64,000 nucleotides of DNA from Escherichia phage KKP 3954, in the sequence record OR067838.1; one strand, given 5' to 3'. Shown here piece after piece: positions 1-64,000 of the stretch. A program made the translations under genes and the position numbers. The notes below the pieces were generated by a model. That model did no database searches. It was not told where the DNA came from and saw only the letters and a program-made list of their open reading frames with translations. Within the stretch, counting starts at the first letter, position 1; every line of letters begins with the position of its first letter.

Positions 1-117
1 TGCTACATCATCAATACCGAACAGAGCATCAGTCCAAATCAGAACTTTAGCAGCATCGGCAGCTTCAGCTTTAGCAGCTTCAGTGTTGTCAGCTTTCAGG
101 ATAGAACCAATTTTCAT
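1..117 (-). CDS. partial CDS, candidate major capsid protein N-terminus (runs off window start)
   Basis: ATG at 117-115 (minus) open to position 1; MKIGSILKADNTEAAKAEAADAAKVLIWTDALFGIDDVA; CTG/GCT/GGT-rich codons; lies after scaffold gene in head module. Confidence 0.3.
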   Translation of the reverse strand, partial: MKIGSILKADNTEAAKAEAADAAKVLIWTDALFGIDDVA

Positions 118-242
118 GGTTGCTGTTTTAACCAGGTTAACTTCACGTATACACAGTGTCCAAGGTCAGAGCTAAACACTCCACCCAGAACCAGGTGTCC
201 GAATTCCTGGCGAGAGTTAGATAAAGTAATTCCTTTAGCCAT
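114..242 (-). CDS. small hypothetical protein (42 aa)
   Basis: AGGAGA RBS upstream of ATG at 242-240; stop overlaps next ATG (ATGA); could instead be a frame-disrupted capsid N-terminus. Confidence 0.3.
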   Translation of the reverse strand: MAKGITLSNSRQEFGHLVLGGVFSSDLGHCVYVKLTWLKQQP

Positions 243-261
243 TTAATTTAATCTCCTAAGA

Positions 262-1377
262 TTATTGTTTCTGGGCTTTTTTAAGTTCAGCAGCTTTCTG
301 ACTAATCAGTTCAGAAGAAGATTTAGCTACAGGTTGAGTATTGATCACATCAACACCACGTTCTGCTCCAAATTCTTTCTTAACTGCGTCCACTTCTGCA
401 CGTGCTTTTTCGAATGCTTTGACGATAGTTTCAGCGATATCTTTATTATCTACCAGATATTTAACGAGAGCTTCAACTTTGTCTTCTTCTACGAAAGAAT
501 AGGATTTAACAACAGTTGTATATTCTTCTTCGATACGAGCTTGTTCAGCTTTACGAAGTTCTTCTGCTTCCTGTTCTGCCTTAGCGATTTTTTCCTGTGC
601 TTCAAGTTCTGCGGCTGCACGTGCATCTGCGGCTGCTTTTTCTACAGCTTCAGCGATCTGTGCTTTCATCAGTTCTTGGAATTCAGCAGATTTCAGGAAT
701 TCTTCTTTGTTGATATTTTCCAAAGGGGTTTCTCCTTTATTGATTCCAGTTGTGTTTGCAGATTTATCACCTGCGGGGTTAGCCTCTGCATCCACAGAGT
801 TTGTATTAGCTTTAGCGTGAGCTTTCACTAAATAATCTTTAACTTGACTTTGTTTCAAGGAACTCTTAACGAGATTACTCAAAGCATCGTCTAAAACGTC
901 CTCAAAGAAATCAATGGAGATCATTACATCACCATCAACAACTTGATAATCAGTAACACGAACAACAGGTTTAGCAACCTCTTCAACTTCAACATTCAGT
1001 CCGTCAACTTTAAAGCCAACAGAGAACATACCGTTATCTGAACAGAAAATTGCAACGTTCGCATCGAAGTCAGCATCAATAACGTAAACCCAATCCCAAC
1101 CAGCTTCAAATTTTTCACGCACTTTTTCAGAGATGCGATCCATCACTTGTTGAATATAGCTTTTACGTAACTCTGTAACATCTTCTCCCATTTTAGTGAG
1201 AGCTTCTAACTTTTCAAAAGTTATGTCTGGAGATCCGTCTGACTTAAATAAAAGGGGGGTATTATAACCAGATGCCGCTCCACCTTGAAAATCAAAAGTG
1301 TAAGCAATATGAGCACCTAGTGACTCTTCCGTAGCTTTTCCTGAAAAGTCTACGTTAGTTAAATATGTATTTGCCAC
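262..1377 (-). CDS. putative head scaffolding protein
   Basis: 371 aa; C-terminal half Ala/Glu/Lys-rich coiled-coil-like (AEAVEKAAADARAAAELEAQEKIAKAEQEAEELRKAEQ); position between portal-side and capsid-side genes. Confidence 0.5.
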   Translation of the reverse strand: MANTYLTNVDFSGKATEESLGAHIAYTFDFQGGAASGYNTPLLFKSDGSPDITFEKLEALTKMGEDVTELRKSYIQQVMDRISEKVREKFEAGWDWVYVIDADFDANVAIFCSDNGMFSVGFKVDGLNVEVEEVAKPVVRVTDYQVVDGDVMISIDFFEDVLDDALSNLVKSSLKQSQVKDYLVKAHAKANTNSVDAEANPAGDKSANTTGINKGETPLENINKEEFLKSAEFQELMKAQIAEAVEKAAADARAAAELEAQEKIAKAEQEAEELRKAEQARIEEEYTTVVKSYSFVEEDKVEALVKYLVDNKDIAETIVKAFEKARAEVDAVKKEFGAERGVDVINTQPVAKSSSELISQKAAELKKAQKQ

Positions 1378-1379
1378 GA

Positions 1380-1859
1380 TTAGTCCTTCTTGACTTTAAC
1401 GCCCATTGCGCCTATACTCAAACCTTTAAGAACGCCGTCTTTACGAGCTTGATATAATTCAGGGTCGTTGAATTGGATTTTAACGAGGGGAGTTCCTTCC
1501 ACAACGAGTTCGTCACCAATGTAACAATCGACTTCATTTACCCAAGCTTTAATTGGAGAAAACTTATCGGTGTTCTTCATGTGACCAAGATTACCACTAA
1601 TGTTGGTAATATTCTCATTGAAGTTGTCAACCATCTTCCTGATTTCCAAATCAGACATGCGCTCTCCGTGGAGATCGTCTTCTTCAGGTGGACAATACAA
1701 GACCTCAATAACCTGCATCTTTTCTTCATCAAATTTATTTTGTTTGACTAAAGTTTCAGGTTTTTGAGATGGTATAGAATCTTGTTGGGATTCAGAATTC
1801 TCTTTAAAACCAGCGAAGGTTTTGAAGAGTTCCCACAGTGTATCTTTATTGAGTTCCAT
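1380..1859 (-). CDS. head-module hypothetical protein (possible prohead protease or assembly factor)
   Basis: 159 aa ORF between portal and scaffold genes, 3-nt gap to scaffold; no motif recognised. Confidence 0.4.
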   Translation of the reverse strand: MELNKDTLWELFKTFAGFKENSESQQDSIPSQKPETLVKQNKFDEEKMQVIEVLYCPPEEDDLHGERMSDLEIRKMVDNFNENITNISGNLGHMKNTDKFSPIKAWVNEVDCYIGDELVVEGTPLVKIQFNDPELYQARKDGVLKGLSIGAMGVKVKKD

Positions 1860-1952
1860 TTGAAACCTCTTAAAAACAGATATCCCATAAATCTTAGTCT
1901 ACAGGATATTTGTTGTTTTGTCAATAGAAAAATTAAAAAATATTAAATATTT

Positions 1953-3518
1953 TTAATTCGACAGGTTTTGTGCTGAAGGATCTAAAGCAGAAACAGTATC
2001 AGATGTTCCAGTCCCTGCTGTAGCTAAACCATCTCCTGATCGTGAAGTTTTGTCAGGCATATAGTTATCCATGAATTCAAAGAATTTCTCTTTATTGGCA
2101 ACAATATCGTCAGGGATGCGATATTCAAAACCAATTTTTTCAAGGAACTCGTTAATAACTTCTGGGGTTAAAGGTATTGCACCAGAGGCTACCAACTGTT
2201 GAATAGCTTTAGCATTTACTTCAATATCAGGATCACCCATTTCACCACTGACAAACTTAGGCATATCTTCATCAGAAAGGAAGATATTGTTTAGTCGTAG
2301 TGTTTGAGGGATTAGTTGAGAGTTTATAGCTTCTACAACAATATCTACATCTCGCTCAATAAAATGAGACAATAGTGTTTGTTTGTTGTCAGAAAGCGCA
2401 AAACTTCCTGCATCACCATCACCCATAATCAACACACCCGCACCAAAGCGGTTATAAATATCTAGTTTGCGTTGTTTGATTAGTGCTTGAGTGTCAAACT
2501 GTTTACCCGTGCCATCAACACCTTGGAATACAAGATCGTATTGACGCATCACTGTACCTTCATAAACGTCTGAAGGCAATACCATGTAGGCTTGCTCACC
2601 AGAGTGCAGGTTAGCGATGTTGGCTTGGAGAACTCGAAGAGATTGTGCTTCATCCCCAGCAGGATCTAAAGATGCCCTGTTTAGAATGTCACTTGGAACC
2701 TTAAGAACTGGCATACCGCCTAAATCTTTAGATACCCCAATAACCTCAAATTCCTGAATAAGAGATTTTTCACGCCAGCTACGATATACAGCTAAAAGCG
2801 GACTAACTCCTAGTGGGTTATTCTCTGTAATGTTGCTACCAACAAATAAAACTTTACTGAAAGGAATTTCTTTAATACCCGTTTCTAAAGTTGTATTACC
2901 TGGGGCTAACATTGTATTGGTGATATTCTGGTTAACAGACAAGATAGAACGTCCGTCTGCCGAATATGTAAAAGGTTGAGCCATGTGAAGAGTATCTTGT
3001 GGTCTAAAAGCCAGCTTAGTTAATCGCCAATACCCAAAGTAAGGACTCTTAGGATCTTCATCCAACTCATAAACTTTTTCTGCGAATGCAAACCCGTATT
3101 GCTTATATGTCAAAAGTGATCTAACATATTGACGTAGAGGGGCTTGCATATTACGTAACATATAATCAATAAACTTAGCAGCTTTTCTTGACTTTGCCGA
3201 GCTTACATTGTATTTTATCTTAAAATCAAAGAATGCTCTATCTACAAAGATATACGTAGCATCAAGAGCAGTAGCTACATCAGGGTCTTCACCCATCTCT
3301 TTAAAAGTTCGAATACATTCTGGGAAACGAGTCTCATAAGGCTGCATGAAATTCGTAAATGCTTTGATTGAGTTTAATCCGATCGTTCCTATTTCAGGTG
3401 ACAGGAGTAACGTTTTCTCTTTCTCTGCTTCTTTTGTTGGAGAGAGAGCAGCTTTATTTGCAGCACCTTTGTCCCAGTATTCTGACTTTTTAGTATACGT
3501 TCTTTTTCCTGTTGACAC
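1953..3518 (-). CDS. putative portal protein
   Basis: 521 aa ORF immediately downstream of large terminase; size and position typical of portal; no motif-level proof. Confidence 0.55.
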   Translation of the reverse strand: MSTGKRTYTKKSEYWDKGAANKAALSPTKEAEKEKTLLLSPEIGTIGLNSIKAFTNFMQPYETRFPECIRTFKEMGEDPDVATALDATYIFVDRAFFDFKIKYNVSSAKSRKAAKFIDYMLRNMQAPLRQYVRSLLTYKQYGFAFAEKVYELDEDPKSPYFGYWRLTKLAFRPQDTLHMAQPFTYSADGRSILSVNQNITNTMLAPGNTTLETGIKEIPFSKVLFVGSNITENNPLGVSPLLAVYRSWREKSLIQEFEVIGVSKDLGGMPVLKVPSDILNRASLDPAGDEAQSLRVLQANIANLHSGEQAYMVLPSDVYEGTVMRQYDLVFQGVDGTGKQFDTQALIKQRKLDIYNRFGAGVLIMGDGDAGSFALSDNKQTLLSHFIERDVDIVVEAINSQLIPQTLRLNNIFLSDEDMPKFVSGEMGDPDIEVNAKAIQQLVASGAIPLTPEVINEFLEKIGFEYRIPDDIVANKEKFFEFMDNYMPDKTSRSGDGLATAGTGTSDTVSALDPSAQNLSN

Positions 3519-3619
3519 TTGTTCCTCCAGTCAGGTATAAAATCGTTAAGGCAAGGCTGTATTATATACAACCTCACCTATCTAGTTATAATACACTTTA
3601 AAGTGACTTTTGTCAACAA

Positions 3620-5695
3620 TTATCTTTTACGGACACTATACGGTTGGTGAAATCCGCTGTTCATTCTACTGTATCCTGTAGGAGCATTTGTTGTTGTAGG
3701 AATAGCTACTGCCTTGAAAGTATTCTCTTTTGACAGAGTATTGAAACAAGAAGCAGCAGCATCGGGAATGTCATCTTTAATAGTGGCTGTAGATCTTTCA
3801 CCATTGAAAGATTCCAATTCTTTATAAAAGTGGGTTAGAGTTTCCACATTAGGGAAAGAATCTTCAACAATATAAACAAAACCATTTTGACACGCACTAC
3901 TAAAAGGCATAAAACGCTGAAGCTTTTTCTTGTTGCCTGGCATAGCATCTGGTTTAACAACAAAACCTTCTAGAATAAGTTTCTTTGCAGACTCTGTATA
4001 TTCTATTGTTCCAGCACCAGATGGGTCTTTAGGAAGCACTACTGTAACTTCTGGTCCATCAATCTTACATTGATTAAGAATCAGATTATCCCTTTCCCCA
4101 GGTAGTCTTCTAAACCTTCCGAAAATTTTACTTTTCTCATCCACAGCGTCATAGTCATAGTCACCAAAGATGTAGATATTACCATCCTGATCTTTACCCA
4201 TTTTGACAGACGTTGTATAGTCTGGATAACGATAAGTTTCTGTAGGAACTGAAACAGCTTTATCCCAGGCTCGCATTAGTTTAAGATTGTTAGGAACATC
4301 TTTATAAGATATTTTATGTAACCATTCACGTTGAAAGAAAGATTCTTTCTGAATACGTGCAAACCAACAACCATCCAGAAGCTGTGCTCTTTTAATTGCT
4401 GTTTGTGATTTAAGCTGTGCTAAGTAATTAGGGTTAAGCCTAATCAGTTCTGGGTTATCAAATATTGTCCCACCAATAAATACGAAAGTTTGTGGTTCAA
4501 TAACAACTGTCTCCCCTGTATTAGGGTTTTCCATGAAACAGTTTTCTGGATATTTTTCTTTCAGTTCTTCAGGTGTGTCAGCAAAAACAGGTTCATCGTT
4601 AACAATGATGAAATATTTTTGTTTACCACACATATCTTCTCTAGGATAACCACCCTCATCAAGATAAGGTAACACCCAATTCAAAACCCAACTATCTGCA
4701 TCGGGGTTACATGTGCACAACATGAAGCTTGTTTCTGATTCTGAACGCATACGTCCCAGAAGATAGAGCATTTCATATTGCGTGAAGTGGGTTAACTCGT
4801 CAAAACCTACCATTGAATACTGTATACCCTGATGGTTTGTTTCTGCTGTTACGTTATCATTTTCCAAATGGTCGAATTTGAGGGTTCCACCACCAGTGGC
4901 TTCAAAAATGATATCCATTGTACTTTCTTTTACGTGCGGTTGTAAAGGAAGATACAAACGTTTTGCTTCTGTAAACAGACCACCTGGTTTACGGTGAGCA
5001 GTGGTGTTCTTACGAAAAAGTATTCCACCAAACAAAGGATCTTTGTAGGCGTATTTTAAAGCTTTCAGCAATAGCAGACGAGACTTGCCGCTATTCCCAG
5101 TAACGAAGCAGTGATCGCCACGTCTAAAGACAATATAGCTGCTTGGAGTCTCAAAACAATATTTCTTATCATCTGTTGAAATAACCTCGTGTATTTTTAA
5201 GTAAGTGCTCTTTTTACCAGGTATGTTAAAAGGAACACGTTTACCGAATGGATTTTCTACATAACCTTGAAGGGGTTTTCCTATTTGCTGTAATGCAATA
5301 AGATCTCCTACAAGAATCTCGAAATGTTTCTTTGATTTCTTTTTCTTATAGAATACAAAACGGTGTTCCATACTAAGTTCTTGGAACAATCCTACACCAT
5401 TTGTTATTCTGTATAGGTTATCTCCATTTAAATCGTATTCTACAAAATAAGGTGTTACCAATTCTAAACGCTTATTCTTAGGATTGTATTGGTAAATATC
5501 CTCTCCTGAATATTCACTAATCTGTCTCCAACCATCTTTTGTAAGATATTCCGTTTCAGCAGAAACACATCCAGCGGCACCACCATAAATCATAACTTCT
5601 GGCATTAAATCCATTGCAAGAGTCTGTTTACCTGGTTGAGCCTTTACTTCAATATCTACTCCAGCTAAACTACCTGCTGCCTTTTTCTTTGCCAC
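3620..5695 (-). CDS. terL: terminase large subunit, intein-containing precursor
   Basis: 691 aa; Walker A split as YGGAAG / SGKS around an insert; Walker B-like VGFDELTHF; LCTCNP coupling motif; C-terminal nuclease-like region. Confidence 0.85.
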   Translation of the reverse strand: MAKKKAAGSLAGVDIEVKAQPGKQTLAMDLMPEVMIYGGAAGCVSAETEYLTKDGWRQISEYSGEDIYQYNPKNKRLELVTPYFVEYDLNGDNLYRITNGVGLFQELSMEHRFVFYKKKKSKKHFEILVGDLIALQQIGKPLQGYVENPFGKRVPFNIPGKKSTYLKIHEVISTDDKKYCFETPSSYIVFRRGDHCFVTGNSGKSRLLLLKALKYAYKDPLFGGILFRKNTTAHRKPGGLFTEAKRLYLPLQPHVKESTMDIIFEATGGGTLKFDHLENDNVTAETNHQGIQYSMVGFDELTHFTQYEMLYLLGRMRSESETSFMLCTCNPDADSWVLNWVLPYLDEGGYPREDMCGKQKYFIIVNDEPVFADTPEELKEKYPENCFMENPNTGETVVIEPQTFVFIGGTIFDNPELIRLNPNYLAQLKSQTAIKRAQLLDGCWFARIQKESFFQREWLHKISYKDVPNNLKLMRAWDKAVSVPTETYRYPDYTTSVKMGKDQDGNIYIFGDYDYDAVDEKSKIFGRFRRLPGERDNLILNQCKIDGPEVTVVLPKDPSGAGTIEYTESAKKLILEGFVVKPDAMPGNKKKLQRFMPFSSACQNGFVYIVEDSFPNVETLTHFYKELESFNGERSTATIKDDIPDAAASCFNTLSKENTFKAVAIPTTTNAPTGYSRMNSGFHQPYSVRKR
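5093..5569 (-). other. mini-intein (Hint domain) inserted in the terminase P-loop
   Basis: Residues 43-201: starts Cys (CVSAETEYLTKDGW), ends FVTGN followed by Ser; removal gives canonical GAAGSGKS; about 159 aa, too small for a homing endonuclease domain. Confidence 0.7.
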
Positions 5696-5704
5696 ATTTC
5701 CTCC

Positions 5705-6031
5705 TTATTCAGCAATAATACCTTTTTCTTGCAGTGTTTTAATATATGTTTGTAAACCTAAAACCTTTCGTCTATCTTGCTCCCAAAGAGCGTTGTTTTG
5801 AGTTTGGTTGTTAACAACTTCAGATCTACTGACCCCTTTTGCAATTTGATTTTTAGTGTATGGCACAGGTGTCGATACTTTATCCATCAAGTCTGAATCT
5901 GGACCTTTAACCTTTTCTATGGCTACAGCCTTACACTCATCAATAAGAACTGGGGAAACTTTTGTTGATGATGAACAACCCGTCATCATTAGGGGCAAAG
6001 CAAGACATACTGCCAGAATTAGTTTTTGCAT
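5705..6031 (-). CDS. o-spanin (Rz1-like outer-membrane lipoprotein)
   Basis: Signal peptide MQKLILAVCLALPLMMTGCSSS with lipobox-like TGC; overlaps the 3' end of the i-spanin gene in another frame. Confidence 0.55.
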   Translation of the reverse strand: MQKLILAVCLALPLMMTGCSSSTKVSPVLIDECKAVAIEKVKGPDSDLMDKVSTPVPYTKNQIAKGVSRSEVVNNQTQNNALWEQDRRKVLGLQTYIKTLQEKGIIAE

Positions 6032-6332
6032 AATTCGTTGTATCCTCATTGATCGTTTGTTTCTTCTTCTCTAAATCTGCTTTTAATTGTGCATTGTTTT
6101 TAGACAAGTTGTTTATTTGAGTATTTAATAATGCTCTTTCTTCATCGGCTCTTTTTTGAAGAACATCAAAATCCTGTTTTGCTTTTGCTTGGGCTGCTTG
6201 ATATAATTGCGTTTGATAGGCAACACCATCTTTGTAGCCAGACTCACGTATCTTGTTATAAGCAAACATTCCGGTAAGAATAAGAACAACAATTAAAACA
6301 AAACCTAATACAGTTTTAGTCTTTAGATTCAT
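5940..6332 (-). CDS. i-spanin (Rz-like)
   Basis: N-terminal TM helix (TVLGFVLIVVLILTGMFAY) then coiled-coil periplasmic region; overlapping partner lipoprotein ORF. Confidence 0.55.
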   Translation of the reverse strand: MNLKTKTVLGFVLIVVLILTGMFAYNKIRESGYKDGVAYQTQLYQAAQAKAKQDFDVLQKRADEERALLNTQINNLSKNNAQLKADLEKKKQTINEDTTNYAKTNSGSMSCFAPNDDGLFIINKSFPSSY

Positions 6333-6531
6333 TATCTTCTGCTTCCTCATAAAATTTTATTTTAGGAAGAGAAGGGGCATTATTAACTATCTTCTTCACT
6401 TCCATTGGTTGAGCCTCCACTAGGATCTCTTCCCACGTCTTCTCTGTCATCATAAAGTTCTTCCTCCAAGTTCCAAGCCCGTGTGTAATCATTCTTTTTA
6501 TCTTTATGATAAGAAGAACGGTTAAAATCAT
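6316..6531 (-). CDS. hypothetical protein
   Basis: 71 aa ORF in track; start uncertain. Confidence 0.3.
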   Translation of the reverse strand: MILTVLLIIKIKRMITHGLGTWRKNFMMTEKTWEEILVEAQPMEVKKIVNNAPSLPKIKFYEEAEDNESKD

Positions 6532-6693
6532 TTTTAACTACAAAATTGCGCATATTTTATCCTCCTCATATCTGATCTTATCACAAAAGGATATACAATT
6601 GCAAGCATTAAAAATAAAAAAGCCCCTAACCTTTCGGAGAGGGGTGTTAAAAATAACAAGGAGGAGGGCCAAAGCCCCAAGAGAGGAGAGGGA

Positions 6694-6990
6694 TTAGATT
6701 ACGATCTTTTTAGGAACGTCATCTGTATTCTGCACGGCAGGGGTTTCTTCTTCCATAGCTTCATAATGTTCTTCTAACCATTCTTCTACTTGCTCTTTAA
6801 TAGCTTTAGCTGCTTGGAAGCGGAGAGGTTTTGCTGCATCCTTATCATTAACAAGTTCAACAATATACCGCATAGCTTCTAAATAATGCTCTGCAAATAA
6901 TTCTTTTACACTTGCTTGCGCCGCATCCATTGCGTAAATCTGTTGCATTTCGGCTGTTGGTCTTCCACGACCACGTTTTAGTTTAGGCAT
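6694..6990 (-). CDS. hypothetical protein (possible small DNA-binding or terminase-associated protein)
   Basis: 98 aa, basic N-terminus MPKLKRGRGRP; upstream of spanins and terminase on same strand. Confidence 0.45.
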   Translation of the reverse strand: MPKLKRGRGRPTAEMQQIYAMDAAQASVKELFAEHYLEAMRYIVELVNDKDAAKPLRFQAAKAIKEQVEEWLEEHYEAMEEETPAVQNTDDVPKKIVI

Positions 6991-7007
6991 AATAAAATCC
7001 TCCTAAA

Positions 7008-7040
7008 CTTTATCTTAACATATAAAAAATAATAAGTCAA
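7008..7040 (-). promoter_or_regulatory. putative sigma70-like promoter for the 6990 gene
   Basis: Minus-strand TTGACT (rc of agtcaa 7035-7040) with AT-rich -10-like element about 17 nt downstream. Confidence 0.3.
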
Positions 7041-7057
7041 GTTTTATTCAATAGATA

Positions 7058-7081
7058 GCAAAAAGCCTCCAATAAGGAGGC
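7058..7081 (-). terminator. rho-independent terminator after the tRNA cluster
   Basis: GCCTCC-AATAA-GGAGGC hairpin followed on the minus strand by a U-tract. Confidence 0.5.
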
Positions 7082-7197
7082 CAATAAATACTGTTAATTT
7101 GAAATGCTTTATTATGATTGTGCGTTAAGGAGTCGCACCCCTCCATCTTAGAAGGAACCAGGCAAGGTCTTCAAAGATACCGCTGGCAAGCGATATT

Positions 7198-7276
7198 TGG
7201 AGGCGGGAATTGGATTTGAACCAATGATCTCCAGCATATGAAACTGGCGAGGACGACCAGACTCCTCTATCCCGCT
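7198..7276 (-). tRNA. tRNA-Met (anticodon CAT)
   Basis: Manual cloverleaf: CCA encoded, acceptor GGCGGGA/TCCCGCT, T-arm ATTGG-ATTTGAA-CCAAT, anticodon loop rc TTCATAT; long D-loop. Confidence 0.6.
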
Positions 7277-7280
7277 ATCA

Positions 7281-7352
7281 TGTATCCCGTGCTGGATTCG
7301 AACCAGCGTCACAATAAATTGTGGATCTCTTATCCTGTAAGTCTAACGGGAA
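7281..7352 (-). tRNA. tRNA-like element, no canonical anticodon arm (possible pseudo-tRNA)
   Basis: Perfect T-arm GCTGG-ATTCGAA-CCAGC and 6/7 acceptor complementarity, but no 5-bp anticodon stem found by hand. Confidence 0.25.
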
Positions 7353-7354
7353 AC

Positions 7355-7428
7355 TGGTTGTTTCGACAAGAATCGAACTTGTGTCTCACGATTATCAGTC
7401 GTGGGTTCTACCATTGAACTACGAAACA
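7355..7428 (-). tRNA. tRNA-Ile (anticodon GAT)
   Basis: CCA encoded; acceptor TGTTTCG/CGAAACA; T-arm ACAAG-AATCGAA-CTTGT; anticodon stem CACGA/TCGTG, loop rc CTGATAA. Confidence 0.7.
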
Positions 7429-7434
7429 TTTAAT

Positions 7435-7511
7435 TGGTCGGAATTGCAGGATTCGAACCTGCGACCCTACGCTCCCAAAGCGTATGCTCTACCAAACTGA
7501 GCTAAATTCCG
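7435..7511 (-). tRNA. tRNA-Pro (anticodon TGG)
   Basis: CCA encoded; acceptor CGGAATT/AATTCCG; T-arm GCAGG-ATTCGAA-CCTGC; D-arm GCTC-TACCAAACT-GAGC; anticodon stem TACGC/GCGTA. Confidence 0.75.
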
Positions 7512-7516
7512 TTATA

Positions 7517-7592
7517 TGGCTGGTCTGTCTGGATTTGAACCAAACCTACGACAGTCAAAGTGTCGTGTGCTACCGGACTACACTACAAACCA
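7517..7592 (-). tRNA. tRNA-Gln (anticodon TTG)
   Basis: CCA encoded; T-loop ATTTGAA; anticodon stem CGACA/TGTCG, loop rc CTTTGAC; one mismatch each in T-stem and acceptor. Confidence 0.6.
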
Positions 7593-7690
7593 ATAAATCA
7601 TTTAATGAAGGGCAACCAGAAGAAGTGTGAGAGAAGGAGAAAACCATGAGTAAAAGAGAAAGTTTTCTGGCAACCCTTTATTAAATAATT

Positions 7691-7764
7691 TGGAGCGTTC
7701 TACGAGGATCGAACTCGTGCCGCCGACTTGGAAGGACGGAATGCTACCGCTACACCAAGAACGC
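7691..7764 (-). tRNA. tRNA-Gly (anticodon TCC)
   Basis: CCA encoded; acceptor GCGTTCT/AGAACGC; T-arm ACGAG-GATCGAA-CTCGT; anticodon loop rc CTTCCAA; one mismatch in anticodon stem. Confidence 0.55.
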
Positions 7765-7775
7765 CCTATATATTT

Positions 7776-7805
7776 ACTATACTACATTTTACTATTTGTT
7801 GTCAA
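7776..7805 (-). promoter_or_regulatory. sigma70-like promoter upstream of tRNA-Gly
   Basis: Minus strand TTGACA-N18-TATAGT, placing the start site a few nt before tRNA-Gly. Confidence 0.4.
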
Positions 7806-8077
7806 GACTTTTATTGATTGGGACAGTGACGAGTATCCCGTTGGGTGACTAGCCCTACGTTCGGTAAGCTAACTTAAAATAATACAAAACCAAAGTCAAA
7901 TATTATTCTTCGTTGCTGTCGATGGGAGAGCCGCTTCTCATTTTGCCCCATCCAACCCTACTCCGGTCAAGTTTCGGGTGACTCTTTTTGTGATCAACAC
8001 AATACTAAGAACACTGTCTTTCGAGCAGACCTTGTGCACAGGAACGACGATCAATCACAATGCTCTTAATGTTGTGT

Positions 8078-8152
8078 TGGTGCTCCCACACTGAATCGAA
8101 CAGAGATCCACGGATTACAAAACCGTTGTAATAGCCATTATACTATAGGAGC
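8078..8152 (-). tRNA. tRNA-Thr (anticodon TGT)
   Basis: CCA encoded; acceptor GCTCCCA/TAGGAGC; T-loop AATCGAA; anticodon loop rc TTTGTAA; single mismatches in T and anticodon stems. Confidence 0.6.
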
Positions 8153-8158
8153 AATGCT

Positions 8159-8235
8159 GGGACTCGGCAGGATTCGATACCTGCAATTCCAGAAGCCTAT
8201 TGGCGACTGGGGGTTTACCTTAACTCTACAAGTCC
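8159..8235 (-). tRNA. tRNA-like element, unresolved fold
   Basis: T-arm-like GCAGG-ATTCGATA-CCTGC (8-nt loop) and acceptor-like complementarity GGACTCG/CAAGTCC; no canonical anticodon arm found by hand. Confidence 0.25.
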
Positions 8236-8242
8236 ATAATTC

Positions 8243-8328
8243 TGGCGATGAGTATAGGATTCGAACCTATATTGTTCTTTCGAACACGGATTAACAGTCC
8301 GCCGCTTAAACCGTTCAGCCAACTCATC
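8243..8328 (-). tRNA. tRNA with anticodon GTT (Asn-type) and an atypical 15-nt variable region
   Basis: CCA encoded; perfect acceptor GATGAGT/ACTCATC; T-arm ATAGG-ATTCGAA-CCTAT; anticodon stem ACGGA/TCCGC, loop rc CTGTTAA; extra GTTC-TTTC-GAAC hairpin. Confidence 0.45.
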
Positions 8329-8334
8329 TTAATT

Positions 8335-8422
8335 TGGTGGTGAGTGATGGAGTCGAACCACCCGAATCGCAATGATAACAGATTTACAGTCTGCCCCGCT
8401 ACCCCTACGGAATTAACTCACC
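8335..8422 (-). tRNA. tRNA-Tyr (anticodon GTA)
   Basis: CCA encoded; acceptor GGTGAGT/ACTCACC; T-loop AGTCGAA; long variable arm (class II); anticodon loop rc CTGTAAA. Confidence 0.7.
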
Positions 8423-8553
8423 TAAATACTAATATTTAAATTCTTTTTAAAATAGCCAGTGTTCGCACCACTAACTATGAGTTATCGGTAAGATGGTGGG
8501 GGGCTATCTTCCGAAAGTTTACTCTATTAAAGTAAGCTACATTAAAAAGAACT

Positions 8554-8639
8554 TGGCGGTAGATGTAGGACTCGAACCTACACGCCGTTTCCGACTACAG
8601 TTTAGCAAACTGTCGTGGCTACCATTTCACCAATCTACC
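8554..8639 (-). tRNA. tRNA-Ser (anticodon GCT)
   Basis: CCA encoded; acceptor GGTAGAT/ATCTACC; T-arm GTAGG-ACTCGAA-CCTAC; anticodon stem ACAGT/ACTGT, loop rc TTGCTAA; long variable arm. Confidence 0.75.
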
Positions 8640-8644
8640 TAATC

Positions 8645-8735
8645 TGGCGGAAGGAGGGAGAGTCGAACTCCCAAGGCTCTTTCAAGCTCGGCGGTTTTCA
8701 AGACCGTTTTCGTCGCCACATCGATTTGCCCTTCC
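8645..8735 (-). tRNA. tRNA-Ser (anticodon TGA)
   Basis: CCA encoded; T-arm GGGAG-AGTCGAA-CTCCC; anticodon stem GCGGT/ACCGT (G-U), loop rc CTTGAAA; long variable arm. Confidence 0.7.
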
Positions 8736-8969
8736 ATACTTATAATCTAACATAAAATAATGATTGTTGTCAATACTTTTTTAAAACATTTTACCATGAA
8801 TGGTGACTCCACCAACCCCCGTTCTCCACGAACGGTGCTCTTCGAGCATTTATGTCTTCTAATATAACCGTGGCCTTTGTTTATAATGTCTGACATACTT
8901 GCCTCATTCTCTGCCACCATGATCAGTAGTGGGTTCAAATCACTTGAGCTAATTCATGTTAAAATGTTC

Positions 8970-9044
8970 TGGTGTCTTTACAAGGAATCGAACCTTGACT
9001 AAGAGTTTAGAAGACTCCTGTGCTATCCATTACACCATAAAGAC
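8970..9044 (-). tRNA. tRNA-Arg (anticodon TCT)
   Basis: CCA encoded; acceptor GTCTTTA/TAAAGAC; T-arm CAAGG-AATCGAA-CCTTG; anticodon loop rc CTTCTAA. Confidence 0.7.
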
Positions 9045-9046
9045 GT

Positions 9047-9121
9047 TGGTGGCCCTGGCTGGTTTCGATCCAGCTACCTATCGGTTATGAGCCGACAGCT
9101 CTCCCATTGAGCTACAGGGCC
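9047..9121 (-). tRNA. tRNA with anticodon CAT (second copy; initiator Met or lysidine-Ile)
   Basis: CCA encoded; acceptor GGCCCTG/CAGGGCC; T-arm GCTGG-TTTCGAT-CCAGC; D-arm GCTC-TCCCATT-GAGC; anticodon loop rc CTCATAA. Confidence 0.7.
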
Positions 9122-9368
9122 ATAAATGTGGTAACAGAGACGCTGACGATTGTAGAGAACCGCTACATTCTCTAAGACCAAGCCCAACTTTCAGCGTAAA
9201 AGTTCTTGAGCCGAGACTATTCCTTTTCCTCTTTGGTAGCTAACCTCTGAAGAAGTAGTCTCTAACACTATCCGCAGTGCAAGCCCCTCTTAACAAAAGT
9301 CAACGACCCTGTTACCACACTTGATGAACGTATCCTAACATATGAAGGATACGTTTGTCAATAGTTAT

Positions 9369-9617
9369 TTAAGCATATTCTGCTACTTCTTCACTATCTT
9401 TCTTTTCCAGAAGAGCAACAACCAAAGCTTCTGCGTTAAAAGTATTAATTTCAAGATCCATCTCTCGCATCAGAGCCAAGAAATCAATAACTTTAACATC
9501 TTTAGTGATTACAATAGAAGTTGTACCATTGTTTTCAGATGTGTATTTTTCTGGATGGAAAAGAAAAACTGCATTGCCGTTACCATCTTCAAACACGTGT
9601 TTTTCTAATAGAGACAT
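9369..9617 (-). CDS. hypothetical protein
   Basis: Track ORF 9369..9683; AGGAGG RBS supports start at MSLLEKHVFEDG (9617). Confidence 0.5.
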   Translation of the reverse strand: MSLLEKHVFEDGNGNAVFLFHPEKYTSENNGTTSIVITKDVKVIDFLALMREMDLEINTFNAEALVVALLEKKDSEEVAEYA

Positions 9618-9625
9618 TGTTCCTC

Positions 9626-9877
9626 CTAATCTGTTAGTTGTTCGTCCTCTACCAAGTTTGACACGAGAACGTCTGTTATACATTGATGCTGATAAACCCT
9701 TTCGGGACTATCATCAAAAGCCAAACCTGTGCAAATAGAACAGAGGTCTGATTCCTTGATGACTCCATTTTTATCACGTCTGGAGTGGTTTGTCAAATGC
9801 CTATTACAAGCACGGCACCTAAAATAAAAGCTATTTTGCATATATCCTTCGAACCCCAAATGGGGAGTGATCGGCAT
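9626..9877 (-). CDS. hypothetical Cys-rich (zinc-finger-like) protein
   Basis: 83 aa; CRACNRH ... CSIC cysteine pairs. Confidence 0.4.
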   Translation of the reverse strand: MPITPHLGFEGYMQNSFYFRCRACNRHLTNHSRRDKNGVIKESDLCSICTGLAFDDSPERVYQHQCITDVLVSNLVEDEQLTD

Positions 9878-9914
9878 CTCCTCACTTCTAGTTTAGCACG
9901 AAGGATATCTTAAG

Positions 9915-10100
9915 TCAACTAGGAATAATTTTATCCCTTTTGGTTTCATAACCAGTCCAATCTAAATCCTCCCAGCCTTCATCATCGTCTAACACATTGT
10001 CATCGTCATAAGATGCAATGTTATAAATAGAACGTGGATTACAAGACATACAATCTTTAATAGGCACATGATGCCATTTGCACGGATTATCACTAATCAT
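9915..10100 (-). CDS. hypothetical protein
   Basis: 61 aa ORF; GGAGG RBS upstream on minus strand. Confidence 0.45.
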   Translation of the reverse strand: MISDNPCKWHHVPIKDCMSCNPRSIYNIASYDDDNVLDDDEGWEDLDWTGYETKRDKIIPS

Positions 10101-10577
10101 TGCACACCTCCATTCTTGTTAAGATGTTTCATGTATTGTACTTCATACTAATCTATAGATCAAGTATTATTTATAATAATTTATTATTTTAATTGATAGA
10201 AGTTGATCTATACATACCAGTTCTGATACACTGTACCTGTTTGTTAGATCTAATAATTATTTATTATTAATATTTAATAATTATTAATCTAATACGAATG
10301 ACAATATTTGAGTATGAGAGTACTACATCAACAACCTAAAACCTTAACTCGCTGCGCTCGTTAATAGATTTCTAGGGTAGCATACTTCGAACACAAAAGT
10401 CAAGTGTTTTATTAAAATTATTTTCTGTGTGCAAAAACCTTGCTTAAACAGGTAGCAATAGTATAGCCTATAACATAAGCTTCATAAGAGGCTCGTAGAG
10501 CAAGTTTACTTACTAGGTAAGGTGATTTATCATCTTATATATAAAAAGTGCGTCAGAGACGCGTTTAGGAGGCTAGA
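10101..10577. promoter_or_regulatory. AT-rich divergent intergenic control region
   Basis: 477 bp non-coding between minus and plus gene blocks; 12-bp perfect palindrome GATCTATAGATC, AT-rich direct repeats, GCGTC-AGA-GACGC hairpin before first plus-strand RBS. Confidence 0.5.
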
Positions 10578-10901
10578 ATGAGATTTACAAGACAAGAGGT
10601 GGTTGTGCTGGACGAAGCAATGACAATGATCGTCTTTTACTATGAGGATATCTTCTGTGCAGCATATCATTTAAATGACATTCAGATTGAATGGCAGCAG
10701 ATAGCATTCCTGTTGGACAAGAGTAATCATTTAGATGGCTTTGAGTATTTGGAGTGGGATGGTGCAAAGGAAGTTAAAATTGTAGGGTTAAATCACGATC
10801 AGATTGTTGACATGCAATGTAAGTTGTGTCATTATCAGTTCTCAAATAAAGTTAAACTCGAAAGGCAACTGGAGGTAGTTAAAGATGATAGCACTAATTA
10901 G
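10578..10901 (+). CDS. hypothetical protein
   Basis: 107 aa; GGAGG RBS; first gene of plus block. Confidence 0.55.
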   Translation: MRFTRQEVVVLDEAMTMIVFYYEDIFCAAYHLNDIQIEWQQIAFLLDKSNHLDGFEYLEWDGAKEVKIVGLNHDQIVDMQCKLCHYQFSNKVKLERQLEVVKDDSTN

Positions 10902-10997
10902 TGAGCATCCAATCCTGGCAACAATTGTTCTGATTTTCGCCATTTGTGTGGTTCACGATGTTCTGGTAAGCTATTTTGACAACAAAGGAGGTAAGAA

Positions 10998-11192
10998 ATG
11001 AAAGACGTTATTCAAATGGTATTCCGTGTCACCCTGGATGATATTCATGTTGTTAAAGGCACCCAGAACTACACAGAAGCGAAAGAACATTTCCTGGAAT
11101 GGGTTGAGACGTTGAAGACACAAAACGTTTCCTACAACCGTGTGACGCTCACTGGCGACCATACCCCAATCATGGAGTACGTAAAGAAATGA
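10998..11192 (+). CDS. hypothetical protein
   Basis: 64 aa; AGGAGG RBS; co-oriented packing. Confidence 0.5.
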   Translation: MKDVIQMVFRVTLDDIHVVKGTQNYTEAKEHFLEWVETLKTQNVSYNRVTLTGDHTPIMEYVKK

Positions 11193-11428
11193 GCAAATAT
11201 CCAATTACAGGTGTAACCTATTCTTGTGTATCCAAAGGTGGCTTATATACGGTCGTGGAATTTCCAAAACCTGCCGGAATATCTAAAGTGTTTGATCCTG
11301 TTGTTATCTATGAAGATCTTAGAACAGGTCAACGTTATTGGAGATTTGTGAATGACTTTTTAGATCGTATGGAGGTAGTAAGTGGCGAAAACACCGAAGA
11401 AGTTATCAAAGCCAAAGAACGTTACTAA
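11189..11428 (+). CDS. hypothetical protein
   Basis: 79 aa; ATGA start/stop overlap with upstream gene. Confidence 0.5.
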   Translation: MSKYPITGVTYSCVSKGGLYTVVEFPKPAGISKVFDPVVIYEDLRTGQRYWRFVNDFLDRMEVVSGENTEEVIKAKERY

Positions 11429-11735
11429 GAAACCGAAAAACGAGGTTCTCAAAGTAGCCAAATCAGTTCCTAAGAAAGATAAATTTGATACGGAGGCATT
11501 CGTCTTTGACACACCAATCGAGAAGATTGAAGAAGCGTTGCAACGTCTTGAGGAGCAGGAGGCAGATCCAATGGCTGAACCACTCACGGCAGACCAAATT
11601 TATTGGTGGGGAATATGGACTTTGCAACTACCAGAAGCAAAAAGAAGAGGAATGACTTCAGTTCCTACTTGCGCAAAAGAAGCGGCTGTGTTAGGTTTGT
11701 ATGAGAAATCTAAAAAGAGGAGCAAAAAGAAATGA
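11382..11735 (+). CDS. hypothetical Lys-rich basic protein (possible nucleic-acid binding)
   Basis: 117 aa; GTG start after GGAGGT; N-terminal KKLSKPKNVTKKPKN and C-terminal KKRSKKK. Confidence 0.45.
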   Translation: MAKTPKKLSKPKNVTKKPKNEVLKVAKSVPKKDKFDTEAFVFDTPIEKIEEALQRLEEQEADPMAEPLTADQIYWWGIWTLQLPEAKRRGMTSVPTCAKEAAVLGLYEKSKKRSKKK

Positions 11736-12013
11736 TCAAGACTTTCCTGAAGTGTGTAAAAGCAACAGATAATGAGTGGTACTCTGGATTATTCACTGCT
11801 GGCAAGAAATACGAGATCCTCAACGGGACAGGCAAGAAGTTTTCTCTCGTTATAAACGATGAAGGCACGAAGCAAATGGTATTTGCTGAAAGTTCTGTTT
11901 ATGGTATTTTTGAAGTAGTGCAAGAAGGCTCTCCAATGATTCTGGAGTATCATGGCACTAATAAACCATATACTGCTATGGATGTTATCAACAATAAGAG
12001 GAATGCAAAATGA
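11732..12013 (+). CDS. hypothetical protein
   Basis: 93 aa; ATGA overlap with upstream stop. Confidence 0.5.
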   Translation: MIKTFLKCVKATDNEWYSGLFTAGKKYEILNGTGKKFSLVINDEGTKQMVFAESSVYGIFEVVQEGSPMILEYHGTNKPYTAMDVINNKRNAK

Positions 12014-12192
12014 TTTTACTTTATTCCGGTAAGGCGAAATACATGCAAGGTGTTAAACGTGTAGAGGTTACTAAGACAGTAACAATCGGAAAATCTTTTA
12101 TAGTTTATTATTTCATTATTAATGGGAAGGAGTATGCTGTAGCAAAGACCTTGGTTGATAATGGTAAAACGTGGAAAGTGGAGGCACTATGA
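12010..12192 (+). CDS. hypothetical protein
   Basis: 60 aa; ATGA overlap. Confidence 0.4.
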   Translation: MILLYSGKAKYMQGVKRVEVTKTVTIGKSFIVYYFIINGKEYAVAKTLVDNGKTWKVEAL

Positions 12193-12395
12193 TCCCTGTA
12201 GCTGGGTGGGTGGTATTGGCAACACTTAATGGGAATGTTACTGTGGAGACTAAAACCATCTTCAAAGCACCAGAAGATTGCTATAACTCCTTGGTAACTT
12301 GGCCTCGTGACGAGGATGATAAGGCAGAGTATCAGTGTTTTTACATTGAGGGTAAGCCTGTAGAATTTGAGGTTAAAGTGAAGGAGGAAAAATGA
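12189..12395 (+). CDS. hypothetical protein
   Basis: Track ORF 12171..12395; GGAGG RBS supports start at MIPVAGWV. Confidence 0.45.
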   Translation: MIPVAGWVVLATLNGNVTVETKTIFKAPEDCYNSLVTWPRDEDDKAEYQCFYIEGKPVEFEVKVKEEK

Positions 12396-12862
12396 GAATT
12401 AAAGTAACTAAAGCTTACGATGATAACCCGAAGTTTATCTCTTTGAATAAGAGTTATGGTGTCGAAAACGGCGATGAGTTCGAGGTTATCGATCTTTTTG
12501 AGGACCACGGTTATATTGTCAAAGCCCCAATCACAGAGCAGGCTATTATCATCTTACGCACAGAGGCTGTTGAGGTAGGTTCTGATGAGCCTCAATATGA
12601 CAGCCCATACATGACAGAGTGGATTGTGGCTGTAGATGTTGGAGGCAGGGTTTCTGTATTGAAAGCTCCTAATCTCCATCCTAGTTTTACAGAGAACGGT
12701 AAGACAGCTTTGGATTATGGGTTGCCAGAAGATGTTGAGAATACACCGCCAGGTATGTACCGTTGGATTTGCTCTTTCCATGAAGAGAAGGATTGGGAAT
12801 CAGGGCTTGTTGATGATTGGCATTTTGAAGTGGAAAGTTCTTTTTTAATCATGCCAGCTTAA
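12392..12862 (+). CDS. hypothetical protein
   Basis: 156 aa; ATGA overlap with upstream gene. Confidence 0.55.
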   Translation: MRIKVTKAYDDNPKFISLNKSYGVENGDEFEVIDLFEDHGYIVKAPITEQAIIILRTEAVEVGSDEPQYDSPYMTEWIVAVDVGGRVSVLKAPNLHPSFTENGKTALDYGLPEDVENTPPGMYRWICSFHEEKDWESGLVDDWHFEVESSFLIMPA

Positions 12863-12872
12863 AGGAGGTTAT

Positions 12873-13217
12873 ATGAAAGTTTGGATAGATGATATGCGGA
12901 ACCCAGCCGACTATGGACAGGAAGATGCAATTTGGTTTAAAACGTCACAAGAAGCTATGGCCTTTCTCAATGATCCTGCTAAACTGTATCGAAGAGTAAC
13001 CGAGTGGTCTTTTGACAATGATTTAGGTATGGAGTCAGACCAAGATGGGTATGATGTTTTCCTGCACCTGGAAGAACTTCTGGCGTTTGGTAAACCTTGC
13101 TTTGGTTCACCTACCATTTTCGTGCATACTTCTAATCCCGCCGCTGGGGATAAATTCATGCTTGCAAAAGAATCCATGCTGCGTTATGGTATTAAAATGA
13201 TTCGTGTGCACTACTAA
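12873..13217 (+). CDS. hypothetical protein
   Basis: 114 aa; AGGAGG RBS. Confidence 0.55.
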   Translation: MKVWIDDMRNPADYGQEDAIWFKTSQEAMAFLNDPAKLYRRVTEWSFDNDLGMESDQDGYDVFLHLEELLAFGKPCFGSPTIFVHTSNPAAGDKFMLAKESMLRYGIKMIRVHY

Positions 13218-13226
13218 GGAGAGAAC

Positions 13227-13370
13227 ATGCATCATTTGGTTTGGTCGGAACAAGAAGAGGACGAAGGTTACTTTATCTACCGAGAAGAAGAGGATTGGCC
13301 CGACACAAGTAATGATCTTTTACTTCCAGACACTAGTTTTTTCGAGGATAACTTAAGAGAGGAGGATTAG
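13227..13370 (+). CDS. small acidic hypothetical protein (47 aa)
   Basis: Not in track (<60 aa); AGGAGAGAAC RBS then ATG; fills the gap between flanking genes. Confidence 0.35.
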   Translation: MHHLVWSEQEEDEGYFIYREEEDWPDTSNDLLLPDTSFFEDNLREED

Positions 13371-13376
13371 GAAACA

Positions 13377-13733
13377 ATGAGTGGTATTGAAAACAACATT
13401 TGTTACCAACCTCTTACCTGGATGGGTGAGGGTCATTATGCGCAACGTGTTATCGTCTGTGCTGCAAATAAGTATATTTTGAATAATGGTGAAGAGTTAA
13501 TTATTCCTTGTGTTCGACATGCAAATCCTGTACTATATGCACAGTTAAACGTGTTGAAAGAAGCAGGTGTAATCAACAAAACTTTGTGCACACCAGATAA
13601 TCAAGGCTTTATCGATCAGTATTACAATTGGTGGAGTCGTGCGGATGCTTACATCATCGCGGAAAATGCTGACCAGATCGACCATGAGCGTAATGGTCAC
13701 GACCATGAATTATTTAGCGAGGGATTATACTAA
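13377..13733 (+). CDS. hypothetical protein
   Basis: 118 aa; GGAGG RBS. Confidence 0.55.
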   Translation: MSGIENNICYQPLTWMGEGHYAQRVIVCAANKYILNNGEELIIPCVRHANPVLYAQLNVLKEAGVINKTLCTPDNQGFIDQYYNWWSRADAYIIAENADQIDHERNGHDHELFSEGLY

Positions 13734-14284
13734 TGTTTATTACAAGCGATTTGCATTTTATGCATAAACGTATTCGAGAGTTTGCTCCTGAATATCGTCC
13801 CTGGGAAGATATGGACCACATGACAGAAGCCTTGATCGAAGCATGGAACAAATGTGCTACTACTCCTGGTGTTAAGATGTGGCATTTGGGCGACTTCTGT
13901 TTCGGAACTGAAGAAGATACCCGTAAAATTGCTTCCCGTCTCCAAGGAGATATCACCTACTGTGTTGGGAACCATGACTACAGCAAACACCGAGAAGTGC
14001 TTGCAGAGTATGGAGAAGTGGTGTATTATGACGAAGTGAAATATCAGAAGCTGTTCTTCGTCTTAAGCCATTACCCTATGGCCTCCTGGAATAAACAAGG
14101 TCGTGGATCAATCATGCTACACGGGCATTCCCACGGATCTTTCCCTGATGAAGCTTATGGTAAAATGTTAGATGTGGGTTGGGATGCACACGGAAAAATC
14201 TTGCATTTTGATGAGATAATTTCTATGATGAGTAAACGAGATATCGTGACTGTAGACCATCACAAAATAATCAAAGGAGAGTAA
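13733..14284 (+). CDS. calcineurin-like metallophosphoesterase
   Basis: 183 aa; phosphoesterase motifs HLGDFCFG, GNHD, HGHSHG; first gene of RNA-repair-like trio. Confidence 0.65.
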   Translation: MFITSDLHFMHKRIREFAPEYRPWEDMDHMTEALIEAWNKCATTPGVKMWHLGDFCFGTEEDTRKIASRLQGDITYCVGNHDYSKHREVLAEYGEVVYYDEVKYQKLFFVLSHYPMASWNKQGRGSIMLHGHSHGSFPDEAYGKMLDVGWDAHGKILHFDEIISMMSKRDIVTVDHHKIIKGE

Positions 14285-14285
14285 T

Positions 14286-15218
14286 GTGACTAAATTTAAT
14301 TGCGACGATTTGGTTGAAAAAGGTTTAGTTCATAAGAAAACATATAAAGAAGGAGAGTATTCTGGTCTATCTGTTCTTAAGTATAAGAACAAAGTTTTCT
14401 GGGATAACTTATGGAGCATTGATTCTCGTCTTCTAGAATGTCGCGGAATCGTTGTTGATGCTGATGACAATGTTGTTATTTGGCCTTTCACTAAGATTTT
14501 TAATCGTTTTGAGAATGGCACAGATCTACCATTGGATGAACTTGTAGATGTGGTTCGTAAAGTAAATGGTTTTATGGCCTCTGTAGGTGTATATAAAGGT
14601 CAACTTATTGTATCGACAACAGGAAGCCTTGAATCAGATTTTGCAAGTATTGCAAAGAATCGTATTGTTTCAGAGTGTGATGACATAGAACATTTCATCA
14701 AATGGACAGAGAGTGCAAAAGCAACTTTCCTTTTTGAAATCTGTGATCCTTCTGATCCGCATATTGTCGAAGAAGAACCAGGTGCATACTTAATTGGTGC
14801 CAGAATTCAAAATCCTGATGGGACAAGTTTTATGTTACCTGAAGGTGCTCTTGATGGAATTGCTTCTGTCACCAAATTTAAGCGTCCTGAAGTTCATCCA
14901 ATGGTTAAGTTTTCAGATGTTGTTGAAATGTCTAAACATTGTAAACACGAAGGGTTTATTGTTCGTGAAACAAACTGTCCGTTTAACTTACTTTTAAAGA
15001 TTAAGTCACCATACTATCTTACTAAGAAGTTTCTTATGCGTGGTGGAGATAAGAAGTGGGATCTTATTTGGGATAATCCAAAAAATGCCAAACAAATTGT
15101 TGACGAAGAATATTACACTTTGTTAGAATGGATTCGAAATAATTTTACGAAGACTCAATGGGCTGCTTTAAATCAGCAAGAGCGACGTGAAGAAATCGAA
15201 AACTTCTTTGGAGGATAA
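14286..15218 (+). CDS. nucleotidyltransferase of the ligase family (RNA-ligase-like)
   Basis: 310 aa; GTG start after AGGAGAG; motif I-like KVNG, motif IV-like EGFIV, motif V-like LKIK. Confidence 0.5.
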   Translation: MTKFNCDDLVEKGLVHKKTYKEGEYSGLSVLKYKNKVFWDNLWSIDSRLLECRGIVVDADDNVVIWPFTKIFNRFENGTDLPLDELVDVVRKVNGFMASVGVYKGQLIVSTTGSLESDFASIAKNRIVSECDDIEHFIKWTESAKATFLFEICDPSDPHIVEEEPGAYLIGARIQNPDGTSFMLPEGALDGIASVTKFKRPEVHPMVKFSDVVEMSKHCKHEGFIVRETNCPFNLLLKIKSPYYLTKKFLMRGGDKKWDLIWDNPKNAKQIVDEEYYTLLEWIRNNFTKTQWAALNQQERREEIENFFGG

Positions 15219-15623
15219 ATGAAACAACTTATCATTTTACGTGGTGTTTCAGGTGCTGGTAAATCTACAGTAGCAGAAATTATTTCTGAAGGTTATTGGC
15301 CTATCTGCGAGGCAGATCAATATCATTACACAGAAAGTGGTGTTTACGATTGGAAGCCAGAAAATGTAGGTAAAGCACACGCATGGTGTCAGAGTATTGT
15401 TCGTGATGCTATGGCGTCTAATCTTAACAAGATTATTGTTTCTAACACTTCAACCACAGAGAAAGAACTTAAACCTTATCTAGCTCTTGCTGAAGAGTTT
15501 GGTTATCAAGTTATCTCTTTAGTTGTTGAAAATAGGCACGGTAATGATTCAATTCACGAGGTTCCACAATATATCCGTGATCAGCAAGAGAAACGTCTTC
15601 GTGGTTCACTTAAACTTCAATAA
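15219..15623 (+). CDS. polynucleotide 5'-kinase (P-loop, T4 Pnk kinase-domain-like)
   Basis: 134 aa; Walker A GVSGAGKST; IVSNTSTTEKE resembles the T4 Pnk IISDTN region. Confidence 0.6.
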   Translation: MKQLIILRGVSGAGKSTVAEIISEGYWPICEADQYHYTESGVYDWKPENVGKAHAWCQSIVRDAMASNLNKIIVSNTSTTEKELKPYLALAEEFGYQVISLVVENRHGNDSIHEVPQYIRDQQEKRLRGSLKLQ

Positions 15624-15632
15624 GGAGAAATA

Positions 15633-15959
15633 ATGCAGATTTATACAGATGATCGTAAATATGAGACAATTTTAGATGAAGATACTGGACGAATTACCGT
15701 TCTCCGTCACGGTGAAGAGTGGCGTGATGAAACGGGAGACAATTATATCTTGTCTCTGATTCATCTTATTGAACAAATGCGTGATGATTACGCTGAACTG
15801 CATTATGAAAATGAGGCGAATAAAGTAAAATTTGAAAATGAATTAGAAGAGAAAGAATCTGAAATGGTATATCTAAAAGAAGAGATCTCCCGTTTGGAGG
15901 AAGAGATTGATGCTCTTCAGGAAGAGATTTACGAACTCAACAGCGAACTGAATGCTTAA
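15633..15959 (+). CDS. hypothetical coiled-coil protein
   Basis: 108 aa; heptad-like C-terminus EISRLEEEIDALQEEIYELNSEL. Confidence 0.5.
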   Translation: MQIYTDDRKYETILDEDTGRITVLRHGEEWRDETGDNYILSLIHLIEQMRDDYAELHYENEANKVKFENELEEKESEMVYLKEEISRLEEEIDALQEEIYELNSELNA

Positions 15960-15968
15960 GGATGAATT

Positions 15969-16157
15969 ATGAAAAAAGATATCGTTGTTGATTGGCTGAC
16001 TTGTCCTTGTGGCAGTCATGAAATCTCTGTAAACACAGAAGGTGATAAACATTATTTGTTCTATGGTGATAAAATCACTTGCCTTTCTTGCGGACGCATT
16101 GGTATTATAGAAACAGATGATTGCTGTGTTTTTGAATCTTGGGATGAAGATGAATGA
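15969..16157 (+). CDS. hypothetical zinc-ribbon protein
   Basis: 62 aa; CPCGSHE ... CLSCGR. Confidence 0.45.
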   Translation: MKKDIVVDWLTCPCGSHEISVNTEGDKHYLFYGDKITCLSCGRIGIIETDDCCVFESWDEDE

Positions 16158-16375
16158 GTACTGCATTTTATGTTCGTAGCGGAGACGAGGATTTTCTAGC
16201 TACTTTTGATGACGGTGATCTTGAAGATATGTATGAAGATATGCTTGACTATGCCAAAGGGCAAGGTTTCACAAGCATTGATTATATGTTGGCAACATCT
16301 ACAACGTTACTCGACGCAGATTTGGATGAAGTGTGTAACAGATTGAAAATTTCAGTTTTTAAATGGGAGGACTAA
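16154..16375 (+). CDS. hypothetical acidic protein
   Basis: 73 aa; ATGA overlap. Confidence 0.45.
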   Translation: MSTAFYVRSGDEDFLATFDDGDLEDMYEDMLDYAKGQGFTSIDYMLATSTTLLDADLDEVCNRLKISVFKWED

Positions 16376-17490
16376 TGCAACAAACAAATCAAACGCTGTA
16401 TGGTAAAGATTCAAAAGGAAAACTTAAACAGTGGACAGTGTATACAGATGGTGCAGTTGTTACTGTAGCTCATGGAAGGGTAGGTGGAAAAATCACAGAA
16501 AAATCTTATACAGCAGAAGCAAAAAACATTGGTCGTTCCAATGAAACAACACCGGAAGAACAAGCTGAACTTGAAGCTTTTGCCAAATGGACAAAACAGT
16601 TAAAGAATGGCTATTATAAAACAAAAGAAGAAGCTGAAAACCATGTTCCTTCTACACCAATGAAATGCCAGGATTATAAAGATTATCCTGAAAGGGTTGT
16701 GTTCCCTGGTTATGCACAATACAAACTGAACGGGTTACGTTCTATGATTAACATGAAAGGGGAGTGTTTATCAAAAGCTGGGGAAGTGTATAACCTGCCA
16801 CCTCATTGGGAAGGTATTCCAAACTTTATTAGTGAAGTTGTTGGTCATCCTCTTGATGGTGAAGTGTTTGCTGGGTTAGGTGTCCTTAGTCTGCAACAAA
16901 TTAACAGTGCCTGGAAGAAGCATAATGCAAATACACCTTTGCTGAATTATTACGTATACGATATTCCAGTTCCAGATCTACCGTTTGAAAAACGTGTTGA
17001 TGTTCTGGCTGCTCTTAAGGCAGTAGTGGAAGATTATGGTCTTGATGAGCTTATTTGTGTAGTTCATACAGAGTATATTGAAAACCAAGAACAGTTTGAT
17101 GCTTTCTATGAAAAAGCTTTACTTGAAAAGGCTGAAGGTGTAGTATATCGTAATGCTCGCGGAGTTTACGAATTTGATAAACGTTCTTATGACGTTATTA
17201 AACGTAAGCCTCGCCACACCCTTGAAGTTAAAGTAACAAATTCAAAAAGTGATAAAAATGGCGATGGAGTGTTGACAGGTGAGATGGAAAATGGTAAAGT
17301 AGTCGAATTCTTAATGCGTAAAGATGCTCATGAGACTATCAATTATCGTAAAGCAGAGAATGCTTCTACCTTGATTAATCAGTTCGTTGAAATAGAGTAT
17401 GAAGAATTTTCAGATGAAGGTATTCCAACAAAACCTGTTGGTGTTCGTATTCGAGAAATGATCCCAGGCACTTGGGAACCAGCAGAATAA
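16375..17490 (+). CDS. ATP-dependent DNA ligase (minimal type)
   Basis: Track ORF 16363..17490; GGGAGG RBS supports MQQTNQ start; motif I KLNGLR, III LDGEVF, IV EGVVYR, V VIKRK. Confidence 0.55.
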   Translation: MQQTNQTLYGKDSKGKLKQWTVYTDGAVVTVAHGRVGGKITEKSYTAEAKNIGRSNETTPEEQAELEAFAKWTKQLKNGYYKTKEEAENHVPSTPMKCQDYKDYPERVVFPGYAQYKLNGLRSMINMKGECLSKAGEVYNLPPHWEGIPNFISEVVGHPLDGEVFAGLGVLSLQQINSAWKKHNANTPLLNYYVYDIPVPDLPFEKRVDVLAALKAVVEDYGLDELICVVHTEYIENQEQFDAFYEKALLEKAEGVVYRNARGVYEFDKRSYDVIKRKPRHTLEVKVTNSKSDKNGDGVLTGEMENGKVVEFLMRKDAHETINYRKAENASTLINQFVEIEYEEFSDEGIPTKPVGVRIREMIPGTWEPAE

Positions 17491-17499
17491 GGAGGAAAA

Positions 17500-17694
17500 A
17501 TGTTCTTAGCCATTCTAATCGTTTTCAGTGTGCTTTCTTTTTATTGTATGAATGCTTCTGAAAACTTTCCTAAGAATTCAAAGAAAAGAACCGTATGTAT
17601 TGCGATTGATTCATGTATGTCTGGAGTTGGGTATGCGGTAGTTTCTTGTTTCTTAGCTTATCATTGTGCAAAATACCTGGAGGCATTTTTATGA
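17500..17694 (+). CDS. small membrane protein
   Basis: 64 aa, hydrophobic N-terminus. Confidence 0.4.
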   Translation: MFLAILIVFSVLSFYCMNASENFPKNSKKRTVCIAIDSCMSGVGYAVVSCFLAYHCAKYLEAFL

Positions 17695-17873
17695 TAATTT
17701 TAGCAACAATTCTTATGATGTTGATAGCCATTGCTATTGTAATTCTGGCATCTTTTCCGGCGGATAAATGGTATTTCAATATTCCACGTATGCTTGTTTT
17801 CGGTTTCGCAGGAATTTACATGGGTGAGACTGTAGTAAATATTAGCAACTTTCTAGAAAGCTATTTTAAATAA
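17691..17873 (+). CDS. small membrane protein
   Basis: Track ORF 17613..17873; GGAGG RBS supports start MIILATILMM; two hydrophobic segments. Confidence 0.45.
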   Translation: MIILATILMMLIAIAIVILASFPADKWYFNIPRMLVFGFAGIYMGETVVNISNFLESYFK

Positions 17874-17882
17874 GGAGTTATA

Positions 17883-18608
17883 ATGATCGAGAATTTTTTT
17901 AAAGATATTAAATTCGATACTGAATTTTTCAAAAATGCAGCAAAGCACGTGATTGACTGGAATGCCAAAGCACGAGGTGGTGAACAACCGGAATTCACTC
18001 AAGAGCTATTTATGTCCCAAATCGGGTTCGTTCGTGAAGAGCTTAAAGAGTATGAAACAGCCGCGAAAGTAAACGATCATGTAGAACTCTTGGATGCAGC
18101 AGCGGATATTTTTGTAGTATCAAGTTATCTGACTTACATGTTCTTTGGTGAAGAACATACGATGAATTTCTTGGACTATGCTGTAGGCGATGTTTTTACT
18201 CCAACTGTGTATACTGATTTTGATGCTTTGGAACAAACATTTACAGAGCCAGTTCAAATGGCACTAATGGCTGCTGGTATTATGCGTATGTCTCGTGACA
18301 CTCTAATCCGTTCAAAATATCCAGAAAAGAAAGTTATTAAAGAGGTATTGAAAAGTAATGATTCCAAGTATCCAACTAAACAACAGTTGCTGAAAACTTG
18401 GAAAACTTCAGATATCGATTCAGCCATTGCACAAGAATGCACTGCAATTGAAGAACGAAATGCCAATCGTCCAGAAGGAGCATACACTGGTGTTCATGCT
18501 GTTTATAATGAAAAACAGAAAGTGTATGTGTTCTTTGATGATAAAGGTAAGATCATGAAACCATCGACCTTTGTCAAACCTAATATTGCAGGTATTATTA
18601 ATAAGTAA
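17883..18608 (+). CDS. putative all-alpha NTP pyrophosphohydrolase (MazG/dUTPase-like)
   Basis: 241 aa; EELKEYETA ... ELLDAAADIF resembles the MazG EExxE/ExxD metal-binding pattern; weak. Confidence 0.35.
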   Translation: MIENFFKDIKFDTEFFKNAAKHVIDWNAKARGGEQPEFTQELFMSQIGFVREELKEYETAAKVNDHVELLDAAADIFVVSSYLTYMFFGEEHTMNFLDYAVGDVFTPTVYTDFDALEQTFTEPVQMALMAAGIMRMSRDTLIRSKYPEKKVIKEVLKSNDSKYPTKQQLLKTWKTSDIDSAIAQECTAIEERNANRPEGAYTGVHAVYNEKQKVYVFFDDKGKIMKPSTFVKPNIAGIINK

Positions 18609-18664
18609 TGTTGTAAGCCGCCCTTTATGGGCGGTAATGTGAGATGTATTAAATAGGAGGAAAC

Positions 18665-19543
18665 ATGTTTGTAAAATCTTTTAAATCCGCTCTGCCTATG
18701 GTTGTTGGTGACAATGCTTCTGTAGCATCCCTTAACAGCATTACAGATATTCCTCTGGAATTTGTAACAGCAGAAGGCTCCCAGTCACACACTATCGGTC
18801 TTGTTCGTTTCGAAGATGACTCTAAATTTGTAAAAGAGTTTTCAGATCTTGAACTGCTTAATGTAGGTCAATCTGTGAAGAAGGTAGATAAAAAGAAAGT
18901 TAAACGTATTCTGAATGAACGTCTAGAAGAAATGCGTCAGGACATGGAGAGCGAAGGTAAAGAGTTTTATGTCGATAAAGAAGTAGTCAAAGCAATGAAG
19001 GAAGATATTGAATTTGCACTATTGCCTGAAACAGAACCTGAAGATTTCTTTAACTATGTTGTCTTGGATAAAACTACGAATCTTCTTTATGTTCTTAATG
19101 GAAGTAAAAAGGTTGCAGAAGAGATTACTTCTTTCCTCCGTTCCGTTCTGGGGACTTTCCCTTCGGTAGGTTTTAGTGTGCACGAAGAAGCTATTGTAAA
19201 AGGTTTTGGTGAATTGCTGGAGAATCACGAAGCAGATCGTATTACTCTCGGAAATTATATCAAAATGGAGGATAGCGAGGGCGTTGTTGTTTGGAGTAAA
19301 GAATCTCTATACGAGTCTAAAGCTGTCGAACTAAAAGAAGATGGTAAAGATGTGGTTGCAATTGGTCTTGAATATGACGGTGTTGTAGATTTTGTAGTGG
19401 ATAAAGAGTTTAAACTTTCTAAACTACGTTTTCCGAAATATTTTGCAGACGAAGAAGGTAGTATTGAAGCTTCAGTTCTTCTGTGCTTCAATGAGATTCG
19501 AGGTCTGATGGAAGATTTAACCAAAGCAACAATCCTTAAATAA
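18665..19543 (+). CDS. hypothetical protein
   Basis: 292 aa; AGGAGG RBS. Confidence 0.6.
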   Translation: MFVKSFKSALPMVVGDNASVASLNSITDIPLEFVTAEGSQSHTIGLVRFEDDSKFVKEFSDLELLNVGQSVKKVDKKKVKRILNERLEEMRQDMESEGKEFYVDKEVVKAMKEDIEFALLPETEPEDFFNYVVLDKTTNLLYVLNGSKKVAEEITSFLRSVLGTFPSVGFSVHEEAIVKGFGELLENHEADRITLGNYIKMEDSEGVVVWSKESLYESKAVELKEDGKDVVAIGLEYDGVVDFVVDKEFKLSKLRFPKYFADEEGSIEASVLLCFNEIRGLMEDLTKATILK

Positions 19544-19547
19544 GTTC

Positions 19548-19605
19548 TTGACTTGCGGGATTAGTTATGATATTATGCCTACCTACTTAATGAGGTAGGC
19601 TTTTT
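19548..19605 (+). promoter_or_regulatory. composite promoter / terminator-like hairpin
   Basis: TTGACT-N17-TATTAT directly followed by GCCTACCT-loop-AGGTAGGC hairpin plus TTTTT, then RBS of the 19616 gene. Confidence 0.4.
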
Positions 19606-19615
19606 AGGAGGCGTT

Positions 19616-19825
19616 ATGAAAAAGATTCTGACAGTCGTTCTTTTAGCTTTTAGTTTCACAGTAGCAGCAGGTCAAATTACTTTAATCTTGTCTGATTCTG
19701 AAGTTAATGGCAACACAAAATATTGCTACTATTCTAACGCTAACCAAGATGAAGTTATAGCAATCCCGAAAAGTCGTCAATGTCCGTATACTAAAACATT
19801 CTCAACAGAGGATGACGATGAATAA
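19616..19825 (+). CDS. small secreted protein
   Basis: 69 aa; signal peptide MKKILTVVLLAFSFTVAAGQ. Confidence 0.5.
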   Translation: MKKILTVVLLAFSFTVAAGQITLILSDSEVNGNTKYCYYSNANQDEVIAIPKSRQCPYTKTFSTEDDDE

Positions 19826-19837
19826 TTAGGGGGAAAT

Positions 19838-20956
19838 ATTAGCGGTTATATTTTAATTAAACCTGAAGATCTTCATTTATATGTCAACGAAGAAACAATA
19901 GCTGCAATTGATTATGATCAGATCGCTTTCCAAGCAGCGTCTGCATTAGAGAAAAGAACAATCATTGCGAAGCACATCCCTTCGGGTGCTCAAAAGGAAT
20001 TTAAAAATAAGACAGAGTTTTGGGGTAAAAGCAAGACTAAAATTGGAGGTTGGCTAGGAGATACAAATGCAGAAAGAGCCTCCAAAAACAAACGTCCCTT
20101 CACAAAGGAAGAGTTCGAAATCATTGATAAGCAATACCCGCCAGAAGATATCGGACACACCTTCCAAGCAGCTAAAACAAAAGTCTTAGGTATTCTAAAA
20201 CATCTACGTTTAGAAAAATATTGCGGAGTTATTGGCGTAGGAAAAACTTTCAGACACGCCTTCAAAATGCCCGTAGAATATAAATCTGAACGGTTAGATA
20301 TCAAACCACTTCAGCTTTCAGAAACCAAAGATTATCTTGTGGAATTCCACAATGGTGATGTTGTTACTGTAATAGAGGCTGACGATGAGTTGGAGAAATA
20401 TGGTTTCCAGGGTTATAAAGATTATAAAAGGACGGGTAAATTTTCTTATATCGTAGTGTCTATCGATAAAGATAGTTTACATACTCCTAGTATCCTTTTT
20501 AATTTCTACAAAGAAGATGGAGTCTTTAAAAACCCAGATATAATTCTTATTGATGAATCTATTGGCGACATATGGATCGTAGATAAAGGTAAAAAGAAAG
20601 AAGTTAAAGGTTGGGGCAGTTACTGGTTAGCATATCAAATGCTAATGGGAGATAAAACAGATAGTATCCGACCTTATCAAGATTTTGATATTAAGTTTGG
20701 AGATATTACTTGTTTTAATCTTCTTTCAGCTTGTAAAACTCAAGCAGAGCTTTTCCAAACAGTTAAAGATACTTACTACTCATGGTTCCCAGATGGTGTT
20801 AATTTTACTTCTTGGGATGGAGAAGAAGTCCATATGACAACAGATGAATGGATAGAAACAATTTTCCAGTTGGTATACATGAAACGCTGGGATAATGACG
20901 ATACAACATTTGAGAGTATGCTTCAGTCATACATCTCACAACAGGAGGCAGAGTGA
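19838..20956 (+). CDS. rnh: RNase H / 5'-3' exonuclease (T4 rnh-like), apparent non-AUG start
   Basis: Frame open from 19826; IAAIDYDQIA, EADDELEKYG, VVSIDKDS, LMGDKTDSI resemble T4 RNase H acidic clusters; no ATG/GTG/TTG in frame before 20267; GGGGG RBS then ATT. Confidence 0.55.
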   Translation: MSGYILIKPEDLHLYVNEETIAAIDYDQIAFQAASALEKRTIIAKHIPSGAQKEFKNKTEFWGKSKTKIGGWLGDTNAERASKNKRPFTKEEFEIIDKQYPPEDIGHTFQAAKTKVLGILKHLRLEKYCGVIGVGKTFRHAFKMPVEYKSERLDIKPLQLSETKDYLVEFHNGDVVTVIEADDELEKYGFQGYKDYKRTGKFSYIVVSIDKDSLHTPSILFNFYKEDGVFKNPDIILIDESIGDIWIVDKGKKKEVKGWGSYWLAYQMLMGDKTDSIRPYQDFDIKFGDITCFNLLSACKTQAELFQTVKDTYYSWFPDGVNFTSWDGEEVHMTTDEWIETIFQLVYMKRWDNDDTTFESMLQSYISQQEAE

Positions 20957-21603
20957 GCAGATTAACAGAAGAGCAGAAAGCAGATATCCTTAGTATGAGT
21001 GCAGAGGGTATGTCTTCTCGCAATATTGCAGCAATTGTTTTAGGTAGTCCAACAAGAAAAAGCACAGTAAATGATTTCCTTGCACGTTTCGGTGCAAGTA
21101 AACAAGAGCCAGTTAAAAAGAAACAACCAGTTATTAAAATTATTGATGTTGAAACTGCACCAGAGATTGCATATACTTTCCGTCGATTCAAAGCCTTCAT
21201 TTCTCCAGACCAGGTAATTCGTAGGGGTTATTTGTTATCTTACTCTTCTGCTGATTTGTATACAGGTGAAGTAGAAGGTAAGAACTTATCTTCTTATCCT
21301 CTTTTCGATATCGATCATACAGACGATTGGGAGCTTTGCCAAGATCTTTGGAACCTTCTGAATGAGGCAGATGTAGTTGTGGCACACAACGGGTATAAGT
21401 TTGACCGTGCATACATTAACCAACGATTTGCATATCACGATATGGCTCCTCCTTCTAATTATGTAGTTGTTGATACATTGAAGGCAGCTAAGAAACAATT
21501 TGCACTTCCTTCCAACTCCCTTAAAGAAATGGGAGCATATTTCGAAACAGAAAGTGAAAAACTGGATAACGAGGGGTTCCCCTTTATGGAAAGCATGTTG
21601 TGA
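20953..21603 (+). CDS. DEDDy-type 3'-5' exonuclease with N-terminal HTH, N-terminal part (frame-disrupted)
   Basis: Exo I IDVETAPE, Exo II VVAHNGYKFD; reading frame ends at 21603 before Exo III. Confidence 0.55.
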   Translation: MSRLTEEQKADILSMSAEGMSSRNIAAIVLGSPTRKSTVNDFLARFGASKQEPVKKKQPVIKIIDVETAPEIAYTFRRFKAFISPDQVIRRGYLLSYSSADLYTGEVEGKNLSSYPLFDIDHTDDWELCQDLWNLLNEADVVVAHNGYKFDRAYINQRFAYHDMAPPSNYVVVDTLKAAKKQFALPSNSLKEMGAYFETESEKLDNEGFPFMESML

Positions 21604-21913
21604 AGGTGATCGTGATGCTTTTGAACGTATGCAGATTTACAATGATGGCGATGTTGTTTCACTCCGTGATTTGTATATGAAAATCCTTCCGTGGATTCCA
21701 CAGCATCCTAACTTATCCGCTTATTACCCAGATGAGAAGGTCCGTTGTTCTCGTTGTGGCAGTGATCACGTTCACGTTGTTACTGGTAAACAATACCACA
21801 CTGCGGTAAGTTCTTTCGATATCATTCGTTGTGAATCTTGCGGAGGTTTGTCACGTAGTAGAGCAAACACCAGATCCAAGGATAAACGAGCAGCAACTAT
21901 CATCGGAATCTAA
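21500..21913 (+). CDS. C-terminal part of the same exonuclease in another frame
   Basis: Exo III-like YNDGD; Cys-rich zinc-ribbon tail CSRCGSDH ... CESCGG. Confidence 0.45.
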   Translation: MHFLPTPLKKWEHISKQKVKNWITRGSPLWKACCEGDRDAFERMQIYNDGDVVSLRDLYMKILPWIPQHPNLSAYYPDEKVRCSRCGSDHVHVVTGKQYHTAVSSFDIIRCESCGGLSRSRANTRSKDKRAATIIGI

Positions 21914-21919
21914 TAATAA

Positions 21920-21945
21920 GGGAGCTTCTTGCTCCCTTTTTTATT
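21920..21945 (+). terminator. rho-independent terminator
   Basis: GGGAGC-TTCTT-GCTCCC hairpin followed by TTTTTTATT. Confidence 0.6.
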
Positions 21946-21972
21946 GACAAAAATTTGATATTAGTGTATACT
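21944..21972 (+). promoter_or_regulatory. sigma70-consensus promoter
   Basis: TTGACA-N17-TATACT. Confidence 0.5.
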
Positions 21973-21999
21973 CTGCTAACCACAATAAAAGGAGGAAAT

Positions 22000-22227
22000 A
22001 TGAGCATTACATTAACAGGTAACGAAATTTTCGAACTGTTTGAAATGTTAGGTTTGAACTATACCATCGAGAAAGACCCAGATTTACTTGACGTTGAAAT
22101 AACAATTCAAGAAGATACAGCAATCTACAATGACGATGGTGATGTTATCTATCAAGGTAGGGTAGCTTATTATACAGACTACCCAGAAGAAGGCGCAGTA
22201 GGAATTCAGGAGGAAAATTATGTCTAA
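22000..22227 (+). CDS. hypothetical protein
   Basis: Track ORF 21955..22227; AGGAGG RBS supports start MSITLTGNE. Confidence 0.5.
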   Translation: MSITLTGNEIFELFEMLGLNYTIEKDPDLLDVEITIQEDTAIYNDDGDVIYQGRVAYYTDYPEEGAVGIQEENYV

Positions 22228-22615
22228 TGCTTTTGATAATCAGGTTGACGGTGATCACTACACAAAAATGGCAATGCAACCTATCGAATTAGCTTATTTG
22301 GTTGGTGGCACACCTTGTTTTTGCAAATTGGCAAAATACGCAACACGTATTAAAGGTGAGCGTCAGATTAACCTGGATAAAGCTATCCATTGTATTGAAC
22401 TGGAAAGAACGCTCATGGAAAATAACACGTATATGGTTCGTGAAAATTATCCGTCTATGACTAGTGCAGCTAAACATGATCAAGCTATGCTTCTTATCGA
22501 TTTCTTCACAAAAGATCCTTTAATCCGAGTAGCACTGAAACACATGTATAACTCTTCTTATGTAGATGCAATCGAAGCTATTAAACAACTTAAGGAACGT
22601 ATTAGTGGCGAGTAA
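22220..22615 (+). CDS. hypothetical protein
   Basis: 131 aa; ATGtctaATG overlap with upstream gene. Confidence 0.5.
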   Translation: MSNAFDNQVDGDHYTKMAMQPIELAYLVGGTPCFCKLAKYATRIKGERQINLDKAIHCIELERTLMENNTYMVRENYPSMTSAAKHDQAMLLIDFFTKDPLIRVALKHMYNSSYVDAIEAIKQLKERISGE

Positions 22616-22788
22616 TACTAAACAATATGGAGCAGGAGAAGTTTATAAAATATTCAACCGCAAAGGTGATAAACTTTTACTAACTTTGACTATTCCAGAA
22701 ACAATGTGCAAGGCGGGGTTAGACCGCCTTTTGTTTTTTAAACATAATATCCCACCAGGGGAATATACAGCTAAAAAGGTGAGCAATA

Positions 22789-23364
22789 TTGGCAGGTGAA
22801 CCAAAAATAATGTGGGGTGAAGGAACACCCTGGAAAACACAAGCTGAATTTTATACTTATCTTAGGGGATGTTTTAGAAAAGCATGGATGAGACACCCTA
22901 ATAAAATTAAGGTTATCAATGCAAGGCGTTTTAAAGTTGATCGTGTAGATAAAGACGGCAATGTAATGATAGACAAGAAAACTGGAAAACCAAAACAAGT
23001 TTGGAATTGTGAGTGTGAAATATGTGGACATAGAGGAGGAATGAAAGACTTCCAAGTGGATCATATTCACGCAGCAAAACAACTTCAATGTTTTGATGAT
23101 ATTCCTCTTTTTGTTTTCCGTTTAATCTATGTGAAAGAAGAAGATTTGCGCATGGTTTGTAAATTGTGCAACTCTATTCTTGCTTATGCAGACAAACAAG
23201 GTATATCTTTTGAAGAAGCGAAAGCTGAAAAAGAGGCGATAGCTTTGTGTAGAGCTAAGAAAGATAAAGCTTGGTTGAAGAAGCGTAAAATAGAACCTGA
23301 AAGCACAGTAGCAAAACGCCGTAAACAAATAGTCAAAATCCTATTGCAGGAAATTGAAAGTTAG
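22789..23364 (+). CDS. HNH endonuclease
   Basis: 191 aa; CECEICGH ... FQVDHIHA ... CKLCN zinc-binding HNH motif; start uncertain. Confidence 0.6.
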   Translation: MAGEPKIMWGEGTPWKTQAEFYTYLRGCFRKAWMRHPNKIKVINARRFKVDRVDKDGNVMIDKKTGKPKQVWNCECEICGHRGGMKDFQVDHIHAAKQLQCFDDIPLFVFRLIYVKEEDLRMVCKLCNSILAYADKQGISFEEAKAEKEAIALCRAKKDKAWLKKRKIEPESTVAKRRKQIVKILLQEIES

Positions 23365-23400
23365 TATAAGATAACTATACTAAAAGAGAGAGGAGGTTTT

Positions 23401-24009
23401 ATGCAGATAGTATGTGATTGGGATTTAGTTGTGGCTCCGTTAGATGTTGCTTGGTTAGAATGGTTGAATAAGATTAGTGGCCTTGGTGTTAAAATCGACA
23501 CATTCACAAAAAATGCAGATTATGATCTTACCAACTATTTTCCTGGTTTCAGGGAAGAGTTCAACATAGATCCTTACGGATTTCTGGATAATCCTCATCT
23601 CTACGATACAATGGGTTTTGTTCCAGGTATGCCAGATTTCTTAAAGTATGTTTCAAGGAAAGGTAGCAATCTTTTGATCGCGAGTGTGACAAAAGGTGGT
23701 CACTTAAGTTCTAAACATAAACATGTTTTAAGAACATTAGATACGATTGATTTTAGCAAAGGATCTGGTAACGGCTTTTTTGCTACGAAAGAAAAATACT
23801 TATTACCTTGTGATATAGCAATAGATGACAGGGCTGATAACCTATTATATTTTCCAGATGAAGTAGTTAAAATATATTTTAATACACCTTATAAAGATAA
23901 CCATCTAGAAGAACTAAAGAAAAAACCAAATGTTGTGATCACAGGTTTAGAAGATCAGTGGCTAACATGTTTGGATGTTTTTAACACTTTGAACAATTTT
24001 AAAAACTAA
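23401..24009 (+). CDS. 5'(3')-deoxyribonucleotidase (HAD superfamily)
   Basis: 202 aa; HAD motif I VCDWDLVV (DxDxV) and C-terminal AIDDRADN. Confidence 0.55.
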   Translation: MQIVCDWDLVVAPLDVAWLEWLNKISGLGVKIDTFTKNADYDLTNYFPGFREEFNIDPYGFLDNPHLYDTMGFVPGMPDFLKYVSRKGSNLLIASVTKGGHLSSKHKHVLRTLDTIDFSKGSGNGFFATKEKYLLPCDIAIDDRADNLLYFPDEVVKIYFNTPYKDNHLEELKKKPNVVITGLEDQWLTCLDVFNTLNNFKN

Positions 24010-24019
24010 GGAGAAAAAA

Positions 24020-24433
24020 ATGACAAAACAGATTTCGGCTAGTATTATTGCACATTCCATCACTGAAGACGGAAAAGAGATTGTAACTTTCGAACTTGAA
24101 TATCCACGTATTATTCATTCAGAACTGATGACTCACCGCCTGTTCAGTCGTAACGCTGCTTCTAGCCGTGCTATACCTGTTAAAACACTGATCGAAATGG
24201 TGCGAAATCAGCCTGCTCGTCCTTATCGTTTTGGTGCTAACCAACCTGGTATGCAGGACAAAGGTGTTGACCATGATGCTCTTATTGATGCAGGTTATAC
24301 TGCTCAAGAGTGGTGGGATCTTGCCGCGCTTAGCGCAGCACGTTTTGCAGAAGAATTCTCTTTGGCAGGGAATACCACAAACAAGTTGCAAACCGTCTTC
24401 TGGAACCTTTCCAACGAATTAAAACAGTTCTGA
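24020..24433 (+). CDS. ThyX-like protein, N-terminal reading frame
   Basis: THRLFSRNAASSRAIP resembles the ThyX RHRxxSxxxxSxR motif; frame ends at 24433. Confidence 0.45.
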   Translation: MTKQISASIIAHSITEDGKEIVTFELEYPRIIHSELMTHRLFSRNAASSRAIPVKTLIEMVRNQPARPYRFGANQPGMQDKGVDHDALIDAGYTAQEWWDLAALSAARFAEEFSLAGNTTNKLQTVFWNLSNELKQF

Positions 24434-24501
24434 CAGCAACAGAATATGAAAATTTCTGGTGGCTACGTGATGACAAAGAAGCCGATCCTACTATCGAAGC
24501 T

Positions 24502-25020
24502 TTGGCTAAAGAGATGCACAAAGAGTATGAAGAATCTACACCAGAAGTGCTGAAACCAGGGCAATGGCACACACCTTATGTAGACCATTTCTATGATAAT
24601 ATTGGCACAGAAGGTGACGATCATTTTGTTTTTGGTGGATACTACGTTCAAGATGAATCTGGAGAAGTTGTTGTGCTTACTTTGGAAGAAGCTAAAGCTA
24701 TTTCAGCTTCGTGTTGTGCACAGGTTAGCTATCGTCGTTTGAATGCAACTAAAGATAAAGCTTTAGATATTTATGGTCGTTTGCTAACTGGGCGCAAGGT
24801 TCATGCTTCTCCATTTGAACATCAAGCCACCCCAATGCAAGAAACATGCGAACAATACGGAGAGAACTGTTTTGAAGATTTGTTTATCAATGCTCCTTGG
24901 GATTTTAACTCTTGGGAACCAGGTATTACCCATGTAGATCGTAATGGTAAGTTTTGGTCTGGCAATTTCAAAGGTTGGATTCAACATCGTCAACTTTTAA
25001 CAAATCATACTAAATGGTGA
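24502..25020 (+). CDS. ThyX-like protein, C-terminal reading frame
   Basis: Frame open from 24334, overlapping upstream frame by about 100 nt; ENFWWLRDDKEADPTIEAL and HASPFEHQ are ThyX-like. Confidence 0.45.
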   Translation: MAKEMHKEYEESTPEVLKPGQWHTPYVDHFYDNIGTEGDDHFVFGGYYVQDESGEVVVLTLEEAKAISASCCAQVSYRRLNATKDKALDIYGRLLTGRKVHASPFEHQATPMQETCEQYGENCFEDLFINAPWDFNSWEPGITHVDRNGKFWSGNFKGWIQHRQLLTNHTKW

Positions 25021-25036
25021 TCTGTTTAAATAGTTA

Positions 25037-25064
25037 TTGACTTTAGTATTAGTTTTAGTATAAT
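25037..25064 (+). promoter_or_regulatory. sigma70-consensus promoter
   Basis: TTGACT-N16/17-TATAAT upstream of the 25119 gene. Confidence 0.5.
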
Positions 25065-25118
25065 ATAGCACAATACTGGGAGGAGGTGAGTCCTCCCATT
25101 CAAAACGAAGGAGAAAAT

Positions 25119-25529
25119 ATGTCATTAGTAAATACTACAACTTGGGCTACCGTAAGCATGTCTACTGTAATGTCTACCCCTATCTGGAAACTAGAATCAA
25201 ATAAACACAATGGCAATATCCCACACGAGAAACAAAATGCTGTTATTAGAGCGTCGCTTGTAATGCTGGGTATGGCTGAAGATTCACACTATTCTGTTGA
25301 GCGTAATGTGAATATCCGAAGCAATAACGATAAGCGAGTAGTGTTTGCAAATACAACGCTTTTCACTTTCCCTGTTTCACCTAATTGTGGTTTTAAACGA
25401 ATCTATCAAGAAAATGATATTTTTCATTTTGGTGATGAAGAATTTACAGGTTGGGGTGCGTCACATATTAAGATGGATGATTTCGGTAACTCTTATGATC
25501 CTGCGAAAGCAGATGATACTAATCAATGA
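25119..25529 (+). CDS. hypothetical protein
   Basis: Track ORF 25086..25529; AAGGAG RBS supports start MSLVNTTTW. Confidence 0.5.
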   Translation: MSLVNTTTWATVSMSTVMSTPIWKLESNKHNGNIPHEKQNAVIRASLVMLGMAEDSHYSVERNVNIRSNNDKRVVFANTTLFTFPVSPNCGFKRIYQENDIFHFGDEEFTGWGASHIKMDDFGNSYDPAKADDTNQ

Positions 25530-25780
25530 GAGGGACAATGACTGATAATAAATATGAAGGCTGTGAAATCGAAGTCTATTTTGATGAAACTGTTGGTTGT
25601 AATGTAACTGTAATTCTAGACACTTCAAAACGTTTATCTCCTAAAAGACAAGAAGCAGATCGTCGAGCAAAAGCAAAAGGGTTTGATGACATAACTCATT
25701 TTGAAGGTTTTCTATATGCTAATGGACTTTTTAATGAAATGAAGTTCGGTTATGATGTAGATGTTTTGAATATGCATTAA
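25526..25780 (+). CDS. hypothetical protein
   Basis: 84 aa; ATGA overlap. Confidence 0.5.
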   Translation: MRGTMTDNKYEGCEIEVYFDETVGCNVTVILDTSKRLSPKRQEADRRAKAKGFDDITHFEGFLYANGLFNEMKFGYDVDVLNMH

Positions 25781-25796
25781 TAATAGGGAGGAGAAG

Positions 25797-28037
25797 TTGA
25801 TTCGTTTTGTAACTAAATCTAATGGTAAGACAGAGGAGTTTAACCCAGAAAAACTTCGCAAGTGGTCTGAATTTGCAGCAGGTAAACTAAACTGGTCTGA
25901 AATTGAATTAGAAGCTGTGAAGCGGTGTTATGACGGTGTGTCTACACGTGATCTGCATAAAGCAATGATTGCAGCGTGTATTGACAAGAAAACACAAGCT
26001 TACAGTGATATGGCAGGAAGACTTCTTCTAGGTATGATTTACAAACAGGCTCATGGGGGATACCACAGTATCCCTTCACTGAATACCTTTTATCATGATA
26101 TGGTAGAACGTGGACACTGGGCTAAAATGGATTATACTGATGAAGAGATCAAAGAAATCGGTAAGATTGTAAAGCATAATAAAAATCTAACTTATGGTTA
26201 TTCTGTTTTACGTCAGATGGTAGATAAATATCTTATTCGAGATGCAGTAAACGATGTGGTGCATGAGTCTCCACAGTTTCTTTTCATTGGTATCGCAATG
26301 AAGGTTATGGAGATCCAACCAAAAGAACGCCGTATAGAAGATATTAAAAAACTTTATACTTATGTTAGCGATCTTAAGATTAATCTGCCATCGCCGTATC
26401 TGACAACTCTACGAACTCCAATCAAAGGAAGTGCGTCTTGTTGTTTATTCCGTGCAGATGATACGGCAGAGTCTTTAGCCATTGCTAATTACTTAGCTCA
26501 TGAGTATACATTGAATAACGCAGGTATTGGTGTTAATCTTCAAACTCGTGCCACAGGTCAAGGTGTTAAGAATAATCGTATTATTCACGGTGGTCTTCTT
26601 CCGTATCTGAAATGGATGGAAGATAGTGTTGGAGCTTCAAAGCAAGCAAGCCGTGGAGGTAGTGCTACAGTTACCTTTACCATACTTGAACCAGACTTCG
26701 ACGATCTGATTCGACTGAAGAATCCAACAACACCTATAGATAAACGAGTGGATAAACTAGATTATTCTATTGTTGTTAACCGTTCGTTCTTGCGTCGAGC
26801 AGCAAAAAACGAAGACTGGATGTTAGTTAGTTGTGATGATGCTCCTGAACTTTATGAAGCTTTATATAAAAGTGAAGAAGAGTTTGATGCAGTTTATGAC
26901 AAAGTAAGTCGTCGTCGCATTAAGAAAAAATTTGTTAAGGCTCGTGATCTTCTGACAGAGATTATTGTTCAACGTGCAGAAACAGGACGTATTTACATGT
27001 TCTTTGCTGACAACGTTAACAACCATACACCTTTCTTGGATACGGTGTATCAATCAAACCTGTGTCAAGAGATCTTCTTGCCAACTAAAGCTTTCCACAG
27101 TATGCCGGATCTCTTTACTGGTGAGAATACAGAAGATCAAGAATTGGCTTTATGCTTCTTATCTTCTATTGTTGCTGGTCGTGTATTACCTGAAGAATAT
27201 GAGGATGTTGCATACTACACTGTATTGACAATTGACAACGTTATTGAAACAATGGATTATCCATTTAAACATAACGAAATAACTGCTAAAGCACGTAGAT
27301 CTATTGGTGTAGGTATTACAAACTTAGCGCATTACTTGGCAAGTAATTTTGTAAATTATTCAGATGCTTATGCTAAAAAATTAATGCATGAACTTGCAGA
27401 ACGTCATTACTTTTGGTTGGCAAAAGCCTCTCTGCGTCTGGCTAAGGAAAAAGGTAATGCGGAATGGATCGATAAGACAAAATGGCCTCAAGGTTGGCTA
27501 CCAATTGACACCTATGCTAAAACAGTAGATAGTATCGGTAATTTTGATCTTAAAATGGACTGGGAAGGCTTACGTGCTGAAATCATTGAACAAGGTGGTA
27601 TCCGTAACAGTGTATTGGCTGCTATTGCACCTAATGAGTCCAGCAGTTTGGTAAGCAATACTACTAACTCTCTGTATCCTGTTCGTGATACCATTATGTA
27701 TAAACAAAGTCAGAAAGGTAGTGTATTATTTATTGTTCCAGACTACGAAAAACTGAAAATGTTCTACCAATCTGCCTGGGATACTCCGGCTAAAGACCTT
27801 GCAGAAATGTATGGTATCTTTACCAAGTTTACTGACCAAGGAATTTCTTGTGATTCTTGGCTAGATTATTCTAAATTGGTAGGTGGACGTTTATCCGTGA
27901 AAGCTGAGATGCAGTTTATTTTGAATTTTGCTAGACTGGGTGGCAAATCATTGTATTACCTTAATAGTAGAACAAAATCAGCAGACTCTTTAGCACAAGA
28001 AGATTCTGATGGTGGTTGTGAAGCTTGCAAGATGTGA
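25797..28037 (+). CDS. nrdA: ribonucleotide reductase class Ia alpha subunit
   Basis: 746 aa; TTG start after GGAGGAG; N-terminal ATP-cone VTKSNGKTEEFNPEKL; active-site SNLCQEI; C-terminal CEACKM. Confidence 0.85.
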   Translation: MIRFVTKSNGKTEEFNPEKLRKWSEFAAGKLNWSEIELEAVKRCYDGVSTRDLHKAMIAACIDKKTQAYSDMAGRLLLGMIYKQAHGGYHSIPSLNTFYHDMVERGHWAKMDYTDEEIKEIGKIVKHNKNLTYGYSVLRQMVDKYLIRDAVNDVVHESPQFLFIGIAMKVMEIQPKERRIEDIKKLYTYVSDLKINLPSPYLTTLRTPIKGSASCCLFRADDTAESLAIANYLAHEYTLNNAGIGVNLQTRATGQGVKNNRIIHGGLLPYLKWMEDSVGASKQASRGGSATVTFTILEPDFDDLIRLKNPTTPIDKRVDKLDYSIVVNRSFLRRAAKNEDWMLVSCDDAPELYEALYKSEEEFDAVYDKVSRRRIKKKFVKARDLLTEIIVQRAETGRIYMFFADNVNNHTPFLDTVYQSNLCQEIFLPTKAFHSMPDLFTGENTEDQELALCFLSSIVAGRVLPEEYEDVAYYTVLTIDNVIETMDYPFKHNEITAKARRSIGVGITNLAHYLASNFVNYSDAYAKKLMHELAERHYFWLAKASLRLAKEKGNAEWIDKTKWPQGWLPIDTYAKTVDSIGNFDLKMDWEGLRAEIIEQGGIRNSVLAAIAPNESSSLVSNTTNSLYPVRDTIMYKQSQKGSVLFIVPDYEKLKMFYQSAWDTPAKDLAEMYGIFTKFTDQGISCDSWLDYSKLVGGRLSVKAEMQFILNFARLGGKSLYYLNSRTKSADSLAQEDSDGGCEACKM

Positions 28038-28045
28038 TGAAACTA

Positions 28046-28067
28046 GGGGCTTCGGCCCCTTTTTATT
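28046..28067 (+). terminator. terminator hairpin GGGGC-UUCG-GCCCC plus U-tract
   Basis: Perfect 5-bp GC stem with UUCG tetraloop then TTTTTATT, right after nrdA stop. Confidence 0.55.
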
Positions 28068-28081
28068 GAGGAGAATTTTAA

Positions 28082-29170
28082 ATGGCAGCAATTAATTTAC
28101 ACAATGAAGTTTACAAAACAGGAAAATATCCAGTATTTTTAGGGGAACAATTAGGGATCTTTGATTCTGTTAACGTAACTTATCCAGAGATGCACAAACT
28201 CTACAAACTTCAAAAAGCACAAGATTGGGATGAGAATGAAGTCAATCTGGATCAGACACGTAAAGATTTCGTAGCTTGTTCTAAAAACAACTATGATGTT
28301 ATGATTAAAAACTTATCGTTCCAATGGGAAAATGATTCTCTTGCAAAATCAATCATCACTTTGTTCTCTCCATTCTTGAGTAACAATGAAGCCTGTGCTA
28401 TGATGATGAAGCAGAGTGAAATGGAAGTTCTCCATGCGTTAACGTATTCTGAAATAATCCGTCAATGTACTCCAGATCCAATCGAAGTCATCAATCAGAT
28501 TATGATTAATGATAAAATTTTCAATCGTATGGGTATCATTGCTGATATCATGGGTCAGTTGGAAGAAGCTGGTCATAAGTATGCTCTAGGATTGATTGAA
28601 GCTAACGATGAACTTCGACTGCTGATTCTTAAAGGGATGGTAGCCCTGATTGGATTAGAAGGTATTCAGTTTATATCTTCCTTCTCTGCTACTTTTGCTA
28701 TGGCAGAACAACAACTGTTTGTTGGGGCTTGTAAACTGATCCAGAAAATTATGCTAGATGAAATCTTGCATGTTAAGATGGATTATGCTGTAATTGATGC
28801 ATTGATGCATGACCCAATTTGGCGTAAAATTTACGAAGACAATATTGAAGAGTTGACTTTGATCCTCGACACTGTTGTTGAACAAGAGGAACAGTGGTGT
28901 GACTACCTGTTTAGTGAAGGTCGTTTTATTGTAGGTCTTAACGCCGAATTGTCTAAACAGTGGGTTTATTTCAATGCTGCTCCTATTTATCGTCGATTGA
29001 AAATGAAAGCCAAGTTTAAAGCACCTAAACATAGCCCTTTAGCTTGGATGGAAAAATGGTTGAATCCTGATTTGATTCAGTCAGCAGCCCAAGAGATTCA
29101 GTTAACTAACTACAAATTGAATTCAGCTAACAAAGATCTCTCTGATGATGAGGAGCTTGACTTCGAATGA
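28082..29170 (+). CDS. nrdB: ribonucleotide reductase class Ia beta subunit
   Basis: 362 aa directly downstream of nrdA; ferritin-like helical protein with conserved Glu/His spacing. Confidence 0.75.
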   Translation: MAAINLHNEVYKTGKYPVFLGEQLGIFDSVNVTYPEMHKLYKLQKAQDWDENEVNLDQTRKDFVACSKNNYDVMIKNLSFQWENDSLAKSIITLFSPFLSNNEACAMMMKQSEMEVLHALTYSEIIRQCTPDPIEVINQIMINDKIFNRMGIIADIMGQLEEAGHKYALGLIEANDELRLLILKGMVALIGLEGIQFISSFSATFAMAEQQLFVGACKLIQKIMLDEILHVKMDYAVIDALMHDPIWRKIYEDNIEELTLILDTVVEQEEQWCDYLFSEGRFIVGLNAELSKQWVYFNAAPIYRRLKMKAKFKAPKHSPLAWMEKWLNPDLIQSAAQEIQLTNYKLNSANKDLSDDEELDFE

Positions 29171-29376
29171 TTTTGAAATGTGTTGGTATAATCGACACAT
29201 TCAAAGACGTTTTTGATAAAGGGGCTTCTTATGAAGCCTCTGAAATGAAGAATGGTTTTTGTGATGTATTCGGTAAACGCCTGAAGAAAAACGGCGATCC
29301 TTGGCTAGGAGTTATGTCTTGTGGTCATATTATTGTAAATGGTGTTGCCAAATTTGAAATAATTAAGGAGGAATAG
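29167..29376 (+). CDS. hypothetical protein
   Basis: 69 aa; ATGA overlap with nrdB stop. Confidence 0.45.
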   Translation: MILKCVGIIDTFKDVFDKGASYEASEMKNGFCDVFGKRLKKNGDPWLGVMSCGHIIVNGVAKFEIIKEE

Positions 29377-29528
29377 TGGCTGAAAAACTTATTTTTTGTC
29401 CTGTGTGCGGTGGGACGGGACAGATGGAAGTGGAAATTATGGTAACATTTCCTTGCCTGAATTGTCATGGTGAGGGACGAGTAGTAGTCTTTGAAAAAGA
29501 AGGGTTGGAGGTAGAAGATGGAGAGTGA
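29376..29528 (+). CDS. small zinc-ribbon protein (about 50 aa)
   Basis: GTG start after AGGAGG; CPVCGG ... CLNCHG; not in track. Confidence 0.35.
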   Translation: MAEKLIFCPVCGGTGQMEVEIMVTFPCLNCHGEGRVVVFEKEGLEVEDGE

Positions 29529-29682
29529 AAAAGAGTATGTCCGCATTCCACGAGAATTAACAGATCACATTGCAGAAGCAATAGCTTTCGAAGCTAGATG
29601 TTGTGGAGGTATTGCTTACGATATTTATGAAGCAATTATTAAAGCTGCTCAAGAAGAGGAGGAGATGAATAATGGGTATTGA
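29518..29682 (+). CDS. small hypothetical protein (54 aa)
   Basis: ATG overlapping upstream gene end; not in track. Confidence 0.3.
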   Translation: MESEKEYVRIPRELTDHIAEAIAFEARCCGGIAYDIYEAIIKAAQEEEEMNNGY

Positions 29683-29998
29683 TATCGAATGGCGTATGTT
29701 ACAGGGTGCACCATATGATAAATGGAAAGAAATATTTGGAGACGACCCACAAGTTGAAGACCAGTTCGATGGGGACTTTAATTGGTTTCTCTGCGAAGGT
29801 TTGGGCTTGGAAAACATTTCCCCGTGGTACGATGCAGATCCTGAAGATTGTGTCTTCGGTGTCAAGCTGTGTAGCGGTTGTGGTGCTTGTGCCATAGACC
29901 TCACAAGCTTAAATAAAAAAGCAAATGAGATCTATTTTGAACTACTTAATAAGTATAATATTGAAACTGAAACATTAGTGTCACAAAACGTCTGGTAA
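29672..29998 (+). CDS. hypothetical protein
   Basis: 108 aa; GGAGGAG RBS. Confidence 0.5.
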   Translation: MGIDIEWRMLQGAPYDKWKEIFGDDPQVEDQFDGDFNWFLCEGLGLENISPWYDADPEDCVFGVKLCSGCGACAIDLTSLNKKANEIYFELLNKYNIETETLVSQNVW

Positions 29999-30007
29999 GG
30001 AGAACTG

Positions 30008-30493
30008 ATGCGCTATCTGGTAACAGGTGGTCTTGGTTTTATTGGGAGCGCCGTGGTGCGCTCTCTTTGTCAAGATCCTAATAACGAAGTTTTTATCATT
30101 GATAAAATGGGTTATGCAGCAGACATTGAGAATGTAGGTGATATCACTCACGCTAAACTAAGCATGACAGATTTGGCAAACGAAGCCCAGGTCAAAAGTT
30201 TAGTAGTAGAGTGCAATCCCGATTTCATCATTCACTTAGCGGCAGAGAGCCATGTGGATAATTCTATCAAGAATCCACGAGCTTTCATCGACTCCAATAT
30301 TATTGGTACATACAATTTATTGGAAGCTGCAAGGCTCCTCCCAAAGAATAAACTGAAGATGTTCATACACGTCTCCACAGACGAAGTGTATACGGTGATA
30401 TGGCAGACTCTGGCGTTCCCTTTACCGAAGAGACAGCTTATGCCCCTTCAAGCCCGTACAGTGCGTCTAAGGCAGCATCTGACCATCTTGTGA
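30008..30493 (+). CDS. rmlB: dTDP-glucose 4,6-dehydratase, N-terminal part (frame-disrupted)
   Basis: VTGGLGFIGS Rossmann motif; HVSTDEVY then frame loss. Confidence 0.65.
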   Translation: MRYLVTGGLGFIGSAVVRSLCQDPNNEVFIIDKMGYAADIENVGDITHAKLSMTDLANEAQVKSLVVECNPDFIIHLAAESHVDNSIKNPRAFIDSNIIGTYNLLEAARLLPKNKLKMFIHVSTDEVYTVIWQTLAFPLPKRQLMPLQARTVRLRQHLTIL

Positions 30494-31002
30494 AAGCTTG
30501 GCACCGTACCTACGATTTACCTGTTGTGATAACCAACTGCTCCAATAACTTTGGACCCTATCAACATCCAGAAAAGCTGATCCCAAAAATCATCACAAGT
30601 ATCTTGACGAATAAAGAGATTCCGGTGTATGGTAAAGGCGATCAGGTGCGAGACTGGCTTTTTGTTGAGGATCATGCGCGAGCTATTCTTCAAGTGGCAA
30701 CAGGTGGAGAACCAGGTAAAACGTATAATGTGGGAACACGTAATCCCAAAACCAATATGGAGATCATCTATATGGTTTGTGACTACATGGATGCTGTACA
30801 TCCAGAAGCAGGAACCTACCCTTCTTCCAACTTGATAACTTTTGTTGAAGATCGTAAAGGGCATGACTTGCGTTATGAAATCAATCCTTCTAAGATAGAG
30901 TTTGAACTGGGTTGGAGTGCAAACTCTACATTTGAACAAGATCTCTACTCAACGATTGAATGGTACTTAAACAACCCTCAATGGTGGAGTGGGAAGATTT
31001 AA
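30400..31002 (+). CDS. rmlB: dTDP-glucose 4,6-dehydratase, C-terminal part in second frame
   Basis: [32 protein letters not shown] (catalytic YxxxK region) open from about 30388; about 2 nt extra at GTGTATACGG. Confidence 0.65.
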
Positions 31003-31010
31003 GGAGGGCT

Positions 31011-31889
31011 ATGAAAGGTATTATTTTGGCGGGAGGAAGTGGAACCCGCCTTCATCCGGTAACACGCAGTGTGAGCAAGCAATTGCTCCCTGTGTATGAC
31101 AAACCCATGATCTACTACCCTTTATCGGTATTGATGTTGGCTGACATTAAGGATATCTTAATCATTACCACACCAGGCGATCAGGAAGACTTTGAGTATC
31201 TTCTCGGAGATGGGTCTATGTTTGGGATAAAACTCACTTACGCAATCCAATCCGAGCCACGAGGTCTTGCGGACGCTTTCATCATCGGTAAAGATTTTAT
31301 CGGAGAAGACTCTGTTGCTCTTATTTTAGGTGACAACCTATTCTTCGGACAAAGCTTTGGTAAACTACTGATTAACGCCAGTGAGATGGTAGATGTTTGT
31401 GGCGGAGCTTGTATCTTCGGGTATTTGGTGAAAGATCCTGAACGATTCGGTGTGGTTGAATTTGGGAGTAATCGTCAAGCTATTTCTATTGAAGAGAAAC
31501 CTGAAAATCCTAAATCAGATTATGCTGTCACAGGTTTGTATTTCTATGATAACTCTGTTGTTCAACGTGCATTAGAAGTAACCCCTTCCGCGCGTGGAGA
31601 ACTGGAGATCACAGATATCAATCGCAGCTACCTCGAAGACAGGAAGTTACAAGTGGAAGTTCTCGGACGAGGATTTACTTGGCTTGACACAGGAACACAC
31701 GCCAGTCTGATGGAAGCTGGTCAATTCGTGCAGACTATTGAGAACCGTCAAGGATTGAAGATTGCGTGCCTGGAAGAAATTGCTTTCAAAAAAGGGTGGA
31801 TTTCTTTAGAGACTTTGTTGTATCATGGAAACTCACTGAAGAAAACAGAATACGGGCAATACCTACTCAAATTAGCGGAGAGAAAATGA
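31011..31889 (+). CDS. rmlA: glucose-1-phosphate thymidylyltransferase
   Basis: Track ORF 30960..31889; AGGAGGG RBS supports start [14 protein letters not shown]. Confidence 0.8.
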
Positions 31890-32452
31890 AAGTAGAAAAA
31901 ACAAAAATTGAAGGTGCGGTAATTATCAAACCAGACGTTTATAAAGATGATCGTGGTTTCTTTTTAGAAACATATAATGAACAAAAATACGAAGATATCA
32001 TTGGTAGACAAACTTTCGTTCAAGATAACATGTCTAAATCAAACTTCGGTGTTTTGCGAGGAATGCACTTTCAAACAAATAATCCGCAAGGTAAGCTTGT
32101 TCGTTGTGTAAGTGGGGAAGTATTGGATTTCGCTGTAGACCTACGTAAAGATAGTCCTACTTACGGTGCTTGGGACGGTGTTGTTCTTCGTGCACGACAC
32201 CATACACAGTTCTGGCTTCCACCTGGTTTGGCACATGGTTTTATAGTGCTGAGTATGGATGCTATCTTCGAATACAAATGCACAACTCCATACGACCCTT
32301 CCAGCGAACAAAGTTTACGTTGGGATGATCCTGATATAGGGATTGATTGGGGCTTCGATATGATTTTTGACGAAGATTTTAAACCTATCTTATCAACAAA
32401 AGATGCAATGGCTAAGTCTTTTCAACAGCTACGTAGCGAGGGTGTATGCTAA
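31886..32452 (+). CDS. rmlC: dTDP-4-dehydrorhamnose 3,5-epimerase
   Basis: Track ORF 31766..32452; start [10 protein letters not shown] overlaps rmlA stop (ATGA); cupin-type motifs DDRGFF and RGMHFQ. Confidence 0.75.
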
Positions 32453-33288
32453 CATATCTGGTATTGGGTGGTAATGGACAACTGGGACAAGCTTTACGTA
32501 AAGTGGCTCCTTCAAATGTGTCTTTAATTTATCCTAAAGAACGTGTAGATATTACAAATTTTGAAGCTGTGCGAAACGCTATTGTTGAAGATTATGTAGA
32601 TGGTGTTATTAATTGCGCTGCTTATACGGCTGTAGATAAAGCAGAACATGATTTTGCTACTGCTTTGGCTGTTAATGCCTATGGCCCTGCAAATACTGCG
32701 GCAGTGTGCAGCAAACTTAAAATTGATTTTGTGCATATTTCTACAGACTATATTTTTAATTATTCTCATCCTATTTTTGAAGATACTACACCTAACCCAA
32801 TAAACAATTATGGGTATACGAAAGAACTTGGTGAAAAAATGGTGCGAGGAGTTAACCCAAATGCATATATTATTCGAACAGCCTCGGTATATAGCGAATT
32901 TGGAAATAACTTTCTAAAAACCATGTTGTCTCGCTATAATGATGGACAACGTGATTTTATTATTGTTGCTGATCAGTTCTCTTGTCCAACATATGCCCCA
33001 GATTTAGCAGAAGCTATTTTTGAAGTATTAAAAACAGGTTGGTCAAGATCTGTAAAGACTTACCATTTTGCAGGAAGCCATCTTATTTCTTGGGCGGAGT
33101 TTGCGGAAAAGATCTTGACACAGATGCCAGAACCTGTTAAGATATCGGCGGTATCAGCTTCAACCTATAATGCTCCAGCAGCACGTCCGGTGAAGTCACA
33201 ATTAGTAACCAGTCACTATCTTACAAAATCAGATTTAAATAAAGGTATTGAACGGTCTTTAGCAGTATTACTTAATAAGGAGAGGTAA
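32446..33288 (+). CDS. rmlD: dTDP-4-dehydrorhamnose reductase
   Basis: 280 aa; N-terminal LGGNGQLG Rossmann motif; completes B-A-C-D order. Confidence 0.75.
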   Translation: MLTYLVLGGNGQLGQALRKVAPSNVSLIYPKERVDITNFEAVRNAIVEDYVDGVINCAAYTAVDKAEHDFATALAVNAYGPANTAAVCSKLKIDFVHISTDYIFNYSHPIFEDTTPNPINNYGYTKELGEKMVRGVNPNAYIIRTASVYSEFGNNFLKTMLSRYNDGQRDFIIVADQFSCPTYAPDLAEAIFEVLKTGWSRSVKTYHFAGSHLISWAEFAEKILTQMPEPVKISAVSASTYNAPAARPVKSQLVTSHYLTKSDLNKGIERSLAVLLNKER

Positions 33289-33548
33289 TGGAATTTGTAA
33301 TTTTTGGTAAACCTAACTGTCAATTTTGCGAAATGTCAAAACAACTATTAACCATGCGCAATAAACAGTTTGAATATTTAAGTCTTGACCAAGACTACGA
33401 TTTAGAATCAATGACTAAAACAGTTGTTGATCTTACCGGAGTTCCTCCACGCACATTTCCACAAATTCTGTCTGAAGTGAACGGGGAGGTAACATACGTA
33501 GGCGGTTTTACCGAACTGCGTGATCTCATGGCTCAAATTGCGGAGTAA
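33288..33548 (+). CDS. glutaredoxin / NrdH-like thioredoxin (T4 NrdC-like)
   Basis: 86 aa; CQFC active site near N-terminus; ATGA overlap with rmlD. Confidence 0.7.
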   Translation: MEFVIFGKPNCQFCEMSKQLLTMRNKQFEYLSLDQDYDLESMTKTVVDLTGVPPRTFPQILSEVNGEVTYVGGFTELRDLMAQIAE

Positions 33549-33553
33549 CAATT

Positions 33554-33703
33554 ATGAAAAGTAAACAGAAACGTAAGATCTTTTCTCGTGCTTTGGCAAA
33601 TGAGCTGAAGTCCAACATAAAGAAAACGAAACCAAAACGTGAAACTTCTCCAGAACACCTGTTGTTTAACGAGTTGGATCACGGAGTAGGAGACGACGAA
33701 TAG
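33554..33703 (+). CDS. small basic hypothetical protein (49 aa)
   Basis: Not in track; weak RBS; MKSKQKRKIFSR. Confidence 0.25.
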   Translation: MKSKQKRKIFSRALANELKSNIKKTKPKRETSPEHLLFNELDHGVGDDE

Positions 33704-33710
33704 GAAGTAA

Positions 33711-34211
33711 ATGGCTAAAGTAGTAGATGAGTTTGATATGCTACGAGTCGATGAAGGACTGAAGCTTACTGTTTATCAAGACCATCTTGGTTATTGGACA
33801 GTCGGCATAGGACACCTTCTGACTAAAATAAAAGATAAAGCAAAGGCTATTCAAATCTTAGATAATCTCCTTGGTCGTAAGACCAATGGAGTTATCACAG
33901 AAAAAGAAGCCCGTCAAATCTTTGCTGACGATGTTGCAAAAGTGAAGAGAGACATAAAAAACAGTGCTATCTTATCACCAATCTATGATAAGGTGAGTGA
34001 TACTCGTAAATTGGGAATAATCAACATGGTTTTCCAGTTGGGGTTAAAAGGTGCTGAAGGGTTTCAAAATAGCTTGACTTTAATCAGCAATGCATATTAT
34101 ACTCAAGCAGGTAAAAACATGCGTAAAAGCCGATGGTATAGCCAGACGCCAAACCGTGCTGAACGAGTAATTAAAGTTCTGACTTCTGGAACTTTAGATG
34201 CTTACAACTAA
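33711..34211 (+). CDS. T4-type lysozyme (endolysin)
   Basis: 166 aa; EGLKLTVYQDHLGYWTVGIGHLLTK (catalytic Glu/Asp region), NGVITE, INMVFQLG, SRWYSQTPNRAERVI all T4 lysozyme-like. Confidence 0.9.
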   Translation: MAKVVDEFDMLRVDEGLKLTVYQDHLGYWTVGIGHLLTKIKDKAKAIQILDNLLGRKTNGVITEKEARQIFADDVAKVKRDIKNSAILSPIYDKVSDTRKLGIINMVFQLGLKGAEGFQNSLTLISNAYYTQAGKNMRKSRWYSQTPNRAERVIKVLTSGTLDAYN

Positions 34212-34215
34212 TAAA

Positions 34216-34229
34216 GGGGCTTCGGCCCC
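34216..34229 (+). terminator. GGGGC-UUCG-GCCCC hairpin (weak U-tract)
   Basis: Same 14-nt hairpin as at 28046 and 46308, right after lysozyme stop. Confidence 0.4.
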
Positions 34230-34248
34230 TTCTAAAAGGAGTGCTACT

Positions 34249-35007
34249 ATGGGAAATAAAACCGCAGCTAAAACACAACGGCAGAAACTGGCTAATTCAG
34301 CAAAGATTGAAAGCCGTTATGCAGCAAAAGCGGTAGGTAATGACGATTACCGTTTAGATGAATTTATGCCTGAAGGGGACCAAAATAAGATTGTTCAAAG
34401 CATGATTTGGAATGATCTGACTGTTGTAAATGCTCCGGCAGGGACTGGTAAAACCTCTGTTGCTTTATGGAAAGCTTTGCAGATGCTTCGTTCAGGAGAC
34501 TTCCGTAAACTACTTTTTATCAAGAACCCTACTGAAGTCGGAGATGATCAGATTGGTTTCTTGTCTGGGGATAAAACAGATAAACTAGCAGCACACTATG
34601 AATCTACAAAACGTATTTTCCAGCAATTCATGACAGCCAACAAATTGGAAAACGATATTGGATCAGGTAAGATCGAATTGAATATTCCTAACTATTTGTT
34701 GGGAGCTACCCTGGATAATACAATTGTCATTATTGACGAAGCACAACTTATGTCAACAGAAACACTTAAACTTCTTATTGAACGTGCAGGTATTAATACG
34801 CATGTTATTGTATTAGGCGATGTTCGCCAGACATATGCAATTAAAAAACGTAGCAATGGTCTGCATCAAATTTTGGAACTTTTATATCCAGAAAATGAAG
34901 AAGGTGTTCGTGAGCCAATTGTAGATTTTATTGGATATGTTGAACTGACAACGGACGATAATAAACGTGGACGTTTGTCTAAACTGATTACTGAAGTGTT
35001 TATTTAA
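34249..35007 (+). CDS. phoH: PhoH-like ATPase
   Basis: Track ORF 34198..35007; AAGGAG RBS supports start MGNKTAAK; Walker A NAPAGTGKTSVAL; Walker B VIIDEAQL. Confidence 0.8.
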   Translation: MGNKTAAKTQRQKLANSAKIESRYAAKAVGNDDYRLDEFMPEGDQNKIVQSMIWNDLTVVNAPAGTGKTSVALWKALQMLRSGDFRKLLFIKNPTEVGDDQIGFLSGDKTDKLAAHYESTKRIFQQFMTANKLENDIGSGKIELNIPNYLLGATLDNTIVIIDEAQLMSTETLKLLIERAGINTHVIVLGDVRQTYAIKKRSNGLHQILELLYPENEEGVREPIVDFIGYVELTTDDNKRGRLSKLITEVFI

Positions 35008-35039
35008 TAACGTGGCAGGGAAGCCATTTATAAGGAGGA

Positions 35040-35543
35040 TTGATGGGTGTAGCAACAATAGCTATCGGAAGAAGCGGTATAGATGAGTGCTATCAAACGG
35101 GACTCGTAAAACCTAACGAATTTCGTCAAATTTGTGTAAACCATATTGAAAAAGAGATTGCTCTTACTTTAGAGAATATGACCCTCCGAGATAAACTGGA
35201 AATGTTTAAATGTTGGTGTCTAGGAGAAGATTGGCTTTTAAACCATTTTCAAGAACTTTCTGATAGTAAAGAAAGCTTGTTTGATTGTATAATAGGAATA
35301 GCTGGCTCCGATCCTAGCCTTCTGCACATAACAGAAGAAGAGGCGAAGTTACTGTTCTTAAGTAATTTGTTTAATAAGAAAGCACTGCTTGTTCGTGATT
35401 GCAGTGATCTTCTTAATAACCCGCTCGCAACGTCTGATCAAATTTTTGTTGACAAAGAGACACTACGTGCGATAGAATACATCTGCAAATATGTGAATGG
35501 CGGGAAAGCGGTTCTTAAAACATTAACAGAGGAGGAAGAATAG
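35040..35543 (+). CDS. hypothetical protein
   Basis: 167 aa; AGGAGG RBS. Confidence 0.55.
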   Translation: MMGVATIAIGRSGIDECYQTGLVKPNEFRQICVNHIEKEIALTLENMTLRDKLEMFKCWCLGEDWLLNHFQELSDSKESLFDCIIGIAGSDPSLLHITEEEAKLLFLSNLFNKKALLVRDCSDLLNNPLATSDQIFVDKETLRAIEYICKYVNGGKAVLKTLTEEEE

Positions 35544-36235
35544 TGACGACAATTATTGCAACCAAAAATAAGATTTTGAGTGACGGTAAGGTAACTTTTG
35601 GTGGACGTGTAGATTCTATTAATTTCAAAAAGGTCCGAAAAATTGGAGATTACCTTGTAGGTGGTGCTGGTCGTCTGACCTCCGTGCTTTCTTTCTTTCA
35701 ATGGTTTGAACAAAATCTACAGTGCGAAGCAGCACGTGATGCTGTCCCTGGTTTGATGATTCACTCTGATCCAGATAAAGAAGATGAAGAGTTTATTGCA
35801 CTTGTTGTTCATCCTGACGGACGTATTTTCCTGCACGAAGGTAACAACCCAACACGTGCATATCCGATTGATGAAGAATATTATGCGGTAGGAAGCGGGT
35901 CAGACTTTGCTTTAGCTGCTCTTGATGCAGGGGCAACACCAGAACAGGCTATGGAAGTAGCTAAAAAGCGAGATGCTTTTTCTGGTGGTGAAACATTTGT
36001 TGAAGAACAAGATGAGATTATTGAATTAACAGACGATGATTTAGAAAACTTCTCCAAAGAAGAATTGATCAATCTTTTGAAATTCGGTAATCCCTACGGT
36101 GAAGAAGAACCTCGTAACGTGGCAGGTAACGAGGCGGATACTGAAGAAAAATCTGTTGCAGAAAACAACTTGACTTCTAAATCTGAAAATATTAATCTCG
36201 TAAATGTGGCGGATTTCGAAGGAACCGCTATTTAA
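35543..36235 (+). CDS. HslV-like (proteasome beta-type, Ntn-hydrolase) peptidase
   Basis: 230 aa; GTG start giving M-TTIIA (N-terminal Thr nucleophile); GGAGRLTS and AVGSGSDFALAALDAG resemble HslV; acidic C-terminal extension. Confidence 0.6.
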   Translation: MTTIIATKNKILSDGKVTFGGRVDSINFKKVRKIGDYLVGGAGRLTSVLSFFQWFEQNLQCEAARDAVPGLMIHSDPDKEDEEFIALVVHPDGRIFLHEGNNPTRAYPIDEEYYAVGSGSDFALAALDAGATPEQAMEVAKKRDAFSGGETFVEEQDEIIELTDDDLENFSKEELINLLKFGNPYGEEEPRNVAGNEADTEEKSVAENNLTSKSENINLVNVADFEGTAI

Positions 36236-36241
36236 CAAACT

Positions 36242-36255
36242 GCCCCTTCGGGGGC
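36242..36255 (+). terminator. GCCCC-UUCG-GGGGC hairpin
   Basis: Stem-inverted variant of the recurrent UUCG hairpin, right after the HslV-like gene. Confidence 0.4.
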
Positions 36256-36280
36256 ATTTCTTAAACATAGGAGATTAATA

Positions 36281-36716
36281 ATGTTACAAGTTCCTGCTAA
36301 GTTTGTTGAAGGCGCTATCCACTCTTACCGTCAAACATGTAAGAGGGCAAGAAACTGTTTAGATGGTCTGGTGGCAAAAACCTATACTGTTGAAAAAGAA
36401 AAAACGTTGGTTTGGCAAAGATGTTTACGAAGTTAATATTTTTGGTGAACATAAACTAAACCACGATACTCCTGAAAACATGTTAGAAATATTTCTAAGA
36501 GATGACAAAATATCTCCTATGGATTACCAACTTTTAAAATTTTATGATTCTTCTTTGGCTATTGATAAGTTTGTTGAAGATATTCTGTCTAGAAAAACAG
36601 ATAAAAACACTTATCCTCTAGAGGCTGATCAAATAGGATTATTAAACGAGATTTCATCCTTTAAAGAGTTGGATAATATTACAAAAGAGGAGATTTTAGA
36701 TGGCATTAGATTATGA
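36281..36716 (+). CDS. hypothetical protein, frame-disrupted at a poly(A) run
   Basis: Strong RBS TAGGAGATTAATA-ATG at 36281 (frame open to about 36436); track ORF 36363..36716 in another frame; frames overlap across AAAAAGAAAAAA. Confidence 0.45.
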
Positions 36717-37209
36717 TCGCCCAACGAGCGATTATTATCCGACACCGCAAAAAGCAATCAACAGTTTGTTTAGTGTTATAGATTTCAAAAATCTAAAGGA
36801 AGAAGGTTGGGTTTTTGCAGAACCTTGTAGAGGTGAAGCTGAAGCGATTTATCGCCATTTTCCTGAAGGTTCAGAATATTGTGAACTTGAAGAAGGTAAA
36901 GATTATTTTAGTCATGAATGGGAAAATCGTCCCGACATTATAATCACAAATCCTCCATTCAAGTTAGCAATGGAGTTCTTGGAAAAGAGCTTAAAAGAGG
37001 CGGATGTTTGTATTTATCTTCTTCGGTTGGGCTTCTTGGAGTCAAAGAAACGACGAGAGTTCCATCAAAAGAATCCACCAACAAACCTTATAGTCCTTTC
37101 AGAACGGCCTTCGTTTGTTGCAGGTGGAACAGATAAGACAGCATACGCTTGGTATGTATACGACCCAAAGAATCGTTTGGGCCTCTCTCAACCATTTTAT
37201 TTTGTTTAA
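36700..37209 (+). CDS. DNA N6-adenine methyltransferase (small phage Dam-like)
   Basis: 169 aa; catalytic IIITNPPF (NPPF motif IV); AGAGGAG RBS. Confidence 0.55.
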   Translation: MALDYDRPTSDYYPTPQKAINSLFSVIDFKNLKEEGWVFAEPCRGEAEAIYRHFPEGSEYCELEEGKDYFSHEWENRPDIIITNPPFKLAMEFLEKSLKEADVCIYLLRLGFLESKKRREFHQKNPPTNLIVLSERPSFVAGGTDKTAYAWYVYDPKNRLGLSQPFYFV

Positions 37210-37221
37210 GGAGTGTGAACT

Positions 37222-37458
37222 ATGGGTAAACTAATTATGACAGTGGCTATTGATTTTGATGAAGTAGATGAAAGCCTCAACCTTTCACTTTCTACTGATG
37301 TAGAGGGTGAAATGGATAATATTGAAGCAGCTACTGCTCTTTTCTTCAAAAAGGCCATTGAAGTTTATGCCGAACATGCTGCAAATCAGGCAGTAGATTA
37401 CGGTGGTATCGTGCGAGCTTTGGTTCACTCTACCGAGGACAATGACTGGGAAGACTAA
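37222..37458 (+). CDS. hypothetical acidic protein
   Basis: 78 aa. Confidence 0.5.
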   Translation: MGKLIMTVAIDFDEVDESLNLSLSTDVEGEMDNIEAATALFFKKAIEVYAEHAANQAVDYGGIVRALVHSTEDNDWED

Positions 37459-37661
37459 TGGCTTACAATTATTACTGCATTTATGCACATGAAAAGAAGA
37501 AAGGTGACACTGGGACTAACGTTTATGCGGAGTCTGAATCTCATGCAAAAGAGATTGGTGCTATCCTTTTATCACGCTGGACTGGAAATAATTACAGTGC
37601 AGAAGATATGTTTGCAGAAGTGGATTCTAGTATCCAAGAAGGCAACATAACAACTACGTGA
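37458..37661 (+). CDS. hypothetical protein
   Basis: 67 aa; ATGA overlap. Confidence 0.45.
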   Translation: MAYNYYCIYAHEKKKGDTGTNVYAESESHAKEIGAILLSRWTGNNYSAEDMFAEVDSSIQEGNITTT

Positions 37662-37707
37662 TATACTTATACTCCCTTCTCGGAGGGAGTATTTTTAAGG
37701 AGGGATT

Positions 37708-37902
37708 ATGCAGAGCGGAGAAGAACTTTTAGAGAAACAATTCTCAACGCGTCAACAAGCTTTAAGTTATATGGTTTTTCTAAGCAATCTTGATGTGAAT
37801 GAGATACTTTTACGGCGCGAAGGTAATTTCTGGAGCGTTAAATACCATGCAACAAGATCTGTAATCTACCTAGAAGAGGCGGAATTCTCTTTGGTAGAAT
37901 GA
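37708..37902 (+). CDS. hypothetical protein
   Basis: 64 aa; AGGAGGG RBS; preceded by hairpin plus T-run. Confidence 0.45.
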   Translation: MQSGEELLEKQFSTRQQALSYMVFLSNLDVNEILLRREGNFWSVKYHATRSVIYLEEAEFSLVE

Positions 37903-37916
37903 TCCGAGGAGTAGTT

Positions 37917-38489
37917 ATGCGTTCAACTTTCACTGGCAAAATAAACGCTGGTTTAATTTTTACCGCAGTAAGCATTCTTAGCAAAAAGTTTAAAGTTGTT
38001 AACTTACCTGTGTGTGTCGATTTCGATCATGTCTTTGATCCTTCGAACCCCACTCGTTGCATAGTAAGGAGTAATGTTGAAAACCCAACAGAAAATCTTT
38101 TTTATGTAACAAAACCATCTCAAAGCATACTTAACCAGGTTGAGGCGAAATTGATACCTAACGGTAAATATTACTCCTTTTTACCTTGCAAGTCGGTTGA
38201 AGTAGAGAATAGCAATACTTTCGCTAACAACTTGTCTGTATTCGTTTTCTTTGTTTCGCACGAAGATGAAACAGATGAAATGGTAGCAACAGTGAGATCA
38301 CTTTATGACTCTTTAGGGGTTGTTTATAGACAACAAGTGTGCGAAAATAATAAAGCTTGTGTAGATTTCATTATCAACGGTATTTGTGTTTGTAGAGTAG
38401 AATCTTTTTGGCTGCACGATACATATGTGACTGTAGCAGAGGTTATATCTGAACCAAAATTTAGTCATGCGGTTTCGTTAATAATTTGA
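37917..38489 (+). CDS. hypothetical protein
   Basis: Track ORF 37899..38489; GAGGAG RBS supports start MRSTFTGK. Confidence 0.5.
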   Translation: MRSTFTGKINAGLIFTAVSILSKKFKVVNLPVCVDFDHVFDPSNPTRCIVRSNVENPTENLFYVTKPSQSILNQVEAKLIPNGKYYSFLPCKSVEVENSNTFANNLSVFVFFVSHEDETDEMVATVRSLYDSLGVVYRQQVCENNKACVDFIINGICVCRVESFWLHDTYVTVAEVISEPKFSHAVSLII

Positions 38490-38499
38490 GGAGGAAGGA

Positions 38500-38829
38500 A
38501 TGGAAATTACTACAGAACAAGCCCTTATCGACGAGGGTCGTAAAATCTTAGAAAAGCATTTAGGGGAGATTCATAAAACTCCTGGCTATTTGGGTTGGAG
38601 AATTGTTGAAGCTGTAGATTTCCTTCCTCGTAACAGTAAAAGCGTCGAAATGCGATCTCTTTTCTTATTAGTAAAGGTGGATGGGGATACACCTTTTAAA
38701 GATGCCGCAGAGCATATTGAAAAAGTTGAAGAGAAAGCTTATGCAGAATTTGCCGATCTTGTTTTAGAACAAAAGATTGAAGGAAAGGTGAATATTTTTA
38801 TTTTCTTAGATTTTGAGGAGGATAAGTGA
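38500..38829 (+). CDS. hypothetical protein
   Basis: 109 aa; GGAGGAAGG RBS. Confidence 0.55.
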   Translation: MEITTEQALIDEGRKILEKHLGEIHKTPGYLGWRIVEAVDFLPRNSKSVEMRSLFLLVKVDGDTPFKDAAEHIEKVEEKAYAEFADLVLEQKIEGKVNIFIFLDFEEDK

Positions 38830-39569
38830 TCATACATAGAGAAATTACTGTTAAAAGCGATCAAGATCTTTTTATAATTGGAGATCTACACGGTTGTTAT
38901 AATTTGTATGAAAAAGGAAAGGCAAAGTTAGGTATCCGAGATACAGATGTAGTTGTATCTTTAGGAGATCTTACTGACCGTGGAAAGCAAAACTTTCGTT
39001 GTGTTTTAGAATTTACTCGTAAACACAATCGCTACGCTATTCGTGGAAATCATGAAGACATGATGATTAAAGGTATGCTGGAAGGAGATCGTAGCTACTT
39101 CGAGTGTTGGTATCAAAATGGAGGATATACAGTCCTTGAAGAATGTGGTGAAGAAGGAGCTACAGCCTTAGCAATGATGACAGAAGATTTACCTGTTGTT
39201 CTCATTGTTAACTACAGAGGCATGAAACTTGCGTTTATTCATGGTGGGTATCCATCTTCTTTGGAATATCTCCCTGTAACAGATATTCCAGAATACACTT
39301 TGAAGATGACAAAAACACAGGAAAACCGTTTTGCTGAAGCACTTATGTGGGACAGAGATATGGTGGACTGTGCTAAAGAGGGAATGAAACTTCCTGTTGT
39401 GATGGGTGTGGACTATGTGTTTCATGGACACTCTTATGTAAAAACACCTATTATCAATGCGAATCGTGTTTATATGGATACTGGATCTGTGTTCAATAAT
39501 AACTTAACATTTGCTTATTTCGATATGGACGGTGGTCTTCAATTTTATTCAACTCTTGAGGAGGATTAA
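38826..39569 (+). CDS. Ser/Thr protein phosphatase (PPP family, lambda-phosphatase-like)
   Basis: 247 aa; GTG start; motifs GDLHG, GDLTDRG, RGNHE. Confidence 0.75.
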   Translation: MIIHREITVKSDQDLFIIGDLHGCYNLYEKGKAKLGIRDTDVVVSLGDLTDRGKQNFRCVLEFTRKHNRYAIRGNHEDMMIKGMLEGDRSYFECWYQNGGYTVLEECGEEGATALAMMTEDLPVVLIVNYRGMKLAFIHGGYPSSLEYLPVTDIPEYTLKMTKTQENRFAEALMWDRDMVDCAKEGMKLPVVMGVDYVFHGHSYVKTPIINANRVYMDTGSVFNNNLTFAYFDMDGGLQFYSTLEED

Positions 39570-39877
39570 TGTATAAGATTACAATTATTCAAAGTGTAGG
39601 TAATATCCGTAAAGAAGTTATCTTAGAAACAGAAGATGTTAATCTTGTTCGTGAGATTGTTTTTAAGGAAGATAACCTGCAAGCTGTAGAATCGGATGCA
39701 CCGAATCTTATGGTGGATCAAGAATATTCTGAACTTCGTCGTATTTTTGAAGAGATTCAGAAGAAAGAAACACAACCTACCATAAAACCTTTTGGTCCTT
39801 ATGATCCGAGCAATCCTAGCAGTCCTTGGATCATGAGAAATACAGAACCATATACACCTTTTGAAATTACTTGCTGA
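39569..39877 (+). CDS. hypothetical protein
   Basis: 102 aa; ATGA-type overlap. Confidence 0.5.
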   Translation: MYKITIIQSVGNIRKEVILETEDVNLVREIVFKEDNLQAVESDAPNLMVDQEYSELRRIFEEIQKKETQPTIKPFGPYDPSNPSSPWIMRNTEPYTPFEITC

Positions 39878-39884
39878 GGTGTTT

Positions 39885-40466
39885 ATGGCAGAATTGTTTT
39901 ATACGGGAGTTGGAAGTAGAGACATCTCCGAAGAAGAGTGGGCTTTGATGGTAGGCATAGGGAAATGGCTTTCCAACCTTGGGTTTAAATTAAGGTCTGG
40001 GAAGGCAGAGGGTAGTGATTCTGCTTTTGAAACAGGTGTCCAAGAGTCTGAAAATCCTACTAACAAGGAGATTTATGTTCCTTGGGAAAATTTCAAAGGT
40101 AATCAGATTCCAGGTGATGTTATTGTTCTTGCAAAACCAGATACAATGAACTATGCTATCTCTGTGCAATGGATCAAAGATGTTCACCCAGCTTATGAAA
40201 AGCTTAAGCAGGGTGCTAGAAAATTGCACCAACGTAATGTGCATCAGGTGTTAGGTAAAGATTTGGAGAATCCTGCTCCATCATGTTTCTTGTTGGCTTG
40301 TGCCGATACTGATAAACACGGAGATGCAAAAGGCGGAACAGCTACGGCTTGGAAGATAGCTAAAGCAAATAATGTTCCTTGTTTAAACATTCGTGGGAGA
40401 ACAAAACAAGAGATTTATGATTTTCTACGACCTTTGGTAATGAGGGCAATAACAAGTGATTCCTAA
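39885..40466 (+). CDS. DprA/SLOG-like Rossmann-fold protein
   Basis: Track ORF 39861..40466; GAGGTG RBS supports start MAELFYTG; YTGVGSRD then LRSGKAEGSDSAFETG resembles DprA/Smf. Confidence 0.4.
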   Translation: MAELFYTGVGSRDISEEEWALMVGIGKWLSNLGFKLRSGKAEGSDSAFETGVQESENPTNKEIYVPWENFKGNQIPGDVIVLAKPDTMNYAISVQWIKDVHPAYEKLKQGARKLHQRNVHQVLGKDLENPAPSCFLLACADTDKHGDAKGGTATAWKIAKANNVPCLNIRGRTKQEIYDFLRPLVMRAITSDS

Positions 40467-40968
40467 ACGTAAACGTGGTGAACAAAGAACAAACTTGGCA
40501 GAAATCTTAGATTACAACATGGTTAATGATGTGACAAAAGAAATTCTCCCTGTTGTAGAAGATATTCTTCGTAGAGGGTTACGATTCTGCTCGGATCGGG
40601 TGCATTTCATGTGGACACATAAAAGTGATTCCGCTTTGAATTTCTATCCTTTAGACTACACTCTGAACAATGCAGAGATGAAAGATATTAACAAATATTT
40701 AATGGGGTATAAAGATATAACCGAAACTGTTCTTGGAGAATTGGCAGAAATCTTGGCTAACGATATCCTTAGAAATATTAATAAGGCTCTTGACAGAAGC
40801 CCAGAAGGAGTAGTAGTATCTTTTGCTGTGCCAGATATGGTTAAATATGAGTCTACAATACCTAATAAAGCTTATGCCTTTCTTCGGAGAGACGTTCGTG
40901 GAAATGTGTTGGAGATGGAGTCAAACTACAAGATTGAGGAGGTTTTATGGCAGAGTTCGGATCAGTAA
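40456..40968 (+). CDS. hypothetical protein
   Basis: 170 aa. Confidence 0.5.
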   Translation: MIPKRKRGEQRTNLAEILDYNMVNDVTKEILPVVEDILRRGLRFCSDRVHFMWTHKSDSALNFYPLDYTLNNAEMKDINKYLMGYKDITETVLGELAEILANDILRNINKALDRSPEGVVVSFAVPDMVKYESTIPNKAYAFLRRDVRGNVLEMESNYKIEEVLWQSSDQ

Positions 40969-41237
40969 CAAGTTTTGAAAGTAACTTCGTTACAGCTTGG
41001 GAAGCTTGGGATGAAATGGGTGTTGGGGAACTTTATTTTTACAATGTAACATTACGTCCAGAGTATGCTTACCTGGTACCAGAAGGAACAGTTCAAATTG
41101 GCATGTATTTGTCTTCTCAAGACGGTGTTGTTCAATTTGAGTTTTATTCGAACACAACGGACAACGAATTTACATATCGTGCATTTCATGTCACCATGTC
41201 TTTAGGAGAGGAGAAATTTTATGACGACCAAGTTTAA
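40947..41237 (+). CDS. hypothetical protein
   Basis: 96 aa. Confidence 0.45.
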   Translation: MAEFGSVTSFESNFVTAWEAWDEMGVGELYFYNVTLRPEYAYLVPEGTVQIGMYLSSQDGVVQFEFYSNTTDNEFTYRAFHVTMSLGEEKFYDDQV

Positions 41238-41418
41238 AACAGTAGAAGAAGCCGTAAAAGCAGCTTATGAGGCTTTAGCGGAAGCAGAGCAGTTAGCAGA
41301 TGAGACTGGTAAAGGTTTCCGTTTCTCCCCTGAATATGGGATGGGTGGCTATTATGATCCAGAAGATGAAAATGAGAATACTGGAACAAATTGGCATCCA
41401 TCTTCTTTAAGTTGTTAA
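41221..41418 (+). CDS. small protein, C-terminal W-x-SS-x-C family member 1
   Basis: 65 aa ending NWHPSSLSC. Confidence 0.5.
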   Translation: MTTKFKTVEEAVKAAYEALAEAEQLADETGKGFRFSPEYGMGGYYDPEDENENTGTNWHPSSLSC

Positions 41419-41429
41419 TAGGAGGTAAA

Positions 41430-41705
41430 GTGGGAATCGAAGATATCAAAGGTTATAAGGCGCATACTGACGATAAGATTGGCAAGGTTAACGCTATTAA
41501 AGATGCAGAAGAGCGTTTAGGTTTAATCTTCAAAGCTTTAGAGGAAGAGTATTGTGAAGCATATCATGGGTCTTTTGACGGCACAGAAAAAGAATTAGAT
41601 CTTGCATACGAACGTATTGATCAAATCCGTTGTGCTATTAAACATTTAAAAGAAGCTAGTATGTGGGCTTGTCGTTCAGTTTTCCAACCAGAGGAGAAAT
41701 ACTAA
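41430..41705 (+). CDS. hypothetical protein
   Basis: Track ORF 41391..41705; TAGGAGG RBS supports GTG start at 41430. Confidence 0.45.
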   Translation: MGIEDIKGYKAHTDDKIGKVNAIKDAEERLGLIFKALEEEYCEAYHGSFDGTEKELDLAYERIDQIRCAIKHLKEASMWACRSVFQPEEKY

Positions 41706-41923
41706 TGAGTGATCGTAATGTTGAAGAATTAACTGAAAAAGCCCAAGCTATTATGGCTTTAGTGGACGAACTTACAAAAGAAGCTGAAGATGCTGGTTTT
41801 GGTCTTAGTTTAGAAAATGACGCAATCTGTTTTGAAGATTGGCAATCCTCTTCTTGTTATGGTGAAGGTGATGATGGTTTCGTCGTTAATTCTCAAGGCG
41901 TTTGGCACAGTAGTAGCTGTTAA
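41705..41923 (+). CDS. small protein, C-terminal W-x-SS-x-C family member 2
   Basis: Track ORF 41663..41923; GAGGAG RBS supports start MSDRNVEEL; ends GVWHSSSC. Confidence 0.5.
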   Translation: MSDRNVEELTEKAQAIMALVDELTKEAEDAGFGLSLENDAICFEDWQSSSCYGEGDDGFVVNSQGVWHSSSC

Positions 41924-41932
41924 GGAGAGATT

Positions 41933-42205
41933 GTGGAGTCTGAAGGCGAACTGCTGATAAAAAAGAAAGTTAAAGAGATGGAACAAGCACAAAGAAAGTT
42001 TCGTAAGGAGATTGAAGAACTTTGTGAACAGTTTCAGGAACAAGCTTGGATAGGTGACTACGGTAACGGAGAAACTTATTACCCTACAGGAACGCCAGCC
42101 GCAGATCACTATATTGATTTCATTTGTGAAGATTATGGTGTAGAGTTGGATGAAAATGGTTTAACCACAAGAGGTGTTTGGATCTCTTCTTCCTCAATGT
42201 GTTAG
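41933..42205 (+). CDS. small protein, C-terminal W-x-SS-x-C family member 3
   Basis: 90 aa; GTG start after AAGGAG; ends GVWISSSSMC. Confidence 0.5.
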   Translation: MESEGELLIKKKVKEMEQAQRKFRKEIEELCEQFQEQAWIGDYGNGETYYPTGTPAADHYIDFICEDYGVELDENGLTTRGVWISSSSMC

Positions 42206-42215
42206 TAAATAATAA

Positions 42216-42239
42216 CCCGCTTCGGCGGGTTTTTTTATT
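42216..42239 (+). terminator. rho-independent terminator
   Basis: CCCGC-UUCG-GCGGG hairpin followed by TTTTTTTATT. Confidence 0.65.
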
Positions 42240-42266
42240 GACAGGAATCTGGAAGCTTGATAAACT
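42238..42266 (+). promoter_or_regulatory. sigma70-consensus promoter
   Basis: TTGACA-N17-TAAACT. Confidence 0.5.
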
Positions 42267-42296
42267 TAACCTATCAACCAATAGAGGAGAAATATT

Positions 42297-43240
42297 ATGG
42301 TGTTAATTGGTAGCCGTGCATTGCAAATTCATGCTATGGACATGGGAAAAGACTTGTATCGCCCTTGTGTAGATTTAGATTACCTGTGTATACAGAACAA
42401 GAGTGGGAAGAATTATCAAAAATGTTCTCTCAAGAGGAGTTTGTTGAACTTGTAGAACGTAAAGGAAACAAAGGCCATGTCAAAATGATAGCTGGTGCAC
42501 ATTTGGAATACGATATTGCTTCTCAAGGAGATAGCACAGAAGCTTTGATTAGTTATTGTGAAGATTCTGATGATGTTCGTCGAACTTACGCTGGACATGT
42601 TGTTGCTCCTTTAGATGTGCTCTACCTTCTTAAAATGAGTCATCGTTTTAAAAAGGATAGTCCTCACTTCTTTAAAACTATGAAAGATATTCATTTCATG
42701 CGATCACTAGGTGCAAAGATCCCAGAAAATCTTAAGAGTATTTATGAGTTGCGTGAGAAAGAAACATACACTTACTCTCATCCAAACTTAAACGTGAGAA
42801 GTAAAGACTTCTTTAAAGGTGATGAGGTTCCGTATGTTTATGATCATGACTCTATTCATGAAGCAATCGCAGTAATGGATGCTCCAGCATATAAATCTTA
42901 TATGAAAGATGGAAGTGAAGTTATGACCAGCAAAGAAAAGTTTTTTGCTCAACCAAAACATGTGCGCCTGTTAGGTGTTTATGAAGAAGCGTGCGTTTTG
43001 GCTTTGGAACGTTCACAAATTCCTTTCGGTGAAGAGATCGGAGGTCCAACCCCTAAGCAAAGTTTTATGATGGCTTTATCTAAAGTTTGCACATCTATCA
43101 CTAGTGGTTGGTTTAGGGAATATGCTTGGGAGAACTTTTATATTGTTACTAAACTATATGAAAACATGGGTGAAAACGACTATGTTGAACGTTTTAAAGC
43201 TAATCAACATGTAGTTAAGCCTTTTGAAGGAGGTTATTAA
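42297..43240 (+). CDS. hypothetical protein, frame-disrupted near its 5' end
   Basis: Strong RBS AGAGGAGAAATATT-ATG at 42297 (frame 0, about 52 codons); main 291-aa ORF 42365..43240 in another frame, open from 42314. Confidence 0.45.
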
Positions 43241-43637
43241 TATGTGTGGATATCTTTCAGAAAGTTATTTCAAAGTGACGCATGAGGATTTAGAAAAAGC
43301 ACGATTGAAATTGACAGCTATTATTGAATACTCTAATACTGTTGATCACAGATTAAAGACTACTAAAGTATCTGTTCCTTGTTGGTTAGGTTTACGGCAT
43401 AAAACAATGTCTCAACATGATCATGTTGTTCGAGAGATGCATGGTTGGTGTTGGTTTCACGATGTGGCTTTGCATTTTGGTTATATTACAGAAGAAGAAC
43501 ATAGATTCTGTGAACTAACGTATCGTATTCCAACCCTTCACGATCTAGATTTGTGGAAGAAAGCAAACGAGATTTTTCTTACAGAAAGTGATTGGCGTAA
43601 AGTTATGGCTTGTCTTGAATGGAGGGGTAATGAGTAA
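43224..43637 (+). CDS. hypothetical protein
   Basis: 137 aa; GGAGG RBS. Confidence 0.5.
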   Translation: MKEVINMCGYLSESYFKVTHEDLEKARLKLTAIIEYSNTVDHRLKTTKVSVPCWLGLRHKTMSQHDHVVREMHGWCWFHDVALHFGYITEEEHRFCELTYRIPTLHDLDLWKKANEIFLTESDWRKVMACLEWRGNE

Positions 43638-44313
43638 AACAGTTTTGTCTATGTTTGACGGATCTGGGATCATGGTGTTACGTTATGCCGAAGCAGGTCA
43701 CAAGTGTTTTTGTGTAAACGCTGATGAAGGGGACCACGGTAAATACGAGGTTAGGATGGAGCACCCAAACATAACCTATGTGAATGCTTGGATAGATTCT
43801 ACATTCAACCCTGAAGATCATGGAATACCTAAACCCGATATTATTTTTGGATTTCCACCTTGCACTATGTTAGCAGGTAGTGGTAGCAAACACGAACGCA
43901 GCACAGAGGAATTAGATGAAGCTTTAGCTAATATTCGTGTAGTGGAAGCTTTGGGTAACAAATACAATGTTCCTTGGATGATTGAGAACCCAGTAGGTAA
44001 ACTTTCAACCTTATGGCGTAAACCCGATTTTTACTTTGATCCTTATGAGTATGGTGGGTATTTGTTTGAAGAGGAAGGAAGCTTTCATCCTAAAATGCCT
44101 ACCCGTGATGGGTATACAAAGAAAACTTGTATTTGGCACGGGAATGGTTTTGTTCAACCAGTGAAGAAACCAGTAGATCATATAGGCTGTTTCTGGGGTT
44201 GGAAAAGCTTAGGCGGAGCTAGTGCAAAAACAAAACAACTTAGATCACTAACCGCACGTGGTTTTGCTCGTGCAGTGTTTTTGTCTAACAATCTTCTAGA
44301 TAAGGAGAAATAA
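43630..44313 (+). CDS. DNA (cytosine-5)-methyltransferase-like protein
   Basis: Track ORF 43588..44313; GGAGGGG RBS supports start MSKTVL; motif I-like SMFDGSG, motif IV FGFPPC, motif VI ENP. Confidence 0.55.
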   Translation: MSKTVLSMFDGSGIMVLRYAEAGHKCFCVNADEGDHGKYEVRMEHPNITYVNAWIDSTFNPEDHGIPKPDIIFGFPPCTMLAGSGSKHERSTEELDEALANIRVVEALGNKYNVPWMIENPVGKLSTLWRKPDFYFDPYEYGGYLFEEEGSFHPKMPTRDGYTKKTCIWHGNGFVQPVKKPVDHIGCFWGWKSLGGASAKTKQLRSLTARGFARAVFLSNNLLDKEK

Positions 44314-44966
44314 TGTCAAATTCAAAACCAGTAGTTGCTTATCAAGTAGATCGTAATGATGGTGAAGGAAGTGTTGTTATTTTCAGCACACACGGTCTTG
44401 AGGCTCGTCGAAAAGGTGCGTATCGTTTAGAATGTGAGTTTGAAGACTGCACAAGCCACCGTGTCAAACAATTTGATCAATATGCTGATAAAGGCTTCGT
44501 CCCTATCAAAGCTTTACTGGAAGATGGTTGGTGGGTATATTCTGCTTTTGATTACTCAAAACTGGAAGAGTCAGCTTCGTGCGCCTCCGAGATCGAATAT
44601 GATGATTACTATGACACTCTCTACCTTCCAGAATGGCTTGTCTTTTCCCCTGATGAGAGAAGCGTCTGGAAAACTTGGGAAGAAATGGAGAGACATGCAT
44701 ATAGCATCAATGAAGCCTTAGATCGTAAAGCTTGGTTTATTGAGGCAGTAAAGGCGGCATACCCTCAATTTTCATTCTGTGATTTCACTGGTGGCCCAGG
44801 GTACATTACACATACAGCCTCTTTTGAGTTCCCTGGTTCACGTTATAAAGGTAACGTTTATTGGGATTGGGATGAAAATAAACAACCTTCGGCTCAAGAC
44901 TTCCGTTGCTATGTTTGTCAAGGTGATCAAGAAGCCCTTGACAAATACCTACAAAGTCTGGTATAG
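44313..44966 (+). CDS. hypothetical protein
   Basis: 217 aa; ATGA overlap. Confidence 0.55.
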   Translation: MSNSKPVVAYQVDRNDGEGSVVIFSTHGLEARRKGAYRLECEFEDCTSHRVKQFDQYADKGFVPIKALLEDGWWVYSAFDYSKLEESASCASEIEYDDYYDTLYLPEWLVFSPDERSVWKTWEEMERHAYSINEALDRKAWFIEAVKAAYPQFSFCDFTGGPGYITHTASFEFPGSRYKGNVYWDWDENKQPSAQDFRCYVCQGDQEALDKYLQSLV

Positions 44967-45024
44967 TGCCAACATCTGAACAAAGCTTCCTGTTTCAGGG
45001 GGCTTTTCTTTTATAGGAGGGAAT

Positions 45025-45498
45025 ATGTTTCAAGTAAATATCAATGTGCATAATAGTTACTCTGATTGTGAAACGTGTGGCTATAATTCATCTAATGTTG
45101 TTCGTATTAGTGGCGATTTAGGAGAAGCTTCTTTTGGAGAAGAAGCAAGTTGCTTTAGTGGTATGGATGCAGAATGGAATGATATTGCACATTGGTTGGT
45201 GAGCAAACTAAAAGAAAAAGAGAAACCATTTCCTACTCTGCTTGATCGTTCTCTTGTAGAAGATGCAGGTAAAGCATATGCAGACTATGCGTATGCAGAC
45301 GGGAAATATTTGGAAGATGATAAGGCTAACCATTTGCTTTATGTTTACTATGAAGCTGAATCTGCCTACGATAATTATTATAGCATGTCTAACATCCTCC
45401 GTCTATTTGCAGAGTTTGATATTTATTTCGAAGTAGAATTTTCAGAAGACGATACTTACGAATATGATTCTTATGATCCATTTGAGGAGGACGAATAA
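45025..45498 (+). CDS. hypothetical acidic protein
   Basis: 157 aa; GGAGGG RBS. Confidence 0.5.
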   Translation: MFQVNINVHNSYSDCETCGYNSSNVVRISGDLGEASFGEEASCFSGMDAEWNDIAHWLVSKLKEKEKPFPTLLDRSLVEDAGKAYADYAYADGKYLEDDKANHLLYVYYEAESAYDNYYSMSNILRLFAEFDIYFEVEFSEDDTYEYDSYDPFEEDE

Positions 45499-46298
45499 TG
45501 CCAAGACGTGTATATTTTATTAGTGGTGCGGGACTAAGTGCTGACAGCGGAATCCAAACATTTCGCACAGAAACAGATTCTGGAAAGGCATTATGGGATG
45601 AATATGATTTAACAGAAGTCTGTGACATTTTCAACTTCCGTGACGGTTATCAGCAAGAACAGGGTATTCCTGATGCTATGGGTGGCTTAGATGTGGAAGG
45701 ATATAACCTCTACCGTAAAACTCACGACTTCTACAATAAACGTCGCGTGGAATTAGAGAAAGTTGACCCGAATCCAGCACATCTTCAGATTGGAGAATGG
45801 TTCGAAAAATACGGTGCAGAAAGGATTATTAACATTACTACTAACGTTGACGATCTATTAGAACGCGCTGGAATCGATAGAGAAGAAATATTGCACGTTC
45901 ATGGTTTCTTGCCAGAAGTTGTTGTTGATAACAAAATTATCAAAGATGTGGGTTACGCAGCTATTGATGTAGACGATTACAAATATGTGAAGCCTAATGT
46001 GGTGTTTTTTGGTGAGAATGCACCACTCTACACAGACATGTATCACAAACTGGATCAACTAACATCACAAGATATGGTTATCGTTGTAGGCTGCTCTAAC
46101 CAAGTAATCAACTTCAACTGGGAACTCTTCCCTGCCCTGAATATTGGGGTTAAGATGGTTGTAGTTAACCCAGGTTTGAATTTTGTAGAACAAACTCTCT
46201 ACGAAGAACGTGGAGTGCTTGTCTACCGAGAGAAAGCAGGAACAGTCTTCAGTGATGAAGGCTTTATCAAAATGGTTGAAGACCATTTAAACAAATAA
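45498..46298 (+). CDS. sirtuin-like (SIR2 family) NAD-dependent protein without zinc ribbon
   Basis: 266 aa; FISGAGLSADSGIQTFR, NPAH, TTNVDDL, HVHG, VVFFGE, VVGCS in SIR2 order; no Cys4 module. Confidence 0.6.
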   Translation: MPRRVYFISGAGLSADSGIQTFRTETDSGKALWDEYDLTEVCDIFNFRDGYQQEQGIPDAMGGLDVEGYNLYRKTHDFYNKRRVELEKVDPNPAHLQIGEWFEKYGAERIINITTNVDDLLERAGIDREEILHVHGFLPEVVVDNKIIKDVGYAAIDVDDYKYVKPNVVFFGENAPLYTDMYHKLDQLTSQDMVIVVGCSNQVINFNWELFPALNIGVKMVVVNPGLNFVEQTLYEERGVLVYREKAGTVFSDEGFIKMVEDHLNK

Positions 46299-46307
46299 AC
46301 CACTCAA

Positions 46308-46327
46308 GGGGCTTCGGCCCCTTTCTT
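46308..46327 (+). terminator. GGGGC-UUCG-GCCCC hairpin plus T-rich tract
   Basis: Third copy of the identical 14-nt hairpin, right after the sirtuin-like gene. Confidence 0.45.
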
Positions 46328-46341
46328 ATTAGGAGAATAAA

Positions 46342-46614
46342 ATGACTGAAGAAATCCGTGATTACTACCTTGCACATTACGTTTACTACTTTGCTAATGC
46401 TACACAAAAAGGGGAAGGTAATCTTTACTTGGCAACAGGACATGGAACAGGTGTTAGGAAATCAAATATTGATAATGCCTTGGCTCAAGTGGCTGCTGGG
46501 CTAGAAGATAAACTTCAAACGCCTGTAGTTGTAGTGATGCAAAATATAAGTTACCTAGCAAGTTGTACTGAAACCGAATTTAACGCATCTGAAACGCAAT
46601 CTAACGAAGAATAA
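46342..46614 (+). CDS. hypothetical protein
   Basis: 90 aa; AGGAG RBS; last plus-strand gene before strand switch. Confidence 0.5.
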   Translation: MTEEIRDYYLAHYVYYFANATQKGEGNLYLATGHGTGVRKSNIDNALAQVAAGLEDKLQTPVVVVMQNISYLASCTETEFNASETQSNEE

Positions 46615-46620
46615 AACAAA

Positions 46621-46649
46621 GGCACCCAAGTGGGTGCCTTTTCTATTTT
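46621..46649. terminator. bidirectional terminator at convergent gene junction
   Basis: GGCACCC-AAGT-GGGTGCC hairpin with T-runs on both sides. Confidence 0.55.
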
Positions 46650-46683
46650 AGAGCGTCTCTGTTCGATTTAGGTGGGTTCTAGC

Positions 46684-46914
46684 TTACTTGTGTAGTGCTC
46701 TCTCGTATAACTCAATGATCAATTCATCCTCTACTGTAATACGCGCCATTTGATCCGTCTTAAGTATTGTTGGTTGGTAGTAGTGCATTTCGCTATTGAT
46801 ACTACAATCCCATTCGTCATTACCTAAATACTCTCCTACATGGATCTTAACCATAAACGGAAACGGGTTATCTACCAAAAATGCCATACAACCTTCTTCG
46901 ATTTTATTTAACAC
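46684..46914 (-). CDS. hypothetical protein
   Basis: 76 aa; track ORF. Confidence 0.45.
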   Translation of the reverse strand: MLNKIEEGCMAFLVDNPFPFMVKIHVGEYLGNDEWDCSINSEMHYYQPTILKTDQMARITVEDELIIELYERALHK

Positions 46915-47005
46915 ACGACCTCCTATTGCTACAGATATGAAAAAACCCGCCGAAGCGGGTTCTATTGCTACGATAGAATCACTATCCTATAGTATTGTTT
47001 CTGTG

Positions 47006-47287
47006 TCAAGCCTTAGCGTAGAAAAACTTCTCATATTCAGCTTTTGTTACGATTGTGGGGCAACCTTTTGTTCCATCCTCGATAACAGGGGCTTCTACCA
47101 TTCTGGTGTTGAATAAGCAATAAGTTCCACGCATATAAATACCCAGTTTTGTTTGTACAATGTGCTCTTTACTTACGCTTGAAAACTTAATCTCACCATC
47201 GGAGTCTCTTATAGCAATAAGCGCATGTTCGGGCCAATCTTTTCCTTTTGCTCCTAAAGCATTATACAGTTCTTGAACGAGTTCCAT
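47006..47287 (-). CDS. hypothetical protein
   Basis: 93 aa; GGAGG RBS on minus strand. Confidence 0.5.
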   Translation of the reverse strand: MELVQELYNALGAKGKDWPEHALIAIRDSDGEIKFSSVSKEHIVQTKLGIYMRGTYCLFNTRMVEAPVIEDGTKGCPTIVTKAEYEKFFYAKA

Positions 47288-47299
47288 ATTACCTCCTTA

Positions 47300-47476
47300 T
47301 TAAATAACAAATTTTTCTTCTTCTTCTGGTTTATCGTAATCTGGAGAATAAACATGTGCGGGATTAAAACCTTTAAAATTTCCGCGACCTTTACGTGGAC
47401 AATTGAATGTGCGAGCTTGATGATCCCCAAAAGATTTCCCACAATGCATACATTTAAAATCAGTGCGTTTAGTCAT
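47300..47476 (-). CDS. small zinc-ribbon protein
   Basis: Track ORF 47300..47503; AAGGAGA RBS supports start MTKRTDF; CMHCG ... CPRKG. Confidence 0.45.
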   Translation of the reverse strand: MTKRTDFKCMHCGKSFGDHQARTFNCPRKGRGNFKGFNPAHVYSPDYDKPEEEEKFVI

Positions 47477-47639
47477 GCCGTATCTCCTTTTAAAAGGCTG
47501 CACCTATTGAAGATGCAGCTTTGATAGATTATTTAGATGAGTCTAAAATGTCTTTTACTTTTGCCGTGATAACGTCTTGATATTTGTTAATAAGATAGCC
47601 TACAACTACACCTACGATAAATGAAACCATTATTTCTCC

Positions 47640-48248
47640 TTACTTAAGTGGTGAGAGAACAATCTCTCGGTTTTTTAAGAACCAAAGCATGTCATCTTGA
47701 TCATAATCTGATCCCTCTGTAGTAGAATTTTTGATAGAATCAAAAAACCAACGAGGTATACCAAAACAACTTCCAGATGACTGCATGTCTTTCTGCGACA
47801 TTTTAAATGTGATTGGAAAATCACAATTATCAATCTCTCGGATATCTGCTGAAGATAAGATTGTAACTTCAACCAGTTCGTCGTTAGATGTAGTATCGTT
47901 GTCTTCCTGAATAATGTCAAATGCTTTTTGCACATCTTTTGCATCTAATGTTAAACCTGTGGCTTTCTGAAAAGCCGAGACAAAAATTAGAGCTTCTTCA
48001 GAGCAAGGGGCTTCCAGCAAATGAGCCATAATAGGTGACAAGCAAATGTTAAGATCTTTGTCATACCAACGAACAATCCACACAGGCGTTGCTCCGTTTT
48101 GTTTGTCACGAGCCAAAATTGTAACGTGCTGACCTTCTTCTGGTATATGATACAAACCAGAAAAACCAGGACCTGTAGTAGATTTTTTGACACGCGCTAC
48201 GTGTCCAACTTCTAAAGGATCTTTACCATCCCAAATCTTCTCTTCCAT
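47640..48248 (-). CDS. hypothetical protein
   Basis: 202 aa; GGAGG RBS. Confidence 0.55.
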   Translation of the reverse strand: MEEKIWDGKDPLEVGHVARVKKSTTGPGFSGLYHIPEEGQHVTILARDKQNGATPVWIVRWYDKDLNICLSPIMAHLLEAPCSEEALIFVSAFQKATGLTLDAKDVQKAFDIIQEDNDTTSNDELVEVTILSSADIREIDNCDFPITFKMSQKDMQSSGSCFGIPRWFFDSIKNSTTEGSDYDQDDMLWFLKNREIVLSPLK

Positions 48249-48256
48249 ATAACCTC

Positions 48257-48520
48257 CTAAATAACATCTTTGAAATAGTGAATCACTTCAATATTATGGT
48301 ACAAAGTGCTTCGCTCTTTTGTATACTCTGTTTTAGTAACAAACACTTTTGCAATACCGTATTTATGCGCTGGTAGATTTGGATTGGTTTGCATAATTTC
48401 TTTCACTACACTTATAGTTTCGTGCTCGGATTCCCAATAAGTGAAGTAACCCTCACTATCAACGATTAAAGACTCGTTTTCAAGATCTACAAAACAGAAA
48501 AATATTGACGGATGGCTCAT
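48257..48520 (-). CDS. hypothetical protein
   Basis: 87 aa. Confidence 0.5.
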   Translation of the reverse strand: MSHPSIFFCFVDLENESLIVDSEGYFTYWESEHETISVVKEIMQTNPNLPAHKYGIAKVFVTKTEYTKERSTLYHNIEVIHYFKDVI

Positions 48521-48680
48521 TCTTTTTCTTCAACCTTCCTCAAAGCTTTTTGATCGAATATAGCGTGTTGCAACTCCCCGTTTTCATCAAACCAAGTTAC
48601 TTTACAAGATTCGCCATAACTTTCTATTACTGTCATTTGTTTGTTTGCACCTTTAAGACAAACCACATCACCTACTTGCA

Positions 48681-49130
48681 TCATGATTGAGTTCCTTTTT
48701 GTTTTTCAATAGCTGCACGAATTTCTGCTAAAGGTTCTGCTACCAGATCTTCAACTTCTTGGATTTGTTCATTCATTACGTCACGAACCATTTGAATCCG
48801 CTCTTCAAGGGAAACAGCAAGTTCATCTGCATAAGCCATATTAAGAACGTGGTAGAAATTTTCTTGTGCACTTAAAGCACCAGATAACAAATAATCCTGA
48901 TCTTCCTCTGGTAAAAGCATGTGTTGCTCATATTCAGCAAAAGTGTTTTTGTTAATCTCAAGCAAAGCACCCATCATAACATCATACTGATAATCTTTAT
49001 GACCAGGGTTGTTTAAAATAACATCTTCAAAGATATTAAGAAGAATCTTAGTAACAAAAGCATTGTTTTCGGCACCTTCCATCTGACGGATTACCGTGAT
49101 TACTTCTTTTTCTTTAGCGTTTTGGCTCAT
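48681..49130 (-). CDS. hypothetical protein
   Basis: 149 aa. Confidence 0.55.
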   Translation of the reverse strand: MSQNAKEKEVITVIRQMEGAENNAFVTKILLNIFEDVILNNPGHKDYQYDVMMGALLEINKNTFAEYEQHMLLPEEDQDYLLSGALSAQENFYHVLNMAYADELAVSLEERIQMVRDVMNEQIQEVEDLVAEPLAEIRAAIEKQKGTQS

Positions 49131-49320
49131 AGTGTTTCTCCTCTGATTCTATTTGGATATAACCTGTGGTTTTGCACGGGTTACACTCGTAAATTTGACC
49201 TACATCCGCCATAACATATCCTGCACCACCACAATAGGGACAAGGCATAGGAGGACAAGGTATGGACGTAGTGATTGTTACGACATTATCAATTTCCAAC
49301 ATTTTCGCCATTATTACCAT
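49114..49320 (-). CDS. small Cys-rich protein (CxxCxGxG zinc-finger-like)
   Basis: 68 aa; CPYCGGAGYV ... CNPCKTTGYI. Confidence 0.45.
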   Translation of the reverse strand: MVIMAKMLEIDNVVTITTSIPCPPMPCPYCGGAGYVMADVGQIYECNPCKTTGYIQIESEEKHYEPKR

Positions 49321-49562
49321 TCCGCTATTAACGTCAAACCAAGTGCATCGTTAAAACGCTCAACATTTGAGTATAGATATGGAGGGGTTATTTGCTCTAA
49401 AATTTGTGCTGCTTCCACTTGGTGTTCTATGTTTTGAGAAGTTCGGGCATAAACTAAGACGCCCATTTTATTCAAAATAAAAACAGAATCAGACCCATCC
49501 AGCTTATCAACGGCTGCATACATTTTAGTCATATTTTCTCCTGGATTACCATTCAGCAACAA
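49314..49562 (-). CDS. hypothetical protein
   Basis: 82 aa. Confidence 0.45.
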   Translation of the reverse strand: MLLNGNPGENMTKMYAAVDKLDGSDSVFILNKMGVLVYARTSQNIEHQVEAAQILEQITPPYLYSNVERFNDALGLTLIAEW

Positions 49563-49761
49563 GACTAGGATTCATAGCAAAAGCTTTGAAAGTTGTTATG
49601 TCATGACTAACATTAAAACTAACACCTTTTACTTTCTCTAGTATTTGAACTTTCGTCTCTCCGTCCCACGGTAGGATGATAACACCATCTACTGTGATCA
49701 ACCACCAATGGTTCTCTCCATCTCGTGAATCTTTTGCTTTGTATAGAAAATTGGAACTCAT
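49546..49761 (-). CDS. hypothetical protein
   Basis: 71 aa; GGAGGAAGA RBS. Confidence 0.45.
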   Translation of the reverse strand: MSSNFLYKAKDSRDGENHWWLITVDGVIILPWDGETKVQILEKVKGVSFNVSHDITTFKAFAMNPSLVAEW

Positions 49762-50121
49762 TCTTCCTCCTGTTCGGTATTATTCACCTGTGAGACACAA
49801 TGTAACACAAGCTTTGTGAGTTTGTCAAGGATCTAATTACATTCTACAGAAGAAGATGGTTAATAACTATAGGAATAGTCTTACTATAGGTGCAATACTA
49901 GTTAAGAGTTAGATTGATAGGTAAGACTTATCTTAAACAGATAATTGATAGGTGAGTCAGCATTGACTTTTTCAAAAAAATATGGTACCCTAAACATATG
50001 TTTACGAGCGATAGCGAGTAGTAGATTTCTATATAATAATGTTTCATGTTACTCACGATAGTGAGGTATGAAACGTAAGTGAAGGTAGATAAACTATGAT
50101 CATCTATCTACCATCTATTAA
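49762..50121. promoter_or_regulatory. intergenic region rich in inverted and direct repeats
   Basis: 360 bp non-coding inside minus gene block; TTGATAGGT x2, ACTATAGG x2, GGTAGATA-N13-TATCTACC, GTTTCAT ... ATGAAAC palindrome. Confidence 0.4.
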
Positions 50122-50331
50122 TCAATATAGATCTAATGTTAGACTAACAGTTATCCAACAAACAATAGCAGTCCATATAACAAGTAATGATCTACAAACT
50201 ACATCCCATTCAAATACATTGTATGTTAACCATTCTCCCATCACAACAGAAGAACCCAACCAACATCCAACAACAACTATAATCCAATAAAAGAATCCTA
50301 CAGTAGAGTATACAGCAAAAGCTTTTAACAT
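50122..50331 (-). CDS. small membrane protein
   Basis: 69 aa, two hydrophobic segments; GGAGGA RBS. Confidence 0.45.
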   Translation of the reverse strand: MLKAFAVYSTVGFFYWIIVVVGCWLGSSVVMGEWLTYNVFEWDVVCRSLLVIWTAIVCWITVSLTLDLY

Positions 50332-50744
50332 CTTTCCTCCAGAAGTTGTTCAACAGTTTGACGAGTATGATTGTCCCAGTAAACCTTAGTGAAGTCAAGA
50401 GTTCCTTGTTCGTTTCTCTTAGTTTCGAAGAAGTATCCGCCTTCTCTTTCTACTCTGTCTCTAATGTGCTCTATGAGGTGCTTCTTACAAGATGCTGATA
50501 AACAGTGGTCATACTCCCCACGAAGTAACGCTATAGCTGCAAGTCTGTTATCACCAACTTGAGATATTGTCCAAGAAAGCATACTACCTTCTATACCTAA
50601 AGGTGTTTGTCGAATGGAATATCCACCATGCCGACTGATAGAAATTATGGCAAGTGGTTCTCCTGTTAGAGATCTTCCTAATGCACCTTCTGTTGGACTT
50701 CCTTCAACAATACGTTTGAAAAAAGCTTTGATCTTACCTAACAT
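50325..50744 (-). CDS. hypothetical protein
   Basis: 139 aa. Confidence 0.5.
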   Translation of the reverse strand: MLGKIKAFFKRIVEGSPTEGALGRSLTGEPLAIISISRHGGYSIRQTPLGIEGSMLSWTISQVGDNRLAAIALLRGEYDHCLSASCKKHLIEHIRDRVEREGGYFFETKRNEQGTLDFTKVYWDNHTRQTVEQLLEERC

Positions 50745-50761
50745 AAGTCCCCCTTAAAAAT

Positions 50762-50896
50762 TTACTTGTTTAAAGTATCTCTTACTTGTTCTGCTTGACG
50801 TTTAGTAATAAAAGTCCCAACCGAAACGTTAAACTCATTGACTACAGAGAACGATCCATCACGGTTCTCACGAATATTAAACAATTTCTTACTCAT
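50762..50896 (-). CDS. small hypothetical protein (44 aa)
   Basis: Not in track; GGAGG RBS then ATG; MSKKLFNIRENRDG. Confidence 0.3.
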   Translation of the reverse strand: MSKKLFNIRENRDGSFSVVNEFNVSVGTFITKRQAEQVRDTLNK

Positions 50897-51092
50897 TTCT
50901 ACCTCCTTCAATGCTTTGTGCCATATCATCCCAAGCCATTAGAATGTTTTCCAATAGTTCACGAGGCTCTTTAAACCAAACTTCCATTTCATCAAGAATC
51001 TCGTCCGTGTCGTAAGTATAACCTGGAACACCAAGTTCACATTTCTTAATATAACTTTCTAACCAACGATGATAAGTCTTAGCCCCATTCAT
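50889..51092 (-). CDS. hypothetical protein
   Basis: 67 aa. Confidence 0.45.
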   Translation of the reverse strand: MNGAKTYHRWLESYIKKCELGVPGYTYDTDEILDEMEVWFKEPRELLENILMAWDDMAQSIEGGRNE

Positions 51093-51465
51093 ACTGTGCT
51101 ACCTTTTCTTTTACCCAATCTACGCGATCTTTGTCATAATGTTGAGTGCCAAGGAAAAGACCATTGTGGAAACTTTCCTCACCGAAAGGATAAATTGGAT
51201 CTAAACCATCTTCTTCAAACAACATTTTTAATCTGTTTGATGTAGATTTCTTAGTTTCTGAATTGTAGTTTGTGGTTATAAGCCAATCTTCCAAACAACG
51301 ACACAAGCCTTGACGAGAATCCCAAGGAAAAACACAATCTCCGACAGGAGCTTGTTCCGCCCATTTCAACCAACCTTTAAAAAAGTTATACAGTATATAG
51401 TCTTCAGTGTAATACATTAGCTCCTCCTTTACATATACAATAACACCCCGCAGAACGGGGTGCAA
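51079..51465 (-). CDS. paralog family A member 1 (GLC / PF / WVKDR motifs)
   Basis: 128 aa; FFKGWLKWA, GLCRCL, PIYPFGE, RVDWVKEKV. Confidence 0.55.
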   Translation of the reverse strand: MHPVLRGVIVYVKEELMYYTEDYILYNFFKGWLKWAEQAPVGDCVFPWDSRQGLCRCLEDWLITTNYNSETKKSTSNRLKMLFEEDGLDPIYPFGEESFHNGLFLGTQHYDKDRVDWVKEKVAQYEWG

Positions 51466-51468
51466 CTA

Positions 51469-52080
51469 TTATTTAATCTGTTTAAAAATTTCGTTTGGAA
51501 CGGTACCGTTTAAAATACCTTCTACGATCTCTTGTGCAGATGTGTAAGAGAGTCCAAAAGAAGCTACGCCTAAAATTGCCTCCTTCAAAGGATCTGGTAA
51601 GGGTTCAAAATTACCTGCAACAAATCCTCCCGCACAAGCAGCACCTTCATCATCCCAGAAAACAACTGCTACTTCATTACCATGTGAAGTTGTGCGATGT
51701 GCAAGAACTTCAACTTCAGTACCTTCTTTAGGAATAGAATAAGAGGTGTCCCAGGAGTATCTTTCTAAATCGGGGACAAAAATAACCTTCTCACCTACTG
51801 GCGGCAGTTCACAACGATAATACCAAGAATTTTTTTCGTTCATTGTTTTATTTTCCTCCACGTCTTCAAAAGTAACGATCCAATCGTAGCCGTAAGAAAA
51901 CGGATATTTTAGATCTAAAGAATAAGTTTGACCTAGATCGTCCTCAACAAGAACCATCCTGTCAAAGTTTGCGATGTTAGGATTATGTTTAATGACAGGG
52001 TATGTTTCCCCTACAGTAAATTGTCCCAAATGGTAAAGTTCGTCTCTCCAAGTGATTTTGATACGAGTGCATTGAATCAT
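51469..52080 (-). CDS. hypothetical protein
   Basis: 203 aa. Confidence 0.55.
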   Translation of the reverse strand: MIQCTRIKITWRDELYHLGQFTVGETYPVIKHNPNIANFDRMVLVEDDLGQTYSLDLKYPFSYGYDWIVTFEDVEENKTMNEKNSWYYRCELPPVGEKVIFVPDLERYSWDTSYSIPKEGTEVEVLAHRTTSHGNEVAVVFWDDEGAACAGGFVAGNFEPLPDPLKEAILGVASFGLSYTSAQEIVEGILNGTVPNEIFKQIK

Positions 52081-52084
52081 AAAA

Positions 52085-52327
52085 TTACCCCCAAGAAATA
52101 GCTATGTATCTTACAATGTTTGCACTGTCTAAAGCCATGTTTGCACCACACCCACGCTCGCGCCAGTAACTAACAATACCTTCACAAATACTCTCTTGTA
52201 TCTTCTTATCATTTGGCATTTCTAATATAAGACTTGGGTTGTGGATGTTTATGTTATAATATCCTTCCTCTGCGGCTTGAGCTACCAATTTACTCACTTT
52301 TTCAAAATACAGGGGAATTAGTGGCAT
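52085..52327 (-). CDS. hypothetical protein (YWRxxGC motif, possible family C)
   Basis: 80 aa; IVSYWRERGCGAN. Confidence 0.45.
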   Translation of the reverse strand: MPLIPLYFEKVSKLVAQAAEEGYYNINIHNPSLILEMPNDKKIQESICEGIVSYWRERGCGANMALDSANIVRYIAISWG

Positions 52328-52357
52328 CTGCTATTGTTTTTAAGGTTTGTCTATCCA

Positions 52358-52756
52358 TTATTCTGCCTCATCATAGAAGAAATCCAACTCTTGTTCCAGT
52401 TGTTTAACTCGATCCTTAACCCACTGTACACGTTTTTCATTAAACATGCAACGTTTTTCCTTACACTCTTGCTCAAAAGATTTTGCTGTGTTAAATGGGA
52501 AAGTTGTATCTAAGCCAGCGTTTTCAAAACTGGCTAATTGCATACCATAAACAGAATATGCTAAAGAATGCTCGGCCCGAAATTCATCACTTATATACAT
52601 ACGTAGACCTCGGCATAAGCCAACATCAGCGTAACCACTTTCTCTTGGAAAGAGACGGAGGTGTTCTAACCAATTATTATAGAAATCTAAAAGAATCCTC
52701 TTACACTTCAAATCGATTGTCATAAAAAGTTTCTCCTTCATCGAACAAGTTGGCAA
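52358..52756 (-). CDS. paralog family A member 2
   Basis: 132 aa; FYNNWLEHL, GLCRGL, TFPFN, RVQWVKDRV. Confidence 0.55.
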   Translation of the reverse strand: MPTCSMKEKLFMTIDLKCKRILLDFYNNWLEHLRLFPRESGYADVGLCRGLRMYISDEFRAEHSLAYSVYGMQLASFENAGLDTTFPFNTAKSFEQECKEKRCMFNEKRVQWVKDRVKQLEQELDFFYDEAE

Positions 52757-53123
52757 GATTGTTCACGGCAATCTGGGTGGAAAGAAGACAACTGTTTGCA
52801 GACACATAAGCACGAGCTATTTTGTAAACATAGGCTTTCGTATTACAATTGTCTAGGATCGGAAGACTTTCGTCGATAGCATCTATAACACTAAACATCA
52901 CATCTAAAACTTTAATGGTGAGTGTTGTATTTGTATCTTCGTAACCTTTTTCAATCCGACCTGAATAGAAAGCATAGTCCTCAACAGTTCGTCGTTTAAA
53001 CTGGCGCATAAAATCGGAACCATCTGTAGCAGAATTGAACAAATTTTCAAAAAATACCTCCCATCCGGCAAAAAGGGCTGACAGCATGATTAAGTGATCT
53101 ACAGATTCATTTTCTTGTTTCAT
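52701..53123 (-). CDS. hypothetical protein
   Basis: 140 aa. Confidence 0.5.
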   Translation of the reverse strand: MKQENESVDHLIMLSALFAGWEVFFENLFNSATDGSDFMRQFKRRTVEDYAFYSGRIEKGYEDTNTTLTIKVLDVMFSVIDAIDESLPILDNCNTKAYVYKIARAYVSANSCLLSTQIAVNNLANLFDEGETFYDNRFEV

Positions 53124-53131
53124 ATCCTCTC

Positions 53132-53809
53132 CTATTTAATGTTCAATCTAGCACACAAGCGAGAAACAGTTTTAGCATCCCACTTACCACCACGTGCTGT
53201 TGCGATTTTCTTACTATTGAATTTTTCAGCAATAGTTTTGTAAGGTGTATTTAAATCTCTAAGGATTTCTAAGCGTTCACGGAATGTCTCTGCAAAAGCG
53301 TCTGCTTTAACAGAATTGTATTCCATTTTTCCTTTTCTACGTGCAGCAGCAGTTTTAGGATTAGCACTGCCTAATAAAACACCTTTGCTTTTTGCTACAG
53401 CAAGACCCTTTTTAATACGATCAGCAATACCTCTAACTTCTTGTTCAGCCAGAACAGACAGAAGCTGTATAACCATTTTATCTGCGTCTGGCATGATGGC
53501 TATCTTAACATCGATCATTTCTAGAAGAGTTGCTACGGAGGCGTTGTTACGACCCAAGCGGTCAACTTTAGCTACCAATAAAGTTGCTCCGGTAGCTTTA
53601 CACATTTCAACCGCTTTAACCAGTTCCTTACGTTGCTTCCAATCGCCCTTACCCGAATAGTATTCAGAAAATTGACCAATAACTTCCGCATCAGGTACAG
53701 AGTCTAAGAAGTAACGGATATCGTTCTCTTGGCTCTCCATACCATATTGTGCCTCACCTTTTTTCTGTTTAGAAAGACGACTGTAAACAACAAACTTTTT
53801 CATAACCAC
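53132..53809 (-). CDS. small serine recombinase (resolvase/invertase family)
   Basis: 225 aa; catalytic VYSRLSKQ ... SQ, VAKVDRLGRN, C-terminal HTH-like region. Confidence 0.7.
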   Translation of the reverse strand: MVMKKFVVYSRLSKQKKGEAQYGMESQENDIRYFLDSVPDAEVIGQFSEYYSGKGDWKQRKELVKAVEMCKATGATLLVAKVDRLGRNNASVATLLEMIDVKIAIMPDADKMVIQLLSVLAEQEVRGIADRIKKGLAVAKSKGVLLGSANPKTAAARRKGKMEYNSVKADAFAETFRERLEILRDLNTPYKTIAEKFNSKKIATARGGKWDAKTVSRLCARLNIK

Positions 53810-53873
53810 TCCTAAACCATTGCTGTATTCTCACTTTACAAAACGAATAAACACTTGTCAAGGTATTTATTAT

Positions 53874-54086
53874 TTACAGCCATTCTACTCTTAAGCAGTA
53901 TTCCTCGACATGTTGTTTACGCTTGTTTTTGTCTATGTAAGTGTATTCAACAAATGTCCCAAGATAGTCCTTGTCTACATTGTGTGGGCTATTGATTGGA
54001 CATTTAGTACGACAAACCCGTTGCCACTGACGAAGAATTACGGCTTTGTTTTTAGGATCAAACGGATGAGGGTAATGTACCTTCAT
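53874..54086 (-). CDS. hypothetical protein
   Basis: 70 aa. Confidence 0.45.
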   Translation of the reverse strand: MKVHYPHPFDPKNKAVILRQWQRVCRTKCPINSPHNVDKDYLGTFVEYTYIDKNKRKQHVEEYCLRVEWL

Positions 54087-54410
54087 TCACGCCCCCTGTT
54101 TTAGTCGAAAAATATTTTGAATAACTAGAGATGTATAGTTATCACTTAGTCCCATAAGTTCTACTTCCAAGTTTCGAATATCTTCCACCGTAGGAGGATA
54201 TGTTGGTAAAAATGCTTGAGCATTGCCAGATCCAACCTCATTGCTGTAAGCAGTTGTAAAATTGTAAGATACAAAACATGAAACACCTTTTTGTCGGTAC
54301 CCGATTAATCGACGAATACACCAGATAAGAGCCAAACCTATGAGAACACCTCCTAAACCAGCTAACAAGAAGGATAAGTTTATAATAGCTTCGTTAACAA
54401 CTGCTTGCAT
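54087..54410 (-). CDS. hypothetical membrane protein
   Basis: 107 aa; N-terminal TM segment LAGLGGVLIGLALIW. Confidence 0.5.
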   Translation of the reverse strand: MQAVVNEAIINLSFLLAGLGGVLIGLALIWCIRRLIGYRQKGVSCFVSYNFTTAYSNEVGSGNAQAFLPTYPPTVEDIRNLEVELMGLSDNYTSLVIQNIFRLKQGA

Positions 54411-54420
54411 TCTTTTCTCC

Positions 54421-54720
54421 TTAGTTATGTAAACCCAAATGTGCTACAACTTCTCTACGATAAGATAACTGCATAGCAATTTTATAGCCAGGATGAAAAC
54501 CATTTACATCAATATCATCAAACCAAACCTCAAACGAACCGTGCTTAAGAGTCATTAAATTGATATACCATTCAATAGTATAATGATCGTCGGCAATACC
54601 TTCGATGTAAAATTCTCGGCAACAGTGAGATAAGTCTTCACTTGTTTCACGTTTCCAATCCTTAATAGCCCCTTTCTCTTTGGCTTTGTTCAGAATGTTG
54701 ATCAGGTCTTCAACTTGCAT
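54421..54720 (-). CDS. hypothetical protein
   Basis: 99 aa. Confidence 0.5.
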   Translation of the reverse strand: MQVEDLINILNKAKEKGAIKDWKRETSEDLSHCCREFYIEGIADDHYTIEWYINLMTLKHGSFEVWFDDIDVNGFHPGYKIAMQLSYRREVVAHLGLHN

Positions 54721-54773
54721 ATCTATCTCCTTTGTGGTTAATCTTTATATTTTAAATATTATACCGTCTTCTA

Positions 54774-55226
54774 TCAAATAGCCTCTTTCTCTAAAACAAC
54801 TCTTTGGATCACAACATCTTCAATGTTTGCCAAACAATGACCCAAAGTCAATCCTGCTTTGAAAGGTGCTTGTAGTTTGGACTCAGCTTCTACGCGAATA
54901 GAATGTTCCGCTCCGCACATGGTGTAATCTACACGGTAAACGTTTAAACCTAAGAACATAGATTCTTCTTCCTCACAACAAGGATTGAGTTCAGCCCATT
55001 CCCAAGCATCTCCTTCTAAAGCAAACGGGGTGTTGTAATTGAAGAAAGTGCAGCGCGGATACTCCCCGTTGAAAGAATCTTTCAACAAGATATATTTCTT
55101 ACCGTTTGCGTGGAAGAGTTCTCCTTTGATAACCTTGCCTACAAGGATATCACTGTTAGTAGAACGGGTGCAGATAAACTTTTTCATGATTTTCTCCTCT
55201 TTGTTTTGATGAGATGAGTATGACAA
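54774..55226 (-). CDS. hypothetical protein
   Basis: 150 aa. Confidence 0.5.
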   Translation of the reverse strand: MSYSSHQNKEEKIMKKFICTRSTNSDILVGKVIKGELFHANGKKYILLKDSFNGEYPRCTFFNYNTPFALEGDAWEWAELNPCCEEEESMFLGLNVYRVDYTMCGAEHSIRVEAESKLQAPFKAGLTLGHCLANIEDVVIQRVVLEKEAI

Positions 55227-55249
55227 AGACAGATCCTTCTGTCAACGAT

Positions 55250-55489
55250 TTATTTCCACTCGCCTTGATGTTCTTTGATCTCGTAAGAGTAGTATTCGAA
55301 CATGCTCATACAAACCACACCTGCCATTTCTAAACAAAAAGGTTTGTCATTATAGAAGGCACTTACTGCTCTTCCTGCTTTATGTGCTGCTTCTTCGGAA
55401 TCACAACCGCAAACGTTATGCACCCAAGGATCAGGGCCATCATATTTAAGACGTACAATCCACATGATCATTCTTCCATCTCGAACCAT
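55250..55489 (-). CDS. hypothetical protein
   Basis: 79 aa. Confidence 0.45.
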   Translation of the reverse strand: MVRDGRMIMWIVRLKYDGPDPWVHNVCGCDSEEAAHKAGRAVSAFYNDKPFCLEMAGVVCMSMFEYYSYEIKEHQGEWK

Positions 55490-55695
55490 TCAGGGAACAC
55501 TTTGTGGAAGACACGTGTTGTTTCTAAGAGAAATTCCAACTCTTTTTCCAAATCTGCGTTCCAACCGTTTATTTTAACACGGATTGCCAATGCACTTGCA
55601 CGGCGACTCAATTCTTGACAGATTGGATCACGCAGAACTATTGAGTCATAAAACTGACAAACAGCCTCAAGTTCATACCAGTTATAATCCGACAT
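55468..55695 (-). CDS. hypothetical protein
   Basis: 75 aa. Confidence 0.45.
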   Translation of the reverse strand: MSDYNWYELEAVCQFYDSIVLRDPICQELSRRASALAIRVKINGWNADLEKELEFLLETTRVFHKVFPEWFEMEE

Positions 55696-56021
55696 TATTC
55701 ATCCTCCTCTGCAATACGATCTCTTACCCAATTAATCCTGTCCACGTTCAGGTGACATACCTTTGCATCTGATTCTAAGACATATGCATCGTAGTTCTCA
55801 TTGAAAGGGAGTTCTTGACTCAACCCTTTGTGGTAAAACTGTGCGTGCATTTCATCTGACAAGGTTGTTATAATGGGGTTGTAATTACCTCTGTGCACAT
55901 AATCGAACAAGTTGGCACACAAACCACAATCCCGCCGAAAAGGTTTACCATCAGGAGCACCAACATCAATCCATGCTAGATAAATTTTATAAAACTCCAT
56001 CAAATCTTTACTTGTTTTCAT
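55695..56021 (-). CDS. paralog family A member 3
   Basis: 108 aa; FYKIYLAWI, GLCANL, ELPFNE, RINWVRDRI. Confidence 0.55.
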   Translation of the reverse strand: MKTSKDLMEFYKIYLAWIDVGAPDGKPFRRDCGLCANLFDYVHRGNYNPIITTLSDEMHAQFYHKGLSQELPFNENYDAYVLESDAKVCHLNVDRINWVRDRIAEEDE

Positions 56022-56092
56022 TATTTTACCTCGATCACGTTGATAAATACATCTTCACGACAATCTTTATCGTCCCCGTAGATTTGACCTAA

Positions 56093-56437
56093 TCATACAC
56101 ATGCGTTAAAGGCGGATTTTGCGGGAATTTGATATTTACGGACAGGACCATTGTCTTTTGTGTAGGAAACCTCAAAGAGACGAATAGTGTCATCCTCAAT
56201 TACATGAAACCGACCACAATCCATAATCAAAGAGATACACAGGGTATCCCCTTCTTCGTCTGTAATATAAAACAAACCTGGATTATCTATAACTTGGGAA
56301 GCTAGATACTGCTTACCCTCTTTAAGGAACTCGACAGAAGACTCTGCACATAAAAGTTTAATCATTTTTCTCCTCCTTATCTGTGTTGATAATGTATGTA
56401 TACCATACATAAAAGAAATGTCAAGGTTTATCGACAC
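56093..56437 (-). CDS. hypothetical protein
   Basis: 114 aa. Confidence 0.5.
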   Translation of the reverse strand: MSINLDISFMYGIHTLSTQIRRRKMIKLLCAESSVEFLKEGKQYLASQVIDNPGLFYITDEEGDTLCISLIMDCGRFHVIEDDTIRLFEVSYTKDNGPVRKYQIPAKSAFNACV

Positions 56438-56628
56438 AGATAGTTGTAACGATCCGCTTTATCCTCTGCTTCAGCAAAGTCAGCAATCAAGGAAGTTTTG
56501 AGTTCTTCCAACTCTTTCACCCAAGAGTCGTAATCGTTCTGTGTTTCTCCAATAGTTTGGAGAAAACAATCGTCGTAGCCAATAGACATGGCTAACTCGA
56601 TAATACGTTCCAGTTTTTCTTCCATCAC
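56428..56628 (-). CDS. hypothetical protein
   Basis: 66 aa. Confidence 0.45.
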   Translation of the reverse strand: MMEEKLERIIELAMSIGYDDCFLQTIGETQNDYDSWVKELEELKTSLIADFAEAEDKADRYNYLCR

Positions 56629-56987
56629 TTCTCTCCTTCTACAGACTTCTGTTTAACATAAAAGTAAGCACCACGAGCAAGATACAAATCATGTTCAATA
56701 TCGCTCACAGGAAAACCATCTGGATTTTTAAAACCATCTTCTACAGCCAAAATGAGAGATCGTAAACTGATAGCTAACAACTCCATTTGATCTTGTAGTT
56801 TTCTATTTTCTGCATAAAGGTTTTTGCATTTTTGTTCTGCATTTTTCCATTGTTCTAATGCGTGATCATAGTTTCGCATAAGAATAGCTTTTTCTTGTTC
56901 ACGTTTAAAGGTTTCTTCACAAATGAAACCTGTGCCTAAACCAGTTTCTTCATCTTTGACAAACATTTCAACAAAATCTTTAGACAT
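56625..56987 (-). CDS. hypothetical coiled-coil protein
   Basis: Track ORF 56625..57119; AGGAGA RBS supports start MSKDFVEMF. Confidence 0.45.
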   Translation of the reverse strand: MSKDFVEMFVKDEETGLGTGFICEETFKREQEKAILMRNYDHALEQWKNAEQKCKNLYAENRKLQDQMELLAISLRSLILAVEDGFKNPDGFPVSDIEHDLYLARGAYFYVKQKSVEGEK

Positions 56988-56988
56988 A

Positions 56989-57252
56989 TTATCTCCTATT
57001 TGCTTTTGGATACTCCCAACCCTCTGGGAGATCTTCTTTACACATCCACTCAAAAGGCCAGCGACAATAACTGTGCCACTTTCCATCGAGATACAAGCAA
57101 TCTTCATCCACTGGTCCACATGGGTTGATAACTACAACACACCCTTTCGCTCGCCAATATTGAACTATTTCAGGGTAAAAACAAGAAACGTCGGTCCACT
57201 CCCAAATACGCTCATCATTCAAACGATATGCTGCTGGCAATGTTTCTTCCAT
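56989..57252 (-). CDS. hypothetical protein (YWRxxGC motif, possible family C)
   Basis: 87 aa; IVQYWRAKGCVVV. Confidence 0.45.
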   Translation of the reverse strand: MEETLPAAYRLNDERIWEWTDVSCFYPEIVQYWRAKGCVVVINPCGPVDEDCLYLDGKWHSYCRWPFEWMCKEDLPEGWEYPKANRR

Positions 57253-57256
57253 ATTA

Positions 57257-57703
57257 TTAAACCTCTGTCAAAGAGAAACGCCAATCCTTACTACTACCTA
57301 CGCCAAGGAAGATATAGTCTCCGGTACTAACGGAAATACGCCAAGCGGGAATCCAATCAGGAATCTCTGGCTTATGGCTGTAACCATAACGATCACCATT
57401 CGAGTCTGTTGCAATATAATTAACAAATTCAGGAACATCTAAAGTTTCACCTTGATACTCTACACGCTTGAAGCCATCTTCCACTTCTTTCTCACCTTCT
57501 ACCAGACAAGCAAGAAGTTTGATGTGAGGGCAAGTGAAATCTTGTCCTGGATAACGTGAACGGATATCAGTTAACAATGCGATTACAGCATCCGATAACT
57601 CTTTATAATCCTCATATCTTACAAATGTGCCTTCTGTCGGATCATCAGGACACAAACGCCAAGCATCGTTGCAGTTTACAGCGTAATGCCTCACTTTAGT
57701 CAT
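57257..57703 (-). CDS. hypothetical protein
   Basis: 148 aa. Confidence 0.5.
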   Translation of the reverse strand: MTKVRHYAVNCNDAWRLCPDDPTEGTFVRYEDYKELSDAVIALLTDIRSRYPGQDFTCPHIKLLACLVEGEKEVEDGFKRVEYQGETLDVPEFVNYIATDSNGDRYGYSHKPEIPDWIPAWRISVSTGDYIFLGVGSSKDWRFSLTEV

Positions 57704-57713
57704 AAATCCCCCC

Positions 57714-58112
57714 TTATCGTTGCGTACAATCAGCTTCTAGAGTAAGAACATTCGTTATTGTTTTATCATTTTTTAGAAATGCAAACCAAGCTAAAGTATC
57801 TCGATACTCTGTGCGCATCATCACAACTTCGGTAGTGCCAATAAACTGCTGTGAACCGTACATAGAACTTCCATCTTTACTCTTTCCTCCTGTGTTTTGA
57901 AGAATACCGCTCATCAAAGCACCACCCGAATTTTTAAGGATAAAGGAGTTGTCTTTATTAATGACAACAGAAGCCATTTTCTTAGGACCAGAAATCACTT
58001 CACCTTTCAGATTTTTAACAACTACGTCTGATACACACTCATAAACTTGAGATGCATTCGCTGTTCCAAGAGATGCAATGAGTAACAATAAACCTACGAT
58101 AATCTTTTTCAT
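57714..58112 (-). CDS. secreted/periplasmic hypothetical protein
   Basis: 132 aa; signal peptide MKKIIVGLLLLIASLGTANA; followed by hairpin plus T-run. Confidence 0.55.
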   Translation of the reverse strand: MKKIIVGLLLLIASLGTANASQVYECVSDVVVKNLKGEVISGPKKMASVVINKDNSFILKNSGGALMSGILQNTGGKSKDGSSMYGSQQFIGTTEVVMMRTEYRDTLAWFAFLKNDKTITNVLTLEADCTQR

Positions 58113-58207
58113 ATAAACTCTCCTCTTTATTTACCCGACGCGCCCCTGTTGGGCGGAAAGGGTTATACGCAAAATTTTTAGCTCCAATCGTCGGGTGTCC
58201 CGACTCC

Positions 58208-58414
58208 TTACGCTTTTAATGTTTTAACAGAATGACAAGCTTTGCAAACCATAACTGGAACAAGTTCATCTCCATTATCCGCATAAATCACTGTTTTCTT
58301 CATTCTGCTACCACATGAACAATACACTGTATGATCTACTGGAATATTAAATATTCCGTAATCACTTTCATACTGTTTCTTACACATGGATACTGCTTTT
58401 GTAAAACAAGACAT
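58208..58414 (-). CDS. small Cys-rich protein
   Basis: 68 aa; CSCGSR ... CKACH. Confidence 0.45.
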   Translation of the reverse strand: MSCFTKAVSMCKKQYESDYGIFNIPVDHTVYCSCGSRMKKTVIYADNGDELVPVMVCKACHSVKTLKA

Positions 58415-58416
58415 AC

Positions 58417-58638
58417 CTACTCCGCAAGAACATTCACTTCGTCAGAGAAAAATACGTAATCACAACCTTCCCAAACATCTTCTTCAAACCACTCCCATCC
58501 CTCAACTTTGGACATTTCTTCTATCGTAACAAAGAATGTTGCCATATCCTCACTAACAAGATGTGCTTCAACAACAAAAGGAATCTGAACATTCTCAAAA
58601 CCAACATAACCCAATACATCACAAACTCTAATTTTCAT
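58417..58638 (-). CDS. paralog family B member 1
   Basis: 73 aa; EWFEEDVWEGCDYVFFSDE. Confidence 0.5.
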   Translation of the reverse strand: MKIRVCDVLGYVGFENVQIPFVVEAHLVSEDMATFFVTIEEMSKVEGWEWFEEDVWEGCDYVFFSDEVNVLAE

Positions 58639-58639
58639 A

Positions 58640-58840
58640 TTATGCTCCTTTGTAGATTATGTTGGTGCGTTCACACTCTGCCACCAGCAAGCGATTAGCA
58701 ATGTTGTCCATAGGAACATCAATCTCTACGCTCCAGGCGTTGATATACACTTCTTCAATCTTTGCTCCAAGCATTTGTGCGATCAAGGCAACAGCCCCAG
58801 CATATTCAAGTTTAATCTCAATTACCATTTTGCACCTCAA
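58640..58840 (-). CDS. hypothetical protein
   Basis: 66 aa. Confidence 0.45.
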   Translation of the reverse strand: MRCKMVIEIKLEYAGAVALIAQMLGAKIEEVYINAWSVEIDVPMDNIANRLLVAECERTNIIYKGA

Positions 58841-58842
58841 GG

Positions 58843-59079
58843 TTATTTATCTTGCTTGTATCTTACAAGGCGATCACACTCCAGGTCAAGAAATTTCTCC
58901 GCATTTCGTTCATGTTTGAGCACAATACATTGTTCTTTCAAGTCTGTAGCTCTTTGCTGCGCGGCTCCTGGGTCAAAATCCCAAAGCCATGCAGCGAAAA
59001 GAACCACCATAACAATTGCCAAGAAAACAAACACTATAGGCATTGCACATCCTCCTGTGTGGCATGATCTTTTACCCAT
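58843..59079 (-). CDS. hypothetical membrane protein
   Basis: 78 aa; TM segment IVFVFLAIVMVVLFAAWLW. Confidence 0.45.
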   Translation of the reverse strand: MGKRSCHTGGCAMPIVFVFLAIVMVVLFAAWLWDFDPGAAQQRATDLKEQCIVLKHERNAEKFLDLECDRLVRYKQDK

Positions 59080-59348
59080 TTTATACGAGCAGCATTCAAA
59101 TGTAGCAGCCCGTTTCTTTGTGCAAAATCATATTTAAACCAATCCCCATCATCAAACGGGTATTCTTCAGACAAACCTGCTTCGCGGAATTGCATTTGCA
59201 TTTCATAATTTAGGTCATCATAACCACCAGACCAAAGATATAGGCAGCTACATAACCCTTTATCATGCCAGAAAGGATTATTATCTGGAGCACCAGCTAA
59301 CAGCCAGTTATGATATGCCTGATAAAATTCTTTAAGTTCCTCTGACAT
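59034..59348 (-). CDS. paralog family A member 4
   Basis: 104 aa; FYQAYHNWL, GLCSCL, EYPFDD, RIKWVKDH. Confidence 0.55.
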   Translation of the reverse strand: MSEELKEFYQAYHNWLLAGAPDNNPFWHDKGLCSCLYLWSGGYDDLNYEMQMQFREAGLSEEYPFDDGDWFKYDFAQRNGLLHLNAARIKWVKDHATQEDVQCL

Positions 59349-59591
59349 TTAACCTCCTGTGTGCAGTGTTGAAAGATACACAGCAAAAGCATTCTCGGCT
59401 GTTTTCACCTCCTCTTCAAGATCTTCACGCTCTGCTGGTGTTAGTGCATTTCGCACAGCAGCGTCTGCTTCTCGGATTTTTCTTACTAAACGTGAAACAT
59501 CTTTCAGTTGTTGAAAAGTAGCCATAATCTTTCTCCTGGAATCTCTGTGATCTCCCCTTTGCGGGTTTCGAAGATGGTATCCCCTTTTCAA
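59349..59591 (-). CDS. hypothetical protein
   Basis: 80 aa. Confidence 0.45.
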   Translation of the reverse strand: MKRGYHLRNPQRGDHRDSRRKIMATFQQLKDVSRLVRKIREADAAVRNALTPAEREDLEEEVKTAENAFAVYLSTLHTGG

Positions 59592-59806
59592 TTAGTCGGA
59601 TTTTCATATCGTGCTTCCTTCAATGCGAGTAATGCGTTCACCAGATTATCAACACCTTGATCATCCAGTGCGATAACATCGAAGTTAAACCCTGTATCAG
59701 TTGGGACTTTACGTTTTATGGTGTAATAGTCTCCTTCATGACGTTCAACATACGCGTATGGGTAACTGCTGTTTGGATCATGTTTCACGCGAATAGATGT
59801 TTTCAT
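59588..59806 (-). CDS. hypothetical protein
   Basis: 72 aa. Confidence 0.45.
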   Translation of the reverse strand: MKTSIRVKHDPNSSYPYAYVERHEGDYYTIKRKVPTDTGFNFDVIALDDQGVDNLVNALLALKEARYENPTN

Positions 59807-59821
59807 GTTTTGTTCTCCTCT

Positions 59822-60121
59822 TTAGTCAAACCAGTCGTATTCAGAAGGGTAACGAGCGTAGTTTGGCTTATACCCCAGTCTTTTCATCTTAACAGACATA
59901 CGAGTGAAGCCAAAGGTTGTTTTGCCCTTAGACATAAACTTCTTCCCGCTCTTCATTGGCTTCTTAGGGTTTTTGATCGTCTGGTGTAACGCTCGCGCAA
60001 GCCACAGAGTGTATGCGCTCGGCACTTGATTAACTTTCATCTTGTTACCTTTCATCGAAACCTCCTTAGTGAACTTCGTGCCAAGTGCCAAACTCTTCTG
60101 CTGATACTTTAGGAACGGCAT
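59822..60121 (-). CDS. hypothetical basic protein
   Basis: 99 aa, Lys-rich. Confidence 0.45.
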   Translation of the reverse strand: MPFLKYQQKSLALGTKFTKEVSMKGNKMKVNQVPSAYTLWLARALHQTIKNPKKPMKSGKKFMSKGKTTFGFTRMSVKMKRLGYKPNYARYPSEYDWFD

Positions 60122-60293
60122 GAGTTTCTCGGTATTTGTTTAAAGCTTTCTCAACGGCTGTAGCAAAAACATCTTGTGATTTATGAGGCATATAATAAGA
60201 GCGCCCCATATATGCTACTGCATCACGTAATTCTTCTGCTTGCTCTTGTGTAACTGTCAATGTGATAGTAACCATTATTTCACCTCCGACCAA
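60066..60293 (-). CDS. hypothetical protein
   Basis: 75 aa. Confidence 0.4.
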   Translation of the reverse strand: MVGGEIMVTITLTVTQEQAEELRDAVAYMGRSYYMPHKSQDVFATAVEKALNKYRETHAVPKVSAEEFGTWHEVH

Positions 60294-60574
60294 TCAATAG
60301 TGATCCACTCGTATGCCCCATTCAGATCCATTTCTTTATAAACAATAAGCCCACGCTCACGAAGAATTGCTACTGCTTCATCCATCCACTTCACCTGATT
60401 GTAGATCGCCCCTGGGTGGGTAGGGGAATTATCCAGACCAAAATCAGATGGCGTGAAATTTCTTGAAGAGTTTCCCGCTCGTGCTTCAGCAAAACATGTC
60501 TCGATCACTTCTTCAACAGGGAAGTTGAAGGAAGCTTCTTTTGCAATACGGCGTAACTGTTCGGTCAGATTCAT
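60275..60574 (-). CDS. hypothetical protein
   Basis: 99 aa. Confidence 0.5.
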   Translation of the reverse strand: MNLTEQLRRIAKEASFNFPVEEVIETCFAEARAGNSSRNFTPSDFGLDNSPTHPGAIYNQVKWMDEAVAILRERGLIVYKEMDLNGAYEWITIDWSEVK

Positions 60575-60601
60575 CTTATTCTCCTTTCGTTGTGCGAAAC
60601 A

Positions 60602-61039
60602 TTATAACAGATCTAATGCTTTCAATTCTTCTTTCAATGATTCAGGCAAGTCACATTCAATGTCAATCAGGGATAACAAGTGACCAACAATGCCTTCCAG
60701 ATGTTGATACTCACTATAACTTATAAATTCAGAATTGTAAACAGAAACATCCTTAGTTTCTTTCACAACTTCCCCCGCAGACACGCACATAAAAAAGTTA
60801 CGCTCTCCGCGAGCTAACAATATCTCCCAACTTCTGAACGGATACTGTCCAGCTTCAATAATATCTCCGCTGTCCAATAAAGTCAATGAGCAAACAGACC
60901 CTGATTCACTAACATCTTCGACGCGGAAACAAGACCCTTCAATCAAAGCTGCCATTTTGAAATTTTCATCAGAGATCATAGAGAAAGCTTCACAGGCAGC
61001 TTTAGTTTTGAAACAGTAAACAGCATTAACTTTAAACAT
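60602..61039 (-). CDS. hypothetical protein
   Basis: 145 aa. Confidence 0.5.
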   Translation of the reverse strand: MFKVNAVYCFKTKAACEAFSMISDENFKMAALIEGSCFRVEDVSESGSVCSLTLLDSGDIIEAGQYPFRSWEILLARGERNFFMCVSAGEVVKETKDVSVYNSEFISYSEYQHLEGIVGHLLSLIDIECDLPESLKEELKALDLL

Positions 61040-61051
61040 AACATTCCCCTT

Positions 61052-61510
61052 TTAAACAAAAGATACGCCGATGGTAGCAACAACCAAACGTTTATAAACT
61101 TCAACCTCTTCTGTAGGATTAGCCATTTTATGCTCTGCTGCTTCTTTCAAAGCTTCTTCATAACTTTGAGATCCAGAGATACAGGTGTCACCAGTCATTA
61201 CAACATACCACTCTTCTTTTGTTGTATCAACAGGCTCTTCTTGGGGTTTTCCACGACCACCACGAACACCGCCGTCAACAAAATAATCTATATGAGCAGA
61301 ATTGATTATGTAACGATCCCCATCGCCAGCAGTGATAATACCGTCCCTCATACCTATCACAACCATTGACAAGATATTACCATTTGTATCAGTGCTCAAC
61401 ACCTCGAAAAAATTCTCTCCGATGATAGCTGCAATACTGTTATCAAAGGTAGAATATAGTCGCATATAATCCTCATCCTGGAAACGGTAGACATGACCTT
61501 CTTTAAACAT
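61052..61510 (-). CDS. hypothetical protein
   Basis: 152 aa. Confidence 0.5.
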   Translation of the reverse strand: MFKEGHVYRFQDEDYMRLYSTFDNSIAAIIGENFFEVLSTDTNGNILSMVVIGMRDGIITAGDGDRYIINSAHIDYFVDGGVRGGRGKPQEEPVDTTKEEWYVVMTGDTCISGSQSYEEALKEAAEHKMANPTEEVEVYKRLVVATIGVSFV

Positions 61511-61964
61511 TGTTCTCTCCTCCTAACCCATCATACCATTTCAAAGCGTCTTTTGGAAGCATACCAAAATCTTCTTTCAGTTCTTTTTCAATCTCTTCTT
61601 GCATTTCCATCAGCATTTTCAATTGACGAACTTTTTTGTGCATAGCCACATTCCTTTCATTAAGGTTTGTCACTACATTATTTGCACGACTCGGTGGAAA
61701 CGACAAAGGTTTCACGGGAAGATAATCTTCGATATTATCTAGCGCGTTACGAAAATTATGATCCAAGAAACGCACATCTACACGATTGTAATCGGCAGCT
61801 ACAACAGTGAACACTTTAAACGGCACATTGGATAAAGTATGTTGCACACAGACAATACCCATATTGCCTTCAATTTTACTATTAACTTCCAGCAAACCTG
61901 TATGAGCACTAACATAATCGTGAACACATTGCACATAAGCTGCCAGTATAGAGAATTGTCTCAT
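61503..61964 (-). CDS. hypothetical protein
   Basis: 153 aa. Confidence 0.5.
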   Translation of the reverse strand: MRQFSILAAYVQCVHDYVSAHTGLLEVNSKIEGNMGIVCVQHTLSNVPFKVFTVVAADYNRVDVRFLDHNFRNALDNIEDYLPVKPLSFPPSRANNVVTNLNERNVAMHKKVRQLKMLMEMQEEIEKELKEDFGMLPKDALKWYDGLGGENNV

Positions 61965-62182
61965 TTTCTACCTCCCCATAATGCTAACATTTTATTGAAA
62001 ATGGAAACGCGTCGTGCGCGAGATGCCATATCATAATTCATTCTTTCCGTCTCTGCAAGAAATTGATCTACTGTAATCAACGCTTCTGTCTTCTCTTTCA
62101 GAGTTTGCATATTCATCCATTCACATTCAGAAGTACCAATTATCGAAATACAAACTATCGAGAAGATCCATTGCTGCTTCAT
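61961..62182 (-). CDS. hypothetical protein
   Basis: 73 aa. Confidence 0.45.
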   Translation of the reverse strand: MKQQWIFSIVCISIIGTSECEWMNMQTLKEKTEALITVDQFLAETERMNYDMASRARRVSIFNKMLALWGGRK

Positions 62183-62213
62183 TCTGTTGTGGTGTGATCA
62201 TTGCACACAACCC

Positions 62214-62444
62214 TTAATAGACAATTTCATATTCGTGAGGAAAGAAAACATAATCTTCCCCTTCTCGTGCATCTATCTCGTCCCAAAACCATTCCTGCAC
62301 TTCCATCATCTTCGAGAATCGCACATGAGCAAGCCCACTGTATTCCACAGTAGCTTCCAACACAAGTGGAAATTTTGCATGTGCCAATCCTTTATAACCA
62401 CCATCATTCTCAATACGAATTTTCATGCGTTTCATGTTATGCAT
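62214..62444 (-). CDS. paralog family B member 2
   Basis: 76 aa; EWFWDEIDAREGEDYVFFPHE. Confidence 0.5.
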   Translation of the reverse strand: MHNMKRMKIRIENDGGYKGLAHAKFPLVLEATVEYSGLAHVRFSKMMEVQEWFWDEIDAREGEDYVFFPHEYEIVY

Positions 62445-62646
62445 CCTTCAGACCCTTAATAAAGTAACGACCAACCAGATTCCCTCGGAAGTATTCGTTA
62501 ATGAAATCGATAACACACGTTTCACTGCCTGTCACAACGGACGGCTTAAAGTTTTGGAATTCTACAGCTACACGGCTGGCTTTAGCCAGTGCTTGCACAC
62601 GTGTAGGATCAGTCAAGAACATTGTGACAGTTTTCAAATTCTTCAT
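62437..62646 (-). CDS. hypothetical protein
   Basis: 69 aa. Confidence 0.45.
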   Translation of the reverse strand: MKNLKTVTMFLTDPTRVQALAKASRVAVEFQNFKPSVVTGSETCVIDFINEYFRGNLVGRYFIKGLKDA

Positions 62647-62695
62647 TTCATCTCCTCATTGGCTATCTGTTATGTCATCCATTATACAAACATCT

Positions 62696-63079
62696 TTATT
62701 CAATGCAAGCATTATTTACATCTTCAATCCGATCTTTCACCCACTGAAGACGTAACGTGTTGGTATGACACGCCAAGTTTATACACTCTGAAAGGTAATC
62801 CATGCAATCCACATTGAACGGAAGATTGTAGTCCAGCCCTGCACATGTAAATTGTTTCCTCATTTCATATTTCAAACGGTCCAACAAATGATCACGCCAT
62901 TTTCTATCTTCTTCTCTAGGTGTCTCACCAACAAAATCATCTACATAATCTACCAGACAACCACATAAGCCACTCGTTGTGCGATTCATTGCAGGATAGT
63001 TGGCAATCCATGCTTTATAGAAGCGAAGCAATGTTGCACTGCTCAACGGAATACTATTTGTCATCTTTCTCTCCTTCAT
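62696..63079 (-). CDS. paralog family A member 5
   Basis: 127 aa; FYKAWIANY, GLCGCL, NLPFNVD, RLQWVKDRI. Confidence 0.55.
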   Translation of the reverse strand: MKERKMTNSIPLSSATLLRFYKAWIANYPAMNRTTSGLCGCLVDYVDDFVGETPREEDRKWRDHLLDRLKYEMRKQFTCAGLDYNLPFNVDCMDYLSECINLACHTNTLRLQWVKDRIEDVNNACIE

Positions 63080-63398
63080 AATCTTGAATTCTATCTAGCA
63101 CCCATTGTATACGATGTTTGTTTTTATGGCAAATATGTTTTTTATGTTCAAAGGTGTATTCCTCATAACCACCTTCATTAAACGGGAAATTGTAATCCAA
63201 TCCTGCACCAATAAACTGTGATTTCATCTCCTGTTGTAGACGAGGTAACAGTTCATCAGGGTATGTTCCCTCTACATACTTAATCAAACATATGCACAAA
63301 CCACTCGTTGTGTGACCTTCTACCTCACCAGCAAGCCAAGCTTTGTAAAACTTCATTAGACGTAAACTACTTAACGGAACATTTTTACTCTCTTGCAT
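63054..63398 (-). CDS. paralog family A member 6
   Basis: 114 aa; FYKAWLAGE, GLCICL, NFPFNEG, RIQWVLDRI; overlaps member 5 by 26 nt. Confidence 0.55.
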   Translation of the reverse strand: MQESKNVPLSSLRLMKFYKAWLAGEVEGHTTSGLCICLIKYVEGTYPDELLPRLQQEMKSQFIGAGLDYNFPFNEGGYEEYTFEHKKHICHKNKHRIQWVLDRIQDYEGEKDDK

Positions 63399-64000
63399 GA
63401 TAATCTCCTCTCATCGTTAGCTATCTTTCATGGCAATCATCAATCACCAACATCATACGATCAATCTTAGGGAATTACAATCGAATTATCATAGGGGATT
63501 CCTATCAATTATCCCATATATACCGATTATTTTTGACACCCCACTCTTGTATAAAAAGTAACCCAAAATATCTACGGGAAGAGATTATTTCGACACACCC
63601 TGTTTCATGGCAAGCATGGCAAGAATATCTAATAGAATCAATATCATATGGCAAAAATCATGGCGCATACGTAAGAAGTGCTTAACGCGAATTTTCGGGC
63701 CGTCAGGTCCACGCAGCGACAATTCCCAAATATCATGAGAATGAGAATAATTATCATTCGTATTCAATGACTTATGCAAGGCTCATGCCAACATAGCGAC
63801 AAGGTGGCCCACCTGATTATAAATCACACAAACACTTATTTATCAATGGCTTGGCAACTTCATCATATGACGGAACAATGTCAACTGATCCCGCCCATGA
63901 CAAGCAGACTATTATTTATATGAGAATGATTATTATTTAAACGTTTATTAGCATATAAACTAAAATAAATCAAGAATTTTCTGATTTTATTTACGTTTAA
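63399..64000. repeat. non-coding region with CATGGCAA-type repeats
   Basis: About 600 bp without convincing ORF; TCATGGCAATC, tandem CATGGCAAG-CATGGCAAG, TCATGGCGC, CCCATGACAAGC; AT-rich tail to window end. Confidence 0.4.

Follow-up and report, generated by a model that had tools for sequence, protein, structure and literature searches.

The gene at 35543-36235 in the DNA of Escherichia phage KKP 3954 (sequence record OR067838.1) raises the question of what a phage gains from a proteasome-like peptidase: does it carry a version of bacterial HslV that borrows the host unfoldase HslU, or a peptidase of another branch that works on its own? The DNA analysed here, hereafter the window, is a stretch of 64,000 nucleotides from a phAPEC8-like Phapecoctavirus and shares 99.8% identity with phage vB_Ec-G1. 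What the gene encodes has been annotated and described before, on the basis of sequence. Its product is present at 99-100% identity in ~50 deposited genomes, and the RefSeq name in Phapecoctavirus is 'peptidase HslV family' (for example YP_009986169.1 of phage nieznany, and phAPEC8_0094). A search of the literature for experimental work on any phage member or on PPH returned only annotation mentions and one bioinformatic survey from 2021. The reading that we favour, with a probability of roughly 0.6, is that the gene encodes a catalytically competent threonine peptidase of the PPH/RPC branch of proteasome homologues, which would act independently of HslU and serve an accessory function; we infer its activity, its oligomeric state and the role of its tail from sequence and model.

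The features of the gene itself are as follows.

35543..36235, + strand: coding sequence of the predicted PPH-type proteasome homologue, 230 aa, GTG start, TAA stop at 36233-36235
35530..35535, + strand: Shine-Dalgarno sequence AGGAGG, 7 nt 5' of the GTG
35546..35548, + strand: codon of Thr2, the predicted nucleophile, equal to Thr1 once Met is removed
35543..36007, + strand: Ntn core, aa 1-155, drawn from the AF2 model, alignments and conserved residues

The preliminary description of this DNA had proposed the reading frame, its GTG start and a threonine directly after Met, and all three hold at the exact coordinates. The protein has the N-terminus M-TTIIA (its sequence opens MTTIIATKNKILSDGK), and no in-frame start was found 5' of the GTG. 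Threonine is likewise the second codon in five diverged phage homologues, which have ATG, GTG or TTG starts preceded by Shine-Dalgarno-like sequences, and N-termini of the form MT(T/V)(I/V) occur in most of the ~150 cluster representatives, a conservation that supports the GTG start. In some GenBank records the protein begins at Met72 (P0023, 159 aa) and thereby loses the active site; because MTT(I/V) is conserved family-wide, we regard the Met72 start as a mis-annotation.

Membership in the proteasome/HslV superfamily can be read from both sequence and predicted fold. The protein scores 25.6 bits with Pfam PF00227 (Proteasome; gathering score 22.4, E=1.1e-5) and matches PHROG 1040 'peptidase HslV family' over its full length at E=1e-63. 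When PDB sequences were searched with phmmer, T. maritima HslV (1m4y) was found at E=5e-9 and E. coli HslV at E ~6e-5; these true HslV proteins gave 39 and 26 bits, respectively, and after the HslV chains came 20S beta and BPH, both with marginal scores (BPH E=1.1). The AF2 monomer model, built on a 42-sequence alignment, has a mean pLDDT of 84.7 (core >90) and a predicted Ntn fold of alpha-beta-beta-alpha type. Its first half consists of strands within residues 3-43, one long helix (45-67) and an acidic loop (68-83), and its second half of strands within 84-117, helices 120-128 and 133-143, and a final strand 151-155. Asp14, Lys30, G40-G43, G117-S118-G119 and R143-D144-x-x-S147-G-G are the motifs of this core. 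Profile and structure comparison with HslV had been suggested as a check, and here HslV is the top match: Foldseek against the PDB ranks HslV first (E ~1e-10, TM ~0.69, target-normalised), then BPH, then archaeal and eukaryotic 20S beta, and among the 869 PDB chains at E<=1e-3 the best 50 are all HslV, BPH or 20S subunits. In a viral structure library 48 structures match the model at E<=1e-3, and the best small match is a 131-aa protein of the Caulobacter phage CcrColossus (TM 0.89, rmsd 2.2 Å). The HslV/proteasome beta-type signatures noticed earlier from the letters alone are thus confirmed at the level of the superfamily by Pfam, PHROG, the HslV matches and the fold, and they can be placed in the protein, GGAGRLTS at aa 40-47 and AVGSGSDFALAALDAG at aa 115-130. 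By homology and predicted fold, the protein is a phage-encoded N-terminal-threonine hydrolase of the proteasome/HslV superfamily.

A phmmer scan of 1.84 billion proteins gave 2,350 matches at E<=1e-3 (protein clusters at 50% identity), and residue conservation was counted over 138 aligned cluster representatives. The predicted nucleophile is T in 135/138 and S in 3/138. Asp14, the equivalent of Asp17 in E. coli HslV, is D in 136/138, and Lys30, the equivalent of Lys33, is K without exception. Gly43 is found in 137 representatives; position 40 is G in 112 and A in 22; position 118 is S in 118 and T in 14 (S/T together 132/138); and Asp144 is kept in 124. In the alignment with E. coli HslV, T2, D14, K30 and G40/G43 correspond to T1, D17, K33 and G45. 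That the catalytic residues are near-invariant among the 138 representatives indicates selection on catalysis. Threonine is a permitted second residue for removal of the initiator Met by methionine aminopeptidase. With Thr at codon 2 and no start farther 5', the protein has no propeptide, so exposure of Thr1 needs only the host deformylase and methionine aminopeptidase; these enzymes would take off the initiator Met and free Thr1, and the autocatalytic N-terminal processing that had been envisaged for this protein is not required. As in HslV and 20S beta, catalysis would fall to Thr1, assisted by Asp14, Lys30, Ser118/Asp144 and an oxyanion loop rich in Gly (aa 40-43). Sequence and model together make it quite likely that the protein is an active PPH-type peptidase that relies on Thr1 and matures when Met is taken off.

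Whether the peptidase is HslV proper is a separate matter. With the NCBIfam HslV equivalogs NF003964 and TIGR03692 it scores 32.2 and 31.4 bits, respectively, whereas the cut-offs are 137 and 157.75. In the AF2 model the single helix 45-67 is followed by the acidic loop 68-83 (VPGLMIHSDPDKEDEE, net -5) and there is no helix H2, an absence read from one monomer model in which the loop has a pLDDT of 74-89; the segment from H1 to the following strand is 39 aa long, close to the 41 aa of E. coli HslV. The pocket of HslV for the C-terminal tail of HslU is made up of F54, F57, Q114 and A79/K80, and it is helix H2 that supplies A79/K80 (PMC6429459). By alignment, the equivalents in the phage protein are L for F54, F for F57 and R or P for Q114, and the A79/K80 region is unalignable or gapped. 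Lys28 of E. coli HslV, which forms a salt bridge with the C-terminal carboxylate of HslU, aligns with a Ser of the phage protein at a position that is not conserved in the family. No AAA+ (hslU-like) gene was found beside the peptidase gene in the neighbourhoods examined from Escherichia, Aeromonas, Vibrio, Caulobacter and Rhizobium phages. The label HslV-like given in the preliminary description is therefore right for the superfamily and wrong for HslV itself, in view of the equivalog scores, the missing H2 and the grouping with ~140-aa phage proteins; judged by its sequence and predicted structure, the peptidase is not an HslV orthologue. Pairing with host HslU, which had also been put forward, is unlikely: the residues of the pocket are not preserved, its H2 portion is absent, and a Ser stands in place of Lys28. 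Arguing from these missing features, we think that the peptidase probably works without HslU or any dedicated ATPase: it would have no dedicated AAA+ partner and most probably no use for host HslU, and its acidic loop would lie at the H2/pore-loop site as in the unfoldase-independent BPH.

The closest published groups are found in the survey of proteasome homologues, including PPH and RPC, by Fuchs, Alva and Lupas (2021; PMC8665760). As far as the text available to us goes, the survey presents PPH and RPC as the only proteasome homologues without H2 and reports that no AAA+ partner or informative gene context was found for them; it gives a size of ~140 aa for PPH, and for RPC it describes C-terminal extensions and an occurrence in proteobacteria only, with no phages named. 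The representatives published are WP_042125023.1 for PPH and WP_140207863 for RPC. The same text associates the unfoldase independence of BPH with its long acidic pore loop, and notes that some proteasome homologues may not form stacked rings. The peptidase of the window has 230 aa (a ~155-aa core plus 75 aa) versus the ~140 aa given for PPH, and its nearest relatives without a tail are phage proteins of 130-155 aa that open with MTT(I/V) and score 55-70 bits. Phage-borne proteasome homologues are common: in addition to the 2,350 clusters mentioned above, a proteasome-like peptidase occurs in 235 of ~50,700 phage records (Escherichia, Vibrio, Caulobacter, Aeromonas, Rhizobium and others), and 349 IMG/VR stretches have a homologue. 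Sequence and model point to a place for the peptidase in a phage-specific, H2-less PPH/RPC branch, and the choice of PPH over RPC is set by the published descriptions and is indirect.

Beyond the core lie two further features.

36011..36088, + strand: conserved C-terminal helical module, aa 157-182 (DEIIELTDDDLENFSKEELINLLKFG), drawn from the AF2 model and the alignment
36089..36232, + strand: variable acidic stretch, aa 183-230, net -8, drawn from AF2 pLDDT

The extension past the core comprises ~75 aa (156-230) with 20 D/E versus 5 K/R (net -15). A 60-residue acidic tail had been described here; the acidic character stands, but the tail is longer than that (~75 aa), is partly structured and includes a conserved module. 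AF2 predicts two helices in the module (164-169 and 172-181, pLDDT ~90), and its consensus is EE..LT(R/K)E(D/E)L..(M/L)(S/T)KEEL(L/I)..(L/I)F(G/P), after which the acidic run comes next. At least 25 residues past the core are present in 73 of the 139 aligned proteins, and the module is common to ~47-60 of these tailed proteins, which are mutually <50% identical. This conservation is an addition of the present analysis. The pLDDT is ~77 over aa 181-190 and falls to ~46-54 from aa 191 on, so the protein is probably disordered from there onward; past the module the sequence diverges completely and is not conserved even among close relatives. Some tailed relatives bear extra C-terminal domains, for example Cys-rich or ...KWRLHNA ends. 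Identification of the module with a known domain was rejected, since a profile search of the PDB produced no match (best E 0.16) and Pfam gave nothing; the module was also not found elsewhere among the ORFs of the window. The extreme C-terminus was considered as a mimic of the HslU activating peptide (...EDLSRFIL) and rejected, as the last 40 residues vary among relatives of 70-80% identity. A D-D-L-x-x-F likeness to the HslU tail is weak, lies inside the module and is not C-terminal. We tentatively take the module of aa 157-182 as the foremost candidate for an assembly, gating or partner-/substrate-docking element.

The surroundings of the gene include the following features.

34249..35007, + strand: gene for a PhoH-like P-loop ATPase, the first gene of the cassette PhoH / PHROG 14834 / peptidase
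35043..35543, + strand: PHROG 14834 gene (starts MGVATIAIGRSG), directly upstream of the peptidase gene and apparently coupled to it
35449..35478, + strand: sigma-70-like promoter match, TTGACA-18-TAGAAT, 11/12, within the 3'-terminal part of the PHROG 14834 ORF, of doubtful function
36241..36262, + strand: GC-rich UUCG-loop hairpin (TGCCCCTTCGGGGGCA) with TTTCTT, 6 nt past the peptidase stop

The peptidase gene is the last of the three-gene cassette. The TAG stop of the upstream ORF (35541-35543) overlaps the peptidase GTG by one base, and because TAG and GTG share this G the PHROG 14834 and peptidase genes are apparently translationally coupled. UUCG-loop hairpins flank the cassette on both sides, one (34213-34232) preceding the PhoH gene and the other forming the hairpin part (36241-36256) of the 3' element. 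Relatives of 60-75% identity have a hairpin and T-run of different sequence at the same place 3' of the peptidase gene, and the element at 36241-36262 is likely a terminator or mRNA-end hairpin. Both hexamers of the promoter match at 35449-35478 fall within the codons of a conserved stretch, VDKETLRAIEY, and just some of the relatives retain them; the function of the match is therefore doubtful, and a dedicated sigma-70 promoter for the peptidase was set aside. The PHROG 14834 protein has a confident all-alpha AF2 model (pLDDT 91) with no relative among solved structures, and it co-occurs with the peptidase in close relatives only. In an Aeromonas phage two 'HslV family' genes lie side by side, which suggested that this protein could be a degenerate, inactive proteasome-like subunit; the idea was rejected on account of the all-alpha model and the lack of sequence similarity. 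A tblastn search for a second PPH paralogue in the window found none.

On a larger scale, the peptidase gene is located between nucleotide-sugar, RNR, lysozyme and PhoH genes on one side and DNA methyltransferase genes on the other, and within this phAPEC8-like myovirus the cassette belongs to the non-structural arm. The context is also non-structural in Vibrio, Aeromonas, Caulobacter and Rhizobium phages. All-against-all ORF clustering of 85 loci gave no conserved partner gene beyond lineage-specific synteny (the most frequent neighbour family is found in 15/85 loci, PhoH in 13/85), and PADLOC returned no defence or anti-defence match for the peptidase. Because the gene is in the nucleotide-metabolism/host-interaction arm and outside the structural module, the processing of virion proteins proposed in the preliminary description is unlikely. 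Phage VEcB carries an in-frame fusion PhoH(1-113)::peptidase(64-end) as a single ORF. Half of PhoH is lost in it, together with the whole of PHROG 14834 and the catalytic N-terminus of the peptidase, and VEcB was isolated as a plaque-forming phage. This natural deletion is also an addition of the present analysis. Since VEcB forms plaques with the catalytic N-terminus missing, the cassette appears to be accessory; it is probably dispensable in the laboratory, with the qualification that the deletion may be an assembly artefact or be compensated. The peptidase would have an accessory, host-directed function during infection, and its substrates would presumably be unfolded or specific host or phage proteins.

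One more far-reaching reading of the gene and four rival ones were also considered. The tailed subfamily could be a self-sufficient phage mini-proteasome in which the module of aa 157-182 docks in cis or in trans at the H2 site or the HslU-tail site. We hold this to be unlikely; if it were true, the module would be a built-in activator, gate or adaptor, particular host proteins (for example in defence or stress response) would be selectively destroyed without an ATPase, and target specificity would come from the acidic stretch, with its variable sequence, and from the additional C-terminal domains of relatives. About equally unlikely is a sequence-specific endopeptidase or a transpeptidase/ligase like connectase, monomeric or in small oligomers, in which the tail module positions one substrate. 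Connectase lacks part of the H1/H2 pair and demonstrates that monomeric, highly specific ligases are possible, and some homologues may not form stacked rings, according to the available text of the survey (PMC8665760); the absence of H2 from the phage model and the conservation of the tail module fit this reading as well. The model, however, lacks the S3/S4 insertion that connectase has over the active site, it matches the folds of HslV, BPH and 20S beta better than any other, and there is no conserved neighbour to serve as the substrate.

A functional substitute for HslV, assembled as a double hexamer whose canonical C-terminal-tail pockets would take up host HslU and so redirect the unfoldase to substrates chosen by the phage, seems more improbable still. 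Proteobacteria, the hosts of all these phages, generally encode HslUV, so that a partner would be at hand in every known host; no solved structure matches better in sequence or fold than HslV chains do, and some hydrophobic H1 positions are kept (F57 and F60 as F). These points are outweighed by scores far below the HslV equivalog cut-offs, by the loss from the model of H2 as the source of A79/K80, and by the replacement of Lys28 with a Ser that is not conserved in the family; nor was an AAA+ interactor found by Fuchs et al., in the text of the survey at hand (PMC8665760). There is little to recommend the proposal that the subunits interfere with host proteolysis by co-assembling with or capping host HslV or other factors, with the acidic tail as a mimic. 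Common superfamily membership with host HslV, the strongly acidic and probably disordered tail and a position among host-interaction genes would suit such an inhibitor, but the near-perfect conservation of the catalytic residues in the 138 representatives bespeaks selection on catalysis, and family members of ~140 aa lack the tail entirely. A prohead or tail protease for virion maturation is the least probable of all: proteases of this kind are common in phages, but the gene context is non-structural here and in the phages of the four other host genera, and VEcB is viable without the catalytic N-terminus.

The value of the present analysis lies in a corrected label, PPH-type and not HslV, with HslU pairing unlikely, and in two experimental handles: the tail module, which is conserved, and the deletion that occurs naturally in VEcB. 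Learning which substrates these proteins degrade, and whether they need an unfoldase, would bring in a new class of interaction between phage and host and inform the regulation of proteasome-like peptidases.

Among known systems, PHROG 1040 and RefSeq 'peptidase HslV family' denote the same gene; they are no more than annotation labels, and their wording makes the relation to HslV look closer than it is. HslV (ClpQ) is the best solved-structure match, has Thr directly after the initiator Met and aligns at Asp17, Lys33 and the GSG motif. It differs in that the identity to the phage peptidase is 22-28%, in that it has GDICIYTN where the peptidase has RDxFSGG of the 20S beta type, and in that it lacks the C-terminal module and tail, while the peptidase has no hslU neighbour. 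BPH of Thiobacillus denitrificans (5ovs) is the second-best fold match (E ~4e-10). This Thr peptidase stands alone, with no unfoldase known for it, and has an acidic pore loop, and a loop of the phage peptidase in the corresponding position is acidic too; but BPH keeps both H1 and H2, forms double heptameric rings and has no C-terminal module, and its sequence similarity is marginal (E=1.1). RPC has a C-terminal extension like that of the peptidase but is reported in proteobacteria and not in phages, and the conserved tail module is not mentioned for either PPH or RPC, both statements applying to the text of the survey available to us (PMC8665760). From PPH the peptidase differs in its core of ~155 aa, its longer acidic loop at the H2 site and its 75-aa extension. 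With PPH and RPC it shares the features of a Group-I homologue, namely Thr1/Asp/Lys with an oxyanion Gly, no propeptide, no H2, a compact core without S12/H5, and no AAA+ partner or informative context; and like PPH it is encoded by tailed phages of proteobacteria.

The three-gene cassette that encodes the PhoH-like ATPase, the PHROG 14834 protein and the peptidase is flanked on both sides by UUCG hairpins with the sequences GGGGC-TTCG-GCCCC and GCCCC-TTCG-GGGGC, in coordinate order as listed. The downstream hairpin is kept among relatives in position but not in sequence. The following features lie in the window:

34213-34232 and 36241-36256, GC-rich intergenic UUCG-tetraloop hairpins
35043-35543, PHROG 14834 gene, upstream of the peptidase gene and translationally coupled
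36281-36716, PHROG 15078 gene, directly downstream of the peptidase gene and split into two frames
7198-9121, minus strand, cluster of 10 tRNA genes (Met x2, Ile, Pro, Gln, Gly, Thr, Asn, Ser, Arg)
about 30000-33288, 33288-33548, and 38826-39569 and onward, accessory genes, labeled by correspondence with phage nieznany, a Phapecoctavirus

The PHROG 14834 protein is confidently predicted to be all-alpha (pLDDT 91) and carries the invariant motifs CYQxGxVKPNEFRQ, VRDCSD, and DKETLRA. No fold relative of the model was found in PDB, and the protein had no matches in Pfam, NCBIfam, or PADLOC. PHROG 14834 is an orphan family confined to the phage group of the window.

A natural deletion of ~1.3 kb in Escherichia phage VEcB (MT932211), a viable isolate, has removed the PHROG 14834 gene together with the C-terminal half of PhoH and the active site of the peptidase. 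What is left is a fusion ORF in which PhoH residues 1-113 run in-frame into the peptidase sequence starting at residue 64:

L087 (the VEcB locus) 2165-2968, vecB_055, PhoH-peptidase fusion ORF

On the other side of the peptidase gene, the PHROG 15078 protein is 144 aa long in phage nieznany, and its reading frame is broken in two in the window by one additional A in the A-run at 36393-36397 (A5 vs. A4). In nearly all close relatives a 2001-nt query was matched over 2000 nt. Either the frameshift is genuine, or the extra A arose as an error in sequencing or assembly.

By the same correspondence, RmlA/B/C/D-like genes of the dTDP-rhamnose pathway, glutaredoxin, NinI-like Ser/Thr phosphatase, DprA-like and Sir2-like genes, and several DNA methyltransferase genes together make up an accessory-gene arm.

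Some tailed members of the peptidase family, among the metagenomic relatives P0061-P0071 (264-379 aa), carry an additional C-terminal domain with paired Cys motifs and the conserved end ...(K/Y)W(R/K)L(H/A)(N/D)(A/E).

Two family members per locus occur in six of the 85 related loci, as in Aeromonas phage 4L372D:

L002 (the 4L372D locus) 3432-3983 and 4001-4885, two unlike, adjoining proteasome-like genes

These encode a 183-aa protein with the N-terminus MTCIIAL and a 294-aa homologue of the window peptidase. The paired proteasome-like subunits could conceivably form hetero-oligomers.

Follow-up and report, generated by a model that had tools for sequence, protein, structure and literature searches.

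The Dcm of phage K42 triggers the retron Ec86 (Eco1), and in a preprint on this retron it produced 5-methylcytosine (5mC) in DNA, detected by LC-MS as a product that migrated together with a 5mC standard. A quadruple mutant of the enzyme (C82, E128, K175, and K176), in which the four residues were changed together, was inactive, and its CCWGG target was assumed from the host Dcm and from msDNA mutants rather than mapped. The PF05869 "Dam" of phage KarlJaspers (a member of PF05869 at an E value of 2.3e-60) and Hia5/Hin1523 are encoded by solitary genes in phages, contain a (D/N)PP(Y/F) motif, and have been read as anti-restriction proteins; both are a precedent for compact enzymes, and Hia5 is also one for relaxed specificity. 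The gamma-class N6-adenine enzymes (M.TaqI, MmeI, M.BseCI, CamA, and type I HsdM) range from 380 to 1,000 aa and recognize their targets through a domain at the C terminus or through HsdS as a separate subunit. Canonical C5-cytosine enzymes (M.HhaI, M.HaeIII, and Escherichia coli Dcm) have ENV as motif VI and QxRxR as motif VIII.

We examined two genes in a window of 64,000 nucleotides (the whole stretch of DNA that was analyzed), which comes from the genome of a phAPEC8-like E. coli myovirus (Phapecoctavirus) and shares 98.8% identity with phage nieznany across the 9 kb that were compared. A sequence-only reading had proposed two DNA methyltransferases of different chemistry here, and the 169-aa protein with NPPF (ORF A) and the 227-aa protein with FDGSG, FPPC, and ENP (ORF B) are both present (Table 1). 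The difference in chemistry is upheld at the level of prediction: confident models of both proteins have a SAM-methyltransferase fold, with the amino-group motif NPPF in ORF A and a DNMT-type fold with a C5-cytosine Cys nucleophile in ORF B. Both small stand-alone genes are real and ordinary, and they are already known; they are labeled "putative DNA methyltransferase" and "Dcm" in nieznany, GenBank and RefSeq carry "DNA methyltransferase" and "Dcm" labels, and the anti-restriction inference is in print for related phages. Because both genes are annotated and ORF B has a tested relative, they carry little weight as a discovery. The explanation that we consider probable as a whole is that ORF B is a DNA 5mC enzyme and ORF A likely a DNA N6-adenine enzyme and that the two provide narrow self-protection. 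The analysis shows the sequences, the motifs, the predicted folds, the absence of partner genes, and, for ORF B, homology to a tested enzyme; we infer the activity of both proteins, the substrate of ORF A, the targets, dimerization, and the biological role.

Table 1. Coordinates of the two methyltransferase genes, their motifs, and the apparent transcription unit in the window
Feature	Position	Strand	Description
ORF A	36700..37209	+	169-aa single-domain amino-methyltransferase (predicted), gamma-type motif order, without target-recognition domain
ORF A motif X, YYPTP, aa 12-16	36733..36747	+	T15 invariant; Y13 and P16 at least 90% conserved (46-sequence family alignment)
ORF A motif I region, EPCRGEAEAI, aa 41-50	36820..36849	+	Predicted SAM-binding loop
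ORF A motif IV, NPPF, aa 84-87	36949..36960	+	Catalytic amino-methyltransferase motif; T83, N84, P85, and P86 invariant
ORF A RPSF, aa 136-139	37105..37116	+	Candidate motif VIII; R136, P137, and F139 invariant
Apparent transcription unit with ORF B	42238..45006	+	Promoter-like site (42238-42266), four genes, terminator-like hairpin (44982-45006); consensus matches only
ORF B	43630..44313	+	227-aa "Dcm-like" C5-cytosine DNA methyltransferase (predicted), minimal recognition loop
ORF B motif I, SMFDGSG, aa 7-13	43648..43668	+	Predicted SAM binding; D10, G11, S12, and G13 invariant (42-sequence alignment)
ORF B motif IV, PPC, aa 76-78	43855..43863	+	F75, P76, C78, and T79 invariant; Cys78 is the predicted nucleophile
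ORF B motif VI, ENP, aa 119-121	43984..43992	+	E119, N120, and P121 invariant
ORF B YTKKT, aa 162-166	44113..44127	+	Motif VIII position, Lys-Lys replacing QxRxR; Y162, K164, and T166 invariant
ORF B mini recognition loop, ~33 residues, aa 171-203	44140..44238	+	Between motif VIII and the motif IX/X-like helix RSLTARGFARAVF

By sequence comparison, ORF B is a member of a widespread phage "Dcm-like" family, found in 1,487 of 50,697 phage records; 870 homologs were recovered at an E value of ≤1e-3, and the match to PHROG 757 (E value, 6.7e-85) spans residues 13 to 239 of the 241-aa form. We compared ORF B with the K42 enzyme through the near-identical Dcm of KarlJaspers (bas06_0055, 236 aa), a phage that is 95.4% identical to K42 at the genome level, and found 50% identity over 231 residues (E value, 1e-71). 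The four residues altered in the inactive K42 mutant align, in order, with C78, E119, K164, and K165 of ORF B, the first three of which are invariant in the family alignment and the last at least 90% conserved. The Drexlerviridae Dcm-like proteins (K42/KarlJaspers) and ORF B also fall in the same size class and have FDGSG, FPPC, ENP, (T/F)KKT, and RSLTxRGFARAVF in common; neither KarlJaspers Dcm nor ORF B has a Pfam match, and DNMT3 is the best match among solved structures for both. In contrast, the loop from motif VIII to the C-terminal helix differs between them, so the target sequence of ORF B may differ as well. This loop is conserved (near-invariant) inside the ORF B clade and unlike the corresponding stretch of the KarlJaspers and JeffSchatz Dcm proteins. 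Further, ORF B belongs to a large myovirus and lies in a gene neighborhood other than that of the K42/KarlJaspers gene.

Among the canonical C5 motifs, FDGSG (aa 9 to 13), FPPC (Cys78), and ENP of ORF B all fall on invariant columns, but ORF B has neither the motif VIII QxRxR nor a recognition domain of 50 to 90 residues. It carries ENP and TKKT in place of ENV and QxRxR, and its motifs IX and X are apparently merged into a single C-terminal helix, unlike those of the canonical enzymes. No match to PF00145 was found even at an E value of 0.1, and 3 of 42 family members matched at ≤0.1 (best E value, 3.1e-6). The model of ORF B nevertheless resembles DNMT3/M.HhaI-type C5-cytosine enzymes. The description of this protein as unusually small holds against M.HhaI-type bacterial enzymes (ORF B is ∼100 residues shorter than the 327-aa M.HhaI) but not within its own phage family, for which its size is normal. 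If ORF B acts as a C5 enzyme, FDGSG would bind SAM, Cys78 would attack C6 of a flipped-out cytosine, Glu119 would protonate N3, and Lys164/Lys165 would stand in for the motif VIII arginines, with the short loop taking the place of the usual target-recognition domain; the product would be 5mC in DNA.

ORF A has the (D/N)PP(Y/F) motif and the motif order X-I-IV of the gamma class, with TNPP invariant, and its NPPF is the sole [DNS]PP[YFWH] match among window ORFs of at least 70 aa. In the family alignment, motif I shows no variation at E41, P42, and C43 and at least 90% conservation at G45. Its consensus across the family reads EPCRGxGAIY, with Ala at the usual position of the second Gly in the clade of the window. 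We infer that RPSF is motif VIII. Some relatives (P0190, P0203, P0225, and P0235) carry a 4-Cys insertion just past it, and ORF A itself ends ∼30 residues farther on, in a tail that merely completes the Rossmann sheet. Its model resembles the catalytic domain of a gamma-class N6-adenine enzyme. At 169 aa, however, ORF A is far below the size range of that class, and it has neither the C-terminal recognition domain nor a separate specificity subunit, with no conserved neighbor gene in 78 loci. It falls below the thresholds of the curated models (N6_Mtase, Eco57I, EcoRI_methylase, and similar). In the Pfam/NCBIfam profile search neither ORF A nor ORF B reached a threshold, and ORF A had no NCBIfam matches at all; its one match to the curated models, EcoRI_methylase, covered the motif IV segment and scored 14.7 bits (E value, 0.02), where 26.4 bits are required. 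PDB sequence searches with single proteins and family profiles gave marginal matches only (M.HaeIII at an E value of 0.09; Erm, DpnA, and HsdM at E values of 0.01 to 0.05). Direct PDB sequence matches of ORF A and ORF B are uninformative alone.

The ORF A family is huge and already annotated, with >13,000 clusters at 50% identity and no Pfam model of its own, and we found no characterized member in the literature; it is among the larger uncharacterized methyltransferase-fold families in phages. Three candidates for a characterized member were rejected: Hia5/Hin1523, which is an alpha-class, Dam-related protein of 281 aa; PhiOS31_p25/phiP27 NP_543076, a 352-aa protein whose alignment was confined to motif IV; and PF05869 Dam, for which hhalign against KarlJaspers Dam gave 16% probability over 36 columns around motif IV. 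The family aligned with the EcoGII-like phiP27 enzyme at 65% probability over 20 columns. PF05869 Dam and Hia5 resemble ORF A as solitary phage genes with this motif, but they and the EcoGII-like enzymes are separate families in which only ∼20 to 36 residues around motif IV align.

The sequence-only reading took both proteins to be DNA enzymes, which the tested K42 relative and the conserved catalytic residues support for ORF B; for ORF A the claim stands less firmly, because N6-adenine enzymes acting on DNA and on RNA are about equally good matches to its fold. We regard DNA as the likelier substrate. The alternative that ORF A is an RNA (rRNA/tRNA) N6-adenine methyltransferase (METTL5/PH1948, KsgA, and Erm) or a protein-glutamine methyltransferase (HemK/Mtq2) that tunes host translation is, in our judgment, rather unlikely. 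METTL5/PH1948 resemble ORF A in fold and in carrying an NPPF-type motif within a single domain. Identity to METTL5/PH1948 and KsgA/Erm is only 17 to 20%, METTL5 requires TRMT112, which has no equivalent linked to ORF A (no conserved partner gene), and the ORF A family is phage-borne. We favor DNA N6-adenine methylation of narrow specificity as the most likely activity of ORF A, which would be a bare catalytic Rossmann domain of the gamma type (X-I-...-IV-...-VIII) with NPPF. The protein may work as a dimer, with one protomer positioning the substrate. Among the top 150 family representatives, longer proteins were tandem duplications only, with no fusions to other domains; motif IV is degenerate in copy 1 (NPPH or HPPS) and reads NPPY in copy 2. 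This arrangement, seen in the protein sequences, hints at a dimer of ORF A. There is a small chance that the family as a whole is a phage RNA (rRNA/tRNA) m6A writer or a DNA enzyme for which target recognition requires an asymmetric dimer, the latter hinted at by these natural duplications whose first copy is without the catalytic motif.

As proposed, neither gene has an adjacent restriction endonuclease. The genes flanking ORF A and ORF B gave no nuclease or defense match, and none is annotated in nieznany either; a type II restriction-modification system requires a cognate endonuclease, and we therefore regard both as solitary ("orphan") genes. They are not linked to each other and lie in a plus-strand block shared with nucleotide-metabolism genes. 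De novo ORF clustering across 160 viral loci revealed no conserved partner (nuclease, specificity subunit, or activator), and there was no conserved neighbor in a Salmonella prophage. The neighbors in the window recur in close relatives only; recurrent neighbors of ORF B were rejected as conserved partners, as they reflect many near-identical ∼50-kb genomes. In the apparent unit around ORF B, the four genes (DUF7275, p137, ORF B, and p217) overlap at their start and stop codons, and the three neighbors of ORF B are not conserved beside distant homologs.

The most likely role of the two enzymes would be self-methylation of replicating phage DNA, which would shield it from particular restriction enzymes, not all. 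The BASEL Vequintavirinae were described as "exceptionally susceptible" to EcoKI, EcoCFT_I, EcoRI, EcoRV, EcoP1_I, and EcoCFT_II, and the BASEL Vequintavirus JeffSchatz has homologs of both ORF A and ORF B (48% identity each). Since relatives with both homologs are so sensitive to restriction-modification, any protective role must be narrow, and the available phenotypes count against broad protection. In the window, GTAC, CCGG, GGCC, CTGCAG (PstI), and CAGCTG (PvuII) are strongly avoided, which suggests that site avoidance, not methylation, handles the enzymes that cut there. CCWGG and GATC are not avoided; this is not decisive for specificity, as host Dam and Dcm explain it equally well. A ClaI digest in the CB7 paper was rejected as activity evidence, because phage and host Dam methylation are inseparable in it.

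It is improbable that one or both enzymes are instead promiscuous and near sequence-independent (Hia5/EcoGII type), blanketing the genome for broad restriction protection. Such activity would account for the missing recognition domains (none in ORF A and the ∼33-residue loop in ORF B) and for the lack of GATC or CCWGG avoidance, and nonspecific phage and prophage adenine methyltransferases that protect against many enzymes exist, PhiOS31_p25 included. However, blanket methylation would make palindrome avoidance needless, including that of the C-containing GTAC, CCGG, and GGCC; the ORF A family is unrelated to Hia5, the EcoGII-like enzymes, and PF05869 beyond motif IV; and the near-invariant loop of the ORF B clade fits one fixed specificity. 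The hosts of all six BASEL restriction-modification systems protect their own DNA via adenine methylation, and the exceptional sensitivity to these six systems of the Vequintavirinae and relatives with both homologs likewise speaks against promiscuity. Least probable of all is that the DNMT fold of ORF B serves non-methyl transfer (as in the DNA C5-carboxymethyltransferase 8yf3) or Dnmt2-like tRNA methylation, given that the 5mC-co-migrating DNA species of K42 Dcm depended on the same conserved residues and that the DNMT3B, DNMT3A, and M.HhaI structures match ORF B as well or better.

Under the favored explanation, Dcm methylation by the phage would also carry a cost, namely, sensing by retron Ec86. 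Because the retron senses Dcm activity, the Dcm-like gene can work against the phage as well as for it, which matters when phAPEC8-like phages are chosen for therapy and the targeted E. coli strain carries retron Ec86. A third candidate, named "DNA methyltransferase" by RefSeq and PHROG at 1380 to 1859 on the minus strand, was rejected as an XkdF-type prohead protease. The RefSeq annotations of this phage group give the protease that name, and database labels therefore want checking.

Both open reading frames (ORFs) described in the sequence-only reading were recovered as claimed. ORF A, a putative amino-methyltransferase, encodes 169 aa, with IIITNPPF at residues 80 to 87, and its start has a good Shine-Dalgarno sequence, AAGAGGAG. 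ORF B, a predicted Dcm-like C5-cytosine DNA methyltransferase, encodes 227 aa and contains SMFDGSG, FGFPPC, and ENP exactly. The frame of ORF B is open from a GTG at 43588, and we took the ATG at 43630 as the real start because of the GGAGGGG just 5' of it, the resulting length of 227 aa, and the agreement with the GenBank annotation. Among window ORFs of at least 70 aa, the NPPF of ORF A is the sole (D/N/S)PP(Y/F/W/H) motif, and ORF B alone among window ORFs combines FxGxG, PC, and ENx. Both proteins fell below every Pfam and NCBIfam threshold, so the methyltransferase claim needed other tests. Each matched a PHROG "DNA methyltransferase" family (2.8e-59 for ORF A and 6.7e-85 for ORF B), although such labels are not a reliable guide by themselves. 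The enzymatic classes that had been assigned hold for both proteins.

The invariant residues of ORF B were read from a 42-member family alignment. These comprise motif I (D10-G11-S12-G13), motif IV (F75-P76-x-C78-T79), motif VI (E119-N120-P121), the motif VIII position (Y162-x-K164-x-T166), and a stretch near the C terminus (T201-K202-x-L204-R205-S206-x-T208). By HhaI numbering, motif I and the motif VIII position lie about as far apart as they do in M.HhaI. After the motif VIII position there are ∼33 residues (171 to 203) and then a C-terminal helix, RSLTARGFARAVF, which looks like a fusion of motifs IX and X. ORF B thus amounts to a DNMT core whose recognition loop is minimal, which explains its best structural match: among canonical enzymes, DNMT3 has the shortest recognition domain. 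ORF B had been called unusually small, which is true relative to bacterial C5 enzymes but not within its phage family. That family is very common in phages (tblastn matches in 1,487 of 50,697 phage records, among them Drexlerviridae, Klebsiella Webervirus-type phages, Dhillonvirus, Kagunavirus, and Vequintavirinae), and this size is therefore the norm there.

ORF B belongs to a phage Dcm-like family that is already known and has an experimental anchor. In the Drexlerviridae phage K42, which is 95.4% identical to KarlJaspers of the BASEL phage collection, every mutant escaping retron Ec86 disrupts a 711-bp dcm gene (10.1101/2023.08.16.553469, preprint). In the same study, 5mC in the retron msDNA rose on expression of K42 Dcm, as measured by LC-MS, a C82A/E128A/K175A/K176A mutant was inactive, and the predicted structure superposed on DNMT3A (10.1101/2023.08.16.553469); later papers cite this result again. 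ORF B shares 50% identity with KarlJaspers Dcm across 231 residues (E value, 1e-71), and its C78, E119, K164, and K165 are the alignment counterparts of the four residues mutated in K42 Dcm. The CCWGG specificity of K42 Dcm was borrowed from the host Dcm and is backed only by msDNA mutants (10.1101/2023.08.16.553469). Further, the recognition loop of ORF B is unlike that of KarlJaspers and JeffSchatz Dcm, and thus the target sequence of ORF B may differ. Strain MG1655 is Dcm+. This strain was the host in the retron Ec86 experiments, and in it, without the phage Dcm, msDNA 5mC was low and the retron was not triggered (10.1101/2023.08.16.553469). Low msDNA methylation despite the host enzyme indicates that the phage enzyme is unlike the host Dcm; the two therefore differ in activity, substrate form, or site.

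In the ORF A family, the invariant residues are T15 in the YxTP motif region, E41-P42-C43 with G45 in motif I (consensus, EPCRGxGAIY), T83-N84-P85-P86 in motif IV, and, beyond these, R118, R136-P137-x-F139, and W151. Judged from sequence, this motif order is that of the gamma class. The ∼30 residues past RPSF merely complete the Rossmann sheet, leaving ORF A without any recognition domain. An exhaustive profile search returned 13,754 cluster representatives at an E value of ≤1e-3 and 7,202 at ≤1e-10. Among the best 150 of the 13,754, nearly all are 160 to 220 aa long, and each of the long ones consists of the ORF A domain duplicated in tandem. In these tandem proteins (P0340 and P0368), a signal-peptide-like N terminus precedes the duplicated domain, motif IV of copy 1 is degenerate (NPPH or HPPS), and copy 2 has NPPY. 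From this arrangement we infer a hint that stand-alone ORF A-type proteins act as asymmetric dimers with one non-catalytic protomer. Four other relatives in the 46-sequence family alignment (P0190, P0203, P0225, and P0235) carry a four-cysteine, zinc-ribbon-like insertion directly past RPSF, and P0245 carries a zinc-finger-like tail (CxxC...C..C). Both elements may be add-ons that bind nucleic acid, and neither is present in the window ORF A.

Members of the ORF A family were present in 543 phage records (rV5-like phages, phi92, and Vibrio K139 among them), and a search for a characterized member of the family found none. Hia5/Hin1523 (a non-specific, alpha-class enzyme of 281 aa), the EcoGII-like phiP27 enzyme, and PF05869 Dam were rejected as members, each having only motif IV in common with it. 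DNA enzymes top the Foldseek ranking for ORF A, and RNA m6A enzymes fit its fold equally well. Sub-threshold Pfam matches across the family were to EcoRI_methylase (34/46), Dam (12), Eco57I (9), and the RNA/protein "MTS" model (8). Taken from sequence profiles and fold comparison, the substrate of ORF A leans modestly toward DNA. Within its very large family, which already carries annotation, ORF A is an ordinary case.

Positions 36000 to 45000 are 98.8% identical to Escherichia phage nieznany and ≥98% identical to dozens of further Phapecoctavirus (phAPEC8-like, Stephanstirmvirinae) genomes, each of ∼150 kb. In nieznany, the equivalent of ORF A (nieznany_51) is annotated as "putative DNA methyltransferase" and that of ORF B (nieznany_68) as "Dcm," and RefSeq names both "DNA methyltransferase." There is nothing new in the finding of these two genes. 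They are unlinked, with 15 unrelated genes between them in the span from 36700 to 44313. Their plus-strand block also encodes ribonucleotide reductase, ThyX, dTDP-rhamnose genes, PhoH, an HslV-like peptidase, a NinI-like phosphatase, a DprA-like protein, and a Sir2 protein. The reported lack of an adjacent restriction endonuclease was borne out, as the genes flanking ORF A and ORF B had no nuclease or defense-system matches. Moreover, no neighbor co-travels with either gene across 160 related viral loci and one Salmonella prophage, and both are thus solitary. ORF B is the third gene of its unit, after a DUF7275 protein (291 aa; Pfam E value, 6.9e-76) and a 137-aa protein and before a 217-aa protein; these partners showed no linkage to ORF B homologs at other loci. 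Upstream of both genes lies a complete dTDP-rhamnose pathway. Olsen et al. speculated on rhamnosylation of modified bases; in the BASEL work, the putative dTDP glycosylation machinery of phi92-like phages conferred no evident restriction protection.

Features of the window and the tested relative of ORF B
Feature	Coordinates	Strand	Remarks
Prohead protease, 159 aa	1380-1859	-	Mislabeled "DNA methyltransferase"; Pfam Peptidase_S78_2, phrog_1530
rmlB, A, C, D homologs	about 30010-33288	+	Position by offset from nieznany_40-43
ORF A	36700-37209	+	169 aa
196-aa protein	37899-38489	+	PHROG 4806 "histidyl tRNA synthetase" (E value, 3.4e-63)
Promoter-like site	42238	+	5' of ORF B unit
ORF B four-gene unit	42365-44966	+	Stop/start codons overlap
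ORF B	43630-44313	+	227 aa
Terminator-like hairpin	44982-45006	+	End of ORF B unit
KarlJaspers dcm	MZ501090, 40087-40797		236 aa

In papers on related phages, anti-restriction is the standard reading of such genes, drawn from BLAST or HHpred only. The BASEL Vequintavirus JeffSchatz has homologs of both, one of ORF A (syntenic, 177 aa, 48% identity, adjoining PhoH and a protease) and one of ORF B (254 aa, 48% identity). BASEL relatives with both homologs were reported to be exceptionally sensitive to six RM systems, and in the BASEL Drexlerviridae, methyltransferase genes had no simple link to restriction phenotype. The phenotypes on record speak against a broad protective effect of ORF A and ORF B. 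Within the window (1 to 64000), GTAC was strikingly rare, being observed 36 times versus 171 expected (observed/expected, 0.21; z, -10). CCGG (0.36), GGCC (0.47), and CTAG (0.51) were also avoided, and CTGCAG and CAGCTG were absent (12.6 and 8.2 expected, respectively). CCWGG, GATC, GAATTC, and GATATC were at expectation. This strong palindrome avoidance indicates that the phage relies on site avoidance against some enzymes, and together with the phenotypes of the relatives it means that any methylation-based protection must be narrow. Thus, the anti-restriction reading is plausible but unproven, and its scope is probably narrower than first implied.

These genes are also present in records named "Campylobacter phage" (e.g., MG065689 A110a, 146 kb) and "Acinetobacter phage vB_AbaM_ABPW7," where their identity to E. 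coli Phapecoctavirus/phi92-like phages is 85 to 99%. The host names on these records look doubtful. A third window gene named "DNA methyltransferase" by RefSeq and phrog_1530 was rejected on the basis of an above-threshold match to Peptidase_S78_2 (XkdF; E value, 1.4e-11). This gene is flanked by portal and scaffold genes, the BASEL curators annotate its equivalent as a prohead protease, and the methyltransferase label is wrong. The histidyl tRNA synthetase label on the 196-aa protein, for which Pfam gave no supporting match, is probably another unreliable one, as 196 aa is far below the length of that enzyme.

Follow-up and report, generated by a model that had tools for sequence, protein, structure and literature searches.

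A lambda-type phosphatase and a DprA-like SLOG protein in a putative accessory operon of a phAPEC8-like Escherichia phage

OR067838.1 derives from an E. coli myovirus of the phAPEC8-like type (Phapecoctavirus) that shares 98-99% identity with phages AV126 and nieznany. The analysed stretch of 64 kb, referred to here as the window, contains a putative accessory operon of about 6 kb (approximately 36.26-42.23 kb, + strand) with some 16 genes, among which are those for a phosphatase and for a protein of the SLOG superfamily. The genes are co-directional and tightly packed between two terminator-like hairpins. The first of these (36241..36256, + strand; TGCCCCTTCGGGGGCA followed by TTTCTT) is the probable upstream end of the transcription unit, while the second (42214..42231, + strand; AACCCGCTTCGGCGGGTT followed by TTTTTATT) probably closes it and is itself followed by a promoter-like site, TTGACA-17-TAAACT, at 42238-42266. 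These boundaries, including the promoter-like site, were placed by consensus scans alone. The same operon comprises a small orphan methyltransferase-like gene (36700..37209, + strand), the product of which contains an NPPF motif (IITNPPF) and matches phrog_799 'DNA methyltransferase' with an E-value of 3e-59, with no match in a Pfam search; it co-occurs with the SLOG gene in 28 of 80 related loci. A Sir2 gene, 5 kb downstream, also belongs to the context of the operon.

The phosphatase gene (38826..39569, + strand) starts with GTG, 5 nt after the Shine-Dalgarno sequence GAGGAG, and codes for a lambda-type PPP (calcineurin-like) metallophosphatase of 247 amino acids, as judged from its motifs and from Pfam, PHROG and PDB matches. 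The preliminary description had credited it with the GDxHG, GDxxDRG and GNHE motifs, and all three are indeed present (GDLHG at residues 19-23, GDLTDRG at 47-53 and GNHE at 74-77). D20, H22, D48, R52, N75 and H76 are invariant in an alignment with 10 diverse relatives, and so are the metal-ligand histidines H139 and H202 and the phosphate-binding R177 further downstream; their counterparts in lambda phosphatase are the metal ligands H139 and H186 and the phosphate-binding R162, respectively. Pfam Metallophos matches the protein with an E-value of 2.7e-13 and phrog_246 'NinI-like Ser/Thr phosphatase' with one of 1e-74, and the alignment with lambda phosphatase (PDB 1G5B) covers residues 10-230 against 10-214 (E 9e-27).

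Homology to the lambda Ser/Thr phosphatase (NinI or ORF221; 1G5B) and to E. coli PrpA and PrpB is full-length, with all PPP motifs and metal ligands and a similar size, but the NCBIfam PrpA and PrpB models score only 95 and 83 bits, far short of the 326 and 332 bits required for an equivalog. The phage protein is 26 residues longer than lambda phosphatase, with an insertion at about residues 145-175 and a C-terminal extension that it has in common only with relatives from Stephanstirmvirinae-like and jumbo phages. The phosphatases of jumbo phages are also closer to it than those of lambdoid phages. Furthermore, the gene resides in a virulent myovirus of 150 kb, whereas the lambda gene belongs to the nin region of a lambdoid phage. 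A literature search for phage lambda-type phosphatases acting as anti-defence factors returned nothing.

Two genes downstream of the phosphatase gene, as had been described beforehand, lies that of the DprA/SLOG-like protein (39885..40466, + strand), an ORF carrying YTGVGSRD and LRSGKAEGSDSAFETG. The single gene in between (39569..39877, + strand) encodes 102 residues and belongs to phrog_15301, of unknown function (E 4e-55); a Pfam search gave no match. Its stop codon overlaps the Shine-Dalgarno sequence of the SLOG gene. Members of this small family (cluster 12) are situated directly upstream of a SLOG gene in 13 loci (L001-L012 and L062), and they keep this position even where extra ORFs separate the phosphatase gene. 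On the other side, the start of a lineage-restricted ORF of 170 residues (40456..40968, + strand; phrog_8569, E 4e-65; no Pfam match) overlaps the SLOG stop by 11 nt, and the two are translationally coupled. Only two clusters of it, nearly identical, are present among 5.8 billion proteins, and its AF2 model (pLDDT 44) is unusable. The SLOG reading frame as called mechanically begins at TTG 39861, but the gene itself starts at ATG 39885, 5 nt after a GAGGT Shine-Dalgarno sequence. Homologues begin with M..LFYTGVGSR, and the RefSeq record of phage nieznany uses the same start.

The product is a stand-alone Rossmann-type protein of 193 amino acids, assigned to a DprA-like branch of the SLOG superfamily by phrog_768, AF2 and Foldseek. 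As a single sequence it gave nothing significant against Pfam, NCBIfam or PDB, and profile and fold methods were therefore needed. It matches phrog_768 'DprA-like' with an E-value of 5e-62. The AF2 model (mean pLDDT 94.5) has the three-layer alpha/beta fold of solved SLOG proteins and not that of an unrelated domain, in line with the preliminary description. Its best Foldseek matches in the PDB are H. pylori DprA (HpDprA; 5mll, E 2e-5, TM 0.55) and ShosA (8zva, E 2.8e-4), followed by weaker ones to MCP (MoCo carrier protein), the SLOG domain of ThsA and LOG. All of the 50 best PDB matches by E-value are SLOG domains (DprA, ShosA, MCP, ThsA, LOG and the N-terminus of TRPM), with the similarity to solved proteins being moderate (TM about 0.5). 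Chance is excluded for the domain assignments of both the phosphatase and the SLOG protein, and RefSeq already uses these names for the two genes in its records of nearly identical phages.

Four motifs are invariant in the SLOG family: GxGSR, RSGxAxGxD, RNxxQxxG and GGTxxA. DprA/Smf (5MLL, 4LJR, 3UQZ) and ShosA (8ZVA, 9VZO) are the best matches in both fold and profile, and five motifs of the DprA Rossmann domain are collinear with those of the phage protein, including GSR, SGxAxGxD, RN and (S/G)G(S/T)xxTA. VVGSR, SGLARGID, RRNRIISGLS and SGSLVTA of E. coli Smf and H. pylori DprA correspond to GVGSR, SGKAEGSD, QRNVHQVLG and GGTATA. When the family was compared with E. coli Smf by hhalign, the N-terminal 41 columns only were aligned; the correspondence beyond them comes from inspection and from a sub-threshold HMMER stretch to 5mll (-0.7 bits). 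The Pfam family DNA_processg_A (PF02481) is matched by 32 of 36 SLOG homologues at E<=1, the best at 2e-6, in the N-terminal motifs only. Other invariant motifs (PWxGF, HPxW and LHxRNxHQxLG) are peculiar to the phage family. GxGSR follows E12-18 and PWxGF follows E69-73, both invariant or nearly so.

It could be imagined, in view of this kinship, that the protein is a true DprA-type binder of single-stranded DNA, either as a minimal mediator that loads or modulates RecA or as a mimic of ShosA that silences ShosTA abortive infection. R52 and R143 of HpDprA bind ssDNA, and such an arginine pair is essential for ssDNA binding and antitoxin function in ShosA and HpDprA (PMC12961424); they map to R12 and R117 of the phage protein (numbered from ATG 39885), which are invariant in the family. 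The median isoelectric point of the family is 8.3, one member (P0054) has a Lys/Arg-rich tail, and NADAR proteins, which occur as partners of the family, act on ADP-ribosylated ssDNA (PMC11543638, PMC11257639). However, unlike DprA and ShosA, the phage protein is confined to the Rossmann-type core: only 5 residues precede strand 1 and the chain stops after the last Rossmann helix, with no N-terminal SAM domain, no C-terminal alpha14 element and no C-terminal DML1 domain such as many DprAs have, and it reaches a TM of only about 0.5. It stays below the DNA_processg_A gathering score (12.7 versus 29.6 bits). The third ssDNA-binding arginine, R170 in HpDprA, is replaced by K157 at a position that varies in the family, and the protein is neutral (pI 6.9), although the isoelectric point as a proxy for DNA binding was set aside as not decisive. 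The fusion partners of the family are nucleotide and ADP-ribose enzymes and not proteins of recombination, and the MazG and DUF4326 fusions together with the NAD-salvage neighbours point to small nucleotides. Moreover, the arginines of the RN and GSR motifs do not discriminate between kinds of ligand, since in other proteins of the superfamily they contact the phosphate of a mononucleotide, as in the model of ORF83 discussed below. Taken together, a DprA-type role seems unlikely. Mimicry of ShosA was dropped as an idea in its own right: the PADLOC ShosA model matches weakly (E 0.021), in the DprA motifs common to both.

The SLOG domain of ThsA (Thoeris; 7UXS) and the LOG phosphoribohydrolases (5WQ3, 5ZBK) have the same superfamily fold and the same architecture of a glycine-rich nucleotide-binding loop, but they match less well than DprA (E 1e-3 to 2e-2, TM 0.40-0.50). 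The LOG motif PGGxGTxxE has KGGTATAWK as its counterpart. The catalytic Glu of LOG is absent from it, falling at the variable position of K157 (K, L, M, E, R or N across the family). LOG-type phosphoribohydrolysis is therefore less likely, and binding, or a family-specific chemistry through D45, H101, H115, N118 and Q121 (from ATG 39885), would be more likely on the evidence of conservation. Another likeness is offered by ORF83 of phage phiDruSM1, annotated as 'Smf/DprA', the deletion of which reduces the plating of the phage on hosts with AVAST type III (Ojima et al. 2024 preprint; EVADES preprint). In the AlphaFold 3 model of its AMP complex, the aligned counterparts of R115 and K116, which belong to the AMP site of the LOG enzyme Cg1261, are R89 and N90 (EVADES preprint). 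Compared by description, ORF83 is likewise a small phage Rossmann protein with an R-N pair and a Thr modelled around AMP, and those of its homologues that come from amoeba viruses have at their C-terminus a DUF4326 domain, which is also a fusion partner of the SLOG family. Its best PDB match, however, is LOG and not DprA (preprint). A SLOG-family HMM found no match in two reference Queuovirinae genomes, those of 9g (first 50 kb of 56.7 kb) and Seurat. Homology between ORF83 and the family would thus be conjectural, the likeness being one of description.

The family as a whole ranks among the largest phage protein families still uncharacterised. It counts 6,431 clusters at 50% identity and is present in 1,468 of 50,697 phage records, or about 3% of sequenced phages, and on 439 viral contigs. 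Among the 150 best-scoring representatives, 33 are long members, and these include fusions to NADAR (6), DUF4326 (6-7), MazG (1), an unnamed FVFGSNLAG domain (6) and extra SLOG domains (2); one of the NADAR fusions (P0061) sits on a contig of 1.2 kb. A Macro gene neighbours the SLOG gene in 12 of 80 loci. Loci of the Pakpunavirus type combine Macro, NAPRTase-family (NadV) and Prs-like genes, and in one locus (L056) a DUF7831 gene is directly upstream. These fusions and neighbours agree with the prediction that viral SLOG proteins act on ADP-ribose derivatives (Iyer et al. 2022, PMC9503650). The stand-alone form in large caudoviruses, the NADAR and DUF4326 fusions and the nearby Macro and NAD-salvage genes are all the same as those reported by Iyer, Burroughs, Anantharaman and Aravind (PMC9503650), with the difference that most viral SLOGs are assigned in that study to a YpsA-like clade, whereas the family considered here scores closest to DprA.

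The family context provides independent evidence that, in conflicts between phage and host, the substrates of the clade are of the nucleotide or ADP-ribose type. The earlier proposal of a nucleotide-signal protein is thus supported in part, at the level of the family, by its NADAR, DUF4326 and MazG fusions and its Macro, NadV and Prs neighbours. The gene in the window is stand-alone and, unlike the published contexts, has no partner domain nearby. An HMM search of the 64-kb window found no genes for NADAR, DUF4326, Macro of the Pakpunavirus type, DUF7831 or the FVFGSN domain.

As regards the phosphatase, it had been suggested that the two proteins act together on a host signalling nucleotide. 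A gene for such an enzyme occurs within 6 kb in 17 of the 80 SLOG loci, which represent 5 of 32 SLOG clusters; even by HMM, none is found at that distance in the other 63. Counted per cluster, it is no commoner than the genes for RNR (5), dCMP deaminase (5), HslV (6) or PhoH (8). In the reverse direction, a SLOG gene is encountered in 3 of the 80 best phosphatase loci, all three close relatives, and in none of those from jumbo phages. Adjacency is limited to a Stephanstirmvirinae-like lineage and a few scattered cases. Since it is lineage-restricted and no commoner than that of RNR or dCMP deaminase, a dedicated two-gene module is not supported.

Cooperation would imply that the SLOG protein binds a host nucleotide signal and that the phosphatase either hydrolyses this signal or takes off a phosphate remaining on its ribose, in the role of the DUF4326 or Macro 'phosphatase' of other phages. 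The shared putative operon and the single small gene in between are consistent with this, and so is an apparently independent juxtaposition (L050) in which a phosphatase 27% identical to that of the window is followed by a 67-aa ORF and then by SLOG. Phosphatase genes are located 1-5 kb upstream of SLOG in three further loci (L056, L031 and L039), while in L062 a DUF4326 gene stands between the two, all three within 2 kb. DUF4326, to which the family is fused, is a predicted ribose-phosphate phosphatase (PMC9503650), and Pakpunavirus has a Macro domain annotated as 'phosphatase' two small genes upstream of SLOG. On the chemical side, lambda phosphatase hydrolyses 2',3'-cyclic nucleotides (PMC2190708), and ADP-ribose is a substrate of ADPRibase-Mn, another member of this metallophosphatase superfamily (PMC3407115). 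Yet none of the 33 long SLOG members is a fusion to the phosphatase, the active site of which is of the unmodified lambda-phosphatase type, and with the locus counts given above, cooperation appears quite improbable.

A more general variant is that the DprA-like SLOG of phages depends in every case on a phosphoesterase as partner, a part for which evolution would have recruited non-homologous enzymes: DUF4326 in fused form, the Macro Appr-1''-phosphatase of Pakpunavirus, and in Stephanstirmvirinae and L050 a PPP enzyme of the lambda type. SLOG and partner would then make up a pathway of two steps, in which an immune signal derived from ADP-ribose, or else an adduct of ADP-ribosyl on ssDNA, is captured and dismantled; gcADPR isomers, ADPr-phosphate and DarT products would be examples. 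If true, this pathway would constitute a new enzymatic anti-defence route and would give a phage PPP phosphatase its first nucleotide substrate of physiological relevance, but we consider it a long shot.

Both genes could also be imagined in an RNA or tRNA damage-repair toolkit directed against host anticodon nucleases. The phosphatase would then heal 2',3'-cyclic phosphate or 3'-phosphate ends, like the lambda-phosphatase-like module of Pnkp, while the SLOG protein would handle a nucleotide by-product or bind the broken RNA. The phosphatase does match bacterial Pnkp (TIGR04075, E 2.6e-5) and phrog_8238, phosphatase-RNA ligase fusions (E 6e-10), and 2',3'-cyclic phosphodiesterase activity is common to lambda phosphatase and CthPnkp (PMC2190708). 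SLOG genes are found beside RNA ligase 2 in Citrobacter phage Ursula and near an RNA ligase in phiMK; in rV5-like phages PhoH is directly upstream, a CCA-adding enzyme is 2-3 kb away and RlaP is about 6 kb downstream. The window itself has a tRNA cluster, tRNAs being all that an Rfam scan of it detected. Nevertheless, the similarity to Pnkp is weak and does not go beyond the generic core of metallophosphatases, the associations with RNA genes are again lineage-level, neither an RNA ligase nor a polynucleotide kinase turned up beside the pair in the window, and a link between SLOG and RNA ends would be hypothetical. A joint function in RNA repair is thus very unlikely.

On balance, the evidence leans towards the phosphatase and the SLOG protein being two independent passengers of one accessory operon for host takeover and counter-defence, with no dedicated module. 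As such a passenger, the SLOG protein would be a minimal DprA-like SLOG domain, lacking the SAM and C-terminal domains of DprA, and would grip the phosphate-ribose moiety of its ligand with the invariant arginines of GSR and RN and with two loops, SGxAxGxD and GGT. The ligand may be an adenine nucleotide, an ADP-ribose-type ligand or a single-stranded nucleic acid carrying one; the conserved arginines fit either kind, because the closest solved relatives, DprA and ShosA, have ssDNA and not mononucleotides as ligand. It would act early in infection, binding or processing NAD+- or ADP-ribose-derived products of host immunity or RNA repair, and the NADAR, DUF4326, MazG and Macro partners of its relatives would do the remaining chemistry. 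The phosphatase, for its part, may be an Mn2+-dependent phosphomonoesterase or phosphodiesterase like lambda phosphatase, working on its own on phosphoproteins or 2',3'-cyclic phosphate ends. The two genes are ordinary components of a block with counter-defence and accessory functions and, as their pairing is not upheld, the finding itself is ordinary. For the function of the SLOG protein, a phAPEC8-like phage plating on E. coli K-12 offers a convenient system.

The operon does include a member of a family proven to bind host signalling nucleotides, but this is neither the phosphatase nor the SLOG protein. About 1 kb downstream of the SLOG gene, outside the region 38826-40466 considered in the preliminary description, an ORF (41430..41705, + strand) encodes a homologue, 91 residues long, of T4 Vs.4 and Acb2, the cyclic-oligonucleotide sponge with anti-CBASS function, for which ligand binding is predicted by homology. 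The assignment is based on Pfam Acb2_Tad1_hairpin (PF24729; E 2e-16, 60.4 bits against a cut-off of 27) and on PDB 7UQ2 'Vs.4', which is matched over 89 of 91 residues, the full length (E 1.8e-28). No such homologue was present in the 80 related SLOG loci. With this sponge homologue in the operon, and with NADAR, DUF4326, MazG, Macro and NAD salvage in the wider family, the context points to counter-defence based on nucleotides or ADP-ribose. The counterpart of the Vs.4/Acb2 homologue in phage nieznany, gp063, is annotated as 'vs.4 gene product'.

The lambda-type PPP phosphatase gene (38826-39569, + strand) encodes 247 aa from a GTG start after a GAGGAG Shine-Dalgarno sequence. The complete motif set recognized in the preliminary description is confirmed: GDLHG, GDLTDRG and GNHE are accompanied by the downstream metal-ligand histidines, and the protein matches Pfam Metallophos (E 2.7e-13), phrog_246 (E 1e-74) and, over its full length, lambda phosphatase 1G5B (E 9e-27). 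Judged by its sequence, the enzyme is an ordinary one of the lambda type. Since 2',3'-cyclic nucleotides are cleaved by lambda phosphatase (PMC2190708), a non-standard substrate is conceivable, though nothing in the present data points to one.

A sole ORF, orf102 (39569-39877, +; 102 aa), separates the phosphatase gene from the gene for the DprA-like Rossmann (SLOG) protein (39885-40466, +; 193 aa). The latter starts at ATG 39885, 5 nt downstream of a GAGGT Shine-Dalgarno sequence; an alternative start at TTG 39861 was rejected, since the Shine-Dalgarno sequence, the N-termini of homologues and the RefSeq start all favour the ATG. Single-sequence searches with the protein against Pfam, NCBIfam and the PDB yielded nothing significant; phrog_768 ('DprA-like') is matched at E 5e-62. 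From 56 homologues gathered, 35 were aligned with the window protein, and in the PDB the resulting profile finds DprA chains only, weakly and restricted to the first two motifs. Among these 36 sequences, 32 match Pfam DNA_processg_A at E<=1 and seven match 'SLOG cluster4'. In the Rossmann domain of E. coli Smf and H. pylori DprA (HpDprA), five motifs are collinear with the invariant GxGSR, RSGxAxGxD, RNxxQxxG and GGTxxA of the family. AF2 models the protein with high confidence (pLDDT 94.5), and among the 50 PDB matches listed, Foldseek retrieves SLOG-superfamily structures only: H. pylori DprA (E 2e-5, TM 0.55), then ShosA, the MoCo carrier protein, the ThsA SLOG domain and LOG. The assignment as a DprA/SLOG-like Rossmann protein is correct, and the predicted structure is a SLOG-superfamily fold. 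Unlike DprA, the protein has neither a SAM domain nor a C-terminal domain, and its score lies well under the Pfam DprA threshold; in contrast to LOG enzymes, the family does not keep the LOG motif's catalytic Glu. The protein belongs to a minimal, DprA-like SLOG branch and qualifies neither as a genuine DprA nor as a LOG enzyme.

The two proteins had been proposed to act together, binding or destroying a host signalling nucleotide, and this is not borne out by their distribution. Of 439 SLOG matches on viral contigs, 80 related loci were compared, and in 17 of these a phosphatase lies within 6 kb of SLOG (tblastn and HMM). The 17 are the 12 closest relatives, locus L062 and four loci (L031, L039, L050, L056) with phosphatases of a different subfamily, 23-27% identical. 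When the SLOG proteins are clustered at 60% identity, a phosphatase is found near five of the 32 clusters, as often as the RNR large subunit, dCMP deaminase or Macro (five each); an HslV-like peptidase (6/32) and PhoH (8/32) are commoner. Conversely, only three of the 80 best viral phosphatase loci contain SLOG, all of them close relatives, and SLOG is absent from the lambdoid NinI and jumbo-phage loci among these 80. The jumbo-phage phosphatases are closer to the window enzyme than is lambdoid NinI. Furthermore, it is orf102, not the phosphatase, that is the constant immediate upstream neighbour of SLOG in this lineage. A functional coupling is favoured by L050, where the juxtaposition is apparently independent, and by L062, where phosphatase, DUF4326 and SLOG genes follow each other within 2 kb; overall, such a coupling seems improbable. 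The two genes do not form a module, and their pairing is lineage synteny within a putative accessory/counter-defence operon.

About 64 phAPEC8-like E. coli myoviruses match the 2.5 kb around both genes at 98-99% identity. These relatives (Phapecoctavirus, Stephanstirmvirinae) include phages AV126, nieznany and ESCO13, and their RefSeq records already name the two genes, as 'NinI-like serine-threonine phosphatase' and 'DprA-like DNA recombination-mediator protein'. Between about 36.26 and 42.23 kb the genes follow one another start-to-stop, bounded by two good terminator-like hairpins that a consensus scan located (36241-36256 and 42214-42231, both +). This putative unit contains a methyltransferase-like orphan with an NPPF motif, small ORFs, the phosphatase, orf102, SLOG, a lineage-restricted 170-aa ORF and a homologue of T4 Vs.4/Acb2. 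The methyltransferase-like gene (36700-37209, +; 169 aa, phrog_799, no Pfam match) accompanies SLOG in 28 of the 80 loci and is thus commoner there than the phosphatase.

T4 Vs.4/Acb2 is an anti-CBASS cyclic-oligonucleotide sponge. Its clear homologue here (41430-41705, +) matches PF24729 (Acb2_Tad1_hairpin) with 60 bits and PDB 7UQ2 at E 1.8e-28, and Acb2 is one of the 'sponges' with which phages sequester immune second messengers (PMC12043709). The idea that this block encodes a binder of a nucleotide signal is right; on homology, the predicted binder is the Acb2 protein, encoded 1 kb downstream of SLOG. The 80 SLOG loci compared all lack its gene, a behaviour typical of an accessory anti-defence gene. 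Three small tandem ORFs flank it (41221-41418, 41663-41923 with an annotated start at 41705, and 41933-42205, all +). All three begin with an acidic helical stretch and share the C-terminal motif W-x-(S)SS-x-C, ending in NWHPSSLSC, GVWHSSSC and GVWISSSSMC, have no Pfam match and may constitute a paralogous family.

SLOG itself is a member of a large phage family with a putative function, comprising 6,431 representatives at 50% identity (E<=1e-3) and matching 1,468 of 50,697 phage records. Among the phages that encode it are Pakpunavirus, Vequintavirinae, Stephanstirmvirinae, T4-like Klebsiella and Acinetobacter phages and jumbo phages; it is absent from the two Queuovirinae genomes scanned, 9g (first 50 of 56.7 kb) and Seurat. 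The majority stand alone and are 170-195 aa long. In the 33 longer ones, drawn from the 150 best-scoring representatives, recognizable fusions are limited to NADAR (6), DUF4326 (6-7), MazG (1), extra SLOG domains (two giant proteins) and one unnamed domain. Six of the 33 (P0095, P0157, P0174, P0181, P0187, P0195) carry this last domain, of about 130 aa with the motif FVFGSNLAG.HG.GAA...AIPTKD...GCGLAG, which also occurs free-standing (L068:3695-4162). This domain has no Pfam match and weakly resembles DUF7831 (hhalign probability 63%); at L056, a DUF7831 gene lies immediately upstream of SLOG. A free-standing DUF4326 gene (L062:4893-5249, E 5.5e-20) separates phosphatase and SLOG in L062, a distant relative of the window's lineage, and is the domain fused to SLOG in other phages. 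HMM searches of the 64-kb window found no NADAR, DUF4326, Macro, DUF7831 or FVFGSN-domain gene.

The same fusions have been described for viral SLOGs, which were predicted to sense or process ADP-ribose derivatives from host immunity (Iyer et al. 2022, PMC9503650). In Pakpunavirus-type loci, SLOG is preceded by Prs-like, NAPRTase-family (NadV) and Macro genes. From this family context, a ligand of the adenine-nucleotide or ADP-ribose type is somewhat favoured. The main rival, a DprA-like ssDNA binder, appears rather unlikely, yet it is not without arguments. R52 and R143 bind ssDNA in HpDprA and ShosA (PMC12961424), and their counterparts are the invariant R12 and R117 of the family; in other SLOG proteins these arginines hold mononucleotide phosphate. 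Moreover, NADARs have since been shown to strip ADP-ribose from guanine in ssDNA (PMC11543638, PMC11257639) and T4 gp30.3/AdfN to counter DarTG1, and therefore an ssDNA-binding reading of the SLOG fusions is also plausible. However, the position of the third ssDNA arginine of DprA, R170, is variable, in addition to the missing domains and the low Pfam score. A possibly comparable protein, ORF83 of phiDruSM1, annotated 'Smf/DprA', has been modelled with AMP and has homologues in amoeba viruses that carry a DUF4326 fusion; its deletion reduces plating on AVAST type III hosts (preprints).

RNA-repair-type genes adjoin or neighbour SLOG in several other lineages. RNA ligase 2 adjoins it in the T4-like Citrobacter phage Ursula, and an RNA ligase lies near it in Pseudomonas phage phiMK (L175). 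In rV5-like loci (L163-L166), PhoH is directly upstream, with a CCA-adding enzyme about 3 kb and RlaP about 6 kb downstream; in the jumbo-phage loci L167-L169, the CCA-adding enzyme is the only such gene. Escherichia phage MIZ4 (Krischvirus) has SLOG at the position seen in Ursula (L174), beside head genes, where no adjacent gene is annotated as an RNA ligase.

The Thoeris effector ThsA combines Sir2 and SLOG domains. In the window these are encoded by separate phage genes, the Sir2-family gene (45498-46298, +; Pfam SIR2 E 1.4e-20) lying 5 kb downstream of SLOG. A DUF7275 gene (42365-43240, +; E 7e-76) opens the next putative transcription unit, directly after the 42214-42231 hairpin and a promoter-like site (42238-42266). 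Upstream of the phosphatase are an HslV/proteasome-like peptidase whose C-terminal tail is acidic (35543-36235, +; phrog_1040, Pfam Proteasome E 1e-5) and a 196-aa protein (37899-38489, +; phrog_4806) whose PHROGs label, 'histidyl tRNA synthetase', has no Pfam support. The GC skew of the window reflects long co-directional gene blocks. A cluster at 7198-9121 (- strand) contains 10 tRNAs by ARAGORN; an eleventh, missing from that output, is matched by Rfam at 8338-8422 (39 bits).
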